Below, piece by piece: positions 1 to 49,990 of a stretch of 49,990 nucleotides of DNA (its first letter is position 1; each line of letters starts with the position of its first letter). The stretch is taken from the IMG/VR virus record IMGVR_UViG_3300009609_000007, one strand, 5' to 3'. Under the pieces are notes generated by a model. That model saw nothing but the letters and a program-made list of their open reading frames with translations, was not told the origin of the DNA and did not search any database. The translations under genes were made by a program, and so were the position numbers. The stretch comes from a virus.

Positions 1-123
1 AAAAGTCTAAACAACTCGAAGCCTCACAACGTAGAAAAGAACAAGCTCTGGAGCGTGAACGCAAACTAATTGAACAAATTCAGCAATTAAGAATTGACGT
101 TGAGCCTGACGAAGCTAAAAAGA
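1..123. repeat. Terminal direct repeat identical to 49868..49990 (circular-assembly overlap or terminal redundancy)
   Basis: Base-by-base comparison of the first and last 123 nt: identical. The match ends at base 49867 (g). Confidence 0.95.
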
Positions 124-1421
124 TTCAATTAAAAGCGGAAGTAGACCAAGCAAGCTTAAAAGATGTCGAAGTTGATTTGCGCGGCTTAAGTGAAATTGAA
201 AAATCGATTGCACAAAGAACCGCGGAGGCAATTATTCTTATCAACCTAAAAAAGAATCAGGATTTAGGCAAAATAAATTTAAAGTTCCAAGACGACTTAA
301 ATAAAAACCTTGAAGCGGCAACGGAAGATGAGCGCAAAGCAGCGGAACGCAGGTTAGAAATTGAATCACAAATCAACGAACGCTTAAAAGCTCGCAAGCT
401 TCAGAACCTACAAGAGTTAAACAATACGGAACTGATTGCCTTAAGGCAGATACTGGAAGAAGAAGCGCGATTAGAAATCGAAGCAGCAAACCAAAGTAAA
501 AAAACCGCAGAAGAAAAAGCCCTTGCGATATTAATTATCGAAGACGATTTAGTTGCTAATCTTAAAACGATAGACAGCCAAATAGCCGACAACTTCCGAG
601 AAGTGATGCAAGATGTGGTAGATGTCGCGACGTCTGTATTAGGGCAGGTAGATAATTTGTTAAAAGTGCAATCCGATAACCGAATTTCAGCATTGCAAGC
701 GGAACTCGATGCACTAACCGACCAGCAGGACATAGAGCTTCGACAGTTAGAAGACCAAAAATCTAAGAAACTAATTAGTGAGCAGGATTACAGGAAGCGT
801 TCCGATGAAATTGCCCAGCGTAAAATTGTTGCCGAGAAAAAGGTCGCAGATGCGGTTAAAGAAGAGAGGCGCAAAGAAGCCCAGCGCGAAAAACTGTTTT
901 CCATATTTAAAATAGGCTTAATACTTGCAGAAGCGATAGCGAGCTTAAATGTTGCTAAGGCAATCATAGCCGCAGCTGAATTAATTATTGTTACCGCAAC
1001 ACCTTTGCCATTTAAGCATGGCACTAAGGGCAGGAAAGACACCGGATTAGGCATTGTAGGTGAAGAGGGGCAAGAAATGATTCATATGCCCAAAGGAACT
1101 CAAGTTGTTCCAGCACCGCAAACCAAAAAGTACCGCACCATGGTTGATGCGATGATAGATAATAAAATGGAAGACCATATCATGGAATTTTACGTCTATC
1201 CCGCTTTAATTGCAGCGCAAACGAAACGCAAAGAGCAAGATTCAAAATCATTTGCTGATAACATAGTACAATCATTGAAGTTGAATAACAACCAAGACTT
1301 CTTGGATGAGTATGGCATGGGCAGAGCATTAAAAAAAGGAGTGTCGATAACAAACGTAGACGCTCTTGCTAAAGCTATCGCAAACCAGTTAAACAATTAC
1401 ATAGACCCACGTAGATTCTAA
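1..1421 (+). CDS. Tail tape measure protein, C-terminal part (same ORF as 48571..49990, about 905 aa after removing the overlap)
   Basis: Frame is open from base 3 with no upstream stop and is in phase with 48571..49990 through the overlap. Coiled-coil rich, with hydrophobic stretch IGLILAEAIASLNVAKAIIAAAELIIV. Precedes the tail genes. Confidence 0.8.
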   Translation, partial: KSKQLEASQRRKEQALERERKLIEQIQQLRIDVEPDEAKKIQLKAEVDQASLKDVEVDLRGLSEIEKSIAQRTAEAIILINLKKNQDLGKINLKFQDDLNKNLEAATEDERKAAERRLEIESQINERLKARKLQNLQELNNTELIALRQILEEEARLEIEAANQSKKTAEEKALAILIIEDDLVANLKTIDSQIADNFREVMQDVVDVATSVLGQVDNLLKVQSDNRISALQAELDALTDQQDIELRQLEDQKSKKLISEQDYRKRSDEIAQRKIVAEKKVADAVKEERRKEAQREKLFSIFKIGLILAEAIASLNVAKAIIAAAELIIVTATPLPFKHGTKGRKDTGLGIVGEEGQEMIHMPKGTQVVPAPQTKKYRTMVDAMIDNKMEDHIMEFYVYPALIAAQTKRKEQDSKSFADNIVQSLKLNNNQDFLDEYGMGRALKKGVSITNVDALAKAIANQLNNYIDPRRF

Positions 1422-1891
1422 TGGCCTGGACAATCACAGACAGCGGCAGGTATATAATATTCGATGACGGCATATTGCAGCACGTAGCGAAAAAGGTTTA
1501 TATTGAAACGGTAGTCAGCGGAGATATTGTTTCTATTTATTGGCACGTTCAAGAACTTGCTCGCATATCGCGCAGGCTATTGGAGATAGATTGGAACGAT
1601 GTGACCACACCAGTCGTGGTATCAGCAGCAGATTTAGAAACCAAAATACTTGCTATGGTAACGACCATTACAGGGCTGGTGATATTTTCTCAATTGACGT
1701 TGGTTTCGGGGGCGATAAATGGAATAAACACGGTCTTTCGCTGGTCGTCAGAACCATTGCAAATATTCTGGCAAGGGCAGAAGCTTGTTCACAATGCACT
1801 TGTAAATGGCTATACTTTATCGGGTACGGACAGCACACACACAGAAGCACCGATGACAGGAGATAATGTCGAAGCATACGGAAACATCTAA
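1421..1891 (+). CDS. Hypothetical tail protein (position of a distal tail protein)
   Basis: ATG overlaps the tape-measure stop (TAATG). 156-aa ORF. Function inferred from synteny only. Confidence 0.35.
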   Translation: MAWTITDSGRYIIFDDGILQHVAKKVYIETVVSGDIVSIYWHVQELARISRRLLEIDWNDVTTPVVVSAADLETKILAMVTTITGLVIFSQLTLVSGAINGINTVFRWSSEPLQIFWQGQKLVHNALVNGYTLSGTDSTHTEAPMTGDNVEAYGNI

Positions 1892-1901
1892 ATATAAAAA
1901 T

Positions 1902-3266
1902 ATGAAAAAAATAATCACATCAATTTTATTCTTGATATCGATTCAAGGGTATAGTCAATTCAATGCTTCGCAAATCAAGAAAGACGGAATAACGATTATC
2001 GGTAATGCGTTAAATCAACTATCTGTAGATACCACTAAGGTCGCTTCCGCATACGCCAACTCACTCAAACTAAATATTTCAGATACCGCTGCAATGCTGG
2101 TGAATTATTTAATTTACGGTGACACGGCATCAATGCTTACCAATTACATTCTTGCATCTGAGGTCACTACCTATACAGACGAAATGGCACAGGATGCCGT
2201 TGGCGGAATGGTTAATTCGAGTTTGACTTATACTGACGGCACTCCGTTGTTATCCATAGCCAGCGCCGACTTCGGAAACATAACTACGAGTACCAATGGA
2301 ACTGTTTGGACTATTGATGTCGGCTCCGTATTAAACACCATGTTAGCCAATAGTACCATTAGCGGAATAGCACTCGGTTCCAGCCTTGCGGATTTGACAG
2401 CTACGAATTCAACATTAACTTTTTCTGGAACATATAATGGCAGCGCGGCAAGGACAATAGGATTGAACTTGGGAGCGGCAAATACCTGGAGCGCGGACCA
2501 GTCTGTACCTGATGAGGCGTACGATGCTACAGGTTGGAACGGCTCTTTTGAAGTGCCTACCAAGAATGCGGTTCGTGATAAAATTGAAACGATGTCAGCA
2601 GGCGGTTTAACTATCGGCACAACAACAATAACCAGCGGAACAGACAAACAGCTTTTATTTAATAATGCAGGCGTCCTTGGTGAAATAACAAGGAATACGA
2701 CAGCGACAAATAAATTTTTAAGACAAGTGAGCTCAGGCACCGCTACATTTGAAGAGGTGGCAGACGCTGATTTATCGACTTCGGATATAACGACAAACAA
2801 TGTGACTACCGCCAAGCACGGGTTCCTACCAAAAGCACCTAACGATTCAATGCAATTTTATAGAGGCAATGCGGCATGGGATAGACCACAGGGATTGGTC
2901 GTTCTTATCGCGTCAAATGAAACGGATACATCCGGAACCACGACATCGCTGTTATCGAGACCGTTGACCACGCCCGATTTGACACCGTATTCACAGATAA
3001 TATTAGAAACCGAGGTCGGTCTTTCTGGAGTTGCCAATGCGACTAACGAAGTGTCTTTTGCTATTGAAGGAAACTTAGGAACAACGACCTTTCAAACTAT
3101 TAATCTAAAACAAGATGCTACTGGTGCAGGAGACCTTTGGAAACTTGCTGCAAGTCTTAAATGGTCGGGAGCTTCAAATGTCGCTCCATATTCTATCCAG
3201 GTTACCGTTGTGGCTGGATTAGGAACTTGGACAATTTATGGTTTTAGAATTTACGGAGTCTATTAA
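1902..3266 (+). CDS. Putative tail fibre / tail-associated protein with a signal-peptide-like N-terminus
   Basis: ATG at 1902 lies just after the upstream stop. N-terminus is MKKIITSILFLISIQGYSQ. The body is Thr/Ser/Asn/Gly-rich and fibre-like. Confidence 0.4.
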   Translation: MKKIITSILFLISIQGYSQFNASQIKKDGITIIGNALNQLSVDTTKVASAYANSLKLNISDTAAMLVNYLIYGDTASMLTNYILASEVTTYTDEMAQDAVGGMVNSSLTYTDGTPLLSIASADFGNITTSTNGTVWTIDVGSVLNTMLANSTISGIALGSSLADLTATNSTLTFSGTYNGSAARTIGLNLGAANTWSADQSVPDEAYDATGWNGSFEVPTKNAVRDKIETMSAGGLTIGTTTITSGTDKQLLFNNAGVLGEITRNTTATNKFLRQVSSGTATFEEVADADLSTSDITTNNVTTAKHGFLPKAPNDSMQFYRGNAAWDRPQGLVVLIASNETDTSGTTTSLLSRPLTTPDLTPYSQIILETEVGLSGVANATNEVSFAIEGNLGTTTFQTINLKQDATGAGDLWKLAASLKWSGASNVAPYSIQVTVVAGLGTWTIYGFRIYGVY

Positions 3267-3267
3267 A

Positions 3268-5223
3268 ATGGCATATCGATTTACCATAGACGGAAGCATA
3301 GTTAATGAAGTCGGCAACATTGTCGGTTGGGAAGGGATTGTGTCTACATTGGAACGCGATGCGAGCACGTTGAAAGGATTGTTAGTTTCATTAGATGTCA
3401 CGTTGACTTTTGTTGGTGACATGTACCGTTATTTTTATAATAAATTTTATGGCACCGGAATCTGCGATGAGACGGATATTGTTATTGAATGGATTGAACC
3501 TGACGGAGTTGTGATTACAAGAATTTTTCAGGGCAAGATTTTAAACGCTTCAATAAAATTAAGTGAATTACACGGAGAGGCAAAGTGCAAATTAATAGAC
3601 GATTCTTTTTATGCCAGGATAAATAATAACAAATCCATATCCACGGTCCCCAATGCGGGCAGGTCAAAGAACGATATTTCGATAACTAAGGCGCCGGTGT
3701 ATCATGTAGATATGTTTAGGTGCGATACCGGGGCATTTGTTGACGAAGCGCCTTCGTTTTTCTTGTATGATGTATTTCGTTATTTAGTAGATTTTATGAG
3801 TGACGGAGAAGTTGGGTTTGCAAGTAATTTTCTTCTCAACGATTTACAAATTATGGTCACCAACGGTTATGCTATACGAACAGGCGGCCTATCAACGCCA
3901 AATTGGGCAACTTCGTTTGAGCGTATGTTTAAAAACCTTTATCGTACCCGTAAATGCAGTTTCGCAATCGAGTACGATATAAACTACAAACCAATTTTAA
4001 GAATAGAGGAAGACGCTTATTGGTACAGCACTACCCAGGTAATGACATTTACAGACCCGATAGCCTTTATTGCCTCAATAAAAGAAACGGAATTATACGG
4101 CAAGGTTAAATTCGGGAGTCAAACCATCGCAGACTTCACTTACCTGTCATGGTTAGAGAATGTTCGTTTTAATGGTTTTAAGGAGGAAGAAATGCACATT
4201 TTGGGTCAATGTAATATAGACAACACGTTAGACCTTGTTCGAGATGTTGTATTGAGCAGCAATGTAATCGAGGACAGTTTAGTTCAAAACAATCCGGATT
4301 GGGACGATGAATTGTGTTGGATAGAAGTTGAGAATCTAAATATCGGAGCATTGACCGCCGATGCCAAAATGTCTAACCCATACGGAGCCACGCCACCGCA
4401 GTTTTATAACATGGGCTTAATAAATTCCAAAAGTGCATTGAGCCACTTCGCTACATTCCAAGGCTCCATTGCAAGTTTTATAAATATTTTGAGCAATGAT
4501 TTTCAGGGTAACATAACCGCGTCCAAGCAATGGTCGGATATTACAGTACCGCCTATTCCGCTGGGTGGCACACCACTTGCCTTTGACCCTCTTGTTTATA
4601 ATACTGAAATAGACTTCGGAGGAAACTTTGATTTGGCGACATATACCTGTCCTGAAGTCGGCTTCTATACATTTGGATTCACGGTCAGGTATAACGTGTC
4701 GGGTTTATACAGCGGAATTAATTCAATGGAGGTTTGGTTTATTATAGATAACTTTCTCGGTCAACCGGCAATACAGCTTTATAACGTCCACAATACTTCG
4801 CTACCATTAGGGAATGGTAATTTTGTATTTACTATGTCAGGTCAATTTTACGCACCTGCGCCAGGCGCTCTTGTTCGGTCAATACTTCAATTAAGATTAA
4901 CAGGCACCTTTACACAACCTGTCCACCAAATATTTACGTTGAAGCCCGATACAAGATTTTTTGCATTTCAGACACCAACCTCCGGAGGTCTTTATGCTGA
5001 TTATGACCCAGCAGATGTAAAGCTGGTTCAAATGCAATTAGATTATCCATTAACTTTGCAGGAGTTCCAAACCATCAAAAATAACACTCGCGGATTGTAC
5101 GCTGTTGCTTTAACTCAAGCAAGAAACAGGTTATACAAAGGATGGATTGACAAAATCAAATACAATCACAAAGAGCAGATGGCAAACATAATTCTAAAAT
5201 CATCATTCAATGTCGCTGATTAA
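3268..5223 (+). CDS. Large tail/baseplate protein (function unknown)
   Basis: ATG at 3268, 1 nt after the upstream stop. 651-aa ORF within the tail module. Confidence 0.4.
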   Translation: MAYRFTIDGSIVNEVGNIVGWEGIVSTLERDASTLKGLLVSLDVTLTFVGDMYRYFYNKFYGTGICDETDIVIEWIEPDGVVITRIFQGKILNASIKLSELHGEAKCKLIDDSFYARINNNKSISTVPNAGRSKNDISITKAPVYHVDMFRCDTGAFVDEAPSFFLYDVFRYLVDFMSDGEVGFASNFLLNDLQIMVTNGYAIRTGGLSTPNWATSFERMFKNLYRTRKCSFAIEYDINYKPILRIEEDAYWYSTTQVMTFTDPIAFIASIKETELYGKVKFGSQTIADFTYLSWLENVRFNGFKEEEMHILGQCNIDNTLDLVRDVVLSSNVIEDSLVQNNPDWDDELCWIEVENLNIGALTADAKMSNPYGATPPQFYNMGLINSKSALSHFATFQGSIASFINILSNDFQGNITASKQWSDITVPPIPLGGTPLAFDPLVYNTEIDFGGNFDLATYTCPEVGFYTFGFTVRYNVSGLYSGINSMEVWFIIDNFLGQPAIQLYNVHNTSLPLGNGNFVFTMSGQFYAPAPGALVRSILQLRLTGTFTQPVHQIFTLKPDTRFFAFQTPTSGGLYADYDPADVKLVQMQLDYPLTLQEFQTIKNNTRGLYAVALTQARNRLYKGWIDKIKYNHKEQMANIILKSSFNVAD

Positions 5224-7627
5224 TATACCATATCAACCCTTAGGATTTACGCCTAACAAAAGACCAACCTCAGAGGACTGCGGATGTGATGAGCGTACAT
5301 ATTGCGCGATGGCTCAACCGGACGACCCTTTGTGTATGCAATTTAAGCAAACGCCTTGCGAGCCAAGTATTGCTTGTGATGGAAATTTTCTTGCTATTGA
5401 ATCCGACCAGGAATCTATTGTCGACCCCGAGTTTGATGATGCGGGCGGTAATTTTATTAGTAACTCAGATTTCGGCAATACTTCTTTTTGGGTCACACAA
5501 CCTTCGTGGTCTATTGCTGCTGGCGTGGCAACTAAGGTTGCTTCGGCTGGTGATGAAACGATGACGCAAACAATAACGCCCACGGTTGTCAATGCAATGT
5601 ATAAGATTATCTTTACGATAAGCAATTATGTGGCGGGCGCCATGAGGGTGAAATTTGTTTCGGGTTCGCAGCAACAATTTAGCTCTTTAATATCGGGCAA
5701 CGGAACCTATACTGTTTATTTAAAATCAACACGAAGCTCGGACAATGTTGGCGTTGCCTATACGACATTTTCAATTATCGGCAACGCTGCTTTCGCTGCT
5801 GACATCGACAATGTAACCTGCCAACGTATGGCAATCACGTGGAATTTCGGAGCATATTCAAGTCTTTATGGTTCTTGGCGATTAAATGAAACTTCGGGTT
5901 GGGCGGAGGCATTCGGAGGCGCGATATCTAATGGCGTTATGGCACAGATAGGCGGAGTGGTGCCAAATTCAAGCTATAATTTAAAAGTTACTTTCGAAGC
6001 CAGCGCCGACGGTGACATTCAATTCAATGTAGGCGGTTCGTTGATAGCAATAAATGTCTTTGGTGCGAGCACGCAAAACATCCTAATAACCTCTGGAGCG
6101 GGAACGGATTTCTCAATGAAAGGAATAACTGTCAACGGATTTGTTGGAGAGATTAGCGAAGTGAAATTAATTTTATTACAAACAGACTGCTGGACATTTG
6201 ACGCTGATGAATGGACAATAGGTATTTCTTCACTATGCAAAATTCCTGGTGTTGCGGATACATTAACTAATTCCATTCAGTTAGATGCCGGAGAATTATA
6301 TCAAATAGAATTCACTATCTCGGGCAGAGGTATCGGAAAGATAACAGCGATAGTTGACGGCATACCTCTGGTCGAGGCAGACGAAAACAAGACCTATAAA
6401 ATATTCACTACGCCAACAAATAACAGCCTATTGTCTTTTTATGCTGATGCTGACTTTGACGGATGCATCAGCGGAGTTTATATTTATTTGCTCAAGCAAG
6501 ATTATAAAATCGAACTTCGTAATTCCGATGGAGATTTTATTCTTGATTTGCCTTCCAGTGCATTTAATTACTTCGAGGACTTTGTAACCGTATGCTTTCG
6601 TTTCGAGACACTTCGTGATGAGTTTGATGAGAAGGTGCCTTACGGATGTTACCAACTTTATGTTTATGATTTTTGCGCCATTCAATTTCAAGAAATTATT
6701 ACAGACGGAGAGTTTGTAAATATTCTTGGAGCGTATTGGGTTCAGTTCATAACCGATATTAATTTATATATCAGTATCGTAGCAGAAGAATTAACTGCCG
6801 AAAATGTAGCTGCGTCAACATCCACTATTGATTTAAAAAATTATTGGAACGGAAGTTCAAACGACATCAACAATCCATTGCAAGTTCCTGAAGGTCCTCA
6901 TAACTATAAAATCGAATACGATGTAATATCTAACGCAGACCCGGCTAATATAATTATGGAAGTATTGTTAGGAATGACAGTCGGTGCGGTAAGTTATCCC
7001 GCAACCGTAGGGCATCACATCGTGTTTTTGAATGATGCGGCACCAGACCCAATGTCAGACCCTCCGCCTCAATACTTTGGGGTACGGTTTAAATTCAATT
7101 CAAGTGTTGTTGGCAAAATAGTTGTAGATAATATATCTGTGAAACGGGTAGAACCCTTTGAAGCTGCCTTTATTTCGAGATGTATAAGATACAAAGAATC
7201 TTTTCCATGTACTTCATTTATAACGGCAACGAATACGGATGACGCTTTTGGATTCAATTTCTTTGACACCGGATTCGCATTGCAGCAACGGCTACCGGTC
7301 AAGGGAATCAATCCAACTTATCCGCAAGACTCCAGCGATTATTTATTTAGCGAAGGAAGCAAGCGTAAAAACTTCAGCCAGTCAGAAAAAGTTTGGATAC
7401 TTGTTATTGCAGAGGTGCCAGAATGGTTACATGACGCCATACGGTTAATGAGAGCGTCACAGACGTTCCGTATAGGCGAACCCAGCACTAACACCTTTAC
7501 GGATTACTTCTGCCCGCAGGGCGATTACATACCAGAGTGGAAGAAGACAGGCCAATTAGATTTAGCCGCTGTAAGATTTGAAATTCAATTAGCAGATACC
7601 GATGTTAAATTTATGAGAAACATCTAA
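5210..7627 (+). CDS. Tail fibre / receptor-binding protein with three similar jelly-roll-like segments
   Basis: 805-aa ORF. Three segments share a W...Y.I.F(T/E)(I/A)S...G pattern (FWVTQPSW...YKIIFTISNY; WRLNETSGW...YNLKVTFEAS; WTIGISS...YQIEFTISGR). Cys-rich N-terminus. Confidence 0.45.
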   Translation: MSLINIPYQPLGFTPNKRPTSEDCGCDERTYCAMAQPDDPLCMQFKQTPCEPSIACDGNFLAIESDQESIVDPEFDDAGGNFISNSDFGNTSFWVTQPSWSIAAGVATKVASAGDETMTQTITPTVVNAMYKIIFTISNYVAGAMRVKFVSGSQQQFSSLISGNGTYTVYLKSTRSSDNVGVAYTTFSIIGNAAFAADIDNVTCQRMAITWNFGAYSSLYGSWRLNETSGWAEAFGGAISNGVMAQIGGVVPNSSYNLKVTFEASADGDIQFNVGGSLIAINVFGASTQNILITSGAGTDFSMKGITVNGFVGEISEVKLILLQTDCWTFDADEWTIGISSLCKIPGVADTLTNSIQLDAGELYQIEFTISGRGIGKITAIVDGIPLVEADENKTYKIFTTPTNNSLLSFYADADFDGCISGVYIYLLKQDYKIELRNSDGDFILDLPSSAFNYFEDFVTVCFRFETLRDEFDEKVPYGCYQLYVYDFCAIQFQEIITDGEFVNILGAYWVQFITDINLYISIVAEELTAENVAASTSTIDLKNYWNGSSNDINNPLQVPEGPHNYKIEYDVISNADPANIIMEVLLGMTVGAVSYPATVGHHIVFLNDAAPDPMSDPPPQYFGVRFKFNSSVVGKIVVDNISVKRVEPFEAAFISRCIRYKESFPCTSFITATNTDDAFGFNFFDTGFALQQRLPVKGINPTYPQDSSDYLFSEGSKRKNFSQSEKVWILVIAEVPEWLHDAIRLMRASQTFRIGEPSTNTFTDYFCPQGDYIPEWKKTGQLDLAAVRFEIQLADTDVKFMRNI

Positions 7628-7638
7628 AAAAATATTTA

Positions 7639-7646
7639 TAACTTTG
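7639..7646 (+). promoter_or_regulatory. Bacteroidetes-type -7 promoter box TAACTTTG(C)
   Basis: Perfect TAnnTTTG in the gap between 7627 and the next gene. Confidence 0.5.
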
Positions 7647-7719
7647 CGAAGTCGCTACGGTGCCACGCCGAACCAAGGCATTAAAATATGGTTCAAGCCC
7701 TACATTAGCCAAAAACATC

Positions 7720-8283
7720 ATGGCAAATTGCCTCAATTACAACTGCGAAAACCTGGGTGACCACGAAATTAGTATAGTAAATTGTGGAGCACCAATCGCT
7801 TCTGGATTTTCCAATGCAATCATTCTTGAATGTGACCATCAGGTTACGGACGCGAGCGATGCAACACAGGTTCAGGCAGAAATTGATGCTGGCAGGGCGA
7901 AGCTGGTCAAAAACATTAAGGCGGGAATAAACAAAGCCTCTGCCGAACAAACTGACCCGACTACATCTTGCGGTGTTGAGAATTTAACCACGTACAACCG
8001 TGCGGGTATTTTCAAGGACTTCAATGTGTCAGAAAACAATATCGATTTTTACAATCGATTAGCATCGGGAAGAAGTATAGGCGGGCTTATTTTGTTTGAG
8101 TGCGAAACGGACGGCTATCCTGAAAAAGTAACTTTCATTGACAAAGAAATTCGCTTCACAGGTGACCGTGTCGTAGCAGACACAAACAAAACGCCACAGG
8201 TGTTTGATATGGACTTTGCATGGAAATCCTTGCAAATGCCCACCCAGCACGATGCCCCGCCAGGCATTATTGATAACAACTAA
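7720..8283 (+). CDS. Hypothetical structural protein with its own promoter and a weak downstream hairpin (possibly an abundant virion protein)
   Basis: First in-frame ATG at 7720; the track start at 7660 is GTG. Preceded by the -7 box and followed by a hairpin at 8291-8306. Confidence 0.3.
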   Translation: MANCLNYNCENLGDHEISIVNCGAPIASGFSNAIILECDHQVTDASDATQVQAEIDAGRAKLVKNIKAGINKASAEQTDPTTSCGVENLTTYNRAGIFKDFNVSENNIDFYNRLASGRSIGGLILFECETDGYPEKVTFIDKEIRFTGDRVVADTNKTPQVFDMDFAWKSLQMPTQHDAPPGIIDNN

Positions 8284-8290
8284 AAGACGC

Positions 8291-8315
8291 CAGCCCCGTA
8301 AGGCTGACACCTTTT
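8291..8315 (+). terminator. Weak hairpin plus short T-run
   Basis: cagcc-ccgtaa-ggctg followed by acaccTTTT. The stem is only 5 bp. Confidence 0.25.
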
Positions 8316-8334
8316 AGGTTTAACTTAACCTAAA

Positions 8335-10563
8335 TTGAAAACAAAAGGAATTTTTTTAATTGCGTTTGGCGACAAGGCGTATGTTTATATGGCATACAAC
8401 CTTGCTTTTTCTATAAAACATTTCAATCCTAATTTACGAATAGGACTAATGCACGATGACAACATTCGATATCTTCAAGCATACGAAAAAACGGTGTTTG
8501 ATGATTTTTACGAACTGCCTCAAGACTTGCTATGGAAAGAAGGACGGTTAGACCCCGCAAACATTAAAATCAATTTATATGACTTAATACCTTATGACGA
8601 AACATTGTACCTGGATGTGGACGCGGTTGTTACGCAAGACATCAGCCGGATATTTGAGGAGCAGACGGGCAATTATTACATTCATATACTGGACGAGACG
8701 ACATTAGAAAAGGGTCGCGATTTTCCAAATATGATTTGGGCGTGGATGGACGATGTTTACGAACACTTTAATCTTAAACCTGAAACTAAATTTCCTGCCA
8801 CCAATTCAAGCATACAGTTAATCCGTAAGGGCGAATACTGCGAACACTTTTTCGCACGGCTTAAAGAAAATTATAATAACCCGCTTCCGCTTAATAAACT
8901 TCGCTCAACATGGGGGCAATCGCAGCCCGACGAGTTATATATCAACGTAACCTTAGCGCAGATGGGCTACGAACGCCTTAAACAGTATATCTTCTTTGGG
9001 CATACGTTCGCAAAGCAAAAAGACGCAGAGCTTCTTAAAGAGTATCTAATACTGTCAATCTATGGGGGGTGGGGTGTTACCCGTCTTCGTTATGTTGAAC
9101 TCTACGACAGGCTCTTGGGCAGGAATTATTTCAGGGCTCATAAGATGAACTACATACACCGCTCAAATAACCTTATCCGCCCAAAGCATTCAAATAAATC
9201 TTCTAAGCCTGCCAAGAAAGAAGTAGTAAGTGAGATTAAAAAGCTGGGTCGTGATGATAACGCAAAGACAGGCGAGCAGATAACTTTATTTACCACCTAT
9301 TACAAGGACGAAAAAGAATCGCGCAATAAAGAATATCTAAACTGCCTTCAAGCAAACATATCTAATCCGGAAATTGACAGGATTGTCATTATTTGCGAAT
9401 CAGATTTGCCTGTCAAGCATAAAAAGGTGACCGAGATTCCAAGCGACCACAGACCAACCTTCAAAGATATTTTCAGGCTAACAGGTGATGGAATAAATAT
9501 CGTTACCAATGCCGACATCTTTTTTGAGTCATCACATTGTAATTATATTAAGCAGCTAAATTTCGATAATTTATTTCTTGGTTTGTCGCGTTGGGATAGG
9601 CGCCACGGCAAGGATATTTTATTTAATTACGGCTTAAGCCAAGACGTTTGGATATTTAAGGGCAAGTATAAAGATGACACCCACGGAGATTACACCTTCG
9701 GAAGTCCTGGCTGCGACAATCGTATTGCATACGAAGCAGGCAAAGCGTACGGTAAGATAATTAACCCTGCAAAGACAATTAAGTCAATTCACTTGCACGA
9801 GTCCAACGTCAGGAACTATACACAAGACAACCGAGTGGTTGGTGATTACCGAGAATTGCCGCCCGTAATTTTATCTGAAACTTTATTTAAGCCCAGGTTA
9901 ATGATAATCCAAAAAGGCAAGGTGGGCGATGTGTTGGTTTTACTTCCGGCCATTAAGGAACTATCGAAAACCCATGTCGTTGATTGGTTGCTGCCAGAAC
10001 AGTACCACACCATGTTCCAATATATCAATTACTGCAAGCCGATTGAAAAAACGATAGCACAATATGAAAAGAAAATTGATTTAAGTTTTGGGCAGGGCGG
10101 GCAACCTGAAGCATGGTGGCAAAAAAATAAAACCAGGTTTAATTCTTTTGTAGAAGCGAAATATGAATTGCTTTGCATGGATGTTCAGATTAAGAAAAAC
10201 TTACTGGAATGGAACCGAAATAAAGAACGCGAAGAGGAGTTGTTTGCTAAAGTCGTAACAACGGAACCTTATGCTTTAGTGCATTGCGAATCGGATTATG
10301 GAGGAGCTATTGAACCAGAAACAGAATTGCCTATCGTCTTGTTCCAGCCTACGGGCAACCATACGGTTTTTGATTGGCTCAAAGTTGTAGAAAACGCTGC
10401 GGAGATTCATTGCATTGATTCTTCTTTGTGCAATTTCACAGACATGGTTAAGACTACCGGCAAATTATTTTATTATCCTAACGGCAAAGTGCCAAGTCAA
10501 TACGACCGTACCCTGCTTTCAAAAACGTGGAAAGAATGCGACTCGCAAAAGATATTTGCCTAA
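8335..10563 (+). CDS. Three-domain glycosyltransferase fusion (GT8-like N-terminus, central nucleotide-sugar-transferase-like domain, GT9/heptosyltransferase-like C-terminus)
   Basis: N-terminus: IFLIAFGDKAY...LYLDVDAVV (DxD). Middle: ITLFTTYY...IVIICESD...TNADIFF. C-terminus: RLMIIQKGKVGDVLVLLPAIKEL. TTG start at 8335 (in-frame stop at 8326); next ATG at 8389. Confidence 0.5.
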   Translation: MKTKGIFLIAFGDKAYVYMAYNLAFSIKHFNPNLRIGLMHDDNIRYLQAYEKTVFDDFYELPQDLLWKEGRLDPANIKINLYDLIPYDETLYLDVDAVVTQDISRIFEEQTGNYYIHILDETTLEKGRDFPNMIWAWMDDVYEHFNLKPETKFPATNSSIQLIRKGEYCEHFFARLKENYNNPLPLNKLRSTWGQSQPDELYINVTLAQMGYERLKQYIFFGHTFAKQKDAELLKEYLILSIYGGWGVTRLRYVELYDRLLGRNYFRAHKMNYIHRSNNLIRPKHSNKSSKPAKKEVVSEIKKLGRDDNAKTGEQITLFTTYYKDEKESRNKEYLNCLQANISNPEIDRIVIICESDLPVKHKKVTEIPSDHRPTFKDIFRLTGDGINIVTNADIFFESSHCNYIKQLNFDNLFLGLSRWDRRHGKDILFNYGLSQDVWIFKGKYKDDTHGDYTFGSPGCDNRIAYEAGKAYGKIINPAKTIKSIHLHESNVRNYTQDNRVVGDYRELPPVILSETLFKPRLMIIQKGKVGDVLVLLPAIKELSKTHVVDWLLPEQYHTMFQYINYCKPIEKTIAQYEKKIDLSFGQGGQPEAWWQKNKTRFNSFVEAKYELLCMDVQIKKNLLEWNRNKEREEELFAKVVTTEPYALVHCESDYGGAIEPETELPIVLFQPTGNHTVFDWLKVVENAAEIHCIDSSLCNFTDMVKTTGKLFYYPNGKVPSQYDRTLLSKTWKECDSQKIFA

Positions 10564-11207
10564 ACGGAGTTAGTGCTTCAAGCGGATTATGCCTTGCCCT
10601 AAAACAGGTCATAGAAGAATACCGCCCGATGCGAATAATCGAAACAGGAACATACCACGGCACTGGCACCACGAAAGCAATTATTGAAGCGTGTATATTG
10701 TCGCAAGTAAAATCAATTCTTTACAGCATTGAATCAGACAAGGGAAATGTCGAGTTGTCAAAAAAGAATTTAGCTTTTTATCTTACCAATCATTACTGCA
10801 AATTTGAAGTCCTGAGCGGAGTATCGGTTTCTAAAGAAGAAGCATTTACCACACCTTTAAATTATGCACACTTGCCGGAAGATATAATTGTCGACTTTGT
10901 AAACCCAAAAGATTATACCAGAGAAATTGCACACGCGAGCCGGTATAATTTATTAGAAGAATGTTTTGCGAGATTTGACGGTGAGCCAGACTTGGTTGTT
11001 TTAGACAGCGCAGGTCATCTTGGCTTGCAGGAATTTTTATACGTGGTAGAAAATGCCAGGAAAGATTTTATACTCGCGTTAGATGATATCAATCATATCA
11101 AACACCACGAATCAAAAAGGCTGATAACGGAAGTGGCATACAATGCGGAAATAATTCACCAAGGCGAAGATAAGTTTGGCTGGCTAATTGCAAAAATAAA
11201 AATATGA
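10536..11207 (+). CDS. Class I SAM-dependent methyltransferase-like protein
   Basis: IIETGTYHGTGTT glycine-rich loop, then VVLDSAGH and ALDDINH acidic motifs. ATG at 10536 overlaps the upstream gene end. Confidence 0.4.
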   Translation: MRLAKDICLNGVSASSGLCLALKQVIEEYRPMRIIETGTYHGTGTTKAIIEACILSQVKSILYSIESDKGNVELSKKNLAFYLTNHYCKFEVLSGVSVSKEEAFTTPLNYAHLPEDIIVDFVNPKDYTREIAHASRYNLLEECFARFDGEPDLVVLDSAGHLGLQEFLYVVENARKDFILALDDINHIKHHESKRLITEVAYNAEIIHQGEDKFGWLIAKIKI

Positions 11208-12052
11208 GAGTCGCGGTCACTATAATCTACAACGGGCTTCACCACTTGCTTAATCGCGGGTTCGCAAAACGAATGGCAGAAATGTTTGACGTTTGGGTCG
11301 TTGTAGATGGACTGTCAGATAACTTTGGCTCGGGCGGAAATAACAAATTAAACCTTCCTGCAATATCGCTGGACGGCACAATAGAATATCTTAATTCACT
11401 TATACCAAAATATCCTAACATTAAAATCCTTCAAAGGGAGACGCCTTGGAAAAGCAAGGACGAACAATTTAATTATGCACTAACATACCTTCGCGGTGTA
11501 TATGAAATCGATAATACTTACCTGTGGCAAGTAGACGCCGACGAACAATGGGAATTGGCTGATATTGTCCAGGCAGAAATCGACTTAAATAACGAAGGCG
11601 CAAATTGCGGAGCGTGTGGTTTCGTTCACCTAATGGGAATAGATTTAGTAGCAATCGGAGAGTGGTCAAGTTTCAGCTGGGCGCGGTTATGGAAATGGAA
11701 TGGACAAGAGTTACAGACACACGAACCGCCTATCATGCAAGGCGGAAACGGCAAGACTATTTTATTAAAACAGAAATTTATTCATTACAGTTATTACTTC
11801 GAGTTTGATGTTCGCTTTAAGGCTACATACTACAAGGGCTACCAAAGAATTTTGCAAGAGTGGCAGAAGCTTGTGAACGGCCGTATAAGAGTGCCAATAC
11901 GGGCTCACTTAGTTTTAAGACTCGGTAATAATAAAATGATTCGTCCAATATCTCGAACAAACATTCTACAATATGAAAATCAGAAAAATCAAATCTTGCA
12001 GAGGCAAGAAAGGCTGCCAGCTAACCAAGTCGTGGGAGTTGATGCAGACTAA
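11204..12052 (+). CDS. Putative GT-A-type glycosyltransferase
   Basis: ATGA overlap with the upstream gene. VAVTIIYNG...WVVVDGLSDN and WQVDADEQW (DxD-like). Confidence 0.35.
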   Translation: MRVAVTIIYNGLHHLLNRGFAKRMAEMFDVWVVVDGLSDNFGSGGNNKLNLPAISLDGTIEYLNSLIPKYPNIKILQRETPWKSKDEQFNYALTYLRGVYEIDNTYLWQVDADEQWELADIVQAEIDLNNEGANCGACGFVHLMGIDLVAIGEWSSFSWARLWKWNGQELQTHEPPIMQGGNGKTILLKQKFIHYSYYFEFDVRFKATYYKGYQRILQEWQKLVNGRIRVPIRAHLVLRLGNNKMIRPISRTNILQYENQKNQILQRQERLPANQVVGVDAD

Positions 12053-12067
12053 ATTAAAAATCGCAGC

Positions 12068-13969
12068 ATGAAAAAACTAACTGACGAACAGATAACCGAA
12101 AAGGTTATGGCTGCTGTCAACGAATACAAGAAGGCGGCAATGTCTTCTAAGGCGGACATCTATAAGCAAGACGGTAAATTAAATTGCACCGTATTCGGAG
12201 ACGTGCATGAGGTTTCTGTTTCAATGTATGAGAGGATTCGCGTCCATTCCGAACATGGTGTATTTCCGGAACTCTTGTTCCTTAATAAGAGTCCCAGAAT
12301 TCAAGCGGACGAATTTGATTACTTAAAAGATAATTTTAAAGGCGTTACGCTGCCGATTTTTATAGACTTTCTTAACACCCTTAAAAGGTGTTTTTATGAG
12401 GACAGCATGGAGTTCCAGAAAGAAGACGACACGCTTGTTAAGAATAAGCAAACCCTAAAAGACTATCTTGATATGCTTCCGAAATATGGAAACTTTTCTA
12501 CGTATATCAAAGACCTTTTTCCTAAGTTTAAGACCATCGATGCGATGGGGTTGGTTGTTATTCGACCACGAGATGTTCAATTTGATACAGCAGAAGACGG
12601 CATCACAAGAACAATCGCTAACACAGAAATGTTTGAGCCTTTGCCTTATAACATCTTGTCGAAAAATATTATCGCGTTCGAGGAAGACGAGTGGTACTTG
12701 GTTTTAAGCGAAGAAAAATCCGAGGTAAGATACAAGACGAAGTTAGAAAACAAGGGAATGATTTTTGAATATTACGACAAAGAAACAATAAAGAGAGTCG
12801 TTCAATTTGGAAACTTTGTCGACTATACTTTTAACCTCGAAGAATTCCTGCCACATAACCTGGGTTATGTTCCTGCTCGTCGCTGCAAAGGCATTCCGTG
12901 CATATACGGAGATAATTTAGTGTGGCAATCGCCTTACTTGTACGCTGTCGACATTCTTGACCTTGTGCTGCTTAATGCAACAAACCTGATGTTGAGTATT
13001 TATAATTGTGCCTACCCAATAAAAATAATGTATGGAGATTTGTGTGAGGCGCCTTATACAGATGCGAACAGTACGTCTACGATTTGCCAAAATGGACAGG
13101 TGTTTGATACTGTAAAACAAGCGAACATCCAATGTCCGTCTTGCCACGGGTCGGGAATGAAAACACGATTGTCGCCTACAGGCCTTTTATTATTAAAACC
13201 AAGGTCTTCAATGTCGCCCAATGATGCAGGATTTGAAAACGCCAAGCCCGTAGAATATGTTTCTCCAGACCCTTCAATTATGGACTGGCTAAATAAAAAA
13301 ATACATGAGGACGAGCTTCGCGCCAAAAGAGTCCTTCACTTGCACACATCATCTTCAGAGGTGCAGGGAAAAGAAAATCTGTTAGCCACGGATATGATGC
13401 TGGACAATAAGGCGATGTATGCTTTTATCCGGCCGCAATCAGACCAGATTCACGACATGACATTTTTTTGTGTTGACACGATAGGTAAGATGCGTTATGG
13501 CACAAAATTTGTCCAGCCAAAATACAAGAAGCCTGTATCGTTTGACTTAATGACGGAGAGCGAATATTTAATTAGAATATCCGAAGCAACAAAAGCAGGC
13601 GCGCCAAACTTTATCATCTACGCAATGATGGTACAGTATTTAAAATCTTTTTATTCCACAGACACTCAATCCGCTAAGGTTACAGAACTTATAATTGTCG
13701 TAGACAGGTTGTTGACACACACGCCAGAGGATATTATCGTGAAAAAGAATCGTAACCTTGTCGCAGATTGGGAAATTTATTTACATGACAGTCCTGTTAC
13801 TTTGACAAATATGATTATCAAAGAACTTGGCGGCATTGAAAAGTTCTTATCAACGCCCATATCTGAACTGGCAGAGAAAATGATGCAGCTCGCTAAATCA
13901 CAAATGGAATTAATTACGGCAGAGATACCTGTCGAAGTTGAAGCCGAACCGTTTATCAGCGGTAATTAA
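12068..13969 (+). CDS. Putative portal protein
   Basis: 633 aa, immediately upstream of a MuF/SPP1 gp7-like gene, scaffold and capsid. Called from synteny and size. Contains a CPSCHGSG motif. Confidence 0.5.
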   Translation: MKKLTDEQITEKVMAAVNEYKKAAMSSKADIYKQDGKLNCTVFGDVHEVSVSMYERIRVHSEHGVFPELLFLNKSPRIQADEFDYLKDNFKGVTLPIFIDFLNTLKRCFYEDSMEFQKEDDTLVKNKQTLKDYLDMLPKYGNFSTYIKDLFPKFKTIDAMGLVVIRPRDVQFDTAEDGITRTIANTEMFEPLPYNILSKNIIAFEEDEWYLVLSEEKSEVRYKTKLENKGMIFEYYDKETIKRVVQFGNFVDYTFNLEEFLPHNLGYVPARRCKGIPCIYGDNLVWQSPYLYAVDILDLVLLNATNLMLSIYNCAYPIKIMYGDLCEAPYTDANSTSTICQNGQVFDTVKQANIQCPSCHGSGMKTRLSPTGLLLLKPRSSMSPNDAGFENAKPVEYVSPDPSIMDWLNKKIHEDELRAKRVLHLHTSSSEVQGKENLLATDMMLDNKAMYAFIRPQSDQIHDMTFFCVDTIGKMRYGTKFVQPKYKKPVSFDLMTESEYLIRISEATKAGAPNFIIYAMMVQYLKSFYSTDTQSAKVTELIIVVDRLLTHTPEDIIVKKNRNLVADWEIYLHDSPVTLTNMIIKELGGIEKFLSTPISELAEKMMQLAKSQMELITAEIPVEVEAEPFISGN

Positions 13970-14883
13970 TGAAGGACACTCTTAAGAAGATACTGGAAGA
14001 AAAAGCAGCTCGGATAGAATCCGTGCCTGATAAGTTTTTAACCCAAGTTGACAAGGCTCAACTTCAAGCGTACAACAACATTCTTGAATTGCTCGCGGAA
14101 TTAAATGTCGAGGGCGGCAGGCTTGTTAAATCAAAGAAGAATTTCCGTATCGCGGACGACATCAACGCAGAGCTCAAGAAAGTTCTCAAGTCCACAGACT
14201 ATTATGATGCCGTAAAAAGTTTCGTAAAAGACATTGGTGTTCAAGATAGTCTTACATTTGATTATTTCTCTAAAGCGTTTCCTAAGGTCAAGAAGATAGA
14301 AACCGAAATAGCAAAAGAGATTAAGAAACGAAGCCAAGCGGAGGCGATACAAGTGCTGCAAGGTATAAGCCTTGATAAAGCGTACATAGAGCCCCTTAAA
14401 ACAGTTATCTCTGAGGCAGTGTACACGAACGCTGATTTTAAGGCCACATTGCGTACGATAAGAGAATTAGCTGTCGGGAGCAAGACCAAAGAAGGCAAGC
14501 TAAATCAATACGCGACCCAAGTAGCTTACGACACCTTTGCGGTAAGCGACCGCAGCTATACACAGGCGATATCACAAGACATTAATGCTGAATGGTTTTT
14601 TTACTCGGGCGACACCTTGCCTACCTCTCGTGAATTTTGCATATCGAGGTCTAACGAATATTTTAGTAAACAAGAGGTGCAAGCGTGGGCGGAATTAAAA
14701 TGGGGCGGCAAGCACGTCAACACCAATAAAGATACCATTTTTAAATACGCTGGCGGTTATCGGTGTGGTCATTCCATAATGCCTGTATCCGTATTTGATG
14801 TGCCAAAAGATGTATTATTTCGCAACATCAAAAAAGGTTACTTTAAACCTTCAAAAGATTTACGTAAAGAATTGGATATCTAA
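13969..14883 (+). CDS. Minor head protein, Mu F / SPP1 gp7-like
   Basis: C-terminal ...PTSREFC...YAGGYRCGHSIMPV resembles the Mu F-like domain end. TAATG junction with the portal candidate. Confidence 0.55.
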   Translation: MKDTLKKILEEKAARIESVPDKFLTQVDKAQLQAYNNILELLAELNVEGGRLVKSKKNFRIADDINAELKKVLKSTDYYDAVKSFVKDIGVQDSLTFDYFSKAFPKVKKIETEIAKEIKKRSQAEAIQVLQGISLDKAYIEPLKTVISEAVYTNADFKATLRTIRELAVGSKTKEGKLNQYATQVAYDTFAVSDRSYTQAISQDINAEWFFYSGDTLPTSREFCISRSNEYFSKQEVQAWAELKWGGKHVNTNKDTIFKYAGGYRCGHSIMPVSVFDVPKDVLFRNIKKGYFKPSKDLRKELDI

Positions 14884-14893
14884 AAATTAAATA

Positions 14894-14901
14894 TAAATTT
14901 G
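14894..14901 (+). promoter_or_regulatory. -7 promoter box TAAATTTG(C)
   Basis: Perfect TAnnTTTG, 7 nt upstream of the ATG at 14908. Confidence 0.5.
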
Positions 14902-14907
14902 CAGCAA

Positions 14908-15204
14908 ATGTCAAAAACCAATCTTCTAATCCGGTGCGTCAGTAAACTTAAAAAAGTTAAACACCTGGTGCCTAAAATTGCATTTAACGAAATCCGTATG
15001 AAACAAATCGGGTTCGTGATTTCAGACCCGATGGCGGACGAAAAATACTTAGCATATTTTCGCAAGCCTCGACCTGACAAGCCAACCAAAGTAATTAAGC
15101 CCGCAGCAACTAATGAGCAGGCGCCTCCAGACCTTGCGTCTATGCTCGCAGGTACCACACACCCTGGCGCCGAAACAATTCCTATCCCACCCGAACAATC
15201 TTAA
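14908..15204 (+). CDS. Hypothetical protein
   Basis: ATG at 14908; the track start at 14899 is TTG inside the promoter box. 98 aa with a Pro-rich C-terminus. Confidence 0.4.
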   Translation: MSKTNLLIRCVSKLKKVKHLVPKIAFNEIRMKQIGFVISDPMADEKYLAYFRKPRPDKPTKVIKPAATNEQAPPDLASMLAGTTHPGAETIPIPPEQS

Positions 15205-15216
15205 TCTAAATAAAAA

Positions 15217-16056
15217 ATGTCAAAAGAAATCTTAACCTTCTTAGGCTTCAAGGAAGATGTTACCCTTGATGACTTCAAAAAAGAATTTGAAACAAAATTC
15301 GTCAATCGTAAAACGGCCGAAAAAGACTCGGAGTTAATTTCTAAAATCACTGGTTCGAGAATTGGCAGCCTTGAAACCAAAGTCAAAGCCATCGCTAAAA
15401 AACACGGCGTGGAATTAAAGGCAGAGCACCTTACTGACAAACAAGTTGAAGACATCTTGGAAACGAGTTTTGATTTGTTGGTTGAAAGCGGCAACAAGGC
15501 TATTGACGAAGCGAAAACCCAAGGCGCTGCTGGCACGGACGTAAATGTTAAACGACTGGAAAAAGAACTCGAAAAGGCAAACGAGAGAATCAAAGAAGAA
15601 AAAGAGGGTCGCAAAACTGCAATAACCGAACACGAGAAATATAAGCAGGAAGTAATTGTTCAGGCTCGCAGCGGTAAGATTTCAGACCATAAAAAAGCCA
15701 AACTGGGCGAGTATAAATTTAAACAAGGTATTTCAGAGATTGAAAAACTTGGCTTCAATGCTATACTCGAAGAAAAGTTCGAAGTTGATTTGGATGAAAA
15801 GTCCGGCGACTTTATTGTGTTGGACAAGAAAACAAAAAAACAAATGCCTTCCGCCAAAATAGCAGGTGAGTTAAAAAGCCTGGATGAAGTAATTGACGAG
15901 CTCGCGGTATCGCAGGGCATAAACCTTAAAAACGAATTTAACGGCAAGCCAGCCTTCAGTACGCAGGTTAAACCAACAGTCGCAGGTCAACCAGCACAGG
16001 TAAATGGCGCACCCGTACAATCAGCAAGGGAGTTGCATCCTTTAGCTGGAAAATAA
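15217..16056 (+). CDS. Putative scaffolding protein
   Basis: Highly charged and helical (KRLEKELEKANERIKEEKEGRK). Directly upstream of the capsid candidate. Confidence 0.5.
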   Translation: MSKEILTFLGFKEDVTLDDFKKEFETKFVNRKTAEKDSELISKITGSRIGSLETKVKAIAKKHGVELKAEHLTDKQVEDILETSFDLLVESGNKAIDEAKTQGAAGTDVNVKRLEKELEKANERIKEEKEGRKTAITEHEKYKQEVIVQARSGKISDHKKAKLGEYKFKQGISEIEKLGFNAILEEKFEVDLDEKSGDFIVLDKKTKKQMPSAKIAGELKSLDEVIDELAVSQGINLKNEFNGKPAFSTQVKPTVAGQPAQVNGAPVQSARELHPLAGK

Positions 16057-16154
16057 TAGCGACAAGCAAGTGCCTTTTCGGATGGCATTGAAACCGATTG
16101 TGTCCTTTAGGGCTCGGACAATAAACAAGAGTCTAATCTTAGTAAACAATACCA

Positions 16155-17219
16155 ATGTCACGTTCACTTGTATTATGTCCGTGTCCTAATATTCAGGACT
16201 CGTTGAACAACAATTTCCTGACGTGCAATTCCGGTATGCTTCGTGAAGATATGCCAATATTGGACTGGCTAACCAGCCCAATAAATTCTGGCGCACTCCG
16301 CACAAAAGTAAACCCCGGAAAAGGCAAAGTAAGGACAGTAACACTGACTCATTGGCAGCGTTTGACCAAAGACCAAATTCAAGAGAATCGAACCAATCCT
16401 TCCTGTACGGCTGAAACCGTTCGCGGAAACTTTTGCACAGATTACACTATTGACACCGAAGAAAACGTAGCTGTCGAGGAATTCATCACCCTCGATGACT
16501 GGAAAGACGTTTGCGAAAACAACGGTGAAATGTACGTCAACCTCATTCAAAGAATGATTGACGGATTAATGTGGAAGCTGTGGGAAAAGACCGCAGAGCA
16601 AGTTGCCGCGCTGGTAGGCGCCTGGGGAGCTTCTGTTGATAATGTTGTTGGCGGAAACTTGGAGGTGCCAACCTTAAAAACGGGTACAACTGATGAGATA
16701 TTTCCATTCACCATGGAGGATATCGATTTAGCAATCCGTCAATCAGGATATTGCGCCAACCAAGCCTTCTTCAGCGGCACATTGCTCTATAAATACTTCC
16801 GCAGAATTTTAGCAGGATGTTGCGCCAACCAAGGCGTCAACCTTGCTGACATAATGCGTTTGTATGGCAGGGCGATTGCTTATGACAGGGAAATGGCGAC
16901 AGCGTTAGGCGGTAATGAATTTGCAATCGCAACACAACCTTCTGCTCTTGTGCTTTTACAGTACTCGAAAAACGAAGCGTGGGACGATGCGGAAATGCAA
17001 GACCTGATTAAAATCGGTTCAGACTATCACCCACGGGCGATACGTGACCCGAAAACAGGAATCATCATCGACTTCAACACCAAGGTCAGCTGCGGTAAAA
17101 TTTACCTTGAAATGTTTGCAACTACTAAAGTGGTAGGTATGCCAGACAATTTGTACGACACGGTCGATGAATTTAATGGTGTAAACTTTGTAAACTCAAT
17201 CAAGGTAGTAAACACCTAA
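16155..17219 (+). CDS. Putative major capsid protein
   Basis: 354 aa, follows the scaffold candidate after a hairpin-containing gap. Called from synteny and size only. Confidence 0.55.
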   Translation: MSRSLVLCPCPNIQDSLNNNFLTCNSGMLREDMPILDWLTSPINSGALRTKVNPGKGKVRTVTLTHWQRLTKDQIQENRTNPSCTAETVRGNFCTDYTIDTEENVAVEEFITLDDWKDVCENNGEMYVNLIQRMIDGLMWKLWEKTAEQVAALVGAWGASVDNVVGGNLEVPTLKTGTTDEIFPFTMEDIDLAIRQSGYCANQAFFSGTLLYKYFRRILAGCCANQGVNLADIMRLYGRAIAYDREMATALGGNEFAIATQPSALVLLQYSKNEAWDDAEMQDLIKIGSDYHPRAIRDPKTGIIIDFNTKVSCGKIYLEMFATTKVVGMPDNLYDTVDEFNGVNFVNSIKVVNT

Positions 17220-17223
17220 GCCA

Positions 17224-18543
17224 ATGAAGTGTTCCTATTTATACGAAATTCCGGACGAAGCCTCAACAGGCTTTGTTCCGGAATTTGTATCTATTGTAAT
17301 TGATGGAGCAACGGTAACGATACCTGCTCCAATTCCTTTTAACGAAACCCAAAACATTAAAAAGTCTTTCATCCAGCATATTTTAAAATCAGGAGAAAGC
17401 ATCAGTTTATCACGAGACACCACAAATCAAATTTATAAATTATATGTCAATTGTACGTCACGGACTTTTGGTGATTTAAACATAACGATAGACGGAGCGC
17501 CGCAAGCTATCTCGGTTGGTGATTGCGACCCCGCAACCTGCCAAGACGATTGCTTTAGCACGTTGGTAGGAATTAAAGACCTTTGCAGCAACGAAGATTT
17601 TTCTTTATACCTTGATGATGTTGGCATATCAAAAACCTTTGTCGATAAAATCATCAACTCGGAATACAAAAACGGATTTGACTTTTATCAAGCCAAATAC
17701 GGACTCGCTATCGAGAAGCTAAAGAAGAAGCTCGCCATTTATTTAGCGTCCGTGATGAAGAATAAAAGCGTTCTTGAAAACCTAAGGCTCGGACACCTAA
17801 AAGATAACCGAGTTGTAATAACAGGCTCAGAATTTAAGGGCATCGAAATCGAGCTAAATAACATTAGCTCATACCTAAGTTTTGAGCTCACGGAACTTTC
17901 TATTGCGCTTACAACCTCAGAAATCGTTGATATACTTGTTTACAACGTCACGACAGGACAATTACTCGACGTGATAACAATTACATCAGACGCCAACAAT
18001 ATATCCGTCTTAGAGCTTCGCAATGCGTATAAATCAAATAAAAAAGACTTACATATCGCACTCATTTACGATTCAACAGGTATTGACAGCTTAAAGACGG
18101 AATTGTCTAAGACAGGCTGCGGCACTTGCTCTAAGGGATATTTTTACAACCAAATCATATCTGCCAACGGTGTTAAGATAAATGCAGGAGATGATATTTT
18201 AGACACTAACCTAAGGCGCCAAAGCGAAACGGGCGGGCTTGGGATTGTGTTCAATGTTACTTGCGATTATGAAGCGTGGCTCTGTTCTATTGCCAGCTCA
18301 ATAGGATTATCCTTGCTATATCTAACCGCTGAAGAGATTTACAATTATGCGTTATTAAATTCAAAGCGTATTAATGACGAAGCGTTTTTCTCTGAAGACG
18401 AATTAAAGCAGCTTGTTGCTAATTCGCATTCAGAATTTGAAACGTCCTTACAAACCGTTCTACAAAACATGAACCTGCCTACGGACAAATATTGCTTCCG
18501 TTGCGAGTCGCCTATCAAATCATTTGCCCACGTTTCGCCATGA
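17224..18543 (+). CDS. Hypothetical virion-module protein
   Basis: 439-aa ORF between the capsid and head-tail genes. Confidence 0.3.
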   Translation: MKCSYLYEIPDEASTGFVPEFVSIVIDGATVTIPAPIPFNETQNIKKSFIQHILKSGESISLSRDTTNQIYKLYVNCTSRTFGDLNITIDGAPQAISVGDCDPATCQDDCFSTLVGIKDLCSNEDFSLYLDDVGISKTFVDKIINSEYKNGFDFYQAKYGLAIEKLKKKLAIYLASVMKNKSVLENLRLGHLKDNRVVITGSEFKGIEIELNNISSYLSFELTELSIALTTSEIVDILVYNVTTGQLLDVITITSDANNISVLELRNAYKSNKKDLHIALIYDSTGIDSLKTELSKTGCGTCSKGYFYNQIISANGVKINAGDDILDTNLRRQSETGGLGIVFNVTCDYEAWLCSIASSIGLSLLYLTAEEIYNYALLNSKRINDEAFFSEDELKQLVANSHSEFETSLQTVLQNMNLPTDKYCFRCESPIKSFAHVSP

Positions 18544-19100
18544 GCACCGTAGATGAGTACATACAAAAGCTGGACAAAATTGCAGACCAAGCTGTAATAT
18601 CTGCCGCGCTAACGAAAGCCGTGTCAAGCATTCATGCCAGGATATCGAAACGTATTTTTACGGACGGCAAAAAAACGGACGGCAGCAACATTGGGCAATA
18701 CGACACGAAGAATGAAATTTACGTTAATCCTAAAACAGCGGTAAGATTAAAGGGCGTCAATCCACCTCAAGGCAAACATGGCGACCAGGCATTCGGCAAC
18801 GGCAAGCCGCACAAAACAAGATACTTTCCTAACTACAAAGAATTCCGCCAAGCAGTTGACCGGAGAACAGACAAAGTAAATCTAAATCTTACGGGCGATT
18901 TAAAAAGCGACTTTGATTCGGGATTAATTAAAGTATCTGATTTGGAATACCACATCGTTTTGAAGCGCGATATAAATTCAGACAAAGCACACGGAAATGA
19001 AGACCACTTTGGCGGATTAATATTTAAGATGTCTAAAGCCGAAAAAGATTCTGTAAATAAAATATTTGGTCAAGAATTAAAAGTGTTGTTTAATAAATGA
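18540..19100 (+). CDS. Putative head-tail joining protein (HK97 gp10-like)
   Basis: ATGA overlap at 18540-18543. VNLNLTGDLKSDF pattern. Position after the capsid. Confidence 0.3.
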   Translation: MSTVDEYIQKLDKIADQAVISAALTKAVSSIHARISKRIFTDGKKTDGSNIGQYDTKNEIYVNPKTAVRLKGVNPPQGKHGDQAFGNGKPHKTRYFPNYKEFRQAVDRRTDKVNLNLTGDLKSDFDSGLIKVSDLEYHIVLKRDINSDKAHGNEDHFGGLIFKMSKAEKDSVNKIFGQELKVLFNK

Positions 19101-19651
19101 AAAATTCAATACAATACCTGGCGGAAAGATTAATCGATTACGGATTATTCGAAGAGGTTCACGACCTTGCGGAGATAGTCGTCAATAAAGATAAGTCCTA
19201 TCCTGCGGTGTATAAAGGCAAAGGCGAGTATCAAAGAATCAACGGCAAGGACGCTTCACTTGGAATTGCTTACATACGTTTGAATGGAGATATTACGGAT
19301 ACGGAATCCGAAGAACAGTTTACATCTTGCCAGCAAATCGTTAAACGAAATCTTCCTTTAAAACTTGTCGCCATTGTGCCACGTGCGAAAATTGATTGTG
19401 ATGATAATTACTCAGAGCTTCTTGTCTTGTCTGATTTAAAACGTATTATACAAGGGCTCAAAAAATCAGACCACCAGGCAATAAGAGTTGAGCTCGATTC
19501 GGTATCAAGCAGCACTAACGGTTCTGACATAATGAAAGAAGAATCAGACCTTCTTAAAGACGTGGCGCCGAGTTATATTTACGTATCAATAAAATTTAAT
19601 TTAATAATTCACCAGGACGTTATTTGTTTGCCGGAATTATGTTACTATTAA
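19097..19651 (+). CDS. Hypothetical head-tail/tail protein
   Basis: ATGA overlap with the upstream gene. 184 aa. Confidence 0.3.
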   Translation: MKNSIQYLAERLIDYGLFEEVHDLAEIVVNKDKSYPAVYKGKGEYQRINGKDASLGIAYIRLNGDITDTESEEQFTSCQQIVKRNLPLKLVAIVPRAKIDCDDNYSELLVLSDLKRIIQGLKKSDHQAIRVELDSVSSSTNGSDIMKEESDLLKDVAPSYIYVSIKFNLIIHQDVICLPELCYY

Positions 19652-20106
19652 AAAGGTTTTTATTTACCGACGAGACCACCATAGGCGCTTTAACCTATCA
19701 GGGTGTTGGTATCTGTTGGACGCTGGAAGACAAAGACCGCGGGCTCAACCAATTAATGCCTGCCGAGACGATTAAGCAAATAAAAGTCTTTGGTAAAACC
19801 GCAATACCGATTGGCAAATATAAATTCGAGTTTTACAATTCACCTAAGCATGGAGAGGTGTATTTATTAAAGAACGTACCAGGATTCGAATACATCGAAA
19901 TTCATCCTGCTAATACCGACGAACAGCTATTAGGGTGCATTGCTCCTGGAAGCAAATATTATGAAGACAAAAAAGGCAGCTATGCGGTATCCGAAAGTCG
20001 AATCGCTCGCGACAAATTGTATAAGCTAATTCAAGACAATAAAATCGACACAATTTTAATCTACAAAGATGGCCAGCAGACAAATAATGCCGCCCAAGCA
20101 AGTTAG
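19639..20106 (+). CDS. DUF5675-like protein, possible cell-wall hydrolase
   Basis: TAIPIGKYKFEFYNSPKHGEVYLLKNVPGFEYIEIHPANTDEQLLGCIAPG shows an H...GC pattern like YkuD-type folds. First ATG at 19639. Confidence 0.35.
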   Translation: MLLLKRFLFTDETTIGALTYQGVGICWTLEDKDRGLNQLMPAETIKQIKVFGKTAIPIGKYKFEFYNSPKHGEVYLLKNVPGFEYIEIHPANTDEQLLGCIAPGSKYYEDKKGSYAVSESRIARDKLYKLIQDNKIDTILIYKDGQQTNNAAQAS

Positions 20107-20530
20107 GAGCACAGCCCGCGGTTGCTGCGGAGGCTCAGCACAATCCATAGACGATTTGTCTTCTGGCGGAACCCCTCCAGCCCATTGCACTCCCGTTTGT
20201 ACTTATACGGTGACAATATTTCTTTTCGCTTCGGGAACTATTGATGCGATTTCAAGATGTGGCGACACTGAATTATTGGCTATGGGTGGCTTTTTATTGG
20301 AGGATTTGGTTGTTGACAGCACTCCATTAAAGAATCGGTTAATCGGCATTATAGGCTGTAATAGCGATATTGTCGTTGTTGTAACACAGCAGCCTGTAAG
20401 TTTTTTCTTCGACATCTCAATTACGGTTGCCTGTCAGGACAGATGTTGCCTTGATGAAATTACGGGCGCTGATGGTGAGGGTGGATTCTACAGTACAAAT
20501 TTCGTTGAATTAGATTGTCAACCATTTTAA
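20069..20530 (+). CDS. Cys-rich hypothetical protein (start uncertain: 20069 or 20087)
   Basis: About 11 Cys in 153 aa (RGCCGG, HCTPVC, CQDRCC). Confidence 0.3.
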   Translation: MASRQIMPPKQVRSTARGCCGGSAQSIDDLSSGGTPPAHCTPVCTYTVTIFLFASGTIDAISRCGDTELLAMGGFLLEDLVVDSTPLKNRLIGIIGCNSDIVVVVTQQPVSFFFDISITVACQDRCCLDEITGADGEGGFYSTNFVELDCQPF

Positions 20531-20539
20531 AACCATATT

Positions 20540-20743
20540 ATGGAGCCTACACCAAAAGAATTGCACGATGAATTAATTAATATTGGAAATAACGAACCAG
20601 TATTAGAAGCCTATTTATTATCATACCCGGCAGCGCAAAAATTGATTCAGCTGAAGGTTGTTGAGATTAAGGACGGCAAATATTGTTTAAATGATTTGGG
20701 TAAAAAGGCATTTACATTCAGGCAAAAAATAAAGACAAAATGA
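20540..20743 (+). CDS. Small hypothetical protein
   Basis: 67-aa ORF, tightly packed. Confidence 0.3.
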   Translation: MEPTPKELHDELINIGNNEPVLEAYLLSYPAAQKLIQLKVVEIKDGKYCLNDLGKKAFTFRQKIKTK

Positions 20744-20853
20744 AAAATAAAAAAGAAAAAATTTATTCCGACTTCAGCAATAAAGAGCATTGCAAAATTT
20801 TATTTAGCGTGAGGTGGAAAACCGTTTATGATTCAGTAAAAGCAGTAAACAAA

Positions 20854-22050
20854 ATGAAAAAACTTTTATTGGCTACCATTCTATTATTCATTATATCCTG
20901 CGAAAACCGACAGAGTGATTCGACAGAAAGCAGAGAATCATCTGCCCCAGCAGCAGTCACAACAAATTACAAACGATATACTCCAAATCAATTTTACAAC
21001 GGTGACTGGGGTAATGCTGTTCAGAAATGTATTGATTCAGCTTGTATAAATGGTTATCCGATTTATGCGACAGGGGTGTATAACTGCGGAACTAAAATAT
21101 TAAAGTTTCCAAAATTCTTCAATGAGATTACTTGGAATAATGACCGTGCGCTTATAATCTGTGGTGGAATTACAAGGGATAGACCCACAACGTTAGCCGA
21201 ATCACAGCAGCAGCAAAATACCAAGATGCAGATTTATGATTTAAAAATTCAGGGCAATGGAACGGGAATAGGATTTGAACCAGGCGCAAACAGTAATTCA
21301 ATATTCTCAAACTTTCAGGTGAGCAATTTTACGACTGCGGGATATTTTCGAACAACACAGAATGGAGATATTCGGAATTGGTCAATTAATGATTGTGTGA
21401 ATGGAATCATGGTTGATGCAGAAACGAATAATGGATTAAACCCCTCACAGACGCAGAGCAACGATACTAAACGGTGGTTTACCCGTATGCACGTATCGAA
21501 CGGATTCAATATGAATATTTGCTTTGGCACATATCATTCTTTCGGTTGCGACATTTACTATCCAGAAACAGAGGGTAATGCTAAGGTGTTCCGTGTATTT
21601 GATACCGATAATTTTGGAAACAATACCGTAAAGATGCAGGTGGTGGTTCAACCTCATTTCGAGTTCACGCAGGGATTTACGACAGGGGGGGCGATGGCAA
21701 GAGTTAAATTGAGCAGTGGTGTATTTAAAATGATTGCGCCTAATCACGATGTGGGAGCATTAGCGAATATGATTTTAGTTGACGCTTCGGAATCGGGCGG
21801 AGCAACTGAAATTATTTTAGAAGATGTTAATAAGTGGGAGCATACGGGAATAATCTTTAAAGGAAATCAATGTCGGTGGAGATTAGACAGGGGGCTTTCG
21901 ATAATCAGTTACTCGGCAAATAATAATCCGACAGTTGAAACAAATATTAAAGCGTTATTTGCAGCGCCAGTTCCGAAACACAATTTAGAAAATTATAATC
22001 AGAATCCAAAGGTTTGGGGGTATAATACTTTCGACTGGACTATGTTTTAA
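20854..22050 (+). CDS. Lipoprotein with a beta-helix-like body (possible polysaccharide-degrading or binding protein)
   Basis: Internal ATG gives MKKLLLATILLFIISC (lipobox-like Cys). Repeats such as IYDLKIQGNGTGIGFEPGANSNSIFSNFQVSNF. Confidence 0.4.
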   Translation: MKKLLLATILLFIISCENRQSDSTESRESSAPAAVTTNYKRYTPNQFYNGDWGNAVQKCIDSACINGYPIYATGVYNCGTKILKFPKFFNEITWNNDRALIICGGITRDRPTTLAESQQQQNTKMQIYDLKIQGNGTGIGFEPGANSNSIFSNFQVSNFTTAGYFRTTQNGDIRNWSINDCVNGIMVDAETNNGLNPSQTQSNDTKRWFTRMHVSNGFNMNICFGTYHSFGCDIYYPETEGNAKVFRVFDTDNFGNNTVKMQVVVQPHFEFTQGFTTGGAMARVKLSSGVFKMIAPNHDVGALANMILVDASESGGATEIILEDVNKWEHTGIIFKGNQCRWRLDRGLSIISYSANNNPTVETNIKALFAAPVPKHNLENYNQNPKVWGYNTFDWTMF

Positions 22051-22052
22051 AT

Positions 22053-22358
22053 ATGAACATTGATTCAATAAAATTAAGTATTAGAACAGTTGTCGAAATT
22101 GTTATTTTCGCATTGACATTTGCGGGAATGTATTACGCTTTCAAAGATGAAATTAAAGACGCAAACCTTAAAGCTGACAATGCTGAAAAAAATATTCTTG
22201 AACTTCGGGAAGAACTTAAAAAATATAAAGGGCTTGATTTGTTCGAATACAAACTTAATACCATCGAAATAAATGTTAAAGAAATTGGCACTCAGGTTAG
22301 CGATATTATTCTCTTATTTGAGCGCAACCGCACAAGAGAAGAAAACCGCAGACGTTAA
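22053..22358 (+). CDS. N-terminally anchored coiled-coil membrane protein (i-spanin-like)
   Basis: TM segment VVEIVIFALTFAGMYYAF followed by a charged helical region. Confidence 0.3.
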   Translation: MNIDSIKLSIRTVVEIVIFALTFAGMYYAFKDEIKDANLKADNAEKNILELREELKKYKGLDLFEYKLNTIEINVKEIGTQVSDIILLFERNRTREENRRR

Positions 22359-22491
22359 AAAGGATTCTGTAATTGTTGAAAAGATTTATCAGCAAACAAA
22401 AAAGTCAGAAACCATTAATGATACCTTGCGTTCCGTTGGAGTGAAATTAGATTACCTCAAAAAAGAACTTGAAAAACAAAATCCAAAGTGA
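22273..22491 (+). CDS. Small secreted protein overlapping the previous gene in another frame
   Basis: Signal-like MLKKLALRLAILFSYLSATAQ. 86-nt out-of-frame overlap with 22053..22358. Confidence 0.35.
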   Translation: MLKKLALRLAILFSYLSATAQEKKTADVKKDSVIVEKIYQQTKKSETINDTLRSVGVKLDYLKKELEKQNPK

Positions 22492-22754
22492 GCGAAACCA
22501 CAAAAGCAAAGGTTCAGGAAATATTACGGAGCTACAATTCAATATTATTAACCGCGCTCGGATTTTTCCTTGTCACCACCTATAATACTTCAGAAAAGAA
22601 ATTCGATAAGCTGGATGATGTAATTATTAAGCAGGCGGTAGTTGAAGTTGTTCAGGCAATGCAGGCCACCCGAACCAATGCCGTTGAATTTGATATACGT
22701 GATATCAGAACGAAGATTGAAGAATTAAGATTAAGACAAAATGATAAACCTTAA
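22488..22754 (+). CDS. Membrane-anchored coiled-coil protein
   Basis: GTG start in a GTGA overlap. TM segment ILLTALGFFLVTTY followed by a helical tail. Confidence 0.3.
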   Translation: MSETTKAKVQEILRSYNSILLTALGFFLVTTYNTSEKKFDKLDDVIIKQAVVEVVQAMQATRTNAVEFDIRDIRTKIEELRLRQNDKP

Positions 22755-22995
22755 ATCATTTATGAAAGACAAATCATTACGAGCTAAATTCGAAAAAGAC
22801 CAAAAAAAAGTCGACATCGGAGTTTCGGTAACCGTATTAAGTTTATTTATAGGAGTAGTCTTATTTCTAAATACAGGTGCCTTGAAATGGCTCTTTATTA
22901 CCGTACTGCCATTTGCTTATACTTTATGGCGAATCTATGTACGTGATTATAACCAGCAGCAAATAAATGAGGGCAACACAAGAAATCTAAAATAA
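22741..22995 (+). CDS. Two-TM small membrane protein (holin-like)
   Basis: VSVTVLSLFIGVVLFL and WLFITVLPFAYTLW hydrophobic segments. Confidence 0.35.
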   Translation: MINLKSFMKDKSLRAKFEKDQKKVDIGVSVTVLSLFIGVVLFLNTGALKWLFITVLPFAYTLWRIYVRDYNQQQINEGNTRNLK

Positions 22996-23002
22996 ATCTT
23001 TT

Positions 23003-23010
23003 TATCTTTG
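23003..23010 (+). promoter_or_regulatory. -7 promoter box TATCTTTG(C)
   Basis: Perfect TAnnTTTG in the gap after 22995. Confidence 0.45.
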
Positions 23011-23046
23011 CAGCATTATAATTCTAACAATCTAAAAAAAATCAAA

Positions 23047-23412
23047 ATGGTACCAGAAGAAATTAACAAGGACTTGCAGGAGATTATTGACGTAACCTCT
23101 AACATCGTAAAAACATTAATCGACAGGCTAAAGGATGGCTGGCAAGCATTGCCCGACCTTATGGCAATGTTTCCTCCGCTAATGGGAATCCAAATGGCGG
23201 TAGAGGGCAATGCAAATGCCTGGGCATGGTTGTTTCCGCTTACTGACGAAAAAGTGGACATTGTTGTGGATGCTGTAATGGCAAAACTCGGAGAAACAAG
23301 CCCGCTCCTTCGTTCGTTCGTTAAACACGTTCTTTTGATAATCGCACACGGTTACATGGCTGTGGCTGAAGCCAAAGAATTGTTCGCTCCAAAAACCGAA
23401 AACCCTTCGTAA
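23047..23412 (+). CDS. Hypothetical protein
   Basis: First ATG at 23047; the track start at 23008 is TTG inside the promoter box. Confidence 0.35.
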   Translation: MVPEEINKDLQEIIDVTSNIVKTLIDRLKDGWQALPDLMAMFPPLMGIQMAVEGNANAWAWLFPLTDEKVDIVVDAVMAKLGETSPLLRSFVKHVLLIIAHGYMAVAEAKELFAPKTENPS

Positions 23413-23413
23413 A

Positions 23414-23629
23414 ATGAGCACTCCAAAAAAACGCTGGTGGAAATCGAAAGTGTTTTGGTTTAATGCCATTACAACTGTAATAAGCCTTGCAGAAGTAGCG
23501 ACGCCAATGAACATTGTTTCCGCCCCTGTAATGCTTGGAATATCTGTCGCAGGCAACACAATCCTTCGTTTATTCTTTACCTCGACAGAGCTTACGGTTA
23601 AGAAGCCTCTTACAGAGTCAAAAAATTAA
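23414..23629 (+). CDS. Small membrane protein (holin-like)
   Basis: 71 aa with two hydrophobic segments (VFWFNAITTVISLA; VMLGISVAGNTILRLFF). Confidence 0.3.
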   Translation: MSTPKKRWWKSKVFWFNAITTVISLAEVATPMNIVSAPVMLGISVAGNTILRLFFTSTELTVKKPLTESKN

Positions 23630-23663
23630 GGCGCTCTTTGTGTTTTGTGGGTAGTTTCTTTTC

Positions 23664-23700
23664 AATTGCCGGTATGCTTAGATGCCGGCAATTACTTTTT
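23664..23700 (+). terminator. Rho-independent terminator closing the structural/lysis unit
   Basis: 12-bp stem aattgccggtat / atgccggcaatt (one G-U), loop gcttag, then acTTTTT. Confidence 0.8.
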
Positions 23701-23815
23701 ATAATCTAACGGCACCGCATATACTTTTTTGGTGTAATAAAAAATAAAGTCTTTGGTAATTAAATAGTTAAACTAATTTTAGTATATTATTTTAGGATAT
23801 TGTTTTTATTGTATT

Positions 23816-23823
23816 TAATATTG
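23816..23823 (+). promoter_or_regulatory. Variant -7 box TAATATTG(C) ahead of the early/replication genes
   Basis: AT-rich 219-nt gap. The same TAATATTGC string recurs at 28461. Confidence 0.35.
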
Positions 23824-23848
23824 CGGCAAATAAAAAACACAAATCAAA

Positions 23849-24781
23849 ATGCACCCACTAATTAAAAAACCATCAGACAAAATTGAAACAAATTTTGTCA
23901 AGGCGCTGTATTATGGCGCTCCAGGCATTGGCAAATCCACGTATGGATTTACGGCTCCTGCCCCTGTATTATTTGACTTCGATGACGGAGTAAAAAGAGT
24001 TCAACCTAACGACAGGCGCGAGTACGTGCCAATCACTTGTTGGGAAGATGTCGAGTCTGTAATTGACAGCGGACTGCCAGAATTTGAGTCGATTATTATA
24101 GACACGGCAGGCAAGTGTTTACAGTACATGGCTCAAGACATTATCAAGAAAGCTCCGCCAAAAGCAAAGTTATCTTGGCAGGGAAATTTAACCCAACAAG
24201 GTTACGGTCAATTAAAGACCAGGTTTCAGCAATTCCTTTTAAAAGTAAACCAACACAAGAAGCATATTATTTTTCTTGCACACGACAAAGAAGTAGCGGA
24301 CGGTGATGTGAGTTTTGTTCGTCCAGATATAGTTGGAGCGTCCTTGGGCATACTGCTAACCGAGATGGATATAGTTGGCTACATCTCAATGTCGGAAGGC
24401 AAGCGAGTTATTTCGCACGACCCAAGCGAGAAGTATTATGGCAAGAATAGTTGCCAGTTAGAGCCGATGATTGAAACAGGATTGCTTCCAATCGCTAAAA
24501 TGATTGACCGCTACAAGGCAAACCAAGATAAAATACACGAAATAGGCTTAAAATACAAACAGACGCTCGCTGACGCACAATCACGCCTTAATAGCTGCAA
24601 TACATTAGACGAGTTTAACGCTGCTTTAAAAGAGCTCGCAGAGGGTTCGCATATATGGGATTCAAAGTTGGTTGTCCGAAATTATGCAAAACAAAGGCTC
24701 ACAGACCTTGGCTACGAATACCGTAACGGGCAATACTACAAAGTTGAGAAAGTAGAACAAGCTGCAATTCCAATGCCATGA
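23849..24781 (+). CDS. RecA-like P-loop ATPase (AAA_24 / Sak4-like)
   Basis: Walker A in YYGAPGIGKST; Walker B-like SIIIDTAG. Confidence 0.55.
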   Translation: MHPLIKKPSDKIETNFVKALYYGAPGIGKSTYGFTAPAPVLFDFDDGVKRVQPNDRREYVPITCWEDVESVIDSGLPEFESIIIDTAGKCLQYMAQDIIKKAPPKAKLSWQGNLTQQGYGQLKTRFQQFLLKVNQHKKHIIFLAHDKEVADGDVSFVRPDIVGASLGILLTEMDIVGYISMSEGKRVISHDPSEKYYGKNSCQLEPMIETGLLPIAKMIDRYKANQDKIHEIGLKYKQTLADAQSRLNSCNTLDEFNAALKELAEGSHIWDSKLVVRNYAKQRLTDLGYEYRNGQYYKVEKVEQAAIPMP

Positions 24782-25413
24782 AGATAGATTACAAAATCTA
24801 TCCTTCCTTGCTTAATAACTTTTCAAACTACATGGCAGGAAGGTATCAAACAAAGGAAGATATTTTGCGCTCGTTAAACCGCATCAAATCTCCGCCCAGC
24901 ATTTACATGGAAAAGGGTTCTGCTCTTGAGCATTGCGTCATGGAGCGAGTCGCTACATATAAAGGGCATACATTTAAAGAGCCTTTAATCACGGAGCTCG
25001 CTGACGCTTTATTGCCCAACGGCACGTGGCAGGTAAAATTAGAAGCGGAATTTCCGCTTGGAGATAAGAACATACTGCTATACGGCTTCGCTGATTACAT
25101 TGCTCAGAACACTTGCTATGACATTAAGGGAACGAACAGGTATAGCGGAGTGAAATTCGCCGACAGCTACCAGCACCATGTTTATCTTTATTGCGCTAAC
25201 AGGATGGGAATATCGGTTACCGAGATGCAATATGTCATCACAAATTATGCCACTACATTTAAAGAGGTGTACGATTACGACCACGAACAAACTGTAGAAA
25301 ATTTAAAGCACATTTGCAGCGAGTTAATAAGGTTCGCTGAACAAAATCGAAAGCAAATATTTGACCCAAAATTCTTTGCCAATGATACGCCTAAGCCCGA
25401 AAGGCAAAGTTAG
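24778..25413 (+). CDS. PD-(D/E)XK nuclease (Cas4/exonuclease-like)
   Basis: GFADYI...CYDIKGT fits D...(D/E)xK. ATGA overlap with the ATPase gene. Confidence 0.45.
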   Translation: MKIDYKIYPSLLNNFSNYMAGRYQTKEDILRSLNRIKSPPSIYMEKGSALEHCVMERVATYKGHTFKEPLITELADALLPNGTWQVKLEAEFPLGDKNILLYGFADYIAQNTCYDIKGTNRYSGVKFADSYQHHVYLYCANRMGISVTEMQYVITNYATTFKEVYDYDHEQTVENLKHICSELIRFAEQNRKQIFDPKFFANDTPKPERQS

Positions 25414-25441
25414 ATTAACATATACCGTACCGTTAGGCTCC

Positions 25442-25912
25442 ATGACGATTAACCGTGACGAGTTTATACGTGACAGGAACAATCTAAATGAAAACGATTT
25501 GTATGATGTTACCCTGCAAAAGCACGAGAAAAAAAGGTCAAATAAGCTCAACCGTTATATGTGGGGCGAAGTGGTTCCTAAGATTGTTTTTGGTTTTAAA
25601 ATCTTGGGCACAAAACTCAATCCGCAGCAAGTGCCAAAAGTTGTCATTGATTCTTTTAAAGCTATGAATAAACACATGGCTCATAATATTATGAAAGACA
25701 AATTTGGCATCACAATAGAATTAGACGAAGAAACTGGCGAAATAAAACCTGTAGAGCCAAGTACAAAGAAAATGACCAACAGCGAGTTCTTGGATTACAT
25801 TACCGAGATTCGCTTGTGGGCATTGCATGAATTAAATGTTAGTATTTTATTACCTAATGAACACGAACAAATGCCAATGGAAGAGTGGCTAAAAATATCA
25901 ATGTACGAATGA
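25442..25912 (+). CDS. NinB/Orf-like recombination protein
   Basis: KKRSNKLNRYMWGEVV and STKKMTNSEFLDYITEIRLWA resemble the lambda NinB pattern (RSLDQNRKLWA ... STSRM..EF). Confidence 0.35.
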   Translation: MTINRDEFIRDRNNLNENDLYDVTLQKHEKKRSNKLNRYMWGEVVPKIVFGFKILGTKLNPQQVPKVVIDSFKAMNKHMAHNIMKDKFGITIELDEETGEIKPVEPSTKKMTNSEFLDYITEIRLWALHELNVSILLPNEHEQMPMEEWLKISMYE

Positions 25913-26286
25913 AAACATTTGAAGACGACTTTGGAAATAAGATTCAGGTTAGCGACCAAGGTGTGCTAACTTTATTCCTGCCAGCAAAAAAAGCTCGCAG
26001 AAACATTGGGAAGATATTCGCTATCAGCAAAACCTTTTCCGTTTGCCGCTGGAAGGCAAAGCACCTTTTAAGAAAAGCAAATGCGTTTGGTTTTAATCAT
26101 TATGTCTTATCTCATGCAAAGACATTTGACAAAGTTTTTATTATGGGCGACACAAATTACATGGTGCCTTTAGATGTGATATTAAAAGAAGGTTTTTATT
26201 TGCACTTCAAACAAGATGGATTTGAGAGGCAAATATTTATGAAATTAGAACAGTTAGAACAATATAAAACAAAATCAAGACTATAA
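25909..26286 (+). CDS. Hypothetical protein
   Basis: ATGA overlap at 25909-25912. Confidence 0.3.
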   Translation: MKTFEDDFGNKIQVSDQGVLTLFLPAKKARRNIGKIFAISKTFSVCRWKAKHLLRKANAFGFNHYVLSHAKTFDKVFIMGDTNYMVPLDVILKEGFYLHFKQDGFERQIFMKLEQLEQYKTKSRL

Positions 26287-26496
26287 ATGGCACTTCAAGG
26301 AGATTGGAAAGAAGAAGTCTTAACAGACGAAACAATAATGACGTTCGGTAAATACAAAGGCCAAAAACTCTGCAACATACCTGACAGTTATTTAATCTGG
26401 CTTCATTCGCAATTAACGTCACCTGGCGCCAATCGCTACGGCAACGCACCTTTAATTCAATACATTCAAACCTTTATCTTAGACTTTAAAAAATAA
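26287..26496 (+). CDS. DUF3820-like small protein
   Basis: MTFGKYKGQKLCNIPDSYLIWL matches the FGK(Y/H)KG..L..IP..YL.WL pattern. Confidence 0.45.
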   Translation: MALQGDWKEEVLTDETIMTFGKYKGQKLCNIPDSYLIWLHSQLTSPGANRYGNAPLIQYIQTFILDFKK

Positions 26497-26498
26497 CT

Positions 26499-26990
26499 AT
26501 GTACGAAATCTCCAAAGAATTTGAATTCGACTACGGTCACAGAGTTCACAACCAAGTATTGAATAAAGAATATTCAATCAATACAATGTGCAAATGCCGA
26601 CACCTGCACGGGCATCGCGGCAAAGTGGTTGTATATTTAAAATCAAAGCAGCTTAATGAGTGTGGCATGGTTACGGATTTTAATCACTTAAATTGGTTAA
26701 AGGAATTAATCGACAACCAATTTGACCACAAATTTTTGTTAGATAAAAACGACCCAATGCAATTAGTTACCTACATAAAGGGCGACAATTTAAAATCAAG
26801 GGAGGCTATTGAAGATGAGGTTCTGGGCGGAATTAATTATGTCGACTTTAATCCAACATCAGAAAACCTTGCTAAAATGTTTTTCGAAATCGTAACCGCG
26901 AAAATGTATAAGCTGGGAATCCTTTGCAGCAAAATAGAATTCTACGAAACACCTAAATCAAAATCAACTTATTTTAATCCACATGGCTAA
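26499..26990 (+). CDS. queD: 6-carboxy-5,6,7,8-tetrahydropterin synthase
   Basis: FDYGHRV plus C33-x3-H37-G-H39 (CRHLHGH), the QueD/PTPS zinc and catalytic-Cys signature. 163 aa. Confidence 0.8.
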   Translation: MYEISKEFEFDYGHRVHNQVLNKEYSINTMCKCRHLHGHRGKVVVYLKSKQLNECGMVTDFNHLNWLKELIDNQFDHKFLLDKNDPMQLVTYIKGDNLKSREAIEDEVLGGINYVDFNPTSENLAKMFFEIVTAKMYKLGILCSKIEFYETPKSKSTYFNPHG

Positions 26991-27774
26991 AAATTTAATA
27001 GTATCAGAAATTTTCGCATCAATTCAAGGTGAAGGATGCACAATGGGATATCCGAGTATCTTTTTACGGCTCGCGGGCTGTAATTTAACCTGCGGAATTT
27101 CGCGTGAAACATTTTCTAAAAGCACAAAGCAATCCTGGCGACAAAGTGAAATAGAAAAAAACAAGCTGCCAGAAGCGACATGGGTTTGCGATACCATTTC
27201 TGTATGGAGAAAAGGCGTACCGTATGTCAACAAAGATTTACTTCACTTTATGAATGTACTTTGCGATTTCGAAACCAAAATTAACCGTGGCTGGCATTTA
27301 GTAATTACCGGAGGCGAGCCATTATTGCAAGAAGAAGCACTGGAAGAATTCCTACAATTCTTGGAAGACTTGGGCATACTGCCATACATTGAAATTGAAA
27401 CCAATTGCACTATTATACCGCAGAACAAAAAATTCATCAAGCGGGTAACGAATTGGAACGTAAGCCCTAAGCTAAATAATTCAGGGATGCCTATAGAGGT
27501 ACGTGAATTCGCAAGAGTGTACAAATGGTTCAACTGGCAGCGTGGAACGATATTTAAGTATGTTATATCAACAGACAAGGATTATCGCGCTGTAGAGCGC
27601 CTAATACAGTCTGGTTGGATTATACGGAACAAAGTCTGGCTCATGCCAGCAGCAAGTTCGCGCCAGGAATTAATTGAAAATAATAAGCGAGTCGCAGAGC
27701 TTGCAAAGAAAAATGATGTTAAATTTTGTACCAGATTACAATTAGAAATCTACAATCGCGCCACTGGTGTGTAA
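26983..27774 (+). CDS. queE: 7-carboxy-7-deazaguanine synthase (radical SAM)
   Basis: EIFASIQGEG...PSIFLRLAGCNLTC...WVCDT; VITGGEPLLQ SAM-binding motif. Overlaps the queD end. Confidence 0.75.
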   Translation: MAKNLIVSEIFASIQGEGCTMGYPSIFLRLAGCNLTCGISRETFSKSTKQSWRQSEIEKNKLPEATWVCDTISVWRKGVPYVNKDLLHFMNVLCDFETKINRGWHLVITGGEPLLQEEALEEFLQFLEDLGILPYIEIETNCTIIPQNKKFIKRVTNWNVSPKLNNSGMPIEVREFARVYKWFNWQRGTIFKYVISTDKDYRAVERLIQSGWIIRNKVWLMPAASSRQELIENNKRVAELAKKNDVKFCTRLQLEIYNRATGV

Positions 27775-27777
27775 ACT

Positions 27778-28359
27778 ATGAGCCCAAAACAAATCACAAT
27801 GGCTGACGAAGCCCAGCGCCAGCAAAAGGCAAAAGACAGTATTCAATACTTGCTGCAATACTTTGGCGAAGACCCTAATCGTGAAGGGCTTGTTGAAACG
27901 CCCAAACGGTATATAAAATTCATGAGGGAGTTTTTTAATCCGCCAGAGTTTGAAATGAAAACCTTTGACAATGACAAGCGGTATGACGAAATGGTGTGCG
28001 TAGACAACATACCGTTCTTTTCATTATGCGAGCATCATCTTGCTCCGTTCTTTGGCACTGCGGCAATCGCATACATACCGGACAAAAGAATAGTTGGCTT
28101 GTCAAAGCTGCCACGCACGTTGGAAAAGTTTTGCCGTAAGCTGCAATGCCAGGAACGTATCACTCAACAAGTATGCGACTATATTATGTCAGAATTAAAA
28201 CCGTTAGGGGTAGGGGTTAAATTAAAAGCTCGTCATTTGTGCATTGAAATGCGTGGCGTTCAGAAGCACGATGTCTTGACAACGACCTGTTCTTTAGCAG
28301 GTAATTTCAAGGAATCGCACGTTAAAGAAGAGTTCTTTAAGCACTTAAAAAACGGGTAA
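27778..28359 (+). CDS. folE: GTP cyclohydrolase I
   Basis: FFSLCEHHLAPFFG and LQCQERITQQ, the type I GCH signatures. 193 aa. Confidence 0.85.
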   Translation: MSPKQITMADEAQRQQKAKDSIQYLLQYFGEDPNREGLVETPKRYIKFMREFFNPPEFEMKTFDNDKRYDEMVCVDNIPFFSLCEHHLAPFFGTAAIAYIPDKRIVGLSKLPRTLEKFCRKLQCQERITQQVCDYIMSELKPLGVGVKLKARHLCIEMRGVQKHDVLTTTCSLAGNFKESHVKEEFFKHLKNG

Positions 28360-28746
28360 AACCTAAAAAAACTATATTGAGACACTAAAATAATGTCGCT
28401 GATTTGCAGCAAGTTACAAGTATTTCTGTTTGAAAATATACACACGTGAAAAAGATAGTATAATATTGCACTATTAAAGTTCATTGACATACTAATTAAG
28501 CAACTAAACCGAAGTCCTGAGACAGGCAAACGGTGGACAAGCTCGACAACTTTGTAATGTGTGAGCCCCATTTGGAAGTAAGGTTTAACAAGCCGGAAGG
28601 CACCGCAGGAAATTAGCTTACCTCGCACAGCAATTATGCAGACAGTAAACAAGGAGAAAGGGCTGCGATTAAATTCGCAGATTCGTGGTTCAATTCCACG
28701 CTCCTTTCAATGTTGCAATACCGCAGCAGGTTAAACACAAAACAAA
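28360..28746 (+). other. 387-nt non-coding island (candidate structured RNA, long leader or attP region)
   Basis: Longest + strand ORFs here are 18-31 codons. The rest of the genome has gaps of a few nt. Contains a TAATATTGC box at 28461. Confidence 0.6.
28651..28710 (+). ncRNA. tRNA-like minihelix (acceptor-like stem + hairpin + canonical T-arm); not a canonical tRNA
   Basis: aaggag(28651-56)/ctcctt(28701-06); ctgcga-ttaaat-tcgcag (28663-80); T-arm cgtgg-TTCAATT-ccacg (28684-28700). No D-arm. Confidence 0.35.
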
Positions 28747-28878
28747 ATGATAAAAGTAAAAGACTTGGGCAAGAAAGGAAAATGCCTTATTGCTCACAAT
28801 GGATTTAAGGTTGGCGCCATAATAAAGGTCACAGAAACTATGATTCAATTTTGGGCTAAATATTGGCAGCCTATTTAA
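28747..28878 (+). CDS. Small hypothetical protein (43 aa, below the ORF-track cutoff)
   Basis: My translation: MIKVKDLGKKGKCLIAHNGFKVGAIIKVTETMIQFWAKYWQPI*. Confidence 0.35.
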   Translation: MIKVKDLGKKGKCLIAHNGFKVGAIIKVTETMIQFWAKYWQPI

Positions 28879-28936
28879 TAATAATTTAACAATTTCAACC
28901 AACACACACAAAAAAAGTCCCGAGAGGGCAACACAC

Positions 28937-29326
28937 ATGAACACAGAAAATAATTGGAGAGAAGCGGCATCAGGAATTTTGGATTACCAAATTAACCGCA
29001 GTACAAGAATTTTAAATGAAGCGATGCCGAAATTACAAGCTAATTTTGTAAACCAATTTGGCTGGCTGGCACAAGACATTTGGAAGGCTACTTATTTAAA
29101 AGCATACGCCGAAGAAGTAAAAACAGACGGAGTTACCAATCCTGAGATTACCGAAGAAATGTTTGCCAAACATTTGCTTTATTTTATTAAAGGTTTGAAA
29201 GAAAATTACAAACGAATGCACTTATTAAACAGCACTAATCCTGCCAGCAACCTTGCTGACATTTGGAAATTAGAATGTGCTGCCACTGTTATTGAAATGC
29301 TGGAAGAATTGCAACAAATATTCTAA
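28937..29326 (+). CDS. Hypothetical protein
   Basis: 129-aa ORF with an ACACACATG leader. Confidence 0.35.
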   Translation: MNTENNWREAASGILDYQINRSTRILNEAMPKLQANFVNQFGWLAQDIWKATYLKAYAEEVKTDGVTNPEITEEMFAKHLLYFIKGLKENYKRMHLLNSTNPASNLADIWKLECAATVIEMLEELQQIF

Positions 29327-29395
29327 CTCAACTTTGTGTGTTACCCCGACCCCTTCGCGCTAAGGGGTGACCACAAAAAATAAAACACACACAAA

Positions 29396-30517
29396 ATGAT
29401 GAATTTAAAAAGGTATATTAGAGCACAAAACTCAAGCGACATATTTCGCTTTTTATTATGGAAAGGCTTTGACAGAAAAACGCTCAGAGTCACTAAAGAC
29501 AATTTAGTAGCCTTGGCAATTAAGTACGCACAAGAGCAGCTAAAGACAGAAGACCTGGAAGACGTAGATACCAAACGCGAAGATTGGTTTGCAAACCAGG
29601 AATTTCTTTTATGGAACACGTCAGAAGGATGGAGAGTTAAAAGCACTTCTGGCGCTAAAAGAAGCCCTGTAACGGGCGGAAAAAGATTGCAGGATGCAAT
29701 ACGTGCCGAGTTAGAGTTAATTGGTTTAAAGCGTCCTGTTATTAATGAAATTAAAGTCAACGGTTATAAGCCAACTACAATTCCTGGTCGCGTTCATAAA
29801 AATCTGTCGCACGTTTTAAACTTAGCACAGGTTGAAAAGAACATTTATTTAGTTGGCGCTGCCGGCACCGGCAAAACTACTTTAGCAAAGCAAGCCGCGG
29901 AATCAATGGGATTAAATTTCGCCCAAGTAAGTTGCACGGAAGGAATGAGCGAAACTAAATTAATTGGTTATAATAATCTGGAGTCGCAATACATGGAACC
30001 GGATTTGGTTTCTATTTATGAAAAAGGCGGAGTGTTCCTGTTTGACGAAGTGGATGCCTCGGACAGCAACACGATGTTGATAATGAATTCCGCAATCGCT
30101 AACGGCATCCTAAGCGTACCTGCTCGCAGAAAAAAGACTCATGCCGTACGCCATAAAGATACGGTCATTATTTGCGCTGCCAATACATACGGCAATGGCT
30201 CGTTTGATTATGTAGGTCGCAATCAAATGGACGCTGCTTTTATGGACAGGTTTTCTTGCAGCAAAGTTCTTATAGAATACGACCAGGATTTGGAACGTGA
30301 AATATTACCTAACGAATTTTATCTAAACAAACTTTGGTCAATACGCGAAAGAATATTTGAAGTCAAAATTCGCAAAGTAATGTCAACCCGTACCGTGGCA
30401 AGTGTATCTCGGCAAATGAGTGCTGGTACCACTTACAATCAAATCATGGAGGCTTATACGTTGGGATGGACATCTGAAGAGATTGAAAAAATTGGGAAGG
30501 AGAAATTCAAATCATGA
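29396..30517 (+). CDS. AAA+ ATPase (AAA_5 / MoxR / CobS-like)
   Basis: Walker A in LVGAAGTGKTT; Walker B in VFLFDEVDA; AANTYG...DAAFMDRF. Confidence 0.6.
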   Translation: MMNLKRYIRAQNSSDIFRFLLWKGFDRKTLRVTKDNLVALAIKYAQEQLKTEDLEDVDTKREDWFANQEFLLWNTSEGWRVKSTSGAKRSPVTGGKRLQDAIRAELELIGLKRPVINEIKVNGYKPTTIPGRVHKNLSHVLNLAQVEKNIYLVGAAGTGKTTLAKQAAESMGLNFAQVSCTEGMSETKLIGYNNLESQYMEPDLVSIYEKGGVFLFDEVDASDSNTMLIMNSAIANGILSVPARRKKTHAVRHKDTVIICAANTYGNGSFDYVGRNQMDAAFMDRFSCSKVLIEYDQDLEREILPNEFYLNKLWSIRERIFEVKIRKVMSTRTVASVSRQMSAGTTYNQIMEAYTLGWTSEEIEKIGKEKFKS

Positions 30518-31353
30518 ATTTAACTCACCATAAAGAATTAGATTTAAAACAACTGTCTTTTTCTGGTTTGCAGGATTTTGTTTCAGAAACCAATAAATGG
30601 TTGTACACAGGAAACTGGCAAGATAATTGGACTACTGGCAGGAAATATACTGCCGGCGAAACACTTGCTAATTTAAAAATGGGAATTGGCGACATAAAAT
30701 TTGTCGCCAATACAACCAACAAAGTTGAGCGGTATATAAATAATGAAGAAATTACTGCGCTTCTAAACAATGCCTACGAGAAGAAAAAGAAACATAAAAA
30801 GTCTTTCGAAGAAGGCGAAATAAATCTTGGCAGGTATTTTGCAGGCGACCCAGAATGTTTTGACTTGCAGTACAAACAAAAAAGGGCAAAAGGTGTTCGC
30901 ATTGCCGTTGATGCGGGAATTACAGCTAATGAAGACATGGCAATATTTACCAAGGTAGCAGAGTCCGCTATAATAATAACAAACATCTTGTCGGCGTATG
31001 CTATTCCAACACAGGTTGACGCTGTATTTACCGGAATAAACACACTACATAATACCAAATATGTGGTGATGAATTTTCCTTTAAAAGAATCAACACAGAA
31101 AATCGACATTGCTATGTTGGGAATATTCGAAATGCCTTACCTGTTAAGGGGTGTCGCGTTCGCTGCCTTTAAAAATCTGTTCCAAGAATCTGCTCGTGGT
31201 GGCTTAGGGAGAGATTGCATATATGCCGCCGAGTCTTTATTTAAAGACGAAAACGGATACGATTTAATAATTCATAAAAATAATTGCAGCGAAGAAAATA
31301 TTACTGCCCTAATCAAACAAGTTTTAATATCACGTCAAATTCAAACAATTTAA
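30514..31353 (+). CDS. Partner protein of the AAA+ ATPase (CobT/vWA-like position)
   Basis: ATGA overlap with the ATPase gene. I recognised no motif. Confidence 0.25.
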   Translation: MNLTHHKELDLKQLSFSGLQDFVSETNKWLYTGNWQDNWTTGRKYTAGETLANLKMGIGDIKFVANTTNKVERYINNEEITALLNNAYEKKKKHKKSFEEGEINLGRYFAGDPECFDLQYKQKRAKGVRIAVDAGITANEDMAIFTKVAESAIIITNILSAYAIPTQVDAVFTGINTLHNTKYVVMNFPLKESTQKIDIAMLGIFEMPYLLRGVAFAAFKNLFQESARGGLGRDCIYAAESLFKDENGYDLIIHKNNCSEENITALIKQVLISRQIQTI

Positions 31354-31364
31354 AAAACACACAC

Positions 31365-31649
31365 ATGAAAACACAAATTATCAAATCAGACGGAATGGTT
31401 ATCGAAACTGTTCCTGCAAATGGAAAAGATTTTAGTATTCAAGAATGCCAAAAAATAGTTGGCGGATATGTTGAGGCTCTTGCCAGTACCGATGGAAATT
31501 TTTTTATGGTTCTTAATGAAGAAGGAAAACTAAACAGCTTGCCGCCAAACAATGTTGCCACAAACATAGCACACGCTGCCTTTAATTTAAGGCCTGGCGA
31601 TTACATTGTAGGCGATGTTTTAATTTGCAGCAAATCACAATTCAAATAA
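31365..31649 (+). CDS. DUF3846-like protein
   Basis: First ATG at 31365. ...FSIQECQKIVGGYVEAL...FMVLNEEGKL pattern. Confidence 0.35.
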   Translation: MKTQIIKSDGMVIETVPANGKDFSIQECQKIVGGYVEALASTDGNFFMVLNEEGKLNSLPPNNVATNIAHAAFNLRPGDYIVGDVLICSKSQFK

Positions 31650-31655
31650 ATACAC

Positions 31656-31856
31656 ATGAACACCAAGCTCGTCACCTGCATCGACTACTGGCATTACCTG
31701 GAACACAAACCTTTTAAATACAAATGCCGCGCGATTAACTTACTTCGCGAAGGACTTGCAACTCAAAACCAAGGATTGTGGGATGAAGAAACCTGCGAAG
31801 AGATTCGGGCATTAATACATCTTGTGGAATTATCAATGGGAATATTTCTAAACTAA
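31656..31856 (+). CDS. Small hypothetical protein
   Basis: 66-aa ORF. Confidence 0.3.
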   Translation: MNTKLVTCIDYWHYLEHKPFKYKCRAINLLREGLATQNQGLWDEETCEEIRALIHLVELSMGIFLN

Positions 31857-31875
31857 ATAATTAAAATCAAAAAAA

Positions 31876-32477
31876 ATGAAAACAGTAACAATCAAAGACG
31901 CGAGTTACCCGCAGCTCCAAAAACGTGCGGGAGAATTAAATATTGCAACTATTGGCAAGCGAATGGAAGAGCTTCGCGGTGCTATTAAAAAAGCTCAAGA
32001 CGGCAAGGACGACTTCGAGGTTGCGGATGCGGTTAAGAAAACGCCCGCTCCAACACCTGCGGCCGCCTCTGCGCCTACTTTATCTGCCCAACTTGCTTCT
32101 GTACCCATTACAGTAAAGAAGCCCGCAGAACCCGCCAAAAGCAGCAAAAAAGCAGCGAGCCCAAAAAAAAAGCTCGTAAAGAGCCTAAGGCTAAAGCTAA
32201 GTCCCAAGCACCCAAAAAAGCTGCAAAGCCTGCGAAAGAAGCTAAAATTAAGCCAGAAGGCAAGAAGAAGCTCGATGATAAAGCTGGCAATGTAGTTAAA
32301 TCAAAGACCCTTAAAAAAGGGGTAAAAGTGCAATACCTTCTACAAGAGGGTTATGACAGGGCATTTATTGCCGAAAAATTAAGCACTACGGTAGGCAGCG
32401 TAAATAATAACGCCAGGCACTATGCTCTCCATCCTGAACAATTAAAGAAAGCAAGAGCAGCATGGACAGAAGCATAA
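31876..32477 (+). CDS. DNA-binding-like protein (SAP/Rho-N-like N-terminus, Lys/Ala/Pro-rich linker, HTH-like C-terminus) that needs a -1 shift in an A9 run to be read through
   Basis: Frame 1 ORF 31876..32295. After the A-run at 32163-32171 the -1 frame stays open for 105 codons with no ATG to the TAA at 32475-77, and continues the KAP-rich composition (PKKKARKEPKAKAKSQAPKKAAKPAKEAK...). Confidence 0.5.
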
Positions 32478-32785
32478 TAATAAATCTGCGGGTAGAGGGT
32501 TACCACCGCTATCCCGCAGCGCCTGCGGAAACAAAATTTCTCGCAGATTTGCACCGGCACATCTTCCACATAACTGCCGAAAAAAATGTATCGCATAATA
32601 ACCGCGATATAGAATTTGTTGCGCTAAAATGGAATATTGAAAAGTATTTCAAGGACAAATTTCCTGACAAACAATTTGGCGAAATGTCTTGTGAAGATAT
32701 TGCAGAATATTTATGCCTTGAGTTTGAATTAGATTCATGCACCGTAATGGAGGACGGAGAAAATGGAGCAAAGGTCAAAAGGTAA
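32462..32785 (+). CDS. QueD/PTPS-like T-fold protein lacking the catalytic Cys
   Basis: H15 ... H31-R-H33 (GYHRY...LADLHRHIF) mirrors the QueD zinc ligands. Leu occupies the position of the CxxxHGH Cys. 107 aa. Confidence 0.45.
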   Translation: MDRSIIINLRVEGYHRYPAAPAETKFLADLHRHIFHITAEKNVSHNNRDIEFVALKWNIEKYFKDKFPDKQFGEMSCEDIAEYLCLEFELDSCTVMEDGENGAKVKR

Positions 32786-33788
32786 TATTTACTACCTGCC
32801 AATTGAGAACCTTGAGCAGCGTTATACCAAAATGATGAACGATGTTTTATCGCCATGGTGCTCTTTTACAATTTATCCCACAGGCTTTGAAAATGAAGTA
32901 ATATCTAACGGTCAATTTCTTGATACGTTCCGCACAATTAAATTCAAAGCAGCTCAACTGCAAGTTGTTTCTGACCTGTTTAATCAGGGCACGATAAAAA
33001 ATGGCGATGTATTTTTGGTTGCTGACATTTTCTTTCCTGGCATTGAATCTATTAAATACATGGCAGAACTTTCTGGTATTACCGTACACGTATATGGATT
33101 CAACCACGCGGGCAGGGCAGACGATACGGACTTTGTTCAACGACTCGGAAAGTGGGCAGATAAAAGCGAGCAGGGTTATCACGAGATATGTGATGGAATA
33201 TTTGTGGGCAGCGTGTACCACAAAGGTCACATTATAGACCATTTTAATTATCCTGAAGAAAAAATTCATGTTACGGGAATGGTTTGGGATATTGACTGGC
33301 TAACAAATGTATATCCTTATGGCAATGACGCCAAGGAGGATTACTGCATATACCCACATCGCCTTAGTCCAGAAAAAGGTACGGATGAATTTTTTCGAGT
33401 AGCCGAAGAAAACCTTGACATTCAATTTATAGTTACTTGTTCGGGCAAATCTTATTCCGGCAAAGTTCCGGTTAATGTGACTATCTGCGAGCAGATGACA
33501 AAGAAACAATACTATGAAAAAATGTCGAAAGCCAGATGGTATTTAAGCACATCTAACCATGAGAACTTTGGCTATACCTTGCAGGAGGCTATTCTATATG
33601 GCTGCGAAATTTGCGTACCCAACAGGGCTTGTTATCCTGAAATGGTGCCTTTAAGAAACCTTTGGTACACACATGAAGATATTCAAGATTTTTTTCATGC
33701 TGCATTAAAGGGCATTTACAAAGTTCCTTTAGGTTATACATTACAACATCACAATAACGCTCAAAGAATAATACAAATAATACAATGA
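32763..33788 (+). CDS. GT-B fold glycosyltransferase (GT4-like)
   Basis: E-x7-E motif in SNHENFGYTLQEAILYGCEICVPN. 341 aa. Overlaps both neighbours. Confidence 0.55.
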   Translation: MEQRSKGNIYYLPIENLEQRYTKMMNDVLSPWCSFTIYPTGFENEVISNGQFLDTFRTIKFKAAQLQVVSDLFNQGTIKNGDVFLVADIFFPGIESIKYMAELSGITVHVYGFNHAGRADDTDFVQRLGKWADKSEQGYHEICDGIFVGSVYHKGHIIDHFNYPEEKIHVTGMVWDIDWLTNVYPYGNDAKEDYCIYPHRLSPEKGTDEFFRVAEENLDIQFIVTCSGKSYSGKVPVNVTICEQMTKKQYYEKMSKARWYLSTSNHENFGYTLQEAILYGCEICVPNRACYPEMVPLRNLWYTHEDIQDFFHAALKGIYKVPLGYTLQHHNNAQRIIQIIQ

Positions 33789-34570
33789 AAATACTCGTAG
33801 CCGGAAGTCCTACAAATGACGCTGACAAGCTATGCGTCAAACATGACGTAGGCAAATTGTATTCTTATCTTAATGAGCAAAACGAAATCCGAGAATGGAA
33901 TCATGGGCAAATGTTAATGGTTGACAGCGGGGCTCATAGTTGGAATAAAACGTCTATCAACAAAGCAGGTATGGCGAGCAGTAAAAAGCCTTTGCCTTCC
34001 GCTAAAGTTCATTATGACGAATACATTCAATTTATGAAAGTGCATAAAGACAAGCCGTTAGTATTTGTGGAATTAGATGTGTATGGCAAGCTGGACAAAG
34101 ATTATCTTGACGCTAAATACAACGAAACAAAACAAATAGGCGGCATGGTTCAGGTTATGCGAGTTTACCATGAGATGCTCGACGGAGGCTCTTTAAAAGT
34201 TTTAAAAGAGTGGATTGATGATGGACAGACATACATTGGTCTTGGCTCTGATGCCAAACAGCATTATGATAAAATATTTAAGCTAACTAAGGACAAAATA
34301 AAATATCACGGCTTTGCTCTTACGCAAATAAACATGGTGGAGCGGTATCCGTTTTATTCCGTTGACAGCACATCGCCAATCGCAACGGTTATTTTCGGAC
34401 TGTTTTTTGAAAAGTATTTATCTTGCATAGGCAAAGACAAAATGATAAAAAAACGCCACTGGAAATTGATGATGAATGACGGTGAGCGTTTAGAAGACGC
34501 CATTAAAAACGTAAAATCAACTGAATTATATTTAACAGACCTTTGGGCGCGGCGCGGAGTAATATGGTAA
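33785..34570 (+). CDS. dpdA: DpdA-like DNA guanine transglycosylase (TGT superfamily)
   Basis: MLMVDSGAHSW (compare TGT DSGGFQ) and YHGFALT...YSVDSTSP. In the same genome as folE, queD and queE. Confidence 0.55.
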   Translation: MKILVAGSPTNDADKLCVKHDVGKLYSYLNEQNEIREWNHGQMLMVDSGAHSWNKTSINKAGMASSKKPLPSAKVHYDEYIQFMKVHKDKPLVFVELDVYGKLDKDYLDAKYNETKQIGGMVQVMRVYHEMLDGGSLKVLKEWIDDGQTYIGLGSDAKQHYDKIFKLTKDKIKYHGFALTQINMVERYPFYSVDSTSPIATVIFGLFFEKYLSCIGKDKMIKKRHWKLMMNDGERLEDAIKNVKSTELYLTDLWARRGVIW

Positions 34571-34583
34571 AAACAAAATTAAT

Positions 34584-35060
34584 ATGGTAGAAATAAACAC
34601 AGACAAAATCAGCATGGCTCCTTGGACTTGCACCGAGGCAGACGAAGGCATAATGCACAAACTAAAATCGTCAATACGAAAGTTTGGTCAGGCAAGAAAT
34701 ATAACTGTCGTACATCACAAGAGCATTGATGTTTACGAATGTATTGAGGGTCGTAAAATATTAAATACGCTGCGGTCGTTAGGATTGCCTACCGCCTGGT
34801 GTAACGTGCTAACGGATGTAGAAAGTTCTTTTAGCAAGTCTTTAAATATTACACTTAATTTCTTGCAGCCAGAAATAGAATACATTGGTTGCAGCGAATT
34901 GATAAAAGAGATTTCGAAAGACCAGCCCTTACATCATATTAATTTACACCTGCCTTGGAGCGCGGAGGAATTAAAAAAGATAAAGCAGCTCGCGGACTTC
35001 GACTGGTCGCAATATGACGATGTGGTGTCTCCCAATCAACAAGATTTATTTGGCGCTTAA
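34584..35060 (+). CDS. ParB N-terminal domain-like protein (DpdB-like position)
   Basis: ECIEGRKILNTLRSLGLP resembles the ParB GERR/GxxRxxA box. Directly downstream of the dpdA-like gene. Confidence 0.45.
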   Translation: MVEINTDKISMAPWTCTEADEGIMHKLKSSIRKFGQARNITVVHHKSIDVYECIEGRKILNTLRSLGLPTAWCNVLTDVESSFSKSLNITLNFLQPEIEYIGCSELIKEISKDQPLHHINLHLPWSAEELKKIKQLADFDWSQYDDVVSPNQQDLFGA

Positions 35061-35100
35061 AAAAATATTTTTATAAATGTATAGAAATTTAAAAATTTGT

Positions 35101-35108
35101 TATATTTG
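35101..35108 (+). promoter_or_regulatory. -7 promoter box TATATTTG(C)
   Basis: Perfect TAnnTTTG in the 123-nt gap before the initiator gene. Confidence 0.45.
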
Positions 35109-35146
35109 CAATCATGCTTTGGCGGAAGCAAATAAGACCTTGATAA

Positions 35147-35191
35147 AAACCCATGTGGAACAGTCCCGCCAGACTTAGTACACATGGGTTT
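35147..35191. promoter_or_regulatory. Perfect 11-bp inverted repeat spanning the start codon of the initiator gene (operator or translational hairpin)
   Basis: aaacccatgtg (35147-57) / cacatgggttt (35181-91), 23-nt spacer. The ATG at 35184 lies inside the right arm. Confidence 0.5.
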
Positions 35192-35498
35192 CGTATTTAT
35201 GATAATAAAATCTAAAACATTTGAAAAATTCACCGTGATTAGTAATACCGTAGCAAGAGATAAAACAATTTCCATGAAAGCAAAAGGGCTATTTCTTACA
35301 CTTGCATCGCTTCCACAAGACTGGATTATCTTTAAGACACAGCTATATGAATTCTCAAAAGATGGAAAACGAGCTACGATAGCCGCATTCAACGAACTCG
35401 TGAAAGCTGGATATATTTTGCAGACAAGAAAGATTAAGGTCAATGGGCATTTTAATGGTTGGGATTATGTGGTGTATCCTGAAAAACAGTTATCATAA
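35184..35498 (+). CDS. Winged-helix replication initiator / DnaD-like N-terminal domain protein
   Basis: ISMKAKGLFLTLASLPQDWIIFKTQLYEFSKDGKRATIAAFNELVKAGYILQTR...WDYVVYP pattern. Confidence 0.5.
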   Translation: MGFVFMIIKSKTFEKFTVISNTVARDKTISMKAKGLFLTLASLPQDWIIFKTQLYEFSKDGKRATIAAFNELVKAGYILQTRKIKVNGHFNGWDYVVYPEKQLS

Positions 35499-35515
35499 CT
35501 ACCGATTCTACGTTT

Positions 35516-35654
35516 TGCAGAAACGCAAAATGCAGAAACGCATTTCGCATAGCTATTAAATAAAGAGTTAAACAAATAAAGAGTTAAACAAATAAAGATT
35601 TTTTCACGACCAAAAAGTCGTGTTTATAAAACACCAAGAATAAAACACCAAAAA
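35516..35654. repeat. Iteron-like repeat cluster (candidate replication origin)
   Basis: tgcagaaacgca x2 (35516, 35531); 16-mer aaataaagagttaaac x2.6 (35558-35599); hairpin cacgac-caaaaa-gtcgtg (35605-22); ataaaacacca x2 (35626, 35640). Confidence 0.5.
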
Positions 35655-36047
35655 ATGGAAAAAGAAAAACTCGAACATCTTGTCTTTGATTGCGAAGCAG
35701 CGTGGGTAGATTTTTACCTAAGTAAAAACGAAACCATGCCAACAATAAACGGCAAGTCAAGAAAAAATTTGCAGACTGTAATCGTAAACCTCCGCAGGAA
35801 AATGATATTCCACGGCATAGAAGAAACGTATGAAAACATAATTGATTTTTTCATCACATTTTTGCAAACAATAGATGACAAATGGATTTTAAAAAACCTT
35901 GACATCTCAATCATAAATTCCAAATTTGATATCTTATTCGCAAATGCCTACAAAAAAACTCCAGATTTCAGACAAAAGATTAACTCGTCTTCCAAAGAAG
36001 GAGATGCTTCAGTTAATAAGCTATTCGAAACCACTGGAAATAATTGA
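35655..36047 (+). CDS. Hypothetical protein (replication module)
   Basis: 130-aa ORF. Confidence 0.3.
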   Translation: MEKEKLEHLVFDCEAAWVDFYLSKNETMPTINGKSRKNLQTVIVNLRRKMIFHGIEETYENIIDFFITFLQTIDDKWILKNLDISIINSKFDILFANAYKKTPDFRQKINSSSKEGDASVNKLFETTGNN

Positions 36048-36516
36048 ACAAGAAAAGCAAGTTGGGTTCGAAACAATACTATCTAACCCTGCGCCTATAT
36101 GCTTAAGAGCCCTTGTAAATACCGTAGGCAAGAGAGAACTCGTTACGGCATTCAAGAAAATGTTCGATACGTTTTATCAAATTATTTGCAGGAAAGACGA
36201 TATTAACGATGAGTCGCTCGCTGTATTTTGTTTTGAATTTATTTCAGATAATCCACATTATCAGATACAGGATGTTTATAATTTCTTTAAATTTGTTAAA
36301 CAAAATTCAGGAGATAAGAAATACAAATTCGGCAAGATGGATTATCTTAAACTTAAAGAATTTCAAATAGACTATGATGCAGAAAGAGTATCGCATCTTG
36401 AGCGGCGCCATCAAAGATTAAAACAGGATTCCTTGCTCGGAGAAAACGTGCGTCAAGGCCAGCACCCATATAGCATTCAAGACCTAAAATCAAAACTAAC
36501 ACCATGGCAAAAATAA
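36004..36516 (+). CDS. Hypothetical protein (start uncertain: 35944 or 36004)
   Basis: The track ORF starts at a TTG at 35926 and overlaps the previous gene. In-frame ATGs at 35944 and 36004. Confidence 0.3.
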   Translation: MLQLISYSKPLEIIEQEKQVGFETILSNPAPICLRALVNTVGKRELVTAFKKMFDTFYQIICRKDDINDESLAVFCFEFISDNPHYQIQDVYNFFKFVKQNSGDKKYKFGKMDYLKLKEFQIDYDAERVSHLERRHQRLKQDSLLGENVRQGQHPYSIQDLKSKLTPWQK

Positions 36517-36767
36517 AACATTTGTGGTTTAAGCAGCTGATGAATATGAACCGAATAACGGAAACAAAATTAGCTCTTCGCCTGGGCTATCGCCAGCGGC
36601 AATCTGTAGATAAATTTATCGAAGACCCAAAAAAATTATCGTACGCACAAATCGAAATCTGTCTTAAATTATTTAAAATCACCAAAGAGCAATTTGATAA
36701 CTTTATATCAGGAAAAGAAGTAATGTTTAAGAGGCAAAATATTTATCAAAGGAAAAAGACGGCATAA
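36504..36767 (+). CDS. HTH DNA-binding protein
   Basis: NRITETKLALRLGYRQRQSVDKFI is helix-turn-helix-like. Its TAA stop lies inside the GCATAAC core of palindrome a. Confidence 0.4.
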   Translation: MAKIKHLWFKQLMNMNRITETKLALRLGYRQRQSVDKFIEDPKKLSYAQIEICLKLFKITKEQFDNFISGKEVMFKRQNIYQRKKTA

Positions 36768-36907
36768 CGCACTGGGATTAAGGAAGTAAATAAAAAAAGA
36801 TTAGATGATACACTGTTTGATTAACCGAAAATATTTATTAGATGCACGACTGCCCGAAGTTGCAGAACTGCTTTTTTTATTTATTTCCTTTAATCTAATG
36901 TTATGCG
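36762..36907. repeat. Long imperfect palindromic element a (GCATAAC ... GTTATGC)
   Basis: Arms 36763-36799 and 36871-36907 pair over about 30 of 37 nt (exact taaataaaaaaag/ctttttttattta). 71-nt centre. Confidence 0.8.
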
Positions 36908-37010
36908 TTCGTGCCATTCACGGAAGTTCATACGAAGCACTAAACCTTTTTCATTTTCTTTTTTGTGGGAGGGGTTTTAATTTAATCATTCATCAATAAA
37001 TAATCATACA

Positions 37011-37430
37011 ATGGACTTAGAAACAGAAATGAACAACAAAATAATTGCTGAATTTATCGGCAGCAAACTTATTAAATGCGATGATTTGACAATGGGATAT
37101 GAATTGCCAAATGGATTTCCGATTTATTACAAATACTATGAACCAGCAGCATTGAAATTTCATTCGCATTGGGAGTGGATTATGCCTGTGGTTGAATACA
37201 TTGAAAACGGATTGCCTAACAACGAAAAGTTTAAATTTAAAATTGCATTGAATGGCATATCTATTGAAAATTTATCTAATCATCCGTTTGACACAAGAAA
37301 GATTTGTCCTGTGAATTTAATATCACTCGTTTCAAAAATGGATGGGATTTACTCTGCAATAATTCATTTCATTCAATGGCACAATCAATTCGGTGGGGAG
37401 GAAAAAAAAGAAAATGAAAAAGTGGATTAG
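37011..37430 (+). CDS. Hypothetical cassette ORF
   Basis: 139-aa ORF flanked by palindromes a and b. Confidence 0.35.
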   Translation: MDLETEMNNKIIAEFIGSKLIKCDDLTMGYELPNGFPIYYKYYEPAALKFHSHWEWIMPVVEYIENGLPNNEKFKFKIALNGISIENLSNHPFDTRKICPVNLISLVSKMDGIYSAIIHFIQWHNQFGGEEKKENEKVD

Positions 37431-37463
37431 CACAAAAGTTACTACGAAGCACGGAGGCATGAC

Positions 37464-37614
37464 GCATAACGCATCGGAGATTAAAGAAGTAAGAAAATGA
37501 AAGGGTTAAAAGCGACACTGTTTATGATAGCAGAAAAGTTAATTAGAAGTAGAAATGTTCGGACTTGCACAAAGCCCTTTCATTTTATTATTTCTTTTAA
37601 TCTTCCTGTTATAT
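37464..37614. repeat. Long imperfect palindromic element b (GCATAAC ... GTTATAT)
   Basis: Left arm gcataacgcatcggagattaaagaagtaagaaaatgaaaggg pairs with 37575-37614 (about 35/42). The left arm is homologous to those of a, c and e. Confidence 0.8.
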
Positions 37615-37665
37615 TCCAGTTCGTTTTTTCAATTTAAAAATAATTCACAAACAAATATAAATAAA

Positions 37666-37941
37666 ATGGAAAATTCAAAACAACCAATCTATCCCTGCAT
37701 AATGCAACAAGTAGGAGATAATGATTACAGATTGCATAGAGATAGTGATGCAAGAGAACACCGAATACCTATGATGGGATTGACAAAGAGAGAACATTTT
37801 GCATCAATAGCAATGCAGGGTTTGTTAGCTGGACACGCAATAGATGAAAAGTTTTCATCAGGAGTAGATACGGTTGCAAAATTTGCAATAGAATATGCAG
37901 ATGAATTACTGAAACAACTTGCAGAGGGCAAAACCTCTTAA
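37666..37941 (+). CDS. Hypothetical cassette ORF
   Basis: ATG at 37666. The track extension from 37555 runs through the right arm of palindrome b. Confidence 0.35.
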   Translation: MENSKQPIYPCIMQQVGDNDYRLHRDSDAREHRIPMMGLTKREHFASIAMQGLLAGHAIDEKFSSGVDTVAKFAIEYADELLKQLAEGKTS

Positions 37942-37966
37942 TTTTTAAATTGAAAAAACGAATTGA

Positions 37967-38069
37967 AGATAACGAAATGGGATTAAAGAAGTTGAAAGGG
38001 CTTGCACAAATGTTTGTGTTTAGTAGGATGCTCGTAGCCCTTTCAATTTCTTTTAATCTGGTGTTATCT
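37967..38069. repeat. Imperfect palindromic element c (AGATAAC ... GTTATCT)
   Basis: agataacgaaatgggattaaagaagttgaaagggc pairs with gccctttcaatttcttttaatctggtgttatct. 35-nt centre. Confidence 0.8.
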
Positions 38070-38148
38070 GCTGTTTTTTCTTAAATTTTTGTGCGGTGGG
38101 GTTGTTTTTTCTCTTTCATTATTAAGAACTTACAAAAATAGTTGAAAA

Positions 38149-38184
38149 TACATTTGCAGGATTGAAACTAATGTGTTACATTTG
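38149..38184 (+). promoter_or_regulatory. Tandem -7 boxes inside a direct repeat (TACATTTGCAG x2)
   Basis: tacatttgcag at 38149 and 38177, 28 nt apart, upstream of the ATG at 38223. Confidence 0.5.
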
Positions 38185-38222
38185 CAGTATAAAGTAATAC
38201 AAACAATTTTAAAATAAAAGTT

Positions 38223-38636
38223 ATGAGAAATTTCACAACAGAAGATTTTAGCGGAGCAGGACAATATCTTGTTCGCAATGACAAAGAACGAAACAAGTTC
38301 GTTGATACAGGATTTCTTTCAACTATAATGAAGAAGATTGGATATTGTCTTGGACAGGGTTGTGCTGACCGACCAAAAACAGGTAATGTAATGACACTTG
38401 TTGATATGTCTGACGGGATGACATCGCTTGGTTATTTTGACCAAAGGAAAGACCCTGAATACAAGAACAACCCAAGAACTTGTAACACTCATTTATGGGA
38501 GTGGGTTCAATTCAACGGAACGCAAGTGTTATGCGATTACCTGAACAACCCTGATTTGTGTTTGCAAGAATACAGGTTTGCAACCCAAGAAGAAGTTACG
38601 AGAGTTGTAATGTATCAAAGTAGCAGATGGAGATAA
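38223..38636 (+). CDS. Hypothetical protein, first gene of a two-gene unit with an RHH protein
   Basis: 137-aa ORF with its own promoter boxes. Confidence 0.35.
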   Translation: MRNFTTEDFSGAGQYLVRNDKERNKFVDTGFLSTIMKKIGYCLGQGCADRPKTGNVMTLVDMSDGMTSLGYFDQRKDPEYKNNPRTCNTHLWEWVQFNGTQVLCDYLNNPDLCLQEYRFATQEEVTRVVMYQSSRWR

Positions 38637-38638
38637 TT

Positions 38639-38809
38639 ATGGCAAACGAAACACTAACTTTCAGACCGAGTAAGGAGAATAAAAACCTCCTTACTCAACT
38701 TGCGGAACTTGCACAGCAGGACAACCGAACATTGAACAATTATATTGAAACTGTTTTACTTTCTCATTTAAAAGAGCGTGGGCAAAAAAGTTTTAAGAAA
38801 AAAAGATGA
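38639..38809 (+). CDS. Ribbon-helix-helix (Arc/CopG-like) DNA-binding protein
   Basis: MANETLTFRPSKENKNLLTQLAELAQQDNRTLNNYIETVLLSHL has a beta-strand then two-helix pattern. ATG 3 nt after the upstream stop. Confidence 0.5.
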   Translation: MANETLTFRPSKENKNLLTQLAELAQQDNRTLNNYIETVLLSHLKERGQKSFKKKR

Positions 38810-38892
38810 TTAAGCACAAATGTTCAATCGAAGCGCAGTCAATTTCTGCTAACGTATCAGGCACTTATGCAGTGCGATTATTAACGACAAAA

Positions 38893-38940
38893 CTTGCTAC
38901 GAAGCACGGTAAAAATGAATTAAAACTTTTAAGGGAGGGA
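38893..38940 (+). repeat. Upstream module A+B (cttgctacgaagcacgg ... aaaacttttaagggagg), copy 1
   Basis: Same two boxes with the same 12-13 nt spacing at 40416-40462. Box A also occurs at 36928, 37438, 39571 and 41006. Confidence 0.7.
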
Positions 38941-38957
38941 TTTTAAAAACAAATATT

Positions 38958-39500
38958 ATGGAAACAGATTACACAGTATCAAAGACAAATGTTGAATGTT
39001 ACAAACTTCGCCACAAAAGCGGAATGTATTGGGCTGACATAACTATTGACAGCAAAGAAAACACTGGACGTATTCAGGTTGCTTCTGATTTTGGAAGCTG
39101 GCAATACTATTGGGGTGCTTGTGGTTGCCCGTTCAAAGAATTTCTAATGCAGATAGGAATTGATTACGCTGCTTCCAAATTCGGAGAAAGCCAATGGTTT
39201 GACTTTGATGAAACAATTAAATCCTATAAGCAGGGAATTATCGAATTGAGAAGGTACGAACATTTTACCGCTGAACACGCAAGGGAAATATACGATGAGA
39301 TAAAAGAACTGGCAGAAGAAAGTTCATATCACCTGAACGATTTTCAAATGCAGATACAAGGCAAAGAAAATTTAATGAAGCACTTTAATTGGTGTCCAGA
39401 TGTAAGGCACGATATATCGCCACAGTTCAAAAAGTTTTGGAAAATGATTTGGGGTGTATTCTTGGAAGAATTGAAGCAGGAAATAAATGTAGCTGTATAA
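38958..39500 (+). CDS. Hypothetical cassette ORF
   Basis: 180-aa ORF preceded by module A+B and followed by module C. Confidence 0.35.
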   Translation: METDYTVSKTNVECYKLRHKSGMYWADITIDSKENTGRIQVASDFGSWQYYWGACGCPFKEFLMQIGIDYAASKFGESQWFDFDETIKSYKQGIIELRRYEHFTAEHAREIYDEIKELAEESSYHLNDFQMQIQGKENLMKHFNWCPDVRHDISPQFKKFWKMIWGVFLEELKQEINVAV

Positions 39501-39507
39501 ACCTTTT

Positions 39508-39587
39508 AAATTTTTGAAAAAAATTACAGAGCGTGGGCAAAAGTTTTAATTCATTTTTACTTCCAGTAAAGTTGCTACGAAGCACCG
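39508..39587 (+). repeat. Downstream module C+A (tttgaaaaaaattacagagcgtgggcaaaagtttt ... gttgctacgaagcac), copy 1
   Basis: About 36/40 identity to 40935-40976. A third partial copy (aaagagcgtgggcaaaaaagtttt, 38771-95) is coding, inside the RHH gene. Confidence 0.7.
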
Positions 39588-39612
39588 AGCTAAGCATTGC
39601 ATTAAGTGCCTT

Positions 39613-39672
39613 GTTATGTTTTCGGTTTGCTTTTCGCAAACTGGAACATAACGAATCGGAGATTTGAGAAGC
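39613..39672. repeat. Compact hairpin GTTATG...CATAAC followed by a solo left-arm homolog (element e)
   Basis: gttatgttttcggtttgc-ttttc-gcaaactggaacataac (39613-52). cataacgaatcggagatttgagaagca is homologous to the left arms of a, b and c. Confidence 0.65.
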
Positions 39673-39710
39673 ATTTTTTGCGGATTATTAACAACTAAAT
39701 ATAAATTGAA

Positions 39711-39956
39711 ATGACAAAAGAAGAAGAATGTTTAAAAGCACTACGCTGCTTATACATAGCAGTAGATTCATCCATAGCAGATGATGTAAAGAGAATTGTA
39801 TTAGAAGCACTAAAGGAAGCAAAAAATGTTTCTTCAAATCTTCCTGTTATGCGAAGTGCTTTTGATGCTGGTTACAACAATGGGTTCAAAGATGCAACAG
39901 GAAGTTCAAAGCCAGAAAGAAAGTTTGAAGAATGGCATCAAAAGCATTTTGCATAA
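39711..39956 (+). CDS. Hypothetical cassette ORF
   Basis: 81 aa. Its TAA stop lies inside a GCATAAC core (39951-57). Confidence 0.3.
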   Translation: MTKEEECLKALRCLYIAVDSSIADDVKRIVLEALKEAKNVSSNLPVMRSAFDAGYNNGFKDATGSSKPERKFEEWHQKHFA

Positions 39957-40025
39957 CGGTTACGCCTTTGCGTTTGTTGGCGATTTAACAGACGAAATTT
40001 AATTAGAAATACAAAACTAAAAAAT

Positions 40026-40295
40026 ATGGAAAATGATAATTTGAAAACGCAAACCGCCAATAACGACAAAGGCGATGTTAGTAGCAGTTTACCTAAACCA
40101 TGCGAACACAAATTCGCTTTTCGTGGGTTGCATGTAGAAGGAAAAGAAACTTACAGCACTTGTGTATCAATGAAAACGCTATATGAAATTTACTTTTGCG
40201 AAAAGTGTTTAGAAACGAAAAGGAAATTTATTGATAGTGGATACTACATGAAAGTGCCAGCGGGGGCAAGCACAAAAGGTTATGGGTTTAGGTAA
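40026..40295 (+). CDS. Small Cys-containing protein (zinc-ribbon-like)
   Basis: CEHKF...CVSM...CEKCLE. Confidence 0.3.
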   Translation: MENDNLKTQTANNDKGDVSSSLPKPCEHKFAFRGLHVEGKETYSTCVSMKTLYEIYFCEKCLETKRKFIDSGYYMKVPAGASTKGYGFR

Positions 40296-40300
40296 ATTGC

Positions 40301-40392
40301 TACTAACGGTTGCGGGTTAATGTCAGTAATTTTTTTACCAAAAATAAAAACAGAAAAAGAAAAAAATTATTGCATTTAACCCGATGTTATAG
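40301..40392. repeat. Imperfect palindromic element g (TACTAAC ... GTTATAG)
   Basis: tactaacggttgcgggttaatg pairs with catttaacccgatgttatag (perfect cgggttaa/ttaacccg). A-rich 56-nt centre. Confidence 0.7.
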
Positions 40393-40415
40393 GCAGTGGG
40401 GATTATCAGCAGAAA

Positions 40416-40462
40416 CTTAAATACGAAGCACAAAAAAAATAATAAAAACTTTTAAGGGAGGC
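40416..40462 (+). repeat. Upstream module A+B, copy 2
   Basis: cttaaatacgaagcac ... aaaacttttaagggaggc, 6 nt before the ATG at 40469. Confidence 0.7.
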
Positions 40463-40468
40463 TTTTTT

Positions 40469-40936
40469 ATGAATAACATTCTACCAGTAATTACACTTTA
40501 TCAACCTTGGGCAACTTGGATAATGAGAGGTTGGAAAACCATTGAAACAAGAACACATAACCGTTTCGCCTGCCTTGAAAACAAAAAGGTATTGATACAC
40601 GCAGGGCAAAGAACGGATGCAGAAGCAATAAAAAATCCATACTTGACTAAAGAACAACTAATGCACGAACCTGACGAAATGATTAACGGTTTCATATTAG
40701 GAAGTGCTTATGTAAATGATTTCAGATTGCTTAATTCAAATGCAGCACAAAGAGCATTGATTGAGTGCGAAACAAAAAGGTATGGTTTATTCCTTGAAAA
40801 AATTGACAGGTGGGAAATTCCGATACCCGAAAAAGGAGAAATGGGAATTTGGTATTACGATATGGATAGTATGATGAAAGTGAAAAAATCACAGATACAA
40901 ACGATTGAAAAGCAGAATGATTTATTTACCATTTAA
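40469..40936 (+). CDS. ASCH (PUA-like) domain protein
   Basis: ITLYQPWATWIMRGWKTIETR matches the ASCH N-terminal signature. Confidence 0.55.
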   Translation: MNNILPVITLYQPWATWIMRGWKTIETRTHNRFACLENKKVLIHAGQRTDAEAIKNPYLTKEQLMHEPDEMINGFILGSAYVNDFRLLNSNAAQRALIECETKRYGLFLEKIDRWEIPIPEKGEMGIWYYDMDSMMKVKKSQIQTIEKQNDLFTI

Positions 40937-41022
40937 AATTTTGAAAAAATTTACAGAGCGTGGGGAAAAGTTTTTATTATTTTTTTTCGTCCGATTACCG
41001 ATGAACTTAAATACGAAGCGAC
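40935..41022 (+). repeat. Downstream module C+A, copy 2
   Basis: aaaattttgaaaaaatttacagagcgtggggaaaagttttt ... cttaaatacgaagcgac. Confidence 0.7.
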
Positions 41023-41074
41023 ACACCCCCATTGCCTATAACGTGTATATTTAAAAAGCAATACTGAAAATCAA

Positions 41075-41917
41075 ATGGATACAGAAATAGAAAAAATACA
41101 TCAGGGCTACATTAATGAGTTGGTAAGGAGAAAATATGCGAGCTCTACTATTACAGCATATTCTTCGAACTTCAATAAATTCCTGTACCATTTCAAGGCG
41201 GATTTTGAAAACATAACCAAGCAGCAAATCTTAGATTGGTTATTGTACCTTGTTGAGAAAGACAAAATTTCGTCAGCATACCAAAACCATTTGATAAATT
41301 CCATCAAATTCTATTATGAACAAATTTTAGGCAGGGCAAAAGAAATTTATGACATCAAACGCCCGAGAAAAGAATTTAAGATTCCGGACTTGCTTACAGA
41401 CGAAGAGTTGCAAAGATTATTTAATGCTTGCACAAATATTAAACACAAGGTTGCTTTATCTCTGTTATACGGTTGCGGATTAAGGCGCTCGGAGGTCATA
41501 CATTTAAAATTAGATTGCATCACAGAAACATATTTAAGAATCGTACAATCAAAAGGCAAGAAAGACCGGTACGTACCATTGCCAGAAAATGTAGCGAACC
41601 TTATAAAACAATATCGCGAAAAATATAATCCAAAAGTATATTTATTTAACGGCCAAAACGGAATATTGCAGTACTCGGCAGAAAGCATGGCGCAATTCTT
41701 AAATAAGTATGCCACAGAAGCAGGAATCACAAAGAACGTTCACTCGCACCTGCTCAGACACAATTTTATCACAGAGCATTGCGAAGACGGAACCAACTCT
41801 ATGGAGCTCATGGAAATCGTTGGTCATAGTTCACCTAAAACATTAAAAAGATATTACCATTTTCGCAGACCAGAAAAACTTCATTTAAAATCTCCTATCA
41901 ATAAAATTAATTTGTAA
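41075..41917 (+). CDS. Tyrosine recombinase, XerC/XerD-like (SAM-like N-domain + catalytic domain)
   Basis: R (GCGLRRSE), K (SKGKKDRYVPL), HxxR (HLLRHNF), H (VGHSS), Y (LKRYYH). 280 aa. Only 58 aa between GKKDR and HLLRH, so no IntI-type insertion. Confidence 0.8.
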   Translation: MDTEIEKIHQGYINELVRRKYASSTITAYSSNFNKFLYHFKADFENITKQQILDWLLYLVEKDKISSAYQNHLINSIKFYYEQILGRAKEIYDIKRPRKEFKIPDLLTDEELQRLFNACTNIKHKVALSLLYGCGLRRSEVIHLKLDCITETYLRIVQSKGKKDRYVPLPENVANLIKQYREKYNPKVYLFNGQNGILQYSAESMAQFLNKYATEAGITKNVHSHLLRHNFITEHCEDGTNSMELMEIVGHSSPKTLKRYYHFRRPEKLHLKSPINKINL

Positions 41918-41942
41918 CTTTAAAAACTCAAAACAAAACACA

Positions 41943-43229
41943 ATGAACAAACAATTTACAATCACAAAACAAGAGGCAGACGAATTAATCGCAGCCCAAA
42001 ACAACAAACAATCCGTTCTTGAAATCTGGACTCGGATTTGCACTGCAAACGGCATTAATCTAAGCAAAGGGATAAAACACCTTGGCGGATATCAATATGA
42101 CGGCACAGCATTCGAAGCCGCTCCGCCTGTTCCGCCCATCCCGCCCGCACCCATGCAAGCGGACGACGTGGAATACTCTATTAATTTCCTGCCCGAAAAA
42201 TCAAACTTTGCGGTCACGGAACGAGACATTGAAACAGAAATGGCGGGTATAATGTCGCAGACTAACGACATCGCGCAGAAAGTCCTGTCCATGGTTACGA
42301 TAACAAACATGGACAATAATACAGCAGCGAGAGCCGTAGGCGCCAAAGCAAAAAAGTTCCTTAATCAACTCGAAGACATTCGTAAGCAAAAAAGCCAGCC
42401 ACACCTTGATGCTCAACGCAATTACATGGAGATATTTAAAAAAATAGCCAACCCTGTTCAGACAGCATTGCGCCAGCTGGGTGACGCTGTAAATGCTTTT
42501 GAATCGCAGGTACAAAAGCAGCAAGAGGAGGCAAAGCTAAAGGCAGCGCAGGAATTAAACTTGCAAAAGGCGGAACAAGAAAAGGTGCTGGAATTAAATA
42601 ACGCAATTAAAAACCAAATTGATGATATTATTATTGATTTTACAGACACAATTAACGGTTGCAAAACTAAGGCCAAGTTAAAAAAGGAAATCGAAAACAT
42701 TGAATCCTGGAAGCCCATAGAATCTGATTACGGCAGTTTGTTTGATTACCTTAAGAAACAAATTGAAGGTGTTTTATACGCTGCAAAAAGAAAACTGGAA
42801 AACCAAAAAGAAGAAATAAGTGCCGCGCCAGAAAGCAAGTTTACAGAAGAAACCTGGAAGCAGGATTGTATAGAATTTTACAAAATCTTAGGTATTAAAG
42901 AAGCCGACATAGAGGCAACCTTAGAAACCGCCTTGCAGCTTTATGGTTCTTATGAAATGGTGTTTGGCAAGCGGAATGAAATACGAGATAAATTTAACGA
43001 ATCCGTAATGCTTAAATCTTCCGCAGGCAAGGAAGTTAAAATAAAAAACCGGAGAAAGATAACCAGTTACCAGGTTATAAAAGAAGCAGACGTTCCGCAT
43101 GAATACATGGAGCCGTCTAAGATAAAGATTAAACTGGCAATGAAGCTGCATAAAGACAAAATAGACGCGGGCGAATTTAACATACCAGGAATTGAGTGGA
43201 GCGAAGAAACTAAAGTCACATTCAGATGA
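41943..43229 (+). CDS. Coiled-coil hypothetical protein
   Basis: 428 aa with a PPVPPIPPAP stretch and long charged helices. Confidence 0.3.
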   Translation: MNKQFTITKQEADELIAAQNNKQSVLEIWTRICTANGINLSKGIKHLGGYQYDGTAFEAAPPVPPIPPAPMQADDVEYSINFLPEKSNFAVTERDIETEMAGIMSQTNDIAQKVLSMVTITNMDNNTAARAVGAKAKKFLNQLEDIRKQKSQPHLDAQRNYMEIFKKIANPVQTALRQLGDAVNAFESQVQKQQEEAKLKAAQELNLQKAEQEKVLELNNAIKNQIDDIIIDFTDTINGCKTKAKLKKEIENIESWKPIESDYGSLFDYLKKQIEGVLYAAKRKLENQKEEISAAPESKFTEETWKQDCIEFYKILGIKEADIEATLETALQLYGSYEMVFGKRNEIRDKFNESVMLKSSAGKEVKIKNRRKITSYQVIKEADVPHEYMEPSKIKIKLAMKLHKDKIDAGEFNIPGIEWSEETKVTFR

Positions 43230-43317
43230 GAATACGAAAATTAATTCTTATCACGGCTGTAATGACGATGGTAAGACGAGTGTTAAATTTAATCTTAAAC
43301 CTAATCTTCAAAAAGCT

Positions 43318-43527
43318 ATGACACAAAAATCAATGCAAGGCATACGCGATTGCTTAAAAAGAAACAAATTTCTAATCACCAAAGAATGCGAAATACCAAA
43401 CGGCAATCAAATGCGATTATCTAACGGCAGCGTGGTAAACATTTACACCGGCACCGGAAAGATTAATGTGTTGGGGCAGAACAAGGATACAAATAAGCTC
43501 ATCGAAAACTGCTTAGGAATACAATGA
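43318..43527 (+). CDS. Small protein with an RNase HIII N-terminal (TBP-like) type motif
   Basis: QMRLSNGSVVNIYTGTGKINVLGQN resembles the ...Y.SGK..FQGK pattern. First in-frame ATG at 43318 (track start is TTG). Confidence 0.3.
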   Translation: MTQKSMQGIRDCLKRNKFLITKECEIPNGNQMRLSNGSVVNIYTGTGKINVLGQNKDTNKLIENCLGIQ

Positions 43528-44000
43528 TTAAGCGCGAAGGTATTTGTGTTGTATGTAAGGGCAAGGCAATCATCGCAAAGCGCCTGCCAAGCGGAGACCT
43601 TTGTTTTAAGCATAACCAAGACCGGTTATGGGCAAAGAGGCAGGGCAAGCCCAAAGCGCCTAACATACGCACTCTCCGCAAGCCTACGGGTGAATTAATC
43701 GTATTTAATCGTATTTACGAAGCATCTCAAGGTAAATGTTGCATTACGGGCGACTTTTTGGTGTTTGACATCAAGAATTTCGCCCACGTTTTAAGCAAAG
43801 CAGCTTATCCATCATTCAGGCTATTAGAAGAGAACATCTTACACTGCCGATTTGAATTCCACCATTTATACGATAACGCAGGCACCGAAGAGGTGTTAAA
43901 AAAGTACCCATACGCGACATGGGTGTATGAATTAAAAAACAAGTTAAAAATCAAATACTATGCCAAGACCAAAAACAATTCTCACGGAATCGATGACTAA
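43524..44000 (+). CDS. NinG/Rap-like endonuclease
   Basis: N-terminal CVVCKGK...LCFKH zinc-like cluster. C-terminal NFAHVLSKAAYPSFRLLEENILHCRFEFHHLYDN. Confidence 0.4.
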   Translation: MIKREGICVVCKGKAIIAKRLPSGDLCFKHNQDRLWAKRQGKPKAPNIRTLRKPTGELIVFNRIYEASQGKCCITGDFLVFDIKNFAHVLSKAAYPSFRLLEENILHCRFEFHHLYDNAGTEEVLKKYPYATWVYELKNKLKIKYYAKTKNNSHGIDD

Positions 44001-44250
44001 ATACGAACGCTCAGGCATCATTATCCGATGCTGGCGTCAAGAAGAAAAAACGGACAGCGAATCAATTCGCGAAAGCACCCAAGCAGTAAAAGCGATTTGT
44101 AATTATGCCTACGAGCAGAATGTTTCAGGCGTAGAAAACTTTTACCATGCCTGCGCTCTCCAGGTATTAGAAATGGAGCGAGTAAATGCCGTAGAAGTAT
44201 TAGACAAAGCAACTGGCATCGGTGTTGTATTGTACGCAGATTGGCCGTAA
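43993..44250 (+). CDS. Hypothetical protein (start 43960 or 43993)
   Basis: The ATG at 43993 gives only an 8-nt overlap with the upstream gene. Confidence 0.3.
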   Translation: MTKYERSGIIIRCWRQEEKTDSESIRESTQAVKAICNYAYEQNVSGVENFYHACALQVLEMERVNAVEVLDKATGIGVVLYADWP

Positions 44251-44252
44251 AA

Positions 44253-44483
44253 ATGAAAATATATCCAGGCACCTTTTTATCTTGTTCAAGATTAATACAT
44301 CAAAGAAAATTGAAAGAAAAAACATACACCCCCGCACCAATTCAAATCAGATGTCATTGTCCATGCCACGAATTTCCGGAGAGAATAAAGCACACGGAAC
44401 CATGTTGCACGAATGGAGTAATTTTATTACCTTGCACGGAAGTATTTAACGGAGAATGGTTTAATAAAGAAAACAATAAATGA
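44253..44483 (+). CDS. Cys/His-rich small protein
   Basis: CHCPCHEF...PCCTNG...PC. Confidence 0.3.
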   Translation: MKIYPGTFLSCSRLIHQRKLKEKTYTPAPIQIRCHCPCHEFPERIKHTEPCCTNGVILLPCTEVFNGEWFNKENNK

Positions 44484-44761
44484 ACACTAAAAAAAACGGT
44501 CTTAGATTCTGGCACGGTTTCGGTCACGGAAAATATTACAGCAAAGACAACAGAACCACGATTTATGTTGCTGCTTATGGATGGTCTGAAGCTGCAAGAT
44601 TAGTAAGCCGAGCCTGCTTTAAATCATTAACCGCTATCAAGGCTCACGAAATCAAAGCCAACTACATCGAAGCATGGGGCACGCCTATGGAAGGCATCAC
44701 ACCAACGGCACCTTGTTTATTTATTCAAGAAGATAATTTTACACCAAGGCAAATTATATAA
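44480..44761 (+). CDS. Hypothetical protein
   Basis: ATGA overlap. 93 aa. Confidence 0.3.
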   Translation: MNTKKNGLRFWHGFGHGKYYSKDNRTTIYVAAYGWSEAARLVSRACFKSLTAIKAHEIKANYIEAWGTPMEGITPTAPCLFIQEDNFTPRQII

Positions 44762-44919
44762 TGTCACAAGACAGAAAGAAATACCTTGCTGATTACTACC
44801 AAAAGCATAAAGAGGTGATGGATAAAAGAACAAAAAGGTTTTTTAAAAACAACATCGAAAAGAAGCAGGAATATAATTTAACACACCGCAAAAAACAGCG
44901 ATTAAAAAATAATATTTAA
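44761..44919 (+). CDS. Small basic protein (52 aa, below the track cutoff)
   Basis: My translation: MSQDRKKYLADYYQKHKEVMDKRTKRFFKNNIEKKQEYNLTHRKKQRLKNNI*. Confidence 0.35.
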   Translation: MSQDRKKYLADYYQKHKEVMDKRTKRFFKNNIEKKQEYNLTHRKKQRLKNNI

Positions 44920-44924
44920 TTTTG
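44917..44924 (+). promoter_or_regulatory. -7 promoter box TAATTTTG(C) ahead of the terminase genes
   Basis: Perfect TAnnTTTG, 30 nt before the ATG at 44955. Confidence 0.45.
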
Positions 44925-44954
44925 CGGAACCTAAAAATGTTTTTATTAGGTTAA

Positions 44955-45281
44955 ATGAAACAAAAACCAGGCCCACCTAAAGGAGTAAGATTTGGTGGAA
45001 GACAAAAAGGAACCGTCAATAAAGTCAACAAAGACTTGCAGGCAGGTATTAGGGAATTGCTGGAAGGGCTGCAACCAAAAGTGGCTGGATGGATAGAGCG
45101 GGTATCAAAAACAGACCCTGCAAAAGCATTTGAGTTGTATATGAAGTTTCACCAATACTGTATTCCAATGCTAAATAAATCAGATGTAGGAATTGGTAAT
45201 CAAATCGAAAATAAACCCTTCATTCTTGAGCTTACAATGCCAGCACACCAAAACGGAAACGGTAATGGACATGGCAAATGA
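44955..45281 (+). CDS. terS: Terminase small subunit
   Basis: KPGPPKGVRFGGRQKGTVNK basic N-terminus. ATGA overlap with the large subunit. Confidence 0.55.
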   Translation: MKQKPGPPKGVRFGGRQKGTVNKVNKDLQAGIRELLEGLQPKVAGWIERVSKTDPAKAFELYMKFHQYCIPMLNKSDVGIGNQIENKPFILELTMPAHQNGNGNGHGK

Positions 45282-46630
45282 AATTAACCGCCAAGCAAAC
45301 AGAAGCCTACCTACTTGCAACGAGCGGGAAGAAAAAGATAATCTTATACGGTGGCGCAATTCGTGGTGGCAAGACATATTGGTTAATACTCACCTTTGCT
45401 TCACTTTGCAGCAAGTATCCGAAATCGCGCTGGGTAATTGTTAGAGAGTCGCTGCCAACACTTAAACGAACCACGTTTGTTACATTAAACCAAGTAATGG
45501 AGCAAGGCTTAGGGGCTCACGTTATATCTAACAACCGCGACACCAATACCATTACATTTAAAAACGGAAGCCAGATAATATTCATGGCAGAGTCCTTTTC
45601 CGATGACCCAGAGTTAAACCGGTTTCGTGGATTAGAAGTAAATGGAGGCGGCGGAGACGAGCTTAATGAATTGCAGCAAGAAACCTTTTACAAATTAATT
45701 GAACGGGCAGGAAGCTGGAACCAATCAGTACCACAACCACCCATCACTCTCTTGTTTACTTGCAATCCTTCTCAAGGCTGGGTTAAAGAGCAGTTCTATG
45801 ACCGTTATATCAATAACAAGCTGCCTGAGGACTGGGCATACATACCCGCCAAGATAACAGACAATCCTTACACCGACCCAGCATACATCCAGAATCTTAA
45901 AGAGAATATGCCTGCGGACTTGTTTCAGAAGTTCGTTGAGGGAGATTGGGATATTACTAAAGTCATTAATCCATTTGCGTCTGAGTACGATTATCGCGTA
46001 CATGAAGACAGGGCTGTAAGATTCGACCCCTCAAAACAACTTATAATACATTTAGATTTCAACACCAACCCTTTCGCTATTTCGTTTTCACATTGCTGGG
46101 CAGATGCACAAGGCGGAGTGCATGACCACCAATTCGACGAAGCGGAGATATATGATGGCAATATTCCTAAAGGTGTCGCGCTTATTAAGGCACGTTATGC
46201 AAATAAGCTTCGCGATTGTTTGCTGACAGGTGACGCAATTGGTTATTCGCTTAAAGATATGTCGGGCGCAAAAAACCTTTCTTATTACCAGCAGCTTAAA
46301 GAGGGATTAGGATTAATGGAACGCCAAATCGTTACACCAGACTCCAACCCATCGCACCATACAAGTCGTTCAGATGTAAACTACTTACTAAAGCATCATC
46401 CTGACTTTAAAATCAATCCTCTTACCTGTCCACGCACCTGCGCAGATATGAGAACGGTGCAATGCGATTCGCTTGGGCAAATAATTAAAGGCTCAAGGAA
46501 AAACCTTACACGCAGGGCAGACTTCTTGGATACTGTTCGCTACAAAATAAATTCTTTTTGGAAAGAATGGATTATTAAACACCAAAAAGTCGCGGGCATT
46601 AGGCAAGTTATGGAAAATATTTATCAATAA
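45278..46630 (+). CDS. terL: Terminase large subunit
   Basis: Walker A in ILYGGAIRGGKTYW; Walker B-like GGGGDELNE. 450 aa. Confidence 0.75.
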   Translation: MKLTAKQTEAYLLATSGKKKIILYGGAIRGGKTYWLILTFASLCSKYPKSRWVIVRESLPTLKRTTFVTLNQVMEQGLGAHVISNNRDTNTITFKNGSQIIFMAESFSDDPELNRFRGLEVNGGGGDELNELQQETFYKLIERAGSWNQSVPQPPITLLFTCNPSQGWVKEQFYDRYINNKLPEDWAYIPAKITDNPYTDPAYIQNLKENMPADLFQKFVEGDWDITKVINPFASEYDYRVHEDRAVRFDPSKQLIIHLDFNTNPFAISFSHCWADAQGGVHDHQFDEAEIYDGNIPKGVALIKARYANKLRDCLLTGDAIGYSLKDMSGAKNLSYYQQLKEGLGLMERQIVTPDSNPSHHTSRSDVNYLLKHHPDFKINPLTCPRTCADMRTVQCDSLGQIIKGSRKNLTRRADFLDTVRYKINSFWKEWIIKHQKVAGIRQVMENIYQ

Positions 46631-46655
46631 AAGTTGTTTCTAATTAAATTACTTT

Positions 46656-46663
46656 TACTTTTG
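46656..46663 (+). promoter_or_regulatory. -7 promoter box TACTTTTG(C) with a TTG 19 nt upstream
   Basis: TTG at 46634-36. The box ends 5 nt before the ATG at 46669, implying a near-leaderless mRNA. Confidence 0.5.
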
Positions 46664-46668
46664 CGGGC

Positions 46669-47055
46669 ATGAGCTGTAATTGTGAAATCACATTAAAGGT
46701 TCCTAATTGTGATGAGTCTTTTGGTGGCTCAGACTCCATGTCGTTCGAGATTCAAGAACCGTCATATATAACGCCAGGCAGCGGCTCTTATGTTGGTGTA
46801 CTTACCAACCTTGCCACATCCAGAAAAGATTTAGTTGACGTTCAAATCGATGCTCCTGATGGAGTGTTGGTAACGGTACGCGAACCCAATCAAACCAACC
46901 AAGCATTCGCGGCAGGTGTTTTGTACCAGTTGCAAGTGTTTGAATTTAACTCAGACCCAGGTCACAATACACCGTTAGACATGGAAATAGAATTACCCGT
47001 CAACAGCGGAACTATAATCACCACCAAAACCTTGTGTATAATTTTTGAGCCATGA
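46669..47055 (+). CDS. Hypothetical structural protein
   Basis: 128-aa ORF with its own promoter box. Confidence 0.3.
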   Translation: MSCNCEITLKVPNCDESFGGSDSMSFEIQEPSYITPGSGSYVGVLTNLATSRKDLVDVQIDAPDGVLVTVREPNQTNQAFAAGVLYQLQVFEFNSDPGHNTPLDMEIELPVNSGTIITTKTLCIIFEP

Positions 47056-47582
47056 TTTTATACGCACTCCTAACCCTTTCTTTCTTTGTCCTGCTTGCAC
47101 TTGCAAACTCGTTATACATAAAAGGTCTTCACGGAGCTCTTGATTACGAGAACATCCAAGTGATTCTAAAATACAGGGCAACCGTACACCAAGGTGCCGG
47201 ATATATTGTATTAAACGGAAAACAAGAAAATATTTTAGAGTCAAAAGAAGGAGAGCTGTCAGTATTTACAGCAGATTATCCTGAAGTAAAATTTCATAAA
47301 CTGCGGAAGTCAATAATTAAATGGGAGATAATATCCATCAAAGAAATCGTTAATTTAAAACAGTCCAACATCCTTTATCCTATCAAGAAATGGTTCCTAA
47401 GAACGATAGGCGACTGGTGGTCAAAACCTTTTGTCGGTTGCATTTATTGTATGTCATCAATTCATAGTACATACATCTTCTTTCCTGTCTTAGCTGCTCT
47501 GCAATGCGATATCTGGGCTTACTTTGCATATCCTTTATATATTGCCCTAACGTCTGGCATATCTTATCTAATCTACAAATGA
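47052..47582 (+). CDS. Multi-pass membrane protein
   Basis: Hydrophobic N-terminus LYALLTLSFFVLLALA and C-terminal TM segments. Confidence 0.35.
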   Translation: MILYALLTLSFFVLLALANSLYIKGLHGALDYENIQVILKYRATVHQGAGYIVLNGKQENILESKEGELSVFTADYPEVKFHKLRKSIIKWEIISIKEIVNLKQSNILYPIKKWFLRTIGDWWSKPFVGCIYCMSSIHSTYIFFPVLAALQCDIWAYFAYPLYIALTSGISYLIYK

Positions 47583-47776
47583 GCAGCAATAAAGAACAGT
47601 TCCTTTTAATTAATGAGCGTCCTGAAGGAATGCCTTATGAAGAATATAAAAGGCTAAGGAGCCAACAAAAAAAAGCACATAAATTTGCCTACAGGGTATG
47701 GGATAACGCTAAACACGGAACCTATACCGTGAAAAAAGCAGCAGAATTAAAACGTAAAGGAATACCATTTGCATGA
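47579..47776 (+). CDS. Small basic protein
   Basis: ATGA overlap at 47579-82. 65 aa. Confidence 0.3.
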   Translation: MSSNKEQFLLINERPEGMPYEEYKRLRSQQKKAHKFAYRVWDNAKHGTYTVKKAAELKRKGIPFA

Positions 47777-48459
47777 ACCTATTCAAGAAAAAATACAGCC
47801 CAGAGCAATTAGAGAAAATCTACAACGAACACCAAAGCACGTTTGAGGACTTTTACTTTAAGGAGCGACACCGCCCAACCACTCACAAAGAATTAGAACG
47901 CTGCTATGTAGATTTAGCCGGCAAGGTATATTACCGCATTCCTAAGGGCATAGAATTCCCGTTAGAGCGTCATGGCAAGGCAAAACACTTTTTAATGTTA
48001 ATGAAAGCAGGATTGTCGGATACAGAAATCGAAAAGATAATTGCCTCAATGGAGTCTTTGCTACCTCAAATCACGGCAGGAAAGAACGCTGCTAAATTAG
48101 GCTACCTAATCGAAGAGATGCGTCGGCGCAAGGACATTATTCTTCACACCGAATTACTTTATAACTACCAAGCCGTCCACTGGATACGACAGGATGAATC
48201 CATAGATAAATACTCTAATGAGATTCAAATGCAAAAGGTAGACCAATTTAAAAAAGAGGTGGCAGAAAAAGGAGCACGGTTTTTTTTTGCGACAGAGGAG
48301 TTGAAGAGTATATTAGCAAAGCTCAATTGGTCGAACGCCGAGTGGGAGACATATTGGCACGAATCTCTGGTGGAGCAGCGAGCACTGGACGAGACTTTGA
48401 AGATAATTTCATCAAGCAAAGACTCATTCGCGCAGAAAGAGACCTTGAAAAGCAATTAA
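47773..48459 (+). CDS. Tail assembly chaperone (gpG-like)
   Basis: Immediately upstream of the tape measure. Contains a T9 slippery run, and the -1 frame is open beyond its stop. Confidence 0.5.
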   Translation: MNLFKKKYSPEQLEKIYNEHQSTFEDFYFKERHRPTTHKELERCYVDLAGKVYYRIPKGIEFPLERHGKAKHFLMLMKAGLSDTEIEKIIASMESLLPQITAGKNAAKLGYLIEEMRRRKDIILHTELLYNYQAVHWIRQDESIDKYSNEIQMQKVDQFKKEVAEKGARFFFATEELKSILAKLNWSNAEWETYWHESLVEQRALDETLKIISSSKDSFAQKETLKSN

Positions 48460-48584
48460 TGATTCTTGCGAATGGCGACATTTCGCAATATATGTCGATG
48501 AAAAAAATAACGGTAGGCGAATATTTAATTAAATTAGAGTTGCACGTTGAACACTTAGAAGCAATCGAAAATGGCAGCAGATGA
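48252..48584 (+). CDS. -1 frame extension of the chaperone (gpT-like part of a G-T fusion)
   Basis: The -1 frame is open from 48252 to the TGA at 48582-84. Slippery T TTT TTT at 48282-88. Ends 11 nt inside the tape-measure start. Confidence 0.45.
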   Translation, partial: KRGGRKRSTVFFCDRGVEEYISKAQLVERRVGDILARISGGAASTGRDFEDNFIKQRLIRAERDLEKQLMILANGDISQYMSMKKITVGEYLIKLELHVEHLEAIENGSR

Positions 48585-49990
48585 TATCTTAATAAAGATA
48601 CGAGCGCAGATAGACGAATTTCGTTCGCAAGTAAACTCTGCCAAAGAATCATTGCGTGGATTATCTGACCAAGAAAAAGCAACTAACCAGCAGCGCAAGG
48701 CAACGGATGCCGAATTAACCAATGCCGCTAAAAGACGGAAGCAATTAATCCAAGAGGAGACCCAGCAGCTTAAACAGTTTCAGGCGCAACTAAAGACAGC
48801 GTCTTCTGTCAAAGAGATTAAGGAATTAAATTCCGCAATCGCGACATCAAAAACAAACATCGCCACGCTGTCTGGCGAAACAGCAAAGCTAAATTCCGTA
48901 TCCGCGGTCGCACGTGAACAGTTTTTAAGATTAGGTGCCGTATTAGTCGCTGCATTTGGAGTAGAATCGATTATAAGATTCGGTTCAGCATCCGTTAAAT
49001 CATTTCGTGAAGCGGAATCGAGTGCTAAGTTATTACAGACCGCAATCACCAATATCGGTGGTGAAGGAGAAGAGGCATTTAATCGCTTAATTGCACAGGC
49101 TACAAAGTTCCAAGACATTTCCATATTTACGGATGAGCAAATTCAGGGAGCGCAAATCCAGCTCGCCCAATTTGGGTTATTATCTAATGAAATTGAACGA
49201 GCAATTCCTCTTATCGTAGACTTTGCGTCCGCCCAGCGTATAAGCATAGGGCAGGCGACAGATAGTGTAATACAAGGCATCAATGGCGTTACTCGCGGGC
49301 TTCGTCCGTATGGATTAGAGTTTAAAAATACAGGCGATAAAGCGCAAAACTTTGGAATCATATTAGAAAAGCTAAACCGGTTCCAAGGTCAAACTGCCGC
49401 GGTACTCGAAACCTCTGCTGGTCGCGCTGCAAGGTTAGGCAATGTATTTGACGAACTCAAAGAAACAATTGGTGGGCTAATTGAAAGCACTGGAATATTA
49501 AGAGGATTAGGTGTCGCATTTGAAGGCTTAATAAGCATATTTAAGACAGCGGAATCGCTTCGCAAGGAAGGTGCCACAAAAATATTGCAAAATGAAGTAG
49601 AGGGGCTGCAAACTGAAATTGATGCCGCAATTAAAAAAGGCAAGACATTTGAGGAGGCAATAATAGAACAGGAACAAAGAATAACTAACGCCCAAAAGCT
49701 AAGGAGAGAAGAACGAGCAAGGGCAGCGGAAAATGACGATACTGTAGAGCTTAATCGAATTAACGGGCTTCAGCAGTCTTTAAAACTCGAGGCGCAGGCC
49801 TTGCAGCTTATTAAAGAAAAGAATAAAGAGGTAGAGAAAACTACCAAACTCGGTTTAACGGAAGAGGAAAAGTCTAAACAACTCGAAGCCTCACAACGTA
49901 GAAAAGAACAAGCTCTGGAGCGTGAACGCAAACTAATTGAACAAATTCAGCAATTAAGAATTGACGTTGAGCCTGACGAAGCTAAAAAGA
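48571..49990 (+). CDS. Tail tape measure protein, N-terminal part (continues at base 1)
   Basis: My translation: MAADDILIKIRAQIDEFRSQ...KFQDISIFTDEQIQGAQIQLAQFGLLSNEIERAIPLIVDFASAQRISIGQATDSVIQGINGV, a TP901-type TMP core. No stop before the window end. Confidence 0.8.
   Translation, partial: MAADDILIKIRAQIDEFRSQVNSAKESLRGLSDQEKATNQQRKATDAELTNAAKRRKQLIQEETQQLKQFQAQLKTASSVKEIKELNSAIATSKTNIATLSGETAKLNSVSAVAREQFLRLGAVLVAAFGVESIIRFGSASVKSFREAESSAKLLQTAITNIGGEGEEAFNRLIAQATKFQDISIFTDEQIQGAQIQLAQFGLLSNEIERAIPLIVDFASAQRISIGQATDSVIQGINGVTRGLRPYGLEFKNTGDKAQNFGIILEKLNRFQGQTAAVLETSAGRAARLGNVFDELKETIGGLIESTGILRGLGVAFEGLISIFKTAESLRKEGATKILQNEVEGLQTEIDAAIKKGKTFEEAIIEQEQRITNAQKLRREERARAAENDDTVELNRINGLQQSLKLEAQALQLIKEKNKEVEKTTKLGLTEEEKSKQLEASQRRKEQALERERKLIEQIQQLRIDVEPDEAKK
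49868..49990. repeat. Second copy of the 123-nt terminal direct repeat
   Basis: Identical to 1..123. Implies a unit genome length of 49,867 bp. Confidence 0.95.

Follow-up and report, generated by a model that had tools for sequence, protein, structure and literature searches.

Gene organization of the locus

The window (the whole stretch of DNA analysed, 49,990 nt of the approximately 50,081 nt of the contig) carries a block of four co-directional ORFs and, upstream of it, three genes for deazaguanine synthesis (Table 1). ORF1 and ORF2 overlap by 23 nt, ORF2 and ORF3 meet in an ATGA at 33785-33788, and a gap of 13 nt separates ORF3 from ORF4. Since a scan of the block also revealed no terminator-like site on the + strand, the four ORFs do look co-expressed, as the original prediction had held, and every coordinate, overlap, gap and motif quoted in it was correct upon re-checking. 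The same four genes were predicted by independent gene callers in four contigs from different samples. The phage also possesses an integrase gene. Its earlier assignment to a Bacteroidota host was overstated, this host being not established.

Table 1. Deazaguanine-related genes and the four-ORF block of the window
Gene	Position	Strand	Length (aa)	Predicted product	Similarity
queD	26499-26990	+		QueD (CPH4 synthase)	Pfam PTPS 3.6e-30; phrog_2389 1e-33
queE	26983-27774	+		QueE-like radical SAM enzyme (CDG synthase)	phrog_2076 6e-49; 32% identity to QueE of Chryseobacterium phage MA9V-3
folE	27778-28359	+		FolE, GTP cyclohydrolase I	Pfam GTP_cyclohydroI 2e-60
ORF1	32462-32785	+	107	DpdL family member	
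ORF2	32763-33788	+	341	GT4-type GT-B glycosyltransferase	
ORF3	33785-34570	+	261	DpdA, DNA-guanine transglycosylase	
ORF4	34584-35060	+	158	Short ParB-N-like protein	

The QueD motif, when re-checked, was the canonical C33-x3-H37-G-H39. Neither a QueC homolog nor a PP-loop motif was found in the window, so that the phage itself would make no preQ0. QueC was likewise missing from all 126 viral loci positive for the glycosyltransferase (GT) family of ORF2 and all 154 positive for DpdL. A set of FolE, QueD, QueE, DpdL and DpdA with no QueC has been published as the signature of 7-deazaguanine (dDG) DNA (PMC10516641), and from FolE, QueD, QueE and DpdL in the absence of QueC the known base dDG would be predicted.

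ORF1, ORF3 and ORF4

ORF1 had been regarded as an uncharacterised tailoring protein, but homology and signature residues place it in DpdL, a QueD paralog and proposed CDG decarboxylase, so that it is not a new T-fold protein. DpdL was named in 2023 with a putative role as a 7-carboxy-7-deazaguanine (CDG) decarboxylase, and its link to the QueD/PTPS T-fold was based on HHpred (PMC10516641). We found that ORF1 matches phiST CGPG_00067 (tblastn 2e-16, blastp 2e-23; 38% identity), the DpdL of ACP17 (tblastn 3e-4, blastp 1e-9) and phrog_17812 (8e-24), that hmmscan returned no match to Pfam PTPS, and that its alignment with QueD leaves only H33, E78 and E97 in common. Residues 27-35, LADLHRHIF, agree exactly with the DpdL signature LxxxHRHxF, which is shared by phiST and has CxxxHGH as its counterpart in QueD; H15, L27, H31 and H33 were each checked. 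L27, H31, H33 and F35 are invariant in 145/145 homologs and R32 is present in 144 of the 145, with one change to F. The description of ORF1 as a Cys-less T-fold protein was correct in that the Cys of CxxxHGH is missing, but Cys77 (in SCE) is invariant throughout the 145 family members, and the protein is hence not Cys-less. The genomic context is also that used to recognize DpdL, with DpdA, FolE, QueD and QueE present in the window and QueC absent.

Profile and residue comparisons indicate that ORF3 is a genuine DpdA of the DpdA1/DpdA2-like kind, related to the validated DpdA1. It carries MVDSGAHSW at position 45, YHGF at 174 and YSVDSTS at 191, matches phrog_887 (3e-19), and its family aligns in hhalign with the experimentally validated CAjan DpdA1 (99.4%, E 6.8e-22) and with Bipper DpdA (99.8%). 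The AF2 model (pLDDT 93.8) is a TIM barrel of alternating beta/alpha elements, resembling phage TGT/DpdA models in BFVD (TM up to 0.80) and, in the PDB, only generic TIM barrels (E 1.7e-3 or weaker). The catalytic set of DpdA consists of an Asp acting as acid/base, an Asp and a His for base recognition, and an Asp nucleophile. D47, D98, H129 and D194 of ORF3 are invariant in 20 sequences, including those of CAjan and Bipper, and D47, H129 and D194 align with Asp95, His181 and Asp256 of 7UI4 in a weak profile match (E 0.79); D98 would be the equivalent of Asp130. The reading of ORF3 as a TGT/DpdA-type enzyme is thus borne out by the CAjan profile match and by the mapping of its catalytic residues onto 7UI4.

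ORF4 is a short, degenerate ParB-N-like protein, possibly an accessory factor of DpdA. It contains IEGRKILNTLRSLG at position 54 and matches phrog_16545 (8e-13) together with six more PHROGs, five of which are labelled ParB-like, nuclease or DNA methyltransferase; Pfam ParB_N gave no match. In 14 of 27 related loci, and likewise in phages Roos and Bipper, DpdA has a ParB-like gene no more than 2.5 kb away. The ParB-like part of the earlier proposal, in which ORF4 mirrors DpdB, stands, whereas its identity as DpdB was rejected: no DpdB model of NCBIfam or PADLOC matched, the NTPase box is degenerate, reading GRKI (EGRKI) where its relatives have GNHR and DpdB has DGQQR, and the protein is shorter than its relatives (about 230 aa) and far shorter than DpdB (about 436 aa). 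The bacterial DpdA/DpdB system resembles the locus in having a TIM-barrel transglycosylase with the Asp/Asp/His/Asp set and an adjoining ParB-superfamily gene, but its DpdB is a large ATPase, the inserted base is preQ0, and a glycosyltransferase is lacking (PMC10164549; 7UI4).

ORF2, a glycosyltransferase linked to DpdL and DpdA

ORF2, the new element of the locus, is a GT4-type GT-B glycosyltransferase and belongs to a family that is dedicated to clusters of DpdL and DpdA genes. Its AF2 model (pLDDT 91.8) gave 313 PDB matches at E <= 1e-3 in Foldseek, with MshA (6.7e-12), PglA, BshA and GlgM at the top and tetrahydrobiopterin glucosyltransferase (3.5e-10) also among them; the match to Pfam Glycos_transf_1 (24.6 bits, E 2.1e-5) falls short of the gathering cut-off of 26.4. 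The E-x7-E motif, E267 and E275, lies in HENFGYTLQEAILYG at residue 266, and both glutamates are invariant, together with R200 and K205, across the family, including the members from ACP17, PA5oct and Phosso. By analogy with PimA and MshA, R200 and K205 would bind the donor diphosphate, and judging from the modelled fold and these invariant residues the enzyme is probably catalytically competent. Fold search and invariant residues thus agree with the GT-B/GT4 assignment made originally. No description of this GT family in the deazaguanine pathway was found in the literature searched.

The T4 alpha- and beta-glucosyltransferases, which act on 5-hydroxymethylcytosine DNA, are comparable by functional analogy only, as phage GT-B enzymes decorating an already non-canonical base in the major groove, as ORF2 would, for a second layer of anti-restriction. 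Neither was among the 50 best PDB matches of the ORF2 model, most of its structural neighbours being GT4 enzymes that act on small molecules. Specific structural similarity to ORF2 is lacking, and ORF2 would have to act on a purine analogue that offers no hydroxymethyl handle. With a pI of about 5, the GT family is acidic, so that DNA binding is not suggested; the transglycosylase-like proteins of phiST, ACP17 and PA5oct are likewise acidic.

Relatives of ORF2 were present in at least 595 IMG/VR viral contigs, and neighbourhoods were counted in the best 80 loci. DpdL was near the GT gene in 76 of these, the GT gene being at the contig end in the remaining four. Wherever GT and DpdL were paired (122/122 pairs), they shared a strand, and the gap between them had a median of 235 nt. 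Every lineage examined had a transglycosylase-like gene beside the GT gene, whether of the window type (ORF3), a second DpdA type (99.1%), the CAjan-like DpdA1 in L180, the ACP17_403 type (TIGR00449 match, 4.6e-7) or the PA5_316 type (96% related to ACP17_403), and the same GT neighbourhood was seen in the cultured phages ACP17, PA5oct and Phosso. Co-occurrence of the GT with deazaguanine genes, a check that had been suggested from the outset, thus revealed a strong tie, and the GT is very probably a working part of the deazaguanine pathway.

The same counts make it highly improbable that the GT is an unrelated moron in an accidental operon position, serving superinfection exclusion through changes in the O-antigen, teichoic acid or capsule of the host envelope. 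Such a role would fit the JGI label of the family, 'glycosyltransferase involved in cell wall biosynthesis', its weak matches to lipid and LTA glycosyltransferase models and the integrase of the phage, but the association with DpdL extends over several transglycosylase lineages and unrelated hosts, on one strand throughout, and includes the jumbo phage PA5oct and the large phage ACP17. In addition, the start of ORF2 overlaps the DpdL coding region and its stop overlaps DpdA, and cellular genomes contain hardly any members of the family (11 loci in 185,579 species).

Comparison with other DpdL-containing phages

The phiST pathway (PMC10516641) has the same gene order, with QueD, QueE and FolE followed by DpdL, one gene and a transglycosylase of about 260 aa, and lacks QueC as well. 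However, the gene between DpdL and the transglycosylase encodes a 159-aa AAA_18 P-loop protein in phiST and the GT in the window. The phiST transglycosylase is a DpdA3, the phiST/Campylobacter type associated with complete G replacement; this class was rejected for ORF3, which had no blastp match to phiST CGPG_00065 and is unrelated at the profile level (hhalign 2.8%). The GT occurred together with a phiST-type DpdA3 in 0/13 loci.

ACP17 (ASD50403-50405) and PA5oct (EST35_0316-0318) have adjacent genes for a transglycosylase-like protein, a GT homolog and DpdL, flanked by QueD, FolE and QueE. Their GT homologs share 26-28% identity with ORF2 (E 1e-27 to 4e-29), but the gene order differs from that of the window, the transglycosylases belong to another lineage (424 to 540 aa), a ParB-like gene is lacking, and the phages infect Proteobacteria and are of large (ACP17) or jumbo (PA5oct) genome size.

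Proposed pathway and the acceptor of the sugar

We propose, with even confidence, that the window specifies DNA modification with 7-deazaguanine by a DpdL-type pathway, extended by a single dedicated enzyme and leading to glycosylated 7-deazaguanine in virion DNA. By homology, FolE, QueD and QueE would convert GTP to CDG, which DpdL, following the literature, would convert to 7-deazaguanine (DG); DpdA, with its homology and catalytic residues in place, would then remove guanine from the phage DNA and insert the deazaguanine base in its place, and ORF4 may assist it as DpdB does in bacteria. Gene linkage suggests that ORF2 would use a host NDP-sugar and transfer the sugar to the deazaguanine moiety, either on the free base before insertion by DpdA or on the base already within DNA, so that virion DNA would contain glycosylated 7-deazaguanine instead of plain dDG.

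That the sugar ends up on the DNA base, as this linkage suggests, has a chance close to even or slightly below. Three published observations fit the proposed pathway. The DNA of PA5oct contains a restriction-resistant modified G (PMC12191111). Heterologous expression of dpdL and dpdA of ACP17 without the GT yielded no dDG, and the authors considered that further enzymes may be required (PMC10516641). Finally, as a precedent, QTMAN and QTGAL mannosylate and galactosylate queuosine, a 7-deazaguanine, in animal tRNA, no other glycosylation of a 7-deazaguanine derivative in a nucleic acid being documented; however, they act on RNA, and the sugar is attached to a hydroxyl on the cyclopentenediol side chain of queuosine, which the phage cannot make (PMC12518689). 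Against placement on the base count the acidity of the GT, its GT4 neighbours with small-molecule acceptors and the absence of a sugar handle on DG. 7-Deazaguanine has no hydroxyl and no side-chain amine, and of the possible sites, C7/C8, N2, O6 and the CDG carboxylate, none is known to serve a retaining GT4 enzyme.

The same three points, with the structural match to tetrahydrobiopterin glucosyltransferase among them, would fit a plain dDG pathway in which the GT helps to make or handle the base, its target being e.g. a pterin, another small-molecule intermediate or a partner protein, and the DNA carries the known 2'-deoxy-7-deazaguanosine without sugar. The published dDG signature in the gene set points the same way, as does Vibrio phage VP1, which lies outside the phiST group and has dDG with complete replacement of G. 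We nevertheless consider this explanation unlikely, if far from negligible. Measurements have shown dDG in the phiST group, whose phages do not have this GT, and the DpdL signature residues are identical in the presence and absence of the GT, so that the GT is dispensable for DG synthesis. Moreover, none of the known steps between GTP and DG requires glycosyl transfer, and an enzyme retained in such strict linkage implies a distinct product.

A further explanation, which we judge improbable, is that the GT targets another site in DNA or RNA or a host nucleic acid, e.g. Q-containing tRNA, its linkage to DpdA reflecting a shared anti-restriction role. Anti-defence genes often cluster in phages, the GT module of Ochrobactrum adjoins a GmrSD type IV restriction enzyme, and glycosyltransferases for queuosine in tRNA are known. 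However, scans of 34 window ORFs against Pfam or PHROGs revealed no gene of a hydroxymethyl-pyrimidine pathway, the phage is without QueA, QueG and other genes for a cyclopentenediol acceptor, and the linkage is specific to DpdL and DpdA-like genes rather than to other modification systems.

Returning to glycosylated 7-deazaguanine, we tentatively extend it, at somewhat less than even confidence, to the phages with DpdL, GT and DpdA in general, which would replace guanine with this base. Besides this phage, PA5oct and ACP17, they include hundreds of uncultured phages of marine or soil origin. DpdL, DpdA and the dDG gene set are already known; the GT is the new element and suggests an undescribed sugar-bearing purine in DNA. 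To our knowledge, DNA glycosylation is confined to hydroxymethyl-pyrimidines, and the eight known DNA deazaguanines all have small C7 groups or none. If correct, a sugar-bearing deazapurine would establish a new chemical class among DNA bases and would be the first purine of any DNA to be decorated with a sugar, by a GT family reserved for this task, probably serving as a second protective layer against type IV nucleases and the glycosylases that target deazaguanine DNA. The GT would then be a candidate for the missing enzymes suggested by the 2023 authors from the ACP17 expression, and the G modification of PA5oct would gain a name. Even if the DNA proves to be plain dDG, the DpdL-linked GT family would need a role in the pathway and the putative DpdL chemistry would merit re-examination. 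The question is directly testable in the cultured phages with the same trio of genes.

In bacterial islands, the GT was accompanied by a DpdA-like gene and by a transporter of the YhhQ type for queuosine precursors, and this module may produce a glycosylated 7-deazaguanine likewise in some chromosomes. At four bacterial loci the GT is present but DpdL is not, so that the acceptor may not be DG-specific.

Organization of the operon and phage background

The four ORFs run in the same direction, ORF1 overlapping ORF2 by 23 nt and ORF2 overlapping ORF3 by an ATGA, with a 13-nt gap between ORF3 and ORF4. A sequence check confirmed these junctions and each quoted motif at its residue, as given in the original prediction, which had read the cluster as a QueD-like, glycosyltransferase, DpdA-like and ParB-like operon and proposed a sugar-bearing or 7-carboxy-7-deazaguanine (CDG)-derived base in DNA. 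A terminator scan found no terminator-like site on the + strand inside the block, and independent gene callers predicted the same four proteins on four contigs of ~48-50 kb from different samples. A nucleotide search with the operon against 50,697 phage records gave no match.

The window is a tailed phage of ~50 kb, in which portal, large terminase, Sak4, NinB and tyrosine integrase were found. The Bacteroidota host assumed earlier is not established, the Bacteroidota -7 motif TAnnTTTG being not enriched in the whole window (52 observed vs 65.6 expected). A sigma-70 promoter scan performed no better than shuffles. The closest relatives of ORF1 come from phages of Chryseobacterium, Faecalibacterium and Cellulophaga.

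On sister contigs, Pfam Phage_integrase also matched the integrase; the phage is possibly temperate, and it is unusual for such a phage to carry a deazaguanine replacement pathway. The differing start points of the ~50 kb contigs suggest a complete, permuted genome. The pair of an AAA_5 ATPase and a DUF7192 protein encoded upstream of the operon is common among phages, and the histone-H1-like low-complexity protein that follows, called as 199 aa in some sister contigs, matched no family.

Features of the window and of the compared loci (L-numbers; coordinates are those of each locus)
Feature	Locus	Coordinates	Strand	Length	Remarks
ORF1, DpdL family	window	32462-32785	+	107 aa	
ORF2, glycosyltransferase (GT)	window	32763-33788	+	341 aa	
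ORF3, predicted DpdA	window	33785-34570	+	261 aa	
ORF4, ParB-like	window	34584-35060	+	158 aa	
QueD	window	26499-26990			upstream of ORF1; Pfam PTPS 3.6e-30
QueE	window	26983-27774			upstream of ORF1; phrog_2076 6e-49
FolE	window	27778-28359			upstream of ORF1; 2e-60
AAA_5 ATPase (MoxR/CobS-like, phrog_249) + DUF7192 protein	window	29396-31353			between FolE and DpdL; coding regions overlap
Histone-H1-like protein	window	31876-32295		139 aa	Lys/Ala/Pro-rich; just upstream of operon
Tyrosine integrase	window	41075-41917			phrog_1 7e-45
AAA_18 P-loop kinase-like protein	L006	9320-9799			phiST CGPG_00066
AAA_18 P-loop kinase-like protein	L096	7186-8154			
AAA_18 P-loop kinase-like protein	L137	9917-10885			
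Long DpdL ORF	L004	8452-9333			Chryseobacterium phage MA9V-3
Long DpdL ORF	L094	9805-10761			
Long DpdL ORF	L146	4836-5615			
ParB-like, DpdL, DpdA, YhhQ-type transporter, in this order	L005	8303-10899			Faecalibacterium phage Roos; genome end
TilS-type PP-loop ATPase	L132	503-1114			PF01171 type in all five rows; E ~1e-31 for the three scanned
TilS-type PP-loop ATPase	L133	2229-2840			
TilS-type PP-loop ATPase	L135	2163-2774			
TilS-type PP-loop ATPase	L141	1247-1855			
TilS-type PP-loop ATPase	L153	1449-2081			
DpdA-like + GT module	L177	8052-11050			Ochrobactrum sp. MYb379
DpdA-like + GT module	L172	8086-11032			Pelagibacterium
DpdA-like + GT module	L174				Pelagibacterium
DpdA-like + GT module	L178				Rhizobiales
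GmrSD type IV restriction enzyme	L177	2638-4551			
Integrase	L177	14558-15820			

ORF1 is a DpdL

As described for Cellulophaga phage phiST, DpdL is a paralog of QueD whose CxxxHGH has changed to LxxxHRHxF; it is found in phages that have DpdA, FolE, QueD and QueE but lack QueC, and was proposed to be a CDG decarboxylase giving 7-deazaguanine (Cui, Hutinet et al., NAR 2023, PMC10516641). ORF1 reads LADLHRHIF at this signature, matches phiST CGPG_00067 at 2e-16 (tblastn) and 2e-23 (blastp) as well as the DpdL of Acidovorax phage ACP17, and aligns over its full length with all DpdLs; a Pfam scan gave no match. By sequence, then, ORF1, one of the two tailoring enzymes proposed originally, belongs to this named family.

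Among 145 non-identical ORF1 homologs, H15, L27, H31, H33, F35, R48, E51, S76, C77, E78, E97 and D98 are invariant and R32 varies once; these residues are alike whether or not the locus carries a GT. The description of ORF1 as Cys-less holds at the QueD motif position but not overall, since Cys77, in an S-C-E motif whose Glu aligns with a conserved QueD Glu, is kept in 145/145 homologs. The published account emphasizes that the Cys of CxxxHGH is lost, and this second one is not discussed there (PMC10516641).

In three loci DpdL is the C-terminal domain of a longer ORF (260-320 aa) whose N-terminal part had no Pfam match; either fusion or a wrongly called start may account for these. The locus of phage Roos has DpdL but lacks FolE, QueD and QueE; this would be a DpdL phage relying on imported or host-made precursor, which would be hard to reconcile with CDG as the only substrate of DpdL.

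ORF3 and ORF4

ORF3 matched no DpdA model in NCBIfam or PADLOC and only a spurious weak one in Pfam, but it matched phrog_887, "queuine tRNA-ribosyltransferase", at 3e-19. In profile-profile comparison (hhalign), its family profile matched the validated phage enzyme CAjan DpdA1 (99.4%, E 7e-22) and the DpdA of Mycobacterium phage Bipper (99.8%), and D47, D98, H129, H175 and D194 of the family remained invariant when both were added. The AF2 model is a beta/alpha barrel (pLDDT 93.8), and in BFVD it was matched to phage TGT/DpdA models, among them Arthrobacter Mufasa8 (1.3e-11, TM 0.72), a protein of Vibrio phage nt-1 and entries from Mycobacterium, Microbacterium and Sulfolobales viruses. Against the PDB, Foldseek returned only generic TIM barrels, neither TGT nor 7UI4, and the sequence profile gave nothing significant, its best match being 7UI4 (Salmonella DpdA; weak, E 0.79), with D47, H129 and D194 aligned to Asp95, His181 and Asp256, which are the acid/base, base-recognition and nucleophile residues of that enzyme (PMC10164549). 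It is the viral structure library and the profiles of validated phage DpdAs that settle the assignment predicted from the motifs to the TGT/DpdA superfamily, and place ORF3, as judged from profiles and a modelled fold, with the true DpdAs and not with DpdA3, the phiST type, to which no relation was detectable (2.8%, hhalign).

ORF4 is ParB-like as had been proposed (PHROGs, best 8e-13), but not a DpdB counterpart: no Pfam, NCBIfam or PADLOC model matched, and the protein is truncated, with GRKI in place of the GNHR box of its longer relatives (~230 aa). In 14/27 loci, DpdA of the window type has a ParB-like gene no more than 2.5 kb away, and such a gene also adjoins DpdA in phages Roos and Bipper; an accessory role for ORF4 is plausible, and such a gene is not obligatory.

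Absence of QueC and the predicted base

The window contains neither a QueC homolog nor a PP-loop motif, and QueC is absent from 126 viral loci with the GT and 154 with DpdL, as far as their flanks extend, using searches that recovered the QueC of CAjan (phmmer) and of Bacteroides phage BS162P1 (motif). Other PP-loop ORFs in these loci, some of them candidate QueCs at first sight, proved to be of the TilS or PAPS-reductase type, with one unassigned. TilS-type ATPases recur ~7-8 kb from DpdL in loci with a protein like PA5_316, the transglycosylase-like protein of Pseudomonas phage PA5oct, and are not QueC. By the published logic, FolE, QueD, QueE, DpdL and DpdA without QueC predict 7-deazaguanine (DG) in DNA (dDG). 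The core route would run from GTP to CDG, then through DpdL, and then by DpdA into DNA; it is of an already known pathway type.

The glycosyltransferase is linked to deazaguanine genes

The AF2 model of ORF2 (pLDDT 91.8) has a GT-B fold, and the closest structural matches are GT4 enzymes of the retaining type (MshA, 6.7e-12; PglA, BshA, GlgM, sucrose-phosphate synthase and tetrahydrobiopterin glucosyltransferase), which bears out the GT-B/GT4 reading; T4 BGT and AGT are absent from the 50 best structure matches. R200, K205, E267 and E275 are invariant from ORF2 to the relatives in ACP17, PA5oct and Sinorhizobium Phosso, suggesting that the GT (ORF2 and its relatives) should be active with an NDP-sugar donor.

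We found that, among cultured phages, the GT adjoins a DpdL homolog directly in ACP17, PA5oct and relatives, Phosso and Synechococcus BUCT-ZZ01, and lies within ~1.5 to 3 kb of one in the Xanthomonas phages X1 and BUDD and in Burkholderia BCSR5. An IMG/VR scan gave at least 595 contigs with a GT relative; the best 80 of these loci have DpdL in 76 (the four exceptions having the GT at the contig edge), FolE in 59 and QueE in 51, so that the expected co-occurrence with deazaguanine genes is borne out. In 122/122 pairs, GT and DpdL share a strand; the median gap is 235 nt. In the DpdL-seeded search, the GT was present in 48/80 loci: in 22/24 with PA5_316-like proteins, 3/3 with proteins like ACP17_403 (the ACP17 transglycosylase-like protein), about half of those with window-type DpdAs and 0/13 with phiST-type DpdA3. 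Neither PA5_316 nor ACP17_403 was significant against DpdA profiles (hhalign), but ACP17_403 matches the TGT superfamily model TIGR00449 at 4.6e-7 and the two are 96% related (hhalign), making PA5_316 a putative DpdA. In loci ordered ParB, X, DpdL, GT, the ~300-aa gene X upstream of DpdL is another DpdA (99.1%), and in a Bacillota MAG the GT is paired with a CAjan-like DpdA1. In every lineage examined, the GT has a transglycosylase-like partner. Unbiased neighbour clustering gave neither a sugar-nucleotide enzyme nor any further universal partner. The GT very probably belongs to the deazaguanine pathway. A check for fusions among long DpdL ORFs gave only an AAA_18 fusion of the phiST type.

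The GT in bacterial chromosomes

The GT family is rare in cellular genomes (11 loci in 185,579 species). In four of these, all on Hyphomicrobiales chromosomes, the GT accompanies a PA5_316-like, DpdA-like gene, and DpdL, FolE and QueE are all absent within 10 kb; in both modules examined (L172 and L177) the two genes are separated by one for a YhhQ/Vut_1 transporter, and the Ochrobactrum module is beside a GmrSD type IV restriction enzyme and an integrase. Such a module may be either a form of the modification used by cells or the remains of a prophage. The lack of DpdL suggests that the GT acceptor need not be DG itself.

Possible role of the glycosyltransferase

dDG has been measured in phiST, phi19:2 and phi13:1, which are without the GT, and, with G fully replaced, in Vibrio phage VP1 (bioRxiv 10.1101/2025.10.29.685425). 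Since phiST makes dDG without it, and DpdL residues are alike with and without it, the GT seems to provide an additional, tailoring step. Most economically, it would attach a sugar to the deazaguanine, either before insertion or on DNA. We lean slightly towards a free-base acceptor, given the small-molecule-type neighbours of the modelled structure and the acidic pI of the family, although the pI argument is weak: it was dropped as an indicator of DNA binding, the transglycosylase-like proteins of phiST, ACP17 and PA5oct also being acidic. The main objection is chemical: DG offers neither a hydroxyl nor an amine on a side chain, and a sugar would have to be attached in an unusual way, by a C- or N-glycosidic bond or as an ester of CDG. 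A sugar on the DNA base is therefore given an even chance or slightly less. For a sugar on a 7-deazaguanine, the sole precedent comes from QTMAN and QTGAL, which act on tRNA queuosine (PMC12518689), and a full-text literature search found no paper on glycosylated deazaguanine in DNA or on this GT family.

The original proposal is thus supported in part and made sharper: the GT stands as real and widespread in deazaguanine clusters, while ORF1 and ORF4 lose the novelty and the DpdB role given to them. The GT is an undescribed member of these clusters, open to direct test in PA5oct and ACP17. The restriction-enzyme resistance of PA5oct DNA follows a pattern indicating modified G (PMC12191111).

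When dpdL and dpdA, from phiST or from ACP17, were expressed in E. coli, no dDG resulted, and the authors considered that other enzymes might be required (PMC10516641). In phiST-type clusters, the slot between DpdL and DpdA3, held by the GT in the window, is filled by an AAA_18 P-loop, kinase-like protein (CGPG_00066), left without assignment in the same paper (PMC10516641). In two metagenomic loci this protein is fused to DpdL, which may depend on a partner enzyme; with the GT it never co-occurs.

Follow-up and report, generated by a model that had tools for sequence, protein, structure and literature searches.

A probable integron-like cassette platform upstream of a Xer-like recombinase gene in a tailed-phage genome

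We analysed a viral DNA of 49,990 nucleotides (IMG/VR record IMGVR_UViG_3300009609_000007; the whole stretch is hereafter called the window) and found at 36.76-41.92 kb what is probably a phage-borne, integron-like cassette platform. Seven cassettes of 305-880 bp, each harbouring one or two small genes and bounded by 5'-YTAAC|G cores that all lie in direct orientation, occupy positions 36762-41043, directly upstream of the gene of a 280-aa tyrosine recombinase and on the same (+) strand. Related genomes gain and lose genes with cassette precision at these cores, and the two ends of each cassette are complementary, with strand-biased stems. The evidence supports an array that behaves much like a bacterial integron, with a different and simpler enzyme. 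The carrier is a tailed phage, lytic or temperate, whose hosts are probably Bacteroidota, and our search of the literature found no earlier description of such a phage cassette platform.

Layout of the array and complementarity of cassette ends

The features of the array are collected in Table 1. A preliminary description of this DNA had already listed most of them, and all its elements were found at their coordinates; within the 50-kb window, the motif classes occur nowhere outside 36.7-41.1 kb. Nine small ORFs had been claimed, eight of which are credible, while a 46-aa ORF spanning core 38850 is doubtful. The listed cores are all present, the core of cassette 4 having been overlooked, and among those considered solitary, the one at 41036 is indeed so, whereas those at 39646 and 39951 are partnered by GTTA at 39836-39860 and 40077-40083, within the ORFs downstream of them. 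The TAA stops at 36765-36767 and 39954-39956 do lie inside a core, and homology among the left arms of palindromes a, b, c and e holds as proposed (repeat families D17/D18).

The palindromes display an AAC/GTT box at the base, followed by an unpaired stretch of 4-7 nt and then by a long stem. In predictions of folding as single-stranded DNA, a, b, c, g and the hairpin at 39613-39652 far surpass dinucleotide shuffles, with z-scores of -3.6 to -6.8 and 0 of 200 shuffles folding as well. This compact hairpin, initially seen as a separate element, ends in the next core and is really the point at which the pairing between the two ends of cassette 4 closes. Cassettes 1, 4 and 7 contain the 9-nt repeat ACGAAGCAC in both head and tail. 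G-rich boxes sit at the inner end of the arms that flank the ORFs, and a Bacteroidota-type -7 box (TAnnTTTG) is found in cassette 3 near 38176-38183. A metagenomic contig (L025) stops 4 nt past the 87-aa backbone gene, as would be expected if assembly had broken where a variable array begins.

Table 1. Features of the cassette array and its surroundings
Feature	Position	Strand	Details	Pairing of cassette ends
Last backbone gene before array	36504-36767	+	87 aa; TAA stop in core 1	
Cassette 1	36765-37466	+	core GCATAACG 36762-36769; palindrome a	3' end 37404-37466 complementary to 36904-36964
Palindrome a	36762-36907			
Cassette 1 ORF	37011-37430	+	139 aa	
ACGAAGCAC repeat	36932-41020	+	copies 36932, 37444, 38899, 39577, 40423; variant 41012	
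Cassette 2	37467-37969	+	core 37464-37471; palindrome b	3' end 37902-37969 with 37612-37647; 25-nt arms, 96% complementary
Palindrome b	37464-37614			
Cassette 2 ORF	37666-37941	+	91 aa	
Cassette 3	37970-38849	+	core 37967-37974; palindrome c	
Palindrome c	37967-38069			
Cassette 3 ORFs	38223-38636; 38639-38809	+	137 aa; 56 aa, weak Arc-like match	
Cassette 4	38850-39648	+	core GCTAACG 38847-38854	head 38850-38875 complementary to tail 39594-39616
Cassette 4 ORF	38958-39500	+	180 aa; Phage_phiTE_072 family	
Cassette 5	39649-39953	+	core 39646-39653; palindrome arms 39646-39672 / 39836-39860	3' end 39935-39957 complementary to 39846-39868
Cassette 5 ORF	39711-39956	+	81 aa; start enclosed by cassette 5 palindrome	
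Cassette 6	39954-40303	+	core 39951-39958; palindrome 39954-40080	3' end 40285-40307 with 40077-40099; 23 nt, 96% complementary
Cassette 6 ORF	40026-40295	+	89 aa; start enclosed by cassette 6 palindrome	
Cassette 7	40304-41038	+	core CTACTAACG 40300-40308; palindrome g	arms 40432-40453 / 40966-40987 100% complementary
Palindrome g	40301-40392			
Cassette 7 ORF	40469-40936	+	155 aa	
Recombinase-proximal solo core CTATAACG, attI-like	41036-41043	+	insertion point in L008 and L286; 32 nt ahead of recombinase start codon; no hairpin	
Tyrosine recombinase	41075-41917	+	280 aa; Xer/IntI superfamily	

Over its final 15-60 nt, every cassette is complementary to the stretch immediately beyond its own palindrome. 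For 19 cassettes, the duplex energy between the 3' tail and its own head averaged -23.9 kcal/mol, against -14.0 kcal/mol (sd 2.8) with other heads and -14.4 kcal/mol with the array neighbour, and the mean tail-head pairing observed for 28 cassettes was reached in 0 of 100,000 permutations. In IMG/VR arrays, the 10 nt following the GTT of one site paired at 8 or more of 10 positions with the 10 nt preceding the next core in 35% of cases, against 1-2% in controls. Given this complementarity, an excised circle would fold as a single long rod that contains the crossover; the predicted circle-junction folds are indeed single rods, in which pairing is unbroken across the predicted junction up to the crossover nucleotide. 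The stems are also strand-biased: mismatches on the + (sense) strand are G·T in 334 instances and A·C in 46 (7:1), and this strand folds more stably than the other in 27 of 28 junctions. In the strand with the stabler fold, the hairpin has the exchanged AAC at its 5' end, as does the recombinogenic strand of attC.

Cassette-precise gain and loss, and the adjoining recombinase

The flanks of three metagenomic variants match the window at 100% identity. In L004, exactly 1104 bp (cassettes 4 and 5) are missing between cores 38850 and 39954, with only TAACG common to both sides of the junction. L008 has gained a 786-bp cassette at core 41039, the core being duplicated on either side, and L286 has independently acquired two extra cassettes (640 bp) at this same recombinase-proximal core. 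L286 also has a deletion whose junction lies off core, in the ACGAAGCAC repeat; the array is therefore remodelled by ordinary recombination as well, acting on cassette flanks that are repeated.

The same behaviour was observed in ten cultured isolates, the Polaribacter phages Freya_1 to Freya_10, which have flanks 99.7-100% identical and differ only by cassettes, directly upstream of an integrase 31% identical to the window recombinase. Across the seven array states of the Freya isolates, all seven junctions fall at ...YAAC|, in the combinations A|attI, B|attI, C|attI, D|attI, B|C and C|new cassette|attI. Between the window and phage contig L031, homology blocks begin or end exactly at cores, and a homologue of the cassette 7 ORF lies there between different cassette flanks. 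Altogether, 10 of 11 mapped junctions are exactly at AAC, where the common sequence is only 3-7 nt, and at the core junctions the upstream repeat is always intact as far as AAC. Read on the coding strand, the crossover point in each palindrome is its 5' AAC core, which means that the cassette ORFs are inverted relative to those of classical integron cassettes. Metagenomic variants and cultured phages thus both bear out the breakpoints that had been predicted at ATAAC/GTTAT cores, and with them the idea of an integron-like shuffling of cassettes.

The recombinase possesses all six catalytic residues (R137, K160, H225, R228, H251 and Y260), which are invariant, and we infer that it is the catalyst of cassette movement. 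Its initial assignment as Xer-like, lacking the IntI-specific insertion, holds: it scores below the IntI model cut-offs and its closest matches are XerA and XerC/D-type recombinases. PMC7790495 credits the I2 helix with shifting integron integrases from double- towards single-strand DNA recombination; the absence of this helix from the window recombinase counts against a single-stranded substrate. Such an enzyme could instead move cassettes by two-strand exchange of double-stranded DNA at short cores, in the style of Xer/dif or pdif, the palindromes being incidental or regulatory, and both its kinship with XerA and XerC/D and the lack of a hairpin at the acceptor core fit this possibility. We nevertheless regard it as unlikely, because partner sites have only TAACG (window) or AAC (Freya) in common, with no common overlap region of 6-8 bp on either side of the junction, and because double-stranded sites would need neither the covariation of stems from cassette to cassette nor their strand bias. 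In addition, the uniformly direct cores and the single recombinase are unlike pdif modules.

Association with a viral recombinase family, and cargo

Arrays are associated with this recombinase family in viruses. In 80 viral loci (contigs) with recombinase relatives (33-42% identity), the density of AAC...GTT hairpins on the recombinase strand is 0.66/kb upstream of the gene, compared with 0.10/kb downstream, 0.06-0.17/kb on the opposite strand and 0.07/kb in 80 bacterial homologue loci. Their density in viruses peaks at most 4 kb upstream of the recombinase, with at least three sites in 34 of 51 loci. An acceptor core is always found 30-60 nt before the recombinase gene (window, L110, L111, L031, Freya and Leef), and the layout is retained with recombinases only 27-31% identical.

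Since the G·T bias sits on the transcribed strand, the stems could have been selected as RNA rather than as single-stranded DNA. They might then act on how a long early transcript is processed, stabilised or attenuated, with cassettes varying through homologous or microhomology recombination and the recombinase uninvolved; the location of the ORF on the sense strand in 44 of 50 confirmed cassettes, the off-core deletion of L286 and the RecT-type recombination protein encoded by Freya are in line with this. The exactness of the core junctions and the intact upstream repeat make this explanation rather improbable, as do the continuous pairing over the circle junction and the confinement of hairpins upstream of the recombinase, in the window and across the 80 viral loci. 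Moreover, the palindromes are devoid of T-tracts and none overlaps any of the 3 terminator-like sites (3.7 expected).

Clusters of attC sites lacking an integron integrase are termed CALINs. The phage recombinase could also, or only, be a lysogeny integrase; that it is nothing else, the array being a phage CALIN whose cassettes are moved by host XerC/D or an integron integrase, would agree with the finding of Qi et al. 2023 (PMC9892861) that IntI1 recombines attC sites of virulent phages, a Polaribacter phage among them, and with the view of Freya's isolators that its integrase points to a possibly temperate lifestyle (PMC8776804), and is very unlikely in view of the tight directional linkage of array and recombinase, the constant place of the acceptor core and the conservation of the layout among divergent recombinases.

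DNA methyltransferases of four families represent 5 of 70 cassette proteins, and the presence of orphan methyltransferases is the only feature of the cargo to suggest an anti-defence role. With such accessory genes on board, we infer that the array probably lets a phage population swap counter-defence and other host-interaction genes.

Proposed mechanism and comparison with known systems

In the mechanism that we propose, every cassette would supply its own site in the form of its imperfect palindrome. After excision and circularisation, the coding strand would fold into a continuous rod enclosing the crossover site. The recombinase would bind this folded strand, or a cruciform on the small circle, cut within AAC and exchange one strand with the acceptor core or another cassette site, and the resulting junction would be resolved by replication. 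The last core (41036-41043) would be the attI-like acceptor where new cassettes enter, and recombination between any two cores would delete the intervening cassettes. This is the known course of attC x attI recombination in integrons and of the CTXphi hairpin's integration by XerCD.

The array resembles integrons in several respects: the tyrosine recombinase adjoins the acceptor site, the recombinase-proximal site takes new cassettes, the small, promoter-poor cassettes each have an imperfect palindrome ending in ...AAC / GTT..., and the folding strand has its crossover in the 5'-terminal AAC/GTT triplet. The bases with which a cassette starts match the far end of its own site, not that of the neighbouring one, and the order read on the minus strand is recombinase, attI, cassettes. 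It differs from integrons in its recombinase without I2 insertion, which falls under the IntI cut-offs, in cassette ORFs co-directional with the recombinase gene, in an end complementarity of 15-60 nt instead of about 4 nt, in an asymmetric unpaired region by the R box (4-7 nt versus 0-4 nt), and in its location in a tailed-phage genome with probable Bacteroidota hosts.

XerCD is reportedly able to integrate CTXphi-type elements (IMEX) via a folded single-stranded DNA hairpin, a finding attributed to Val et al. 2005 and Das et al. 2010. There too, a Xer-type enzyme without I2 helix acts on a hairpin, whose fold imitates a duplex core site mismatched at its centre; a single strand is exchanged and the junction is left to replication to resolve, a precedent that makes the proposed chemistry possible for a Xer-like enzyme. 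However, CTXphi needs host XerC and XerD and a single chromosomal dif target, integrates a whole single-stranded DNA phage genome rather than gene cassettes, and has neither an array nor an element-encoded recombinase.

The phage CALINs and integrons described by Qi et al. 2023 (PMC9892861) likewise combine attC-like sites with small cassettes in tailed phages, one of them a Polaribacter phage, and several of their cassettes encode DNA methyltransferases. That study relied on IntegronFinder and classical IntI, read the clusters as integrase-less and tested them with bacterial IntI1; it describes no phage-encoded non-IntI recombinase partner, natural cassette turnover among isolates or end-to-end cassette complementarity.

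The pdif modules of Acinetobacter are also small accessory-gene modules bounded by short Xer-type sites and mobile between replicons. Their sites are 28-bp XerC-spacer-XerD sequences in alternating orientation that depend on host XerC/D, whereas the phage cores are conserved over 3-5 nt, all direct and hairpin-based, with a dedicated recombinase adjoining the array. Finally, the T4 PeSL cassettes comprise small early-region phage ORFs that are flanked by stem-loop repeats and vary between relatives. Sigma-70-type promoter matches are not enriched here (20 versus 19.2 expected), and while PeSL shuffling is ascribed to homologous recombination of promoter/stem-loop repeats without a recombinase, the junctions of the phage array are nucleotide-precise at AAC and lie beside a recombinase.

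Phage genome and layout of the array

Every long ORF of the window lies on the + strand, and structural genes, a terminase and replication genes are present. Since contigs of 49,988-50,008 bp with identical genes recur in many soil and sediment metagenome assemblies, the window is essentially one complete genome of a ~50-kb tailed phage. Neither tRNA nor tmRNA genes were found in the window, and a search of its whole length with the Rfam covariance models gave zero matches at the gathering score and only chance-level matches at E values up to 10. The host is probably a member of the Bacteroidota, judging from the relatives of the recombinase, the cultured flavophages described below and a TAnnTTTG -7 box in cassette 3. 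A DNA search of GenBank phages with the window revealed no near relative. Its sole match (81.5% over 157 nt) links window 38635-38791 to positions 579849-580005 of LR756502.1, a 642-kb uncultured 'megaphage' record, and covers a small Arc-like ORF and the tail of cassette 3, a sequence match which hints that this cassette, or its tail, may be common to very different phages.

The array was divided core to core into seven cassettes (table below), the coordinate of a core being the first T of TAACG. Four long palindromes, a compact hairpin and a list of cores had been noted in the preliminary description, and all were found at the positions given there; folded as ssDNA, the palindromes reach z-scores of -3.6 to -6.8, equalled by none of 200 shuffles. 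The list of cores was nevertheless incomplete, with the core at 38847-38854 missed, and those at 39646 and 39951 had wrongly been considered solo, as their GTTA partners sit within downstream ORFs. The repeat classes, namely the ATAACG...GATTAAAGAAG arms, ACGAAGCAC and ACAGAGCGTGGG, are limited to 36.7-41.1 kb. A 46-aa ORF called in several public annotations (38806-38946) crosses core 38850 and extends into the cassette 4 head. It is unlikely to be genuine, because the deletion of variant L004 (see below) would split it.

Two smaller motifs accompany the cassettes. Cassettes 1, 4 and 7 each carry two equally oriented copies of the motif (A)ACGAAGCAC, one in the head and one in the tail, both preceded by similar bases; folding into the rod described below would place the two copies opposite each other, unpaired. 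The motif could serve as an additional site of recombination, as a loop to which a protein binds or as a signal for transcription. G-rich boxes (GTGGGAGGGG, GTGCGGTGGGG, AAGGGAGGG, GAGCGTGGGC and GGGGAGG) mark the inner end of both ORF-flanking arms; in the rod, this puts boxes on each strand at the base, without complementarity between them. Because their distance from the start codon ranges from 7 to 40 nt, they cannot be explained simply as ribosome-binding sites.

Coordinates of array features in the window and in related phages (^, junction point)
Feature	Source	Coordinates	Strand	Sequence or size
Cores	window	36765, 37467, 37970, 38850, 39649, 39954, 40304, 41039	+	TAACG
Cassettes 1-7	window			702, 503, 880, 799, 305, 350, 735 bp
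Tyrosine recombinase, after cassette 7	window	41075-41917	+	280 aa
(A)ACGAAGCAC motif	window	36932, 37444, 38899, 39577, 40423, 41012
G-rich boxes	window	36965-36975, 37395-37403, 38090-38100, 38774-38783, 38931-38939, 39529-39538, 40454-40461, 40956-40965
G-rich boxes	L111	5270-5290, 6320-6335, 6515-6535, 7440-7455
Methyltransferase cargo	L031	166-975
Methyltransferase cargo	L111	295-861
Methyltransferase cargo	IMG/VR cassettes
Flavophage acceptor site	L287	6925-6960
Flavophage acceptor site	L288	6925-6965
Flavophage acceptor site (attI)	Freya_10 (L115)	~4097-4120		TTGTTGCTAAC^ACCCCTATAAC
Site A	Freya_10			TTTACAAC^GGATATGG
Site B	Freya_10			TTGTTTACAAC^GTATTTG
Site C	Freya_10			GTTACCAAC^TTACATG
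Site D	Freya_10			TTTTACCAAC^GTTCTAC

Natural array states in metagenomes and cultured phages

Variants of the window phage were found by searching its own proteins in public assemblies and aligning the resulting contigs to the window. The preliminary description had proposed cassette shuffling at the cores, for which the position of breakpoints in related genomes is the decisive test, and events in three metagenomic variants (L004, L008 and L286) bear the proposal out, falling at cores. L004 carries a clean 1104-bp deletion that removes cassettes 4 and 5, with both flanks 100% identical to the window; at its junction, CTGCTAACG^GTTACGCC, core 38850 is fused to core 39954, TAACG being the sole shared sequence. 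L008, otherwise identical, harbors a 786-bp insertion at core 41039 with ATAACG on each side; like the window cassettes, the insert consists of a core, a palindrome, flanking arms and an ORF, here of 188 aa. In L286, a single contig recovered by a metagenome pattern scan, two other cassettes (640 bp in total) are inserted at that core. Both insertions thus occupy the core at 41036-41043, next to the recombinase gene, which is seen in three states across the window phage and its variants, as expected of an acceptor (attI-like) site. L286 displays a second change, a deletion joined within the 9-nt ACGAAGCAC repeat, away from any core; therefore, recombination between repeated cassette flanks happens too. 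The product is a chimeric cassette arranged in the same way as one in L031, a different phage.

Among the 23 longest contigs, a look-up with ORF155 returned no new array states. Several ~45-50-kb contigs of the phage break off in the array or at its edge (L025 at window 36771, L023 near 39627, the L008 contig at 40967 and L021 near 41147), and one of them falls short of the full genome by ~4.4 kb, which is close to the array length. Heterogeneous populations would be expected to cause such breaks, which suggests that single samples may hold mixed array states.

A tblastn search of GenBank phages with the recombinase led to integrases of flavobacterial phages, namely the Polaribacter phages Freya_1 to Freya_10 (31% identity), Leef_1 (34%) and Cellulophaga phage Ingeline (30%). 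The cultured Freya isolates have genomes of 43,978 to 48,920 bp with flanks 99.7-100% identical, all differences in length being located directly upstream of the integrase. The array states comprise sites A, B, C or D joined to attI, B joined to C, and C followed by a novel 472-bp cassette and attI. All seven junctions fall at ...YAAC^, the upstream partner being kept whole up to AAC every time, and the junction ...AAC^ACCCCTATAAC, ~50 nt before the integrase, is common to the Freya array states. With regard to crossover in the AAC/GTT triplet, ten junctions lie at TAACG or ...AAC^, the exact phosphodiester bond being beyond the resolution of sequence. The original description of these phages (PMC8776804) reported only the size range and one integrase, taken as a hint of a temperate lifestyle; the words 'cassette', 'indel' and 'variable region' are absent from its text.

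Leef_1 has a similar array and acceptor site, and Ingeline at least an acceptor-like site. The acceptor sites of the three flavophage genera have in common GCTAAC^(A/G)CCC(C/A)(T/C)ATA... just before the integrase gene, from which the window acceptor differs (ACACCCCC...CCTATAACG^); on this sequence likeness, a conserved acceptor-site motif may exist.

Pairing of cassette ends, distribution and cargo

An inverted repeat flanks every ORF of the window array, and its arms are the two ends of the cassette, the last 15-60 nt ahead of the next core pairing with the bases that directly follow the GTTA of the same cassette. In 19 cassettes, the energy of the best duplex between the 3' tail and its own head averages -23.9 kcal/mol, against -14.0 (sd 2.8) with other heads and -14.4 when the head is that of the following cassette; with 28 cassettes, the observed mean was not attained in any of 100,000 permutations. 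Tail plus head, equivalent to the junction of an excised circle, is predicted to fold into one continuous rod, whose elements are an extension stem, a YTAAC:GTTAR box with 4-7 nt left unpaired behind AAC, a long stem and a loop that varies. In window cassette 4 and Freya cassette 4929-6093, a small loop closes the extension and the ORF lies in the other loop, which accounts for the 'GTTAT...ATAAC' hairpins. The paired arms of cassettes 5 and 6 lie within coding sequence; pairing is therefore kept against coding constraints. When the 10 nt following the GTT of a site were compared with the 10 nt preceding the next detected core in IMG/VR arrays, pairing of at least 8/10 was found in 35% of 144 pairs, versus 1.9% (same site in array context) and 1.0% (other cores). 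Classical integrons follow the same cassette-end logic over only about 4 nt.

The + strand fold is the more stable one in 4/4 palindromes and 27 of 28 circle junctions, and the stem mismatches of 209 sites (18-bp stems detected by Watson-Crick pairs only) comprise 334 G·T versus 46 A·C on this strand. The exchanged AAC stands at the hairpin 5' end on the + strand, an arrangement shared with the recombinogenic bottom strand of attC, which recombines in folded single-stranded form with extrahelical bases governing the choice of strand. The asymmetric unpaired stretch after AAC is conserved. The + strand is also the transcribed strand; the G·T bias and the unpaired stretch fit ssDNA folding and RNA folding equally, and a role of the stems at the RNA level may coexist. 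A function as intrinsic terminators is rejected, T-tracts being absent from the palindromes and terminator-like sites not enriched (3 vs 3.7 expected). For integrons, a 5'-G^TTRRRY-3' crossover and a higher activity of attC bottom strands have been reported (PMC9892861).

A scan of IMG/VR with the single recombinase protein gave no matches, and relatives were recovered using the recombinase alignment as query. Exact-motif scans of IMG/VR yielded 2 and 84 loci, mostly chance by estimate, L031 alone being related. This different, ~56-kb phage from the same sample series encodes a 296-aa recombinase (27-28% identical) preceded by TAACG cores and cassettes, one of which encodes a C5 DNA methyltransferase; its blocks of homology with the window start or stop exactly at cores. 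Two other contigs have nine cores upstream of a recombinase 48% identical (L111) and a core 42 nt before the gene of one 74% identical (L110).

A first hairpin scanner with a 10-bp stem was unspecific (29 and 25 matches on the two strands) and was replaced by a 14-bp version. The final scanner (NNNAAC, 2-9 nt, stem of at least 13/14 bp, then 0-7 nt and GTTNNN) detects six + strand sites in the window, 5/6 in the array, and one on the - strand. Around 80 IMG/VR relatives (33-42% identity), hairpins reach 0.66/kb upstream on the recombinase strand, versus 0.10/kb downstream and 0.06-0.17/kb on the other strand; their density is highest within 4 kb upstream of the recombinase, and at least three sites occur in 34 of the 51 loci having at least 3 kb of upstream sequence. 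Four of these arrays, inspected directly, display yTAAC^GGTTn cores, a 14-bp stem and T-GTTAr. Bacterial homologue loci, searched with closer sequences, served as the negative control of the scanner: the best 80, nearly all from Bacteroidota or other FCB-group genomes (36-43% identity), are at background density (0.07/kb), so the hairpin array is a trait of the viral branch of the recombinase family. Many of the bacterial homologues (L206-L285) are ~370 aa long with an N-terminal extension, and they often lie <1 kb from a contig end or are multicopy within a chromosome (OY759982.1, for instance, has three). Downstream of them, the opposite strand shows a mild enrichment of AAC...GTT hairpins (0.23/kb vs about 0.06-0.09), and these genes may belong to a different repeated mobile element.

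Among 70 cassette proteins of these arrays, we identified five DNA methyltransferases from four families, one DUF3850 and one HAD_SAK_2 protein, the remainder having no Pfam match. The window cassette proteins match uncharacterised phage families only, apart from a weak Arc-like match. Orphan DNA methyltransferases (C5, N6_N4, Dam, D12, plus an MT-A70 match in L111) are recurrent cargo, and methyltransferase cassettes have been reported in phage attC clusters (PMC9892861).

The recombinase, a possible mechanism and known systems

The recombinase combines Phage_int_SAM_4 and Phage_integrase domains, and its catalytic residues R137, K160, H225, R228, H251 and Y260 are invariant across nine relatives. 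It scores below all NCBIfam cut-offs, the best model being XerA_Arch (173 bits vs 220), with XerD at 124 bits vs 330 and XerC at 119 vs 335; the IntI models give 146.5 bits vs 265 (TIGR02249) and 67 vs 435 (PRK15417). Its best solved relatives are archaeal XerA (4a8e), with which it is collinear, and IntI4 (2a3v), of which ~42 residues (176-248) corresponding to the IntI-specific insertion remain unmatched. Because this insertion is skipped and the scores fall below the cut-offs, the protein, as judged from its sequence, is not an integron integrase by the defining feature of that family, and on the IntI scores and missing insertion a classical integron is likewise rejected.

An integron-like platform is the most economical reading. 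Cassettes would be excised between cores and exist as circles, with the coding strand or a cruciform forming the rod; for window cassettes 4 and 5, the predicted circle junction is ...GCATTTTGCATAACG^TATCAGGCACTTATGC... Circular cassettes would be taken up at the acceptor core next to the recombinase gene, where new junctions would read ...TAACG^TGTATATTTAAAAAGC. The recombinase is the candidate agent of these events and the circles are predicted intermediates. Since partner sites have just 3-5 nt in common, exchange of one strand followed by resolution through replication is more plausible than conventional two-strand exchange through homologous overlap; integrons, and XerCD acting on the CTXphi hairpin, take this single-strand route. 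Speculatively, pairing of cassette ends in ssDNA would unite the two bounding cores.

On the prevailing view, integrons require a single specialised clade of integrases, in which an extra helix made single-strand recombination possible. We tentatively propose, with somewhat less than even confidence, that the arrays constitute a second, independently built 'integron', in which an I2-less Xer-like enzyme recombines folded single strands and viruses, rather than cells, bank and exchange accessory and counter-defence genes; the cassette circles would be rods enclosing the crossover, end pairing may unite adjacent cores and template precise excision, and the system would be widespread in Bacteroidota phages and active within a single enrichment culture. 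If so, either the integron principle can be built another way, with a plain Xer-like enzyme, or hairpin cassettes can be handled without the helix. Phages would possess a dedicated route by which small accessory genes, orphan methyltransferases among them, are rapidly gained, lost and exchanged, and this would account for one class of hypervariable regions seen in phages of flavobacteria and other Bacteroidota. The integrases of such arrays are not to be taken as proof of a temperate lifestyle, and integron tools based on the IntI domain will miss the arrays or call them integrase-less attC clusters. The proposal is directly testable with the cultured pair Freya / Polaribacter sp. HaHaR_3_91 and its seven natural array states. 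Classical integrons and integrase-less attC clusters have been described in phages (PMC9892861); in the literature, within our incomplete coverage, we did not find any account of a non-IntI recombinase that a phage encodes together with its own cassette array, of Freya cassette turnover or of end-to-end complementarity.

Xer/dif recombination uses a ~28-bp site made up of two 11-bp arms around a 6-8-bp spacer, whereas 3-5 nt are shared here and dif-like arms are not conserved; the recombinase also falls below the cut-offs of the Xer equivalogs (XerC/XerD, XerA/XerS/XerH). Site form and orientation speak against pdif modules, which are rejected; their sites alternate (inverted), while 8/8 window cores and all cores of the related arrays are direct. 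The T4 PeSL arrangement, with an early sigma-70 promoter and a stem-loop repeat per ORF, is not matched: promoter-like sites number 20 vs 19.2 expected in a scan for the sigma-70 type, Bacteroidota promoter types being outside it. MITE or IS elements are dismissed, as target duplications and a transposase were absent on inspection and internal sequences differ.

Integrons differ in carrying an IntI-clade enzyme with the I2 alpha-helix, whose models the window recombinase fails, and an integrase gene divergent from the cassettes with a Pc promoter reading into the ORFs, whereas here everything lies on the same strand with the array upstream. The likenesses concern the sites. By form and folding, the RYYYAAC...GTTRRRY ends of attC are matched by YTAAC...GTTAR boxes closing stems of 46-215 nt, which fold better than shuffles and have the same form in four IMG/VR arrays. 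The junction positions match integron crossover in the AAC/GTT triplet of the R-box, and the acceptor core matches attI, which takes up new cassettes beside the integrase gene.
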